The notes: generated from the letters alone by a model not told the origin. Shown: positions 1 to 13,250, counted from the first letter of the stretch. The stretch: 13,250 nucleotides of DNA from an uncultured bacterium (GCA_964619725.1 CAZUFC010000184.1:1-13250), one strand, 5' to 3'. Numbers and translations: made by a program.

Positions 1-10
1 CAATCTGACT

Positions 11-49
11 CCCCCTCTCCATTCATGGAGAGGGGGCCGGGGGGTGAGG
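11..49. repeat. GC-rich REP-like palindromic element (CCCCCTCTCCAT-TC-ATGGAGAGGGGG followed by CCGGGGGGTGAGG)
   Basis: Perfect 12-bp inverted repeat at 11-22 / 25-36 read directly, followed by a GGGGTGAGG tail. There is no U-tract, so it is not a typical intrinsic terminator. Confidence 0.75.
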
Positions 50-649
50 TCAACCCACCAACAACAATCAAAAAAGCAAGCCAATAAGCCGGCAAATATT
101 TTTCATCGATGGCCGTTTGTCTCTGCGTCGTTGTCGGTATCGCAACAAATAATTACAAGGAGAGATGAATTGTCCTGATCATATATTTAACAGCTTCTTA
201 ATCATTCAAGGCTGCAAAAATTGAAACATCGAAACAAGGATATCTGATCAGCGCCATAAAAATGATCTTCATACTCGATATTCGCGTAATCCGTGATACT
301 GAAAAAATGCGAATTCGGCCGCGAACGCATCTGGGCGGTCCAGAAAACCATGAAAACATACCCAGCTCCCGTCCGAGAAAACCCATCATCCGTCCTTCAG
401 CCTAATCACGCTTGACTTACGGGAGGAGTCTTATGTAAGTATTGAGACGGAGAAAGCCCTGTCACGTTTTTTCCAGGATTTGCGGATATGCGGGAAAAGG
501 GGTACAAACGGCTGACGGGAAATTGATGAATCGCGTATGTTACGGCATTGAATAATTAAGGAACGATGAGTGTTCTGGATTGTAGTAAATAAGATGCGTG
601 ACGGAAACGGCCGTCAACGAAAGCCAGGGTAAGGAGGGTTACGATAACG

Positions 650-2131
650 ATGATGAACCGGGCGATGCAGCGAATGGCGACAATTTTGATTTTGATATGG
701 GGAATGTCTGCGCCGGATGCCGTTAGAGGCGAGGAGAGGGAATTGGGATTGCAGCAGGCGGTGCAGCGTGCGCTGGAGGAGAACCTGGCTTTGTCGCTGG
801 CGAGATTGGTTCCGGAACAGCAGGCGTTGAGCGTGGATACGTCCAAATCGCCGTATGATCCTATTTTGACGGCGGAGACTGGATATTCCGATGCGAAGGA
901 GCCGGGGGCATATTCGGTAGACATTTCGGGTGAAACGCAATCTTATAACTACGGATTGACTCTTAGCGATGCATTATTCACGGGGACGGAATGGGCTGTA
1001 ATGGTGCAACAGACCAAGACCGATTCGGAGTCATCTCTGGCTATATACGAGCGTTATTACGATTCGCGATTGAGTTTCAGCGTCAGTCAGGCGTTGCTTC
1101 AGGGATTCGGCAGGAAGGTGAACCGCTCGGCGACGACGACAGCGGAGTTGAATCTGGAAAAAGCTGAACTGGATTTGAGGGCTGCGATTATGGATATAAT
1201 TTCAAGCGTACACATGCAATACTGGGGATTGTATTATGCTCGCCAGGAGTTGAGGGTACAGCAAAGTGCGCTGGAGCTGGCGGAGTCGCATTTGAACAGA
1301 ACCAACGCCATGATAAAGGCGGGTATGCTGCCGGCGTTGTCGAGGCTTGAAGCGGAGTCGGGGGTTGCGATGCGAAGGGAAGCGGTGATAACGGCTGAAA
1401 CTGCGGCGGCTAATGCAGCGGATGAGTTGAAGATGACGCTTAATATGCTGAACGATGAGCAGGAATTAATGCTGACGGACGAACCCTTGCCGGCTTCAGG
1501 GGGATGGGATTTTAATAATGCGCTGGAATTATCCCTGGACAAGCGTCCTGATGTATTAAAGCTGGAAATCGATAAACGGATCGCTGATTTACAGTTGATG
1601 GTCGCGAAGAATACGCTGCTGCCGGAGCTCGATGCAACAGGCGCGGCAACCTTGTCCGGAACTCAGGAACATTACGGCGATTCGGTGCAGGATATCATTG
1701 ACAGAGAAGGATATGCAGTATCGATAGGACTTCGGTTGTTTTATCCTTTTAAAAATCGTTATGCTGAAGCGGAACTGAGACGAGCTGAATTGAACCTCCA
1801 GTATGTCGAGCTTGAGCAGGAGCGGTTGAATCAGGAGATACGGAAGGAACTCCGGCGTAGGGTTCGCGCTTTGGATTCGGACAGGCAGCGAATCCAGGCG
1901 ACGAATAAATCGCTGGAATATGCGGAGAAGAAACTGGCGGCGGAAGAACGGAAATTTGAGTTGGGAAAATCGTCGAATTTTGCGGTATTGCAATATCAGG
2001 ATGATCTGACGGCGGCCCGGAGCAGCGCCTTGAAGGCGGTGATCGATTACAATCTGGCGCTGGCTGAGCTTTACCGGACGATGGGAACCACGATCGAAGC
2101 AAACAACATAGAAATTGACGTCAAGAAGTGA
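650..2131 (+). CDS. TolC-family outer membrane efflux protein
   Basis: 493-aa ORF with AAGGAGG at 631-637 and a signal-peptide-like N-terminus. Outer-membrane efflux hallmarks: 'LGLQQAVQRALEENL', 'SQALLQGFG', 'YWGLYYA', 'KRPDV', 'LLPELD', 'AEERKFELGKSSNFAVLQYQDDL', 'YNLALAELYRTMG'. First gene of an adaptor/ABC operon. Confidence 0.93.
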   Translation: MMNRAMQRMATILILIWGMSAPDAVRGEERELGLQQAVQRALEENLALSLARLVPEQQALSVDTSKSPYDPILTAETGYSDAKEPGAYSVDISGETQSYNYGLTLSDALFTGTEWAVMVQQTKTDSESSLAIYERYYDSRLSFSVSQALLQGFGRKVNRSATTTAELNLEKAELDLRAAIMDIISSVHMQYWGLYYARQELRVQQSALELAESHLNRTNAMIKAGMLPALSRLEAESGVAMRREAVITAETAAANAADELKMTLNMLNDEQELMLTDEPLPASGGWDFNNALELSLDKRPDVLKLEIDKRIADLQLMVAKNTLLPELDATGAATLSGTQEHYGDSVQDIIDREGYAVSIGLRLFYPFKNRYAEAELRRAELNLQYVELEQERLNQEIRKELRRRVRALDSDRQRIQATNKSLEYAEKKLAAEERKFELGKSSNFAVLQYQDDLTAARSSALKAVIDYNLALAELYRTMGTTIEANNIEIDVKK

Positions 2132-2142
2132 AGGACGGGAAA

Positions 2143-3465
2143 ATGGCAAGGAAAAAAAGAAAGCGGAGAAGAGGGTGGATAATTTTTATTATTCTGGCTG
2201 TCATTGCCGTCGCAGTCGGTCTTTCAATAAAAAATAGATTGGCGGACAAGAAGAACAATGGACTGAAGATGCCTGACATAAAGACGGCCATGGTTGAGCG
2301 GGGCGATGTCGAAATCGTCCTTCGTGAGATAGGAACGATCGAACCTGCTGTTAATGTTGAAGTTAAATCTAACCTGGCAGGAAAGCTGACGGATATTTTC
2401 GTGCGCGAGGGCGACAAGGTGAAATCAGGACAGAGATTGGCGATAGTCGAACCGGAATTGAACCAGGCGCGGACTTTGACGCAGATACGTTCGGCGTTGA
2501 GAAGAGCGGAGATTGAATTACGTGAGGCTAGAAACGATTATGAAAAGAAGCAGCAGTTGTTGAAGGAGGGATATGCATCTTCGGATGAAGTGCGCCTGGC
2601 GAAAGTGCGTCTGGAAGAAGCCAGGAACGCTTACAAGTCCGCCAGGCAGGATTACGATATCGTCGAAGCCAGCGGGATACCGATGGATTCAAGCGGTTCT
2701 GTGGGGGAGAGAATGAACATCGAGAGTCCGATTGCCGGCGTTGTTCTGAGGGTGAACGTGGAGAAGGGCGAGATGGTGACCAGCGCTTCTTCTTTCAATG
2801 CCGGTACGGTGTTGTGTGAAGTAGCTGATCTGGACGTCATGCTGATACGGGCATCCATTAATGAAGTGGACATCGGCAAAGTGGAAAAAGGACAGAAAGT
2901 CAAGATAAAAGTCGATGCTTTTCCCCGGGAAACCTTATGGGGAGAGGTTTCATACATTTCTCCCGCCGCAGAGCAGGCATCGGGAATGCAGGGACAGATC
3001 AAAGTCTTCAAGGTTGAAGTCACTATTGATGAAGTAACCGTCAAGCTCAGATCAGGAATGACGGCTAATATCGATATTATGGGAGACAAGCGGGAGGATG
3101 TGTTGATTGTTCCGGTAGAAGCCGTTTTTCAGAAGGGCGACGAGGATATCGTTTATGTGAAGAAACCGGGACCTGCCGGAAGTTCTGATGCCGGAGGCGG
3201 CGGACCTGCGAGCGGCAAACCGGATGATGAAGAAGCGCCTGCGAAGAGCGGCGGGGATGTCGAATCAAAAGAGGGGGAAGATGGAGCGGCCGGGGATCAG
3301 GAATTATGGAAAAAGCCTTTTGAAGAACGGGAAGTGGAAGTCGGATTAGTTGACTTGAAGCATGCTGAAATAATCGAGGGAGTGGAAGAGGGAGACGAAG
3401 TGGCTGTAGAAAATCCTATTCTTTCTGAAGAAGACAGGAGACGCATGCATGTCCGCTTTGATTAA
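2143..3465 (+). CDS. MacA/HlyD-like periplasmic adaptor (membrane fusion protein)
   Basis: Basic N-terminus plus one TM helix, lipoyl/barrel-sandwich motifs 'VEVKSNLAGKLTDIFVREGDKVKSGQRLA' and 'IESPIAGVVLRVNVEKGEMV', a coiled hairpin, and 'INEVDIGKVEKGQKVKIKVDAFP', 'LRSGMTA', 'VLIVPVEAV'. ATG 2143 (AAGGA at 2131-2135) preferred; GTG 2128 overlapping the tolC stop is the alternative. Confidence 0.92.
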   Translation: MARKKRKRRRGWIIFIILAVIAVAVGLSIKNRLADKKNNGLKMPDIKTAMVERGDVEIVLREIGTIEPAVNVEVKSNLAGKLTDIFVREGDKVKSGQRLAIVEPELNQARTLTQIRSALRRAEIELREARNDYEKKQQLLKEGYASSDEVRLAKVRLEEARNAYKSARQDYDIVEASGIPMDSSGSVGERMNIESPIAGVVLRVNVEKGEMVTSASSFNAGTVLCEVADLDVMLIRASINEVDIGKVEKGQKVKIKVDAFPRETLWGEVSYISPAAEQASGMQGQIKVFKVEVTIDEVTVKLRSGMTANIDIMGDKREDVLIVPVEAVFQKGDEDIVYVKKPGPAGSSDAGGGGPASGKPDDEEAPAKSGGDVESKEGEDGAAGDQELWKKPFEEREVEVGLVDLKHAEIIEGVEEGDEVAVENPILSEEDRRRMHVRFD

Positions 3466-4141
3466 ACTCGAAGACGTTTATAAAATTTACGAAGCGGGCG
3501 AAACGGAAGTAAGGGCGCTCGACGGGGTAGATTTAGAAGCGGAGGCGGGCGAGTATCTGGCGATCATGGGGCCTTCAGGTTCCGGCAAATCGACCCTCAT
3601 GCATATTATCGGATGCCTGGACGTTCCTACGCAAGGAGAATACATTCTGGACGGTCGAAAGGTTTCGGAATTTTCAGCTTTACAGGCCGCTGCGGCTCGC
3701 AATGCCAAAATAGGGTTCGTCTTTCAGAATTTCAATCTTCTTCCCAAAGCTTCCATCCTGAGAAACGTGGAACTGCCGTTAATTTACGCCGGGTTCGGCA
3801 GAAAAGAACGGAGAGAAATAGCGGCTGAAGTTTTAGCGAGAGTGGGCATTCCTACCAGGCATAAGCGCAAGCAGAGCGAATTTTCAGGGGGACAGCGGCA
3901 AAGAGTCGCCATTGCCAGGGCGCTTGTCAATGAACCTTCTATTCTTCTGGCTGATGAACCCACAGGAAATCTTGACACTAAAAGCGGCCAGGAAATCCTG
4001 GATATTTTTGAAAGATTGAACGAACAGGGAAAGACCGTCCTGGTCGTAACGCACGATCCCGCTATAGCTAAACGCGCTAAAAGAGTCGTTGTGCTGCGCG
4101 ACGGCAAAATAGTAGAAGACAAACGCAATGAAATTAACTGA
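3449..4141 (+). CDS. ABC transporter ATP-binding protein, MacB/LolD-type
   Basis: Walker A GPSGSGKST, Q-loop 'IGFVFQNFNLLP', signature FSGGQRQRVAIARAL, Walker B/D-loop 'ILLADEPTGNLD', H-switch 'VVTHD'. Overlaps the upstream gene by 17 nt. Confidence 0.96.
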   Translation: MSALIKLEDVYKIYEAGETEVRALDGVDLEAEAGEYLAIMGPSGSGKSTLMHIIGCLDVPTQGEYILDGRKVSEFSALQAAAARNAKIGFVFQNFNLLPKASILRNVELPLIYAGFGRKERREIAAEVLARVGIPTRHKRKQSEFSGGQRQRVAIARALVNEPSILLADEPTGNLDTKSGQEILDIFERLNEQGKTVLVVTHDPAIAKRAKRVVVLRDGKIVEDKRNEIN

Positions 4142-5351
4142 GTCCATAATCGACGGTCTGATCGATATTAGATCGCACATAGGCCGTACTTTGTTGCAGG
4201 TCTTCGGGATCATCCTGGGCGTGGCTTCAGTCGTCGCCACCAACTCCATGATTTCAGGGGGACAACAGAAATCCCTGGACTTCTATGAGGAAATCGGCGG
4301 ACTGCGTAAACTCGTCGTAACGAACCATTCCATCAGCAAAATCGAAAAAACAGCTCTTGAATTGGCCGGCGAAGGGCTGGTGTTCGATGACCTCGAACCC
4401 CTCACGCAAAGCGAATACATCGAAAGAATAGAGCCCGGTCTGGGAAGAAGACTCGAACTCTCCTTCAGAAGATTCAAAAAACAGTGGTTCGTTGAAGGCG
4501 TGACGCCGAATTATCCGGAAGTTTTTAATTTTCACGTGCATCGCGGCCGTTTCATAAATAACAACGATCTGAAAAACCGAACCAGGGTCGTTGTGCTCGG
4601 AACAGCCGTCGCCAGGCGCATGTTCGGAACCGCGGACCCCATCGGTAAAACGGTCTACATTGACGGGCACGGCTGCAGCGTCGTCGGCATTATGGAAGAA
4701 AAATATTTCGAATTCAATGAATTCAGCAAAAATGTCCTGGAATGGATGAATGAAAAGGTCTTCATCCCCGTGACTACGCTCGCCTTCTCGTTTGTCGGAA
4801 CGCAACAATTGAGCAGCCTGAACATACAGATAGCCGATATAGATAAAAATGAACAGGCTAAAGAAGATATCACCAGAATATTGAGAAGAAATCACCGGGG
4901 AATAGAGGACTTCAAGATATACGACCGTAAGGAGAGAATCGAACAGCATCGTCAGGAATCTCTGGCCTTCAGCATATTGTTTTCCACGACCGGCGCCATT
5001 GCTTTAGTGGTAGGCGGCATTGTAATCATGAACATTCTCCTGGCATCATTTTACGAAAGAATCAGGGAAGTCGGCATAAGAAAAGCGTTGGGGGCTACCT
5101 GGATCGACGTCATAGCTCAATTTTTAGTCGAATCCGTTGTGATTACCATAATCGGCGGTTTTATTGGACTTATACTGGGCATCTTTCTGGTAAAAGTCAT
5201 CCATCAGTTGACCGGTCAATCCTATCCCATTCCCGCTGGGTCCCTGATACTGGCGTTCGTTTTTTCCGTATCCGTGGGCATTATTTTCGGGTTCTATCCC
5301 GCGGTCAAGGCCGCAAGGCTGAATCCCGTCGAGGCGCTGCGATATGAATGA
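4128..5351 (+). CDS. ABC transporter permease, MacB/FtsX-type (permease 1)
   Basis: TM1 'RTLLQVFGIILGVASVVA', periplasmic domain with 'GRFI..DL....RVVVLG..VA..MFG..DPIGK', and C-terminal 'VGGIVIMNILLASFYERIREVGIRKALGA', 'QFLVES', 'GFYPAVKAARLNPVEALRYE'. Confidence 0.95.
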   Translation: MKLTESIIDGLIDIRSHIGRTLLQVFGIILGVASVVATNSMISGGQQKSLDFYEEIGGLRKLVVTNHSISKIEKTALELAGEGLVFDDLEPLTQSEYIERIEPGLGRRLELSFRRFKKQWFVEGVTPNYPEVFNFHVHRGRFINNNDLKNRTRVVVLGTAVARRMFGTADPIGKTVYIDGHGCSVVGIMEEKYFEFNEFSKNVLEWMNEKVFIPVTTLAFSFVGTQQLSSLNIQIADIDKNEQAKEDITRILRRNHRGIEDFKIYDRKERIEQHRQESLAFSILFSTTGAIALVVGGIVIMNILLASFYERIREVGIRKALGATWIDVIAQFLVESVVITIIGGFIGLILGIFLVKVIHQLTGQSYPIPAGSLILAFVFSVSVGIIFGFYPAVKAARLNPVEALRYE

Positions 5352-6591
5352 TTATGTACATCTGAATTTTTTTGAAGCCATATGGAGCGGTATGGTCGAA
5401 ATATACCATCATAAATTGAGGTCCATACTGACAGTGCTCGGCGTCATATTAGGCACCATGGCCATTATCGCCATGACTTCGCTGGTGGAAGGCGCCAAGG
5501 AGATGGTTGCGACCGCCTTCGAACAGGTCGGCTTCGACGGCGTTTTGCTGGTTTCTCCCAAACAGCCTGAAGACAGATGGGAAAAACAGAAATTTGAAGC
5601 TTCTGAAGGATTGAACAATAAAGATTTGAAAGCGCTGGCTTCGCGAACGGAATTCATAGCCGCAGTCACGCCTTATATGCAGAGCAACATGCTGGTCAGC
5701 TACAAGAATCAAAATTTAAACAAAAACATACTGGGTACCGATACCCAATTTTTATACGTCAGAAACCGTTTCGTCAGCGACGGAAGATTCATTGCTCCGG
5801 TGGACGTCCGAACAGCCGCTTCCATTGCTGTCCTGGGCGACAGACTTAAAAAAGAGATGTTCGGCGATCAGAGCCCGGTAGGAGAAAAAATATCCGTTGA
5901 AGGACGACTGATGACTGTCGTAGGTGTTTTGGGCTTCGAAGAAACGCCCATGAGCGAACACGGCGGCAAATGGCCCGAAAGGGACGGCGTGCTCCTACCC
6001 TACACCTTTTATCAGCAATACTTTACGGGGAACGACAGCCTGCATATGATAGGCGTAAAAGTGGAAAGCAAGGATTCCATTGATTCGGCATTCAGAGAGG
6101 TTAACCGTATTTTGAAAGTATCGCACAGGGGCGTAGAAGATTTCGAAGTGCAGAATATAGCCGCAGAATTCGCCGAAGCCGAAACCAAAGTCCAGGAAAT
6201 GATCGGTACCTGGAACGTCATACTCGCTGCCATCGCCGGCATGTCACTGCTGGTTGGAGGCATAGGCATATTAAGCGTCATGCTGATTTCCATACACGAA
6301 CGCACATTCGAAATAGGCCTTCGAAAAGCCATAGGCGCCACCAACAGAAGCATCTTCGCTCAGTTCATTATAGAATCCCTGACGCTGAGCAGCGCTGGAG
6401 CCCTGACCGGAGCCACACTCGGCGCCGTCATTATCTTCGCCACCAGCGGTTACTTCCCCATTCCCCTTACTGTCTCTAAAATCGGCGCCGCACTGACCGT
6501 ATCCTTCGCCATGTTCATCGGCATCGTCTTCGGTTGGTACCCCGCATACAAAGCCGCCGGCCTCGAACCCGTCGATGCTCTCAGAGGATGA
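5344..6591 (+). CDS. ABC transporter permease, MacB/FtsX-type (permease 2)
   Basis: 'KLRSILTVLGVILG', 'GRFIAPVDV', 'VGGIGILSVMLISIHERTFEIGLRKAIGA', 'QFIIES', 'GWYPAYKAAGLEPVDALR'. Overlaps the permease 1 stop. Confidence 0.95.
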   Translation: MNDYVHLNFFEAIWSGMVEIYHHKLRSILTVLGVILGTMAIIAMTSLVEGAKEMVATAFEQVGFDGVLLVSPKQPEDRWEKQKFEASEGLNNKDLKALASRTEFIAAVTPYMQSNMLVSYKNQNLNKNILGTDTQFLYVRNRFVSDGRFIAPVDVRTAASIAVLGDRLKKEMFGDQSPVGEKISVEGRLMTVVGVLGFEETPMSEHGGKWPERDGVLLPYTFYQQYFTGNDSLHMIGVKVESKDSIDSAFREVNRILKVSHRGVEDFEVQNIAAEFAEAETKVQEMIGTWNVILAAIAGMSLLVGGIGILSVMLISIHERTFEIGLRKAIGATNRSIFAQFIIESLTLSSAGALTGATLGAVIIFATSGYFPIPLTVSKIGAALTVSFAMFIGIVFGWYPAYKAAGLEPVDALRG

Positions 6592-6913
6592 CTTTACTGA
6601 ATAACCACCGTAAATTGCCGGTGTGGTCCTTAAAAATCTTTTTTCTGCGATATCTGGCCTCCCGACAGGTTTAAGTCTACAAAATAATGCGGCTCCATTC
6701 TCTTCTTTTTTCGTCTGCATTCCCGATCTTTCAATTGTAAAATGTATTTCGGCGCTGATTTAAAACAGGCTCTGTATATTAGGCTAAAATATAAAAAAAA
6801 ATTTTTTTGTTAAATTCAGAGAAAAGATGGATTGTATAGTGAGAGGCATAGATTGATGATGCAGAGAAAATCGTTTAAAATGATTGAAGATGAATTCGGA
6901 GGGAGTTAATTCG

Positions 6914-8275
6914 ATGACGAAAAAGAGAAATAGGTTTAACATGATTTATTATGATTTCCTGGATCAATTGGCGTTCAGAAAACCGGAGTCTCCATGTCCT
7001 GATCCGAATGAAATAACAAAGCCTTTTCTCATGATTGAGGGTAAATACAAAGATCATTTAACTTCCTGCGGTAATTGCTTCGACCTTTTCATCAAATGGC
7101 ACACCGCAGAATATAAAAAGAGATCGAGTAAAAAAGAAATTTTCAAATCGATTGAAGAGTTGAAAAGCAAAGATTTTCATGAGGAACCGGATGAAGAAGA
7201 GATTTCTGAAACGGTGATGGAAATTCAGGAGAAAAATCGGAAGACTATCGAAGAATTGTCCAGGAATAAGGAGAGATTGTTCAAGTTGCCGGGTTTGAAA
7301 GAGATTGAAAGGACCGAAGAGATAGGAATGGTTTTAGATTTTTATCAGAAATCGAACTTTTCCGCTGCCTTTCATATCTCCAGGAAAGCGTTGAATCAGC
7401 AGCCGCATGATCCCGGCGTCATATTGCTTCATGCGTTTTCTGCTATTGCTGCAGGACGCGGTAATGCGGCTTTGTCGATCATGGATGAGATTGAAAACAA
7501 GATTTCGTCCGGATCGGCAGTCAAAACGACGAGTTCTTTATTCAGAATTTTTGCTTTGCTGTCCCTGGGCCTTTTTCATTCGGCTTTTTCCTTGATATCC
7601 CGGAATATAGAAATGAGCCGGATGCTTCTTCAGGATGAGATTCTTCAAATATCGATGGAGTTGCAGCATGAGATTGAAGCGGTTCGTTTTGCTTCCGCGG
7701 GTTTTGAACTTGGGGATAAATTCGAGGCGGAAAAAGTTCATCCTGTTGTGCTGAATCGTCAAAAATCATTATCAGAGCGTATAAAAGATGCGCTGGAGGC
7801 TTTTATGACCCTGCCCGGCAGTTTTACTGACCGGTTCGCTCATGCCGTTTCTCATGACAGATATCCGGGAAGAATCAGGGAAAAACTGCGGTTTCATGTA
7901 ATAGATTTGACGATCCTTCATTCGGCTTACACAAGCATCAAAATCACAAAAAGCGTTAAAAAGAAATTTAACTTTTTTGATTTGCCTGATGATTACATCA
8001 GCCGTAGGGTTTATCTGGCGATAATGAGCGATTACGATATCAGGAAAAAATATCCGGATACTGAAGGAACGCAGATGGAGTCAGCTCTCAGGAAAATATT
8101 CCTTTCCGGCCGATTCCTGGAAATGGATATTGAATTGAAGCATGTTCAGGCTGCCGTCGTGAAGGAATACAAGTCGAATGGAGAGACAAAGGGCTGTTTT
8201 GAGTTTGAGATTCCCGATTCCTTACAGGATCAGATTTTGAGATTATCCAACCAGACGGCTGTCGTGATTACATAA
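6914..8275 (+). CDS. Hypothetical protein with N-terminal zinc-binding anti-sigma (ZAS/zf-HC2-like) motif and TPR-like helices; putative soluble anti-sigma factor
   Basis: ATG 6914 is preceded by GGAGGGAG at 6898-6905 (the ORF track starts at TTG 6884). Motif C-P-x18-H-L-x2-C-x2-C ('CPDPNE...KDHLTSCGNC', 6995-7078). TPR-like 'FYQKSNFSAAFHISRKALNQQPHDPGVILLHAFSAIAAGRGNAAL'. Adjacent to an ECF sigma gene. The CDS is solid; the function is inferred. Confidence 0.7.
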   Translation: MTKKRNRFNMIYYDFLDQLAFRKPESPCPDPNEITKPFLMIEGKYKDHLTSCGNCFDLFIKWHTAEYKKRSSKKEIFKSIEELKSKDFHEEPDEEEISETVMEIQEKNRKTIEELSRNKERLFKLPGLKEIERTEEIGMVLDFYQKSNFSAAFHISRKALNQQPHDPGVILLHAFSAIAAGRGNAALSIMDEIENKISSGSAVKTTSSLFRIFALLSLGLFHSAFSLISRNIEMSRMLLQDEILQISMELQHEIEAVRFASAGFELGDKFEAEKVHPVVLNRQKSLSERIKDALEAFMTLPGSFTDRFAHAVSHDRYPGRIREKLRFHVIDLTILHSAYTSIKITKSVKKKFNFFDLPDDYISRRVYLAIMSDYDIRKKYPDTEGTQMESALRKIFLSGRFLEMDIELKHVQAAVVKEYKSNGETKGCFEFEIPDSLQDQILRLSNQTAVVIT

Positions 8276-8290
8276 GAGAAAAAACGTCCA

Positions 8291-9100
8291 TCACCCGCAA
8301 CGCTCCCGCAACCTCTCCCGGGCCCGGTAAATATGTTGTCCCAACGATCCCTTGCTTATCCCCAGGCTTTTTGCCAGTATCTCGTAGGGGACTTTATGAG
8401 CGATCCCCAGGAGCGCCGCTTTCTGGACAGGTTTTAATTTTTCATACTCTCTGAGAAGACATTCCAGTTTTTTTATTTTTTCTTCTTCATGAATCGCCGG
8501 TTCGCTGTCGATTTCCATCTGTTTTTCCCGTTCTTCCAGCATTCTTTCATACTTTCTTCGATCCTGCTTCTTCTTTTTTAAAAATTTTCGCGCCATATTT
8601 TTATCGGTCTTTAATATAAAACTTTGACCGATTTTGTCGCCCACTGACCTGGTATTCGGTACGCACCTGAATTCCAGGGGCTTTCTCAGAATTTTTAAGA
8701 ATTTCTCATTAACAAGAGTTTCCGCATCTCCTGCTCCGAGAATATTCTCATCAATTTTAAAGCAGAGTTCTCTGTACCGGTAAAATAATATTTCCAACGC
8801 CGTATCCACAATTTCGCGATGTTCATGCAGGCGCGATATGATTTCCAGCAATTCCGCTCCGCTCAACTTCTGCAAGTCATGACGCTTTATCATATTTTTT
8901 TTCCCGGCGCGTGAACAAAATTCCTCCCATGCCCTAACCGCCAGAAGCTTTTCGCCTTTTCCGCGCTGAAAAATGTCGATCAATTCACCGGCGCTTTTTT
9001 TCTCCAGTTCCCTTTGAACGCTATTCAGCGCTTTTTCCATATCGGAAAGCGAGTCGAACGCTCCGTTCGTTTCGCCGTTTAAAGATTTTTCCTTACTCAT
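8291..9100 (-). CDS. ECF-type (sigma-70 group 4) RNA polymerase sigma factor, divergent, with N-terminal extension
   Basis: AAGGGG RBS upstream on the minus strand. Sigma2-like 'ALEILFYRYRELCFKI..NILGAGDAETLVNEKFLKI' and 'SFILKTDKNMARKFLKK'. Clear sigma4 HTH 'KLKPVQKAALL....VPYEILAKSLGISKGSLGQHIYRARERLRE'. Confidence 0.85.
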   Translation of the reverse strand: MSKEKSLNGETNGAFDSLSDMEKALNSVQRELEKKSAGELIDIFQRGKGEKLLAVRAWEEFCSRAGKKNMIKRHDLQKLSGAELLEIISRLHEHREIVDTALEILFYRYRELCFKIDENILGAGDAETLVNEKFLKILRKPLEFRCVPNTRSVGDKIGQSFILKTDKNMARKFLKKKKQDRRKYERMLEEREKQMEIDSEPAIHEEEKIKKLECLLREYEKLKPVQKAALLGIAHKVPYEILAKSLGISKGSLGQHIYRARERLRERCG

Positions 9101-9306
9101 TTTTCCCCTTTCATAGAACCGGAAACTCGATCAAAATTTTTTAAATTTAACATTCCATGCTCCAGCAAAAAAAGCAAAATCTGATTTCTACCAAATATCA
9201 TCAGAGAAACATTTTTTCAAGATGCTCGGTATTGCAGCTAGAGCGACTGAAAGATTTACGGGATTCCAGTAAGGCGGAACTGAGCATACAGAAGATATGA
9301 TTTTTT

Positions 9307-9355
9307 GGGACTGATCAGACCGGGGTTACACCTCTTGTAAAACTTTCAACAGTTT
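9307..9355 (+). repeat. 49-bp imperfect direct repeat, copy 1 (upstream of the CHAT gene)
   Basis: GGGACTGATCAGACCGGGGTTACACCTCTTGTAAAACTTTCAACAGTTT; 40/49 ungapped identity to 13202-13250 by manual alignment. Confidence 0.9.
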
Positions 9356-9363
9356 GTTTCAGG

Positions 9364-9393
9364 AATCGGGGTCGGGGTCGCAATCGCAATCGA
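9364..9393 (+). repeat. Degenerate hexamer tandem repeat (RRTCGN)x5
   Basis: AATCGG GGTCGG GGTCGC AATCGC AATCGA read directly. Confidence 0.75.
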
Positions 9394-9476
9394 AACGAAT
9401 GGATATTCAGTAGGATTGTAACCTCAAAGGATGCATTTTTGATCAATGCCGATTTTTTTGAATCTCTTTTTCGCTC

Positions 9477-9504
9477 ATCCGTGATTATACGCGTTATCCG
9501 CGTG
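9477..9504 (+). repeat. Degenerate 9-10-nt tandem repeat (ATCCGYGTT-like)x3
   Basis: ATCCGTGATT ATACGCGTT ATCCGCGTG; a related dimer ATTCGCGTA ATCCGTGAT lies at 280-297. Confidence 0.55.
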
Positions 9505-9592
9505 CGCTGGAGGCTGAAGAATCGTTTCCAGGAACCTGAGTATTCAGACCATCATCCGAATTTAAAAGTCATTTTTACTGTGCCCAATCGTC

Positions 9593-9621
9593 TTGACAAT
9601 TTGTTTTCGCAAAGTAATACT
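9593..9621 (+). promoter_or_regulatory. Putative sigma-70 promoter for the TPR-CHAT gene
   Basis: Consensus TTGACA (9593-9598), 17-nt spacer, AATACT (9616-9621; 4/6 match to TATAAT), about 95 nt upstream of ATG 9717. Confidence 0.55.
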
Positions 9622-9716
9622 GGCTATGGATACAAACCTTGTTTCGATTAAGGGAAAAGATTGAGAATCAATGATCGTTGCATCTCGACTCAAGGAAAAC
9701 AAAAAAGGAAATCATC

Positions 9717-12700
9717 ATGGAGAAAGCGTTGAGAAGATTCATGTCTGCGCCGCTGAGGCTCATCAAATACAAGATGGTCCAGGAGCATCCTGCCCTTGTC
9801 GGCAGCAGATGCGTGGAGCTGATGGAAAACCACAGGCGCCGGTCATGGGATGAAAAGAATTATAGAAAAGTTCAGGAAATTACAAAAGAAATCATTTTCG
9901 TACAGGGATGTTTGCGTCATGGTGTGGAGAGGATGTTTTTCGGATGGTCAGGAGACGAAAAAAGGCATGTGAATTTGAATATTTCTGAGGAGATAGTTGA
10001 TAAGTTGTACAGAGTAAATGAATTTCAGGATAAATCGGGGTTGGCGAAGAGAATTGAATTATATGAGGACCTTTTGCCGTCAATCAGAAGAGAAGAGTTT
10101 CCAGAGTTGTGGGGAGATTTGCATAACAGAATCGGCGCTCATTTGTCTGAACTGTACGAATTTGAGGAAAAAAAGAATTATAAAACGGCGCTCGATCATT
10201 TCAATTTATCTCAAGAGGTATACACCTATGAGGCATTTCCGGTAAATTGGGCGAATATTCAGAACAATAAGGCCGTCGCCTTTTTTAATCAGAGCGGAAT
10301 GGAGGATGAGGACGACATAGAATTATCCATAAAACTTTTCAAATCGGTTTTTTCTGTTTTTAAGCGTGAGGTTTTTCCGACGGATTGGGCTGAGACGCAC
10401 GTCGGTCTGGCGACGATTCACATGAATCGCTTAAGAGGAAAAAGGCCGGAAAATCTGGAACAGGCGATTCATCACTGCGGTCGAGCTTTAGAGATTTTTA
10501 CGCGTGAGGCGTTTCCGATAGCCTGGGCGGAAACCGAAAATTTACTGGCGAATTCTTATGAGGACCTTGTGAATGAAGAACGAGCCGACAATATAGAAGA
10601 GGCAATCAAGCATTACAAAAGAGTCCTTACGGTTATAGACGGAGAGATTTTTCCTATGTTTTGGGGTAAGATTCAAGATGAATTAGCCAATGCTTACGAG
10701 CAGCGCATTAAGGGCGACCCGGCTGAAAATCTGGAAAAGTCTATCCAGTATCATAAGCTGGCCCTGGAGGTACGAAAAAAAGAAATATCGCCCCGGGATT
10801 GGACTGCGAGTAACATTAATCTGGGTAATGCTTATCGAAGAAGAATATGCGGAGACAAAGCGGAAAACATAGAGTGTTCGATTTTCCATTTCAAACAAGC
10901 TTTAGAAGTTCTAAACATTGAGACATCACCGGTCTATTGGGCCATAACTTACATGAACATGGCAAATGCTTACTGGGAGAGAATTCATGGAGATAAGACA
11001 GAGAATATTGAAAAGGCTGTAGAATATCACAAAAAAGCTCTTGCCGTGTTTACTCGTGAATCAAGTCCATTGTATTGGGCAGCAGTACATCTAAATCTTT
11101 CAAATGCTTATCTGGACAGAACATGTGGTGATTGCGCCGAAAACATAGAAATTGCAATCCAGCATAGTCATTTATCTCTCAAAGAATTCACACGAGACAA
11201 TTATCCTCCCTATTGGGCTGAGAGTATGCACATTTTAGGGGAAGCCTATGTGAAGCGTGAGTCGGGCGATAAAAAAGAAAATCTCAAAAAAGCCATCGGT
11301 TATTTTCTATCAGCTTTGGAGATCAGGACAGTAGAATCATTTACTCAGAACAGGCTGGAAACCCTGGCAGAGCTTTTACAGGCATATATTAAACTATCGA
11401 AATATGACGAAGCAATCGAAATTTCTGAAGATATTCGGCTTACAGCTCAACTCCTTCGCAGGAGGGAAGTTACGCGAGAAAGTATGGAAATACGTATTGA
11501 GGAGATTTCTGAACTCTATTCGCTTGTATCCTGGTGTTTGCTTAAACGGGAGAGAATTCCGGAAGCTCTGTTATGGCATGAAAGAGGAAAAACGAAAATG
11601 ATTCGTGAGCGAACGGCACGTGACAAGGCATTATTCCTGGAGCTTAGCGAGAAAGACAAGTTGAGATATGAAAAAATCGTGAATAAGCTACGGACGTTGG
11701 AATCCGAACAGCCGGCAGATGATTTGCCGGGAGAGCATAAACTGAAAAAATTGAAACAAATCAGAAGAGTAAAGGATGAGTTGGAAGCCTTAATAGGAAG
11801 AATACGGGAATATCGTCCTGATTTTTTATCCGAAGGGATGAATTTTCATGAAATGAGGCAGTGTCTCTCGTGGGAAAAGAATAAAGTCATCATCACATTT
11901 ATTTTTACTGAATATGGTTCAGGAGCCGTTATACTGGCCGGCAAACCCGGTGCGCCGATAATCAGACACGTTGTTCTGGATGAATTCACCGACGATAAGT
12001 TAAAAGAATTCATCGACCGCTGGACGGCGGAAAACAATAAATTCCGCGACCGGTCGGATCATGAGCCGGCACGGATGGAATGGGGCTGTTTTGTTGATCT
12101 CTTTATGGAGGAGTTGTATAAATCGCTTTTTACGCCCCTGGAGGGCATCCTGAAAAAAATTAACCCGCAATCTATCGTTTTTATTCCCCATAAATCGCTT
12201 CATATTTTGCCCCTTCACCTTTTAAACAAAGTGGAAAACGGTGAAAGGCAATATCTCATAGATGAATATGAGATAAGTTTTTCCCCATCCTTTGAAATGT
12301 TACGAAGCGAAGGAGAAGCGCGCCTGAAAATCGGCGACACTCTGGTTGCTGCAGCCGATCCGACCGAGGACCTGCCCTGGAGCCGGGAAGAAGTCAATAA
12401 AAGCTCTGAATATTTTAATTCAAAAAAGGTTTTTATAGGAGCGGACGCCGGAATAAACAACATAATTCAACATGCTGCGGGTTCGGGAGTGATTCATATC
12501 GCATGTCATGGAGAATTCGATATGACCGATCCTTATCGATCCATGCTTGTAATGGCGCCGCCGAAAAAAAATATTCCGGATCACGTTGAAAAAAGGGAGC
12601 ATCAATCTGCAACAGTCATCAAAACAAAAAATGATCAAAAGTTGTGTGAGTACCTCAGTCTCGGCGAAGGTGAAAAGGAGATGCTACAATACAATTCCCG

Positions 12701-13133
12701 GGGCGGAATACGCTCAAGGGTCAGGACATTTGCCGACGGTCGTGAGTTAGTGATAGACCCGGATAATGACCGACCGATAGGAGAACCGTGGACTCTGGGA
12801 CGAATTCTAAGGGAGTTGCGTCTTACGGATACATTTCTGGTTGTTCTTTCAGCCTGCGAATCAGGCGTAGTCAACATCGAACGGCTCCCCGACGAATATA
12901 TGGGAATACCGGCGGGTTTTTTAGCTGCAGGCGCCCGTTCCGTCGTAAGCAGCCTCTGGAAAGTGAACGATAAAAGCTCATGCGAGCTGATGAAAATTTT
13001 CTATGAAAACATGATCAATAAAAAACAATCGCCCACTAAAGCTCTGTGTAATGCTCAAAAAGTATTGCGATCACAAAAGAGCTACTCCAATGTATATTAT
13101 TGGGGAGCATTTCAAGTGTCGGGACAGGGCTGA
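9717..13133 (+). CDS. TPR-repeat CHAT-domain protein (caspase-like clan CD cysteine protease)
   Basis: ATG 9717 with AAGGA at 9705-9709 (the ORF track starts at TTG 9678). Nine 46-aa TPR-like repeats. CHAT motifs 'ELYKSLFTPL', 'IVFIPHKSLHILPLHLL', 'YLIDEYEISFSPS', 'LPWSREEV', 'IHIACHG' (His codon 12507-12509), 'LVVLSACESG' (Cys codon 12855-12857), 'GFLAAGARSVVSSLWKVND', 'ALCNAQ', 'YYWGAFQVSG'. Confidence 0.95.
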   Translation: MEKALRRFMSAPLRLIKYKMVQEHPALVGSRCVELMENHRRRSWDEKNYRKVQEITKEIIFVQGCLRHGVERMFFGWSGDEKRHVNLNISEEIVDKLYRVNEFQDKSGLAKRIELYEDLLPSIRREEFPELWGDLHNRIGAHLSELYEFEEKKNYKTALDHFNLSQEVYTYEAFPVNWANIQNNKAVAFFNQSGMEDEDDIELSIKLFKSVFSVFKREVFPTDWAETHVGLATIHMNRLRGKRPENLEQAIHHCGRALEIFTREAFPIAWAETENLLANSYEDLVNEERADNIEEAIKHYKRVLTVIDGEIFPMFWGKIQDELANAYEQRIKGDPAENLEKSIQYHKLALEVRKKEISPRDWTASNINLGNAYRRRICGDKAENIECSIFHFKQALEVLNIETSPVYWAITYMNMANAYWERIHGDKTENIEKAVEYHKKALAVFTRESSPLYWAAVHLNLSNAYLDRTCGDCAENIEIAIQHSHLSLKEFTRDNYPPYWAESMHILGEAYVKRESGDKKENLKKAIGYFLSALEIRTVESFTQNRLETLAELLQAYIKLSKYDEAIEISEDIRLTAQLLRRREVTRESMEIRIEEISELYSLVSWCLLKRERIPEALLWHERGKTKMIRERTARDKALFLELSEKDKLRYEKIVNKLRTLESEQPADDLPGEHKLKKLKQIRRVKDELEALIGRIREYRPDFLSEGMNFHEMRQCLSWEKNKVIITFIFTEYGSGAVILAGKPGAPIIRHVVLDEFTDDKLKEFIDRWTAENNKFRDRSDHEPARMEWGCFVDLFMEELYKSLFTPLEGILKKINPQSIVFIPHKSLHILPLHLLNKVENGERQYLIDEYEISFSPSFEMLRSEGEARLKIGDTLVAAADPTEDLPWSREEVNKSSEYFNSKKVFIGADAGINNIIQHAAGSGVIHIACHGEFDMTDPYRSMLVMAPPKKNIPDHVEKREHQSATVIKTKNDQKLCEYLSLGEGEKEMLQYNSRGGIRSRVRTFADGRELVIDPDNDRPIGEPWTLGRILRELRLTDTFLVVLSACESGVVNIERLPDEYMGIPAGFLAAGARSVVSSLWKVNDKSSCELMKIFYENMINKKQSPTKALCNAQKVLRSQKSYSNVYYWGAFQVSGQG
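10089..11330 (+). repeat. Nine tandem 138-nt (46-aa) TPR-like coding repeats
   Basis: Units begin REEFP, YEAFP, REVFP, REAFP, GEIFP, KEISP, IETSP, RESSP, RDNYP. Consensus is approximately RExFPxxWAxxxxxLANAYxxRxxGDxxENIExAIxHxxxALEVFT. Exact 46-aa register (9 x 138 = 1242 nt), followed by a degenerate tenth unit. Confidence 0.92.
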
Positions 13134-13201
13134 CGAATACTGAAAATTTAAGCGCCGTCAAAATGAAAGCAATCATTTGAAATGAAATTAATGGATATTT
13201 C

Positions 13202-13250
13202 GGGACTGATCAAGCCGGGGTTACAATTCTTTCAAAACTTTTGACAATTT
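13202..13250 (+). repeat. 49-bp imperfect direct repeat, copy 2 (downstream of the CHAT gene; may continue past the window edge)
   Basis: GGGACTGATCAAGCCGGGGTTACAATTCTTTCAAAACTTTTGACAATTT; 40/49 identity to 9307-9355. Confidence 0.9.

Follow-up and report, generated by a model that had tools for sequence, protein, structure and literature searches.

According to our analysis, three adjacent genes of the uncultured bacterium GCA_964619725.1, encoding a ZAS-like protein, a divergent ECF-like sigma factor and a TPR-CHAT protease, form a conserved unit that is present in six copies in this genome. In our best reading, which we hold with moderate confidence, the module is a split, soluble analogue of DdvA/DdvS and of the Csx29/Csx30/CASP-sigma arm of craspase. 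That the locus operates as a CRISPR-independent, cytoplasmic, protease-gated anti-sigma/sigma switch has, in our estimate, an even chance of being correct. What has been observed is which three parts are present, that the catalytic pair of the protease is intact and that the genes are linked in a conserved manner; we infer that the sigma factor is bound and the ZAS-like protein cleaved, and likewise the signal and the regulon.

The window, i.e., the whole stretch of DNA that was analysed (13,250 nt), is the entire contig CAZUFC010000184.1 (C184). A neighbouring operon of the MacAB-TolC type occupies positions 650–6591. The gene for the ZAS-like protein (453 aa; positions 6914–8275, plus strand) starts with ATG at 6914, where gene call P0001 also begins; its reading frame is open from TTG 6884, and a Shine-Dalgarno-like GGAGGGAG (6899–6906, plus strand) is located 8 nt 5' of the ATG. 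Convergent with this gene, with the stop codons 15 nt apart, lies the gene for the ECF-like sigma factor (269 aa; 8291–9100, minus strand), recognised through Pfam, TIGR02937 and a profile comparison with the structure 1or7. The TPR-CHAT protease gene (9678–13133, plus strand) is divergent from the sigma gene, and its product has 1151 aa if it starts at TTG 9678 or 1138 aa if it starts at ATG 9717. The intergenic region between the two (9101–9677) contains one copy of a dispersed repeat of ~150 nt (at ~9300–9455), the predicted folding of which was at the level of shuffled sequence (z −0.01). No Rfam family was found in the 13,250-nt window, scans for sigma-70 promoters and terminators gave results at or under shuffle expectation, and no shared promoter motif was conserved upstream of the module genes. 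A TGGAT...GATT pattern with 14–18 nt spacing (3–4 sites) was too loose and was discounted as a shared bipartite promoter. The gene calls, domain matches and family alignments agree with the first-pass annotation that these are three real adjacent genes. Its proposal that all of the products are cytoplasmic is likewise in line with a Kyte-Doolittle scan of the module proteins, in which neither a conserved hydrophobic segment nor an N-terminal signal-like stretch was detected.

The CHAT domain of the protease (12108–13127, plus strand) matched Pfam PF12770 with an E-value of 9.8e-47 and 160 bits, against a cut-off of 24. Among solved structures, the protease was closest to that of Csx29 (E 4e-9), with whose catalytic motifs His944 (12507–12509) and Cys1060 (12855–12857) align; the equivalents of both residues are kept in all eight aligned paralogues. 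The annotated TPR-CHAT protease with intact His and Cys, the latter at codon 12855, was thus confirmed. The ~85–95 aa between the two catalytic residues (~12555–12812, plus strand) constitute a variable insert within the CHAT domain. The score against the Csx29 model NF041237 was 70.4 bits, under the cut-off of 300, and the similarity to a 991-residue PDB chain (8rot), which we take to be DdvA, was marginal (E 0.12). The N-terminal part of the protease includes a domain of ~95 aa (9717–10001, plus strand), common in alignments to C184, C116, C144, C217 and the metagenome contig described below, and nine TPR-like repeats with an exact period of 46 residues (10149–11441, plus strand; motif positions 152, 198, ... 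520; TPR_12, 51 bits). The closest paralogue, encoded on C116, has 47% identity and neighbours without sigma or ZAS genes. The paralogue on C43 matched a TPR-S "sensor" repeat (31 bits).

Motif, hhalign and structural model together delimit an N-terminal helical region in the ZAS-like protein (residues ~25–71; 6986–7126, plus strand), in which Cys28, His48, Cys52 and Cys55 (C...HxxxCxxC) are the zinc-ligand candidates. All 9 relatives having an N-terminus retain HxxxCxxC and the upstream Cys, and the ZAS motif reported at the first pass is therefore both present and conserved, without a Pfam match to zf-HC2. No Pfam family was found above its cut-off in this protein (TPR_19 reached 18.4 bits against a cut-off of 25; zf-HC2, PF13490, was unmatched), nor was there an NCBIfam or PADLOC match, Csx30 being perhaps absent from those libraries. 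The ZAS partners on C43 and C153 scored 18.6 and 17.8 bits against PF13490, under the cut-off of 22.2. Comparison of the ZAS-like N-termini with 11 canonical zf-HC2 N-termini from this genome gave an hhalign probability of 79% (E 1.6e-5), although, with both sets having been cut around the motif, the comparison is to some extent circular.

The AlphaFold2 model of the ZAS-like protein (pLDDT 76; 62–83 for the helices at residues 31–71) shows confident domains separated by low-confidence linkers. One of these linkers, acidic and with pLDDT <50 (residues 70–90; 7121–7183, plus strand), is a candidate cleavage region. Residues 130–265 (7301–7708, plus strand; pLDDT 85–94) are predicted to form a helical domain resembling three TPRs, with VIA-align Z of 12–13.3 and rmsd of 2.7–3.3 Å over 118–127 residues against three-TPR domains, and target-normalised Foldseek TM of 0.64–0.77 against TPR domains; this fold is read from a predicted model, and helical repeats readily score high. 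The TPRs which the first-pass annotation assigned to this protein were accordingly upheld at the level of the model, with Pfam TPR_19 under its cut-off. This middle region had no similarity to the 46-residue repeats of the protease in hhalign.

The C-terminal domain of the ZAS-like protein (residues 328–453; 7895–8272, plus strand) is the signature of the family and has a conserved hydrophobic strand at its end. It was delimited by a family HMM and by a domain model (pLDDT 84, pTM 0.78), in which it is predicted to be a beta-sandwich with helices. No convincing fold match was found for it (best Z 5.8; best Foldseek E 0.016, none ≤0.001), and a language-model atlas returned no usable match. Of the 22,513 ORFs of the genome, six matched the HMM of this domain, including the C240 ZAS protein, although the latter had been left out of HMM building; the kinship of the C43 and C153 ZAS proteins with the family of the window was undetectable by HMM. 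Apart from a collagen, the profile of the whole family matched nothing in the PDB with an E-value of up to 10. The family is rare: seven matches were obtained among 1.84 billion representative proteins, five of them from this genome, and none in 40 related genomes. The longest match in the exhaustive profile search had ≤487 aa.

Region 4 of the sigma factor (residues 213–264; 8309–8464, minus strand), a span that was found twice, matched Pfam Sigma70_r4_2 with 27.2 bits, above the cut-off of 25.7. Pfam Sigma70_r2 was unmatched; a region 2-like part (residues ~95–180; 8561–8818, minus strand) was located through the family profile, which aligned with residues 22–186 of E. coli sigma-E (RpoE; 1or7), from sigma2 to sigma4, with E 1.3e-8. 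On the evidence of this alignment and of region 4, the protein has sigma2 and sigma4 as its only sigma regions, as ECF (group IV) sigma factors do. The annotation of the gene as an ECF-type sigma factor is supported by these results, with TIGR02937 (residues 101–267) at 31.3 bits, under the cut-off of 42.9; the five other module sigmas scanned against that model reached 34.6–38.5 bits. Against another PDB chain named RpoE (9n9q), the family profile reached only E 0.1.

The first-pass annotation had suggested the conservation of the gene neighbourhood as a check, and the three families do co-occur, at three loci of the genome (the window, C217 and C144) and on an unrelated high-GC metagenome contig (L013), in three different arrangements. 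The gene order has been shuffled, yet the linkage has been retained, and this argues for a joint function. Related sigma/ZAS/CHAT triads were found at three further CHAT loci of the genome, and 6 of its 13 CHAT loci have an adjacent sigma-like gene and an HxxxCxxC protein. On L013, the third ORF is collinear with the protease from the N-terminus (BLASTP, E 2e-31); the contig ends 312 aa into this gene, so that any CHAT domain would lie beyond the sequence end. In five of the seven modules (C144, C43, C153, C240 and L013), the sigma gene is followed by a collinear, overlapping ZAS gene, which is the standard layout of ECF sigma and anti-sigma genes. The split architecture and orientation at the window had initially been considered unusual; the convergent sigma/ZAS arrangement, in which the two genes are not co-transcribed, proved to be a minority form shared by the window and C217 (2/7). 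On C43 and L013, there is a further overlap, between the end of the ZAS gene and the protease gene.

The association was also examined beyond the modules. The HxxxCxxC motif occurs in 108 of the 22,513 ORFs of the genome; among the 113 ORFs that lie within 3 kb of CHAT genes, 5 have it (binomial 2.3e-4), and one additional ORF with this motif overlaps a CHAT gene; among the region-4 matches in the 9.17-Mb genome, 5/33 adjoin CHAT genes. Two relatives of the ZAS-like protein, on C1 and C11, have no protease or sigma gene nearby, the C11 relative being located at a contig edge; a 457-aa protein encoded next to the short ZAS form on C1 was considered as a sigma factor and rejected as not sigma-like. 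Beyond proteins of this genome, word-based searches retrieved nothing except the metagenome sigma P0013 and seven canonical ECF sigmas. At 80 CHAT loci of other species, an ECF-like ORF was present in three and an ECF-like ORF together with an HxxxCxxC ORF in one, as judged with an ECF model built from canonical sigmas, which divergent ones may escape.

In the mechanism that we propose, the N-terminal zinc domain of the ZAS-like protein would keep the ECF-like sigma factor inactive in the resting state, while its TPR middle part and C-terminal beta-sandwich may tether or present the protein to the TPR-CHAT protease. A signal would be sensed by the array of 46-residue repeats and the N-terminal domain of the protease and would turn on the His944/Cys1060 site. 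The protease could then cut the ZAS-like protein, most plausibly in a flexible linker (residues 70–90 or 268–315). With the ZAS remnant lost, the free sigma factor would steer RNA polymerase to its own regulon.

The alternative that survives best, albeit with a rather low probability, is that the ZAS-like protein frees the sigma factor upon oxidation of its Cys/His zinc site, as in RsrA/SigR, and that the protease is a target of the sigma factor (an effector or a feedback element), not its upstream activator. ZAS factors can be redox switches, and the retention of the C...HxxxCxxC ligands in all relatives having an N-terminus is consistent with such a role; many ZAS domains, however, are not redox-sensitive. 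The protease and sigma genes are divergent in the window, C217 and C240, and the intergenic region that they share could hold a sigma-dependent promoter; yet the search upstream of the module genes yielded no promoter motif. Redox switching by ZAS factors is also mentioned in one report (PMC11506125). This alternative leaves unexplained why the ZAS family has a C-terminal domain of its own, co-varying with the protease, and why the protease and ZAS genes overlap in C43 and L013. Cleavage by the protease upstream of the sigma factor remains our preferred reading.

A role in defence, in which the TPR array would recognise a phage protein and the freed sigma factor or the protease would trigger a defence or death programme, appears improbable. 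It would follow only by analogy from craspase and DdvA/DdvS, which act in defence, and the TPR-S match of the C43 paralogue would fit it. However, PADLOC left two of the three module proteins unmatched and gave one weak match for the protease (CARF9--CARF_HEPN, 17.7 bits), the only PHROG match of the module was a generic sigma family, and no defence genes adjoin any of the six modules, whose neighbours are efflux, surface-protein/lectin-like, glycosyltransferase, radical SAM and sulfatase-maturase genes. Neither SAVED or CARF domains nor a cyclase were present at this locus, and no CBASS or CRISPR genes lay beside the module. Furthermore, the presence of six paralogues in a genome of 9.2 Mb is more suggestive of a signalling family that has expanded. 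A domain scan of the whole 13,250-nt contig, with which the flanks end, detected no cas gene or domain, as had been noted at the first pass for the window; elsewhere in the genome, RAMP matches were located on C183, C78, C10 and C67, none of which has a CHAT match, within the limits set by contig ends. Of the original interpretation, the parts, the comparison of the protease with Csx29 and the linkage were retained, whereas the phage-defence role, in favour of which neither PADLOC nor the neighbouring genes provided anything, was not.

Slightly less probable still is that the CHAT protease removes an N-terminal extension from a pro-sigma factor, with the ZAS-like protein serving as an adaptor or inhibitor of the protease. 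In family alignments, an extension of ~94 aa (8819–9100, minus strand) is present in two of the four family sigmas, those of the window and C217, and a PCaspase of a type III-B system is reported to cleave a putative sigma factor (bioRxiv 10.1101/2023.06.23.546230). The C144 and L013 sigmas, though, are without the extension and keep the same partners, and the overlapping sigma/ZAS gene pairs better suit an anti-sigma relation. That the three genes are mere neighbours whose products do not interact, or that the sigma-like protein has lost its function as a sigma factor, is very unlikely: every sigma and ZAS match except that of region 4 lies under the curated family cut-offs, but the linkage survives three gene orders and an unrelated high-GC organism, and the enrichment of HxxxCxxC near CHAT genes argues against chance.

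A broader interpretation, which we put forward tentatively as possible but not probable, is that these modules represent a distinct class of devices for one-step signalling inside the cell, in which a soluble caspase-like sensor-protease is combined with a private sigma factor and with a zinc-finger/TPR/beta-sandwich adaptor as its only substrate. The six mutually divergent copies would then be orthogonal channels, each responding to its own cytoplasmic cue, a protein or a peptide; the class would have evolved independently of CRISPR and could be the source stock of the Csx29/Csx30/sigma arm of craspase. If true, these modules would be a bacterial equivalent of protease-gated transcription. 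To our knowledge, the release of ECF sigmas by CHAT proteases has been studied solely in craspase, which is CRISPR-linked, and in DdvA, which is membrane-bound. A soluble, guide-free version made of three proteins would make the caspase-like protease/anti-sigma/sigma circuit a general signalling design and would offer a simple system for studying what TPR-CHAT proteins sense, whereas the six copies would offer naturally orthogonal protease-sigma pairs. The family-specific C-terminal part of the ZAS-like protein, which lacks a clear structural relative, is in addition a candidate for docking or for serving as substrate.

Among known systems, canonical soluble ZAS anti-sigma factors such as RsrA, the partner of SigR, have an N-terminal helical C/H...HxxxCxxC domain and are encoded beside an ECF sigma factor. 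The protein described here likewise has an N-terminal helical C...HxxxCxxC domain and is encoded beside an ECF-like sigma factor, but its helix spacing is ~6 residues shorter, it has ~380 extra residues (TPR and beta-sandwich), and its linkage to a CHAT protease is obligate. The ECF54 context also has CHAT genes close to those of ECF sigmas, together with subtilase and carboxypeptidase genes, and proteolytic control has been proposed there (PMC8999054, PMC7826278). ECF54 is described as having no anti-sigma factor; the present sigma factor, in contrast, has a ZAS-like partner.

The module further resembles the type III-B systems CalpL/CalpT/CalpS and SAVED-CHAT/PCaspase/PCc-sigma, in which a signal-activated protease cuts an anti-sigma-like protein or a sigma factor (bioRxiv 10.1101/2023.06.23.546230); such cleavage is proposed here. 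The Calp and PCaspase proteases are turned on by cyclic oligoadenylates via SAVED domains, which the present locus does not have.

Further parallels come from the type III-E craspase, whose protease arm comprises Csx29 (TPR-CHAT), Csx30, CASP-sigma and Csx31, and in which Csx29 cleaves Csx30, the inhibitor of CASP-sigma (PMC10028731). Both systems have a cytoplasmic TPR-CHAT protease and a soluble multi-domain putative inhibitor of an ECF-like sigma factor. In contrast to craspase, no Cas7-11 or crRNA was found on this contig, and the protease, with its nine 46-residue repeats, is ~1.7 times longer than Csx29.

In Myxococcus xanthus, DdvA is an anti-sigma protein that unites a ZAS domain with TPR-CHAT, and cleavage by its CHAT part has been proposed as the step releasing the ECF sigma factor DdvS (PMC11506125). 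As in DdvA/DdvS, the ECF-like sigma factor of our module is accompanied by putative ZAS and TPR-CHAT control parts. DdvA is a single transmembrane polypeptide with a periplasmic TPR-CHAT part, whose processing is followed by RseP cleavage, whereas the corresponding parts are divided here between two soluble proteins, the ZAS-like one having a TPR domain and a beta-sandwich domain of its own.

The three genes of the module and their linkage are established by our analysis. The gene for the zinc anti-sigma (ZAS)-like protein (6914-8275, forward strand), which has a ribosome-binding site (GGAGGGAG, same strand) 8 nt 5' of its ATG, encodes 453 aa with the candidate ligands Cys28 and His48-x3-Cys52-x2-Cys55. 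The protein reached no Pfam, NCBIfam, PADLOC or PHROG model, and scored 18.4 bits against TPR_19 (cut-off 25). All four ligands were kept in the nine relatives that have an N-terminus (9/9), and alignment of these nine N-termini with those of eleven canonical zf-HC2 proteins from the source genome gave a probability of 79% (E = 1.6e-5), a partly circular result because both sets had been cut around the motif. As a lead only, a language-model look-up (score 0.92) placed the protein beside zf-HC2+TPR clusters.

An AlphaFold2 model from a 7-sequence alignment (pLDDT 76) predicts N-terminal helices (residues 31-71), a disordered acidic linker (70-90), a long helix (94-117), a confident seven-helix domain (135-260), floppy segments (268-315) and a C-terminal alpha/beta domain (328-452). 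The helical domain resembled the three-TPR domains of a T3SS chaperone, CHIP, Sti1 and YbgF (Z 12-13.3; rmsd 2.7-3.3 A over 118-127 residues; Foldseek was also used), and thus the description "TPR-containing" in the first-pass annotation stands at the model level. Modelled alone (pLDDT 84, pTM 0.78), the C-terminal domain is a predicted beta-sandwich with inserted helices, and no fold comparison gave it a convincing relative (Z at most 5.8; Foldseek E no better than 0.016). A hydropathy scan of the module proteins revealed no conserved membrane segment and no signal-like N-terminus, in agreement with the earlier suggestion that they lack signal peptides and appear cytoplasmic; the sole peak in the ZAS-like protein (1.70) lies in a TPR helix and is polar in the paralogues.

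The sigma gene (8291-9100, reverse strand) encodes 269 aa. Its region 4 scored 27.2 bits, slightly over the Pfam cut-off, and its score against the ECF superfamily model TIGR02937 was 31.3 bits, under the cut-off of 42.9. The profile of its four-member family matched E. coli sigma-E (1or7) from sigma2 to sigma4 (E = 1.3e-8), with many other ECF sigmas next. The weak domain scores and the profile match together mark it, at the sequence level, as a strongly divergent ECF-like sigma.

The protease gene (9678/9717-13133, forward strand) encodes a private N-terminal domain of ~95 aa, nine TPR-like repeats with an exact period of 46 residues, and a CHAT domain (E = 9.8e-47). Csx29 was the best solved match (E = 4e-9), and His944 and Cys1060 align with its catalytic motifs; the catalytic Cys proposed earlier at codon 12855 is indeed Cys1060. 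Both residues were kept in 8/8 aligned paralogues, with a variable insert of 40-100 residues between them. In the window protease this insert is charged and ~85-95 residues long (12555-12812), whereas Csx29 has merely a short spacer; it is conserved across the proteases of the window and of contigs C116 and C217, is shorter or different in others, and may be a loop for regulation or self-cleavage. The closest paralogue (C116, 3884-7162), which is 47% identical and shares the N-terminal domain, has no sigma or ZAS neighbour; it is flanked by genes for a CBM-containing and a PcRGLX-like protein, and might act in trans on a ZAS-like protein. The C217 protease gene is split into two overlapping ORFs (7015-8316 and 8276-9256 of locus L003, within 7015-9256) because the assembly has either a frameshift or a collapsed repeat array there. 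The C43 protease (45679-49098; 4680-8099 of locus L014) matched the TPR-S "sensor" repeat family (31.1 bits, cut-off 27.6), a cut-off that the window protease did not reach.

Searching the source genome (9.17 Mb, 344 contigs, 90.9% complete) with the three proteins by tblastn revealed all three families at two further loci: C217, with the gene order of the window, and C144, where protease, sigma and ZAS genes lie in this order on a single strand and the latter two overlap. An exhaustive search of 1.84 billion representative proteins with the ZAS-like profile gave seven matches, five of them from the source genome; the other two were a high-GC protein of 448 aa and a short form of 253 aa. The single metagenome contig retrieved for the former (L013, 4,663 nt) encodes, in this order, a sigma of the window sigma's small family, a ZAS-like protein and a TPR protein, and the stop codon of each gene overlaps the start of the next. 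The third ORF lines up collinearly with the window protease from the N-terminus onward (E = 2e-31); since the contig stops after 312 residues, we infer rather than see its CHAT domain. The families recur together at C217, C144 and L013, which bears out the neighbourhood conservation that the first-pass annotation had left to be checked.

Six of the 13 CHAT loci in the genome (the window, C217, C144, C43, C153 and C240) have a sigma-like gene and a neighbouring protein whose HxxxCxxC falls in residues 31-75. This motif occurs in 0.48% of genome ORFs versus 5 of the 113 ORFs lying no more than 3 kb from a CHAT gene (binomial 2.3e-4), the overlapping C43 gene being additional to these five. An HMM trained on the C-terminal domains of seven core ZAS-like members recovered the C240 partner (E = 3.1e-5), which was not among them. 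It missed the partners in C43 and C153; these two resemble one another (E = 1.9e-8) and are perhaps a second type. In five of the seven modules (L013 included) an overlapping ZAS gene lies directly 3' of the sigma gene, the classic sigma/anti-sigma layout; only in the window and C217 are the two genes convergent, with stops 15 nt apart. A short member of 254 aa (C1, 190538-192841; 7539-9842 of locus L012), which has the ZAS motif and the C-terminal domain and lacks the TPR middle, adjoins a 457-aa protein that belongs to no known family, with no sigma or CHAT gene nearby on C1.

The ZAS-like family was absent from all 40 related genomes searched (13 of the same phylum). Of the 80 best-matching CHAT loci in other species (cyanobacteria for the most part), an ECF-like ORF lay within 8 kb in three, all Acidobacteriota (the ECF model could miss divergent sigmas), and both an ECF-like and an HxxxCxxC ORF in one. 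These counts indicate, on sequence grounds, that the sigma/ZAS linkage is a trait of particular CHAT lineages and not of CHAT genes generally.

The window makes up the whole of contig C184 (13,250 nt), and the module is the rest of it beyond a five-gene MacAB-TolC-type efflux operon (650-6591; TolC-like outer-membrane protein, HlyD-type adaptor, ABC ATPase and two separate MacB/FtsX permease genes, with overlapping gene ends). GC content is 0.498 in the operon versus 0.425 in the module and 0.471 in the genome. A dispersed ~150-nt repeat with inverted ends lies in the sigma/protease intergenic region (9300-9455), with a partial copy at the contig end (13194-13250). Genome blastn gave 607 matches, of which 298 were at least 110 nt, spread over 157 contigs, and 52 lay no more than 150 nt from the end of a contig. 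The repeat, which matched no Rfam family and folded no better than shuffles, is probably a MITE/REP-like element at which the assembly breaks.

The most economical reading, to which we give about an even chance, is a sigma switch under the control of the protease, in which the ZAS domain would sequester the sigma. The repeat array of the protease would sense a cue, whereupon the protease would cut the ZAS-like protein within a flexible linker and set the sigma free. Sigma binding, cleavage, signal and regulon are proposed by analogy with Csx29/Csx30/CASP-sigma and DdvA/DdvS, as described in the available portions of PMC10028731 and PMC11506125. A redox-type switch formed by the ZAS motif, with the protease as output, is the strongest competitor and is itself rather unlikely. 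A stand-alone defence role, as suggested at first pass, found no evidence and is less probable again: PADLOC gave no match for two of the three module proteins and one weak match for the protease (CARF9--CARF_HEPN, 17.7 bits), and the genes next to the six modules are of efflux, lectin-like, glycosyltransferase, radical-SAM, phospholipase-D-like and sulfatase-maturase types. Pro-sigma processing is slightly more doubtful still; an N-terminal extension of ~94 aa is present in the window and C217 sigmas and absent from the C144 and metagenome ones. That the three genes are mere neighbours is very improbable.

Compared with known systems, the proposed protease-gated switch would work like a split, soluble DdvA or like the accessory arm of craspase. 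It differs from DdvA in having no transmembrane fusion, and from craspase in that the protease falls far under the Csx29 model cut-off and the contig holds no Cas7-11. Searches of PDB chains, NCBIfam and PADLOC revealed no Csx30 homology of the ZAS-like protein. A domain scan confirmed the earlier statement that the window holds no cas genes, and RAMP matches in the genome fell on four contigs, all without a CHAT gene; contig ends bound both tests. Proximity of CHAT genes to ECF sigmas is on record for group ECF54, described as having no anti-sigma in the available portions of PMC8999054 and PMC7826278. A full-text literature search found, in the portions of text it returned, no description of a stand-alone cytoplasmic CHAT/anti-sigma/sigma version. 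What is distinctive here is the private ZAS-TPR-beta-sandwich partner family, together with the unusual six-fold expansion of the module in one genome.
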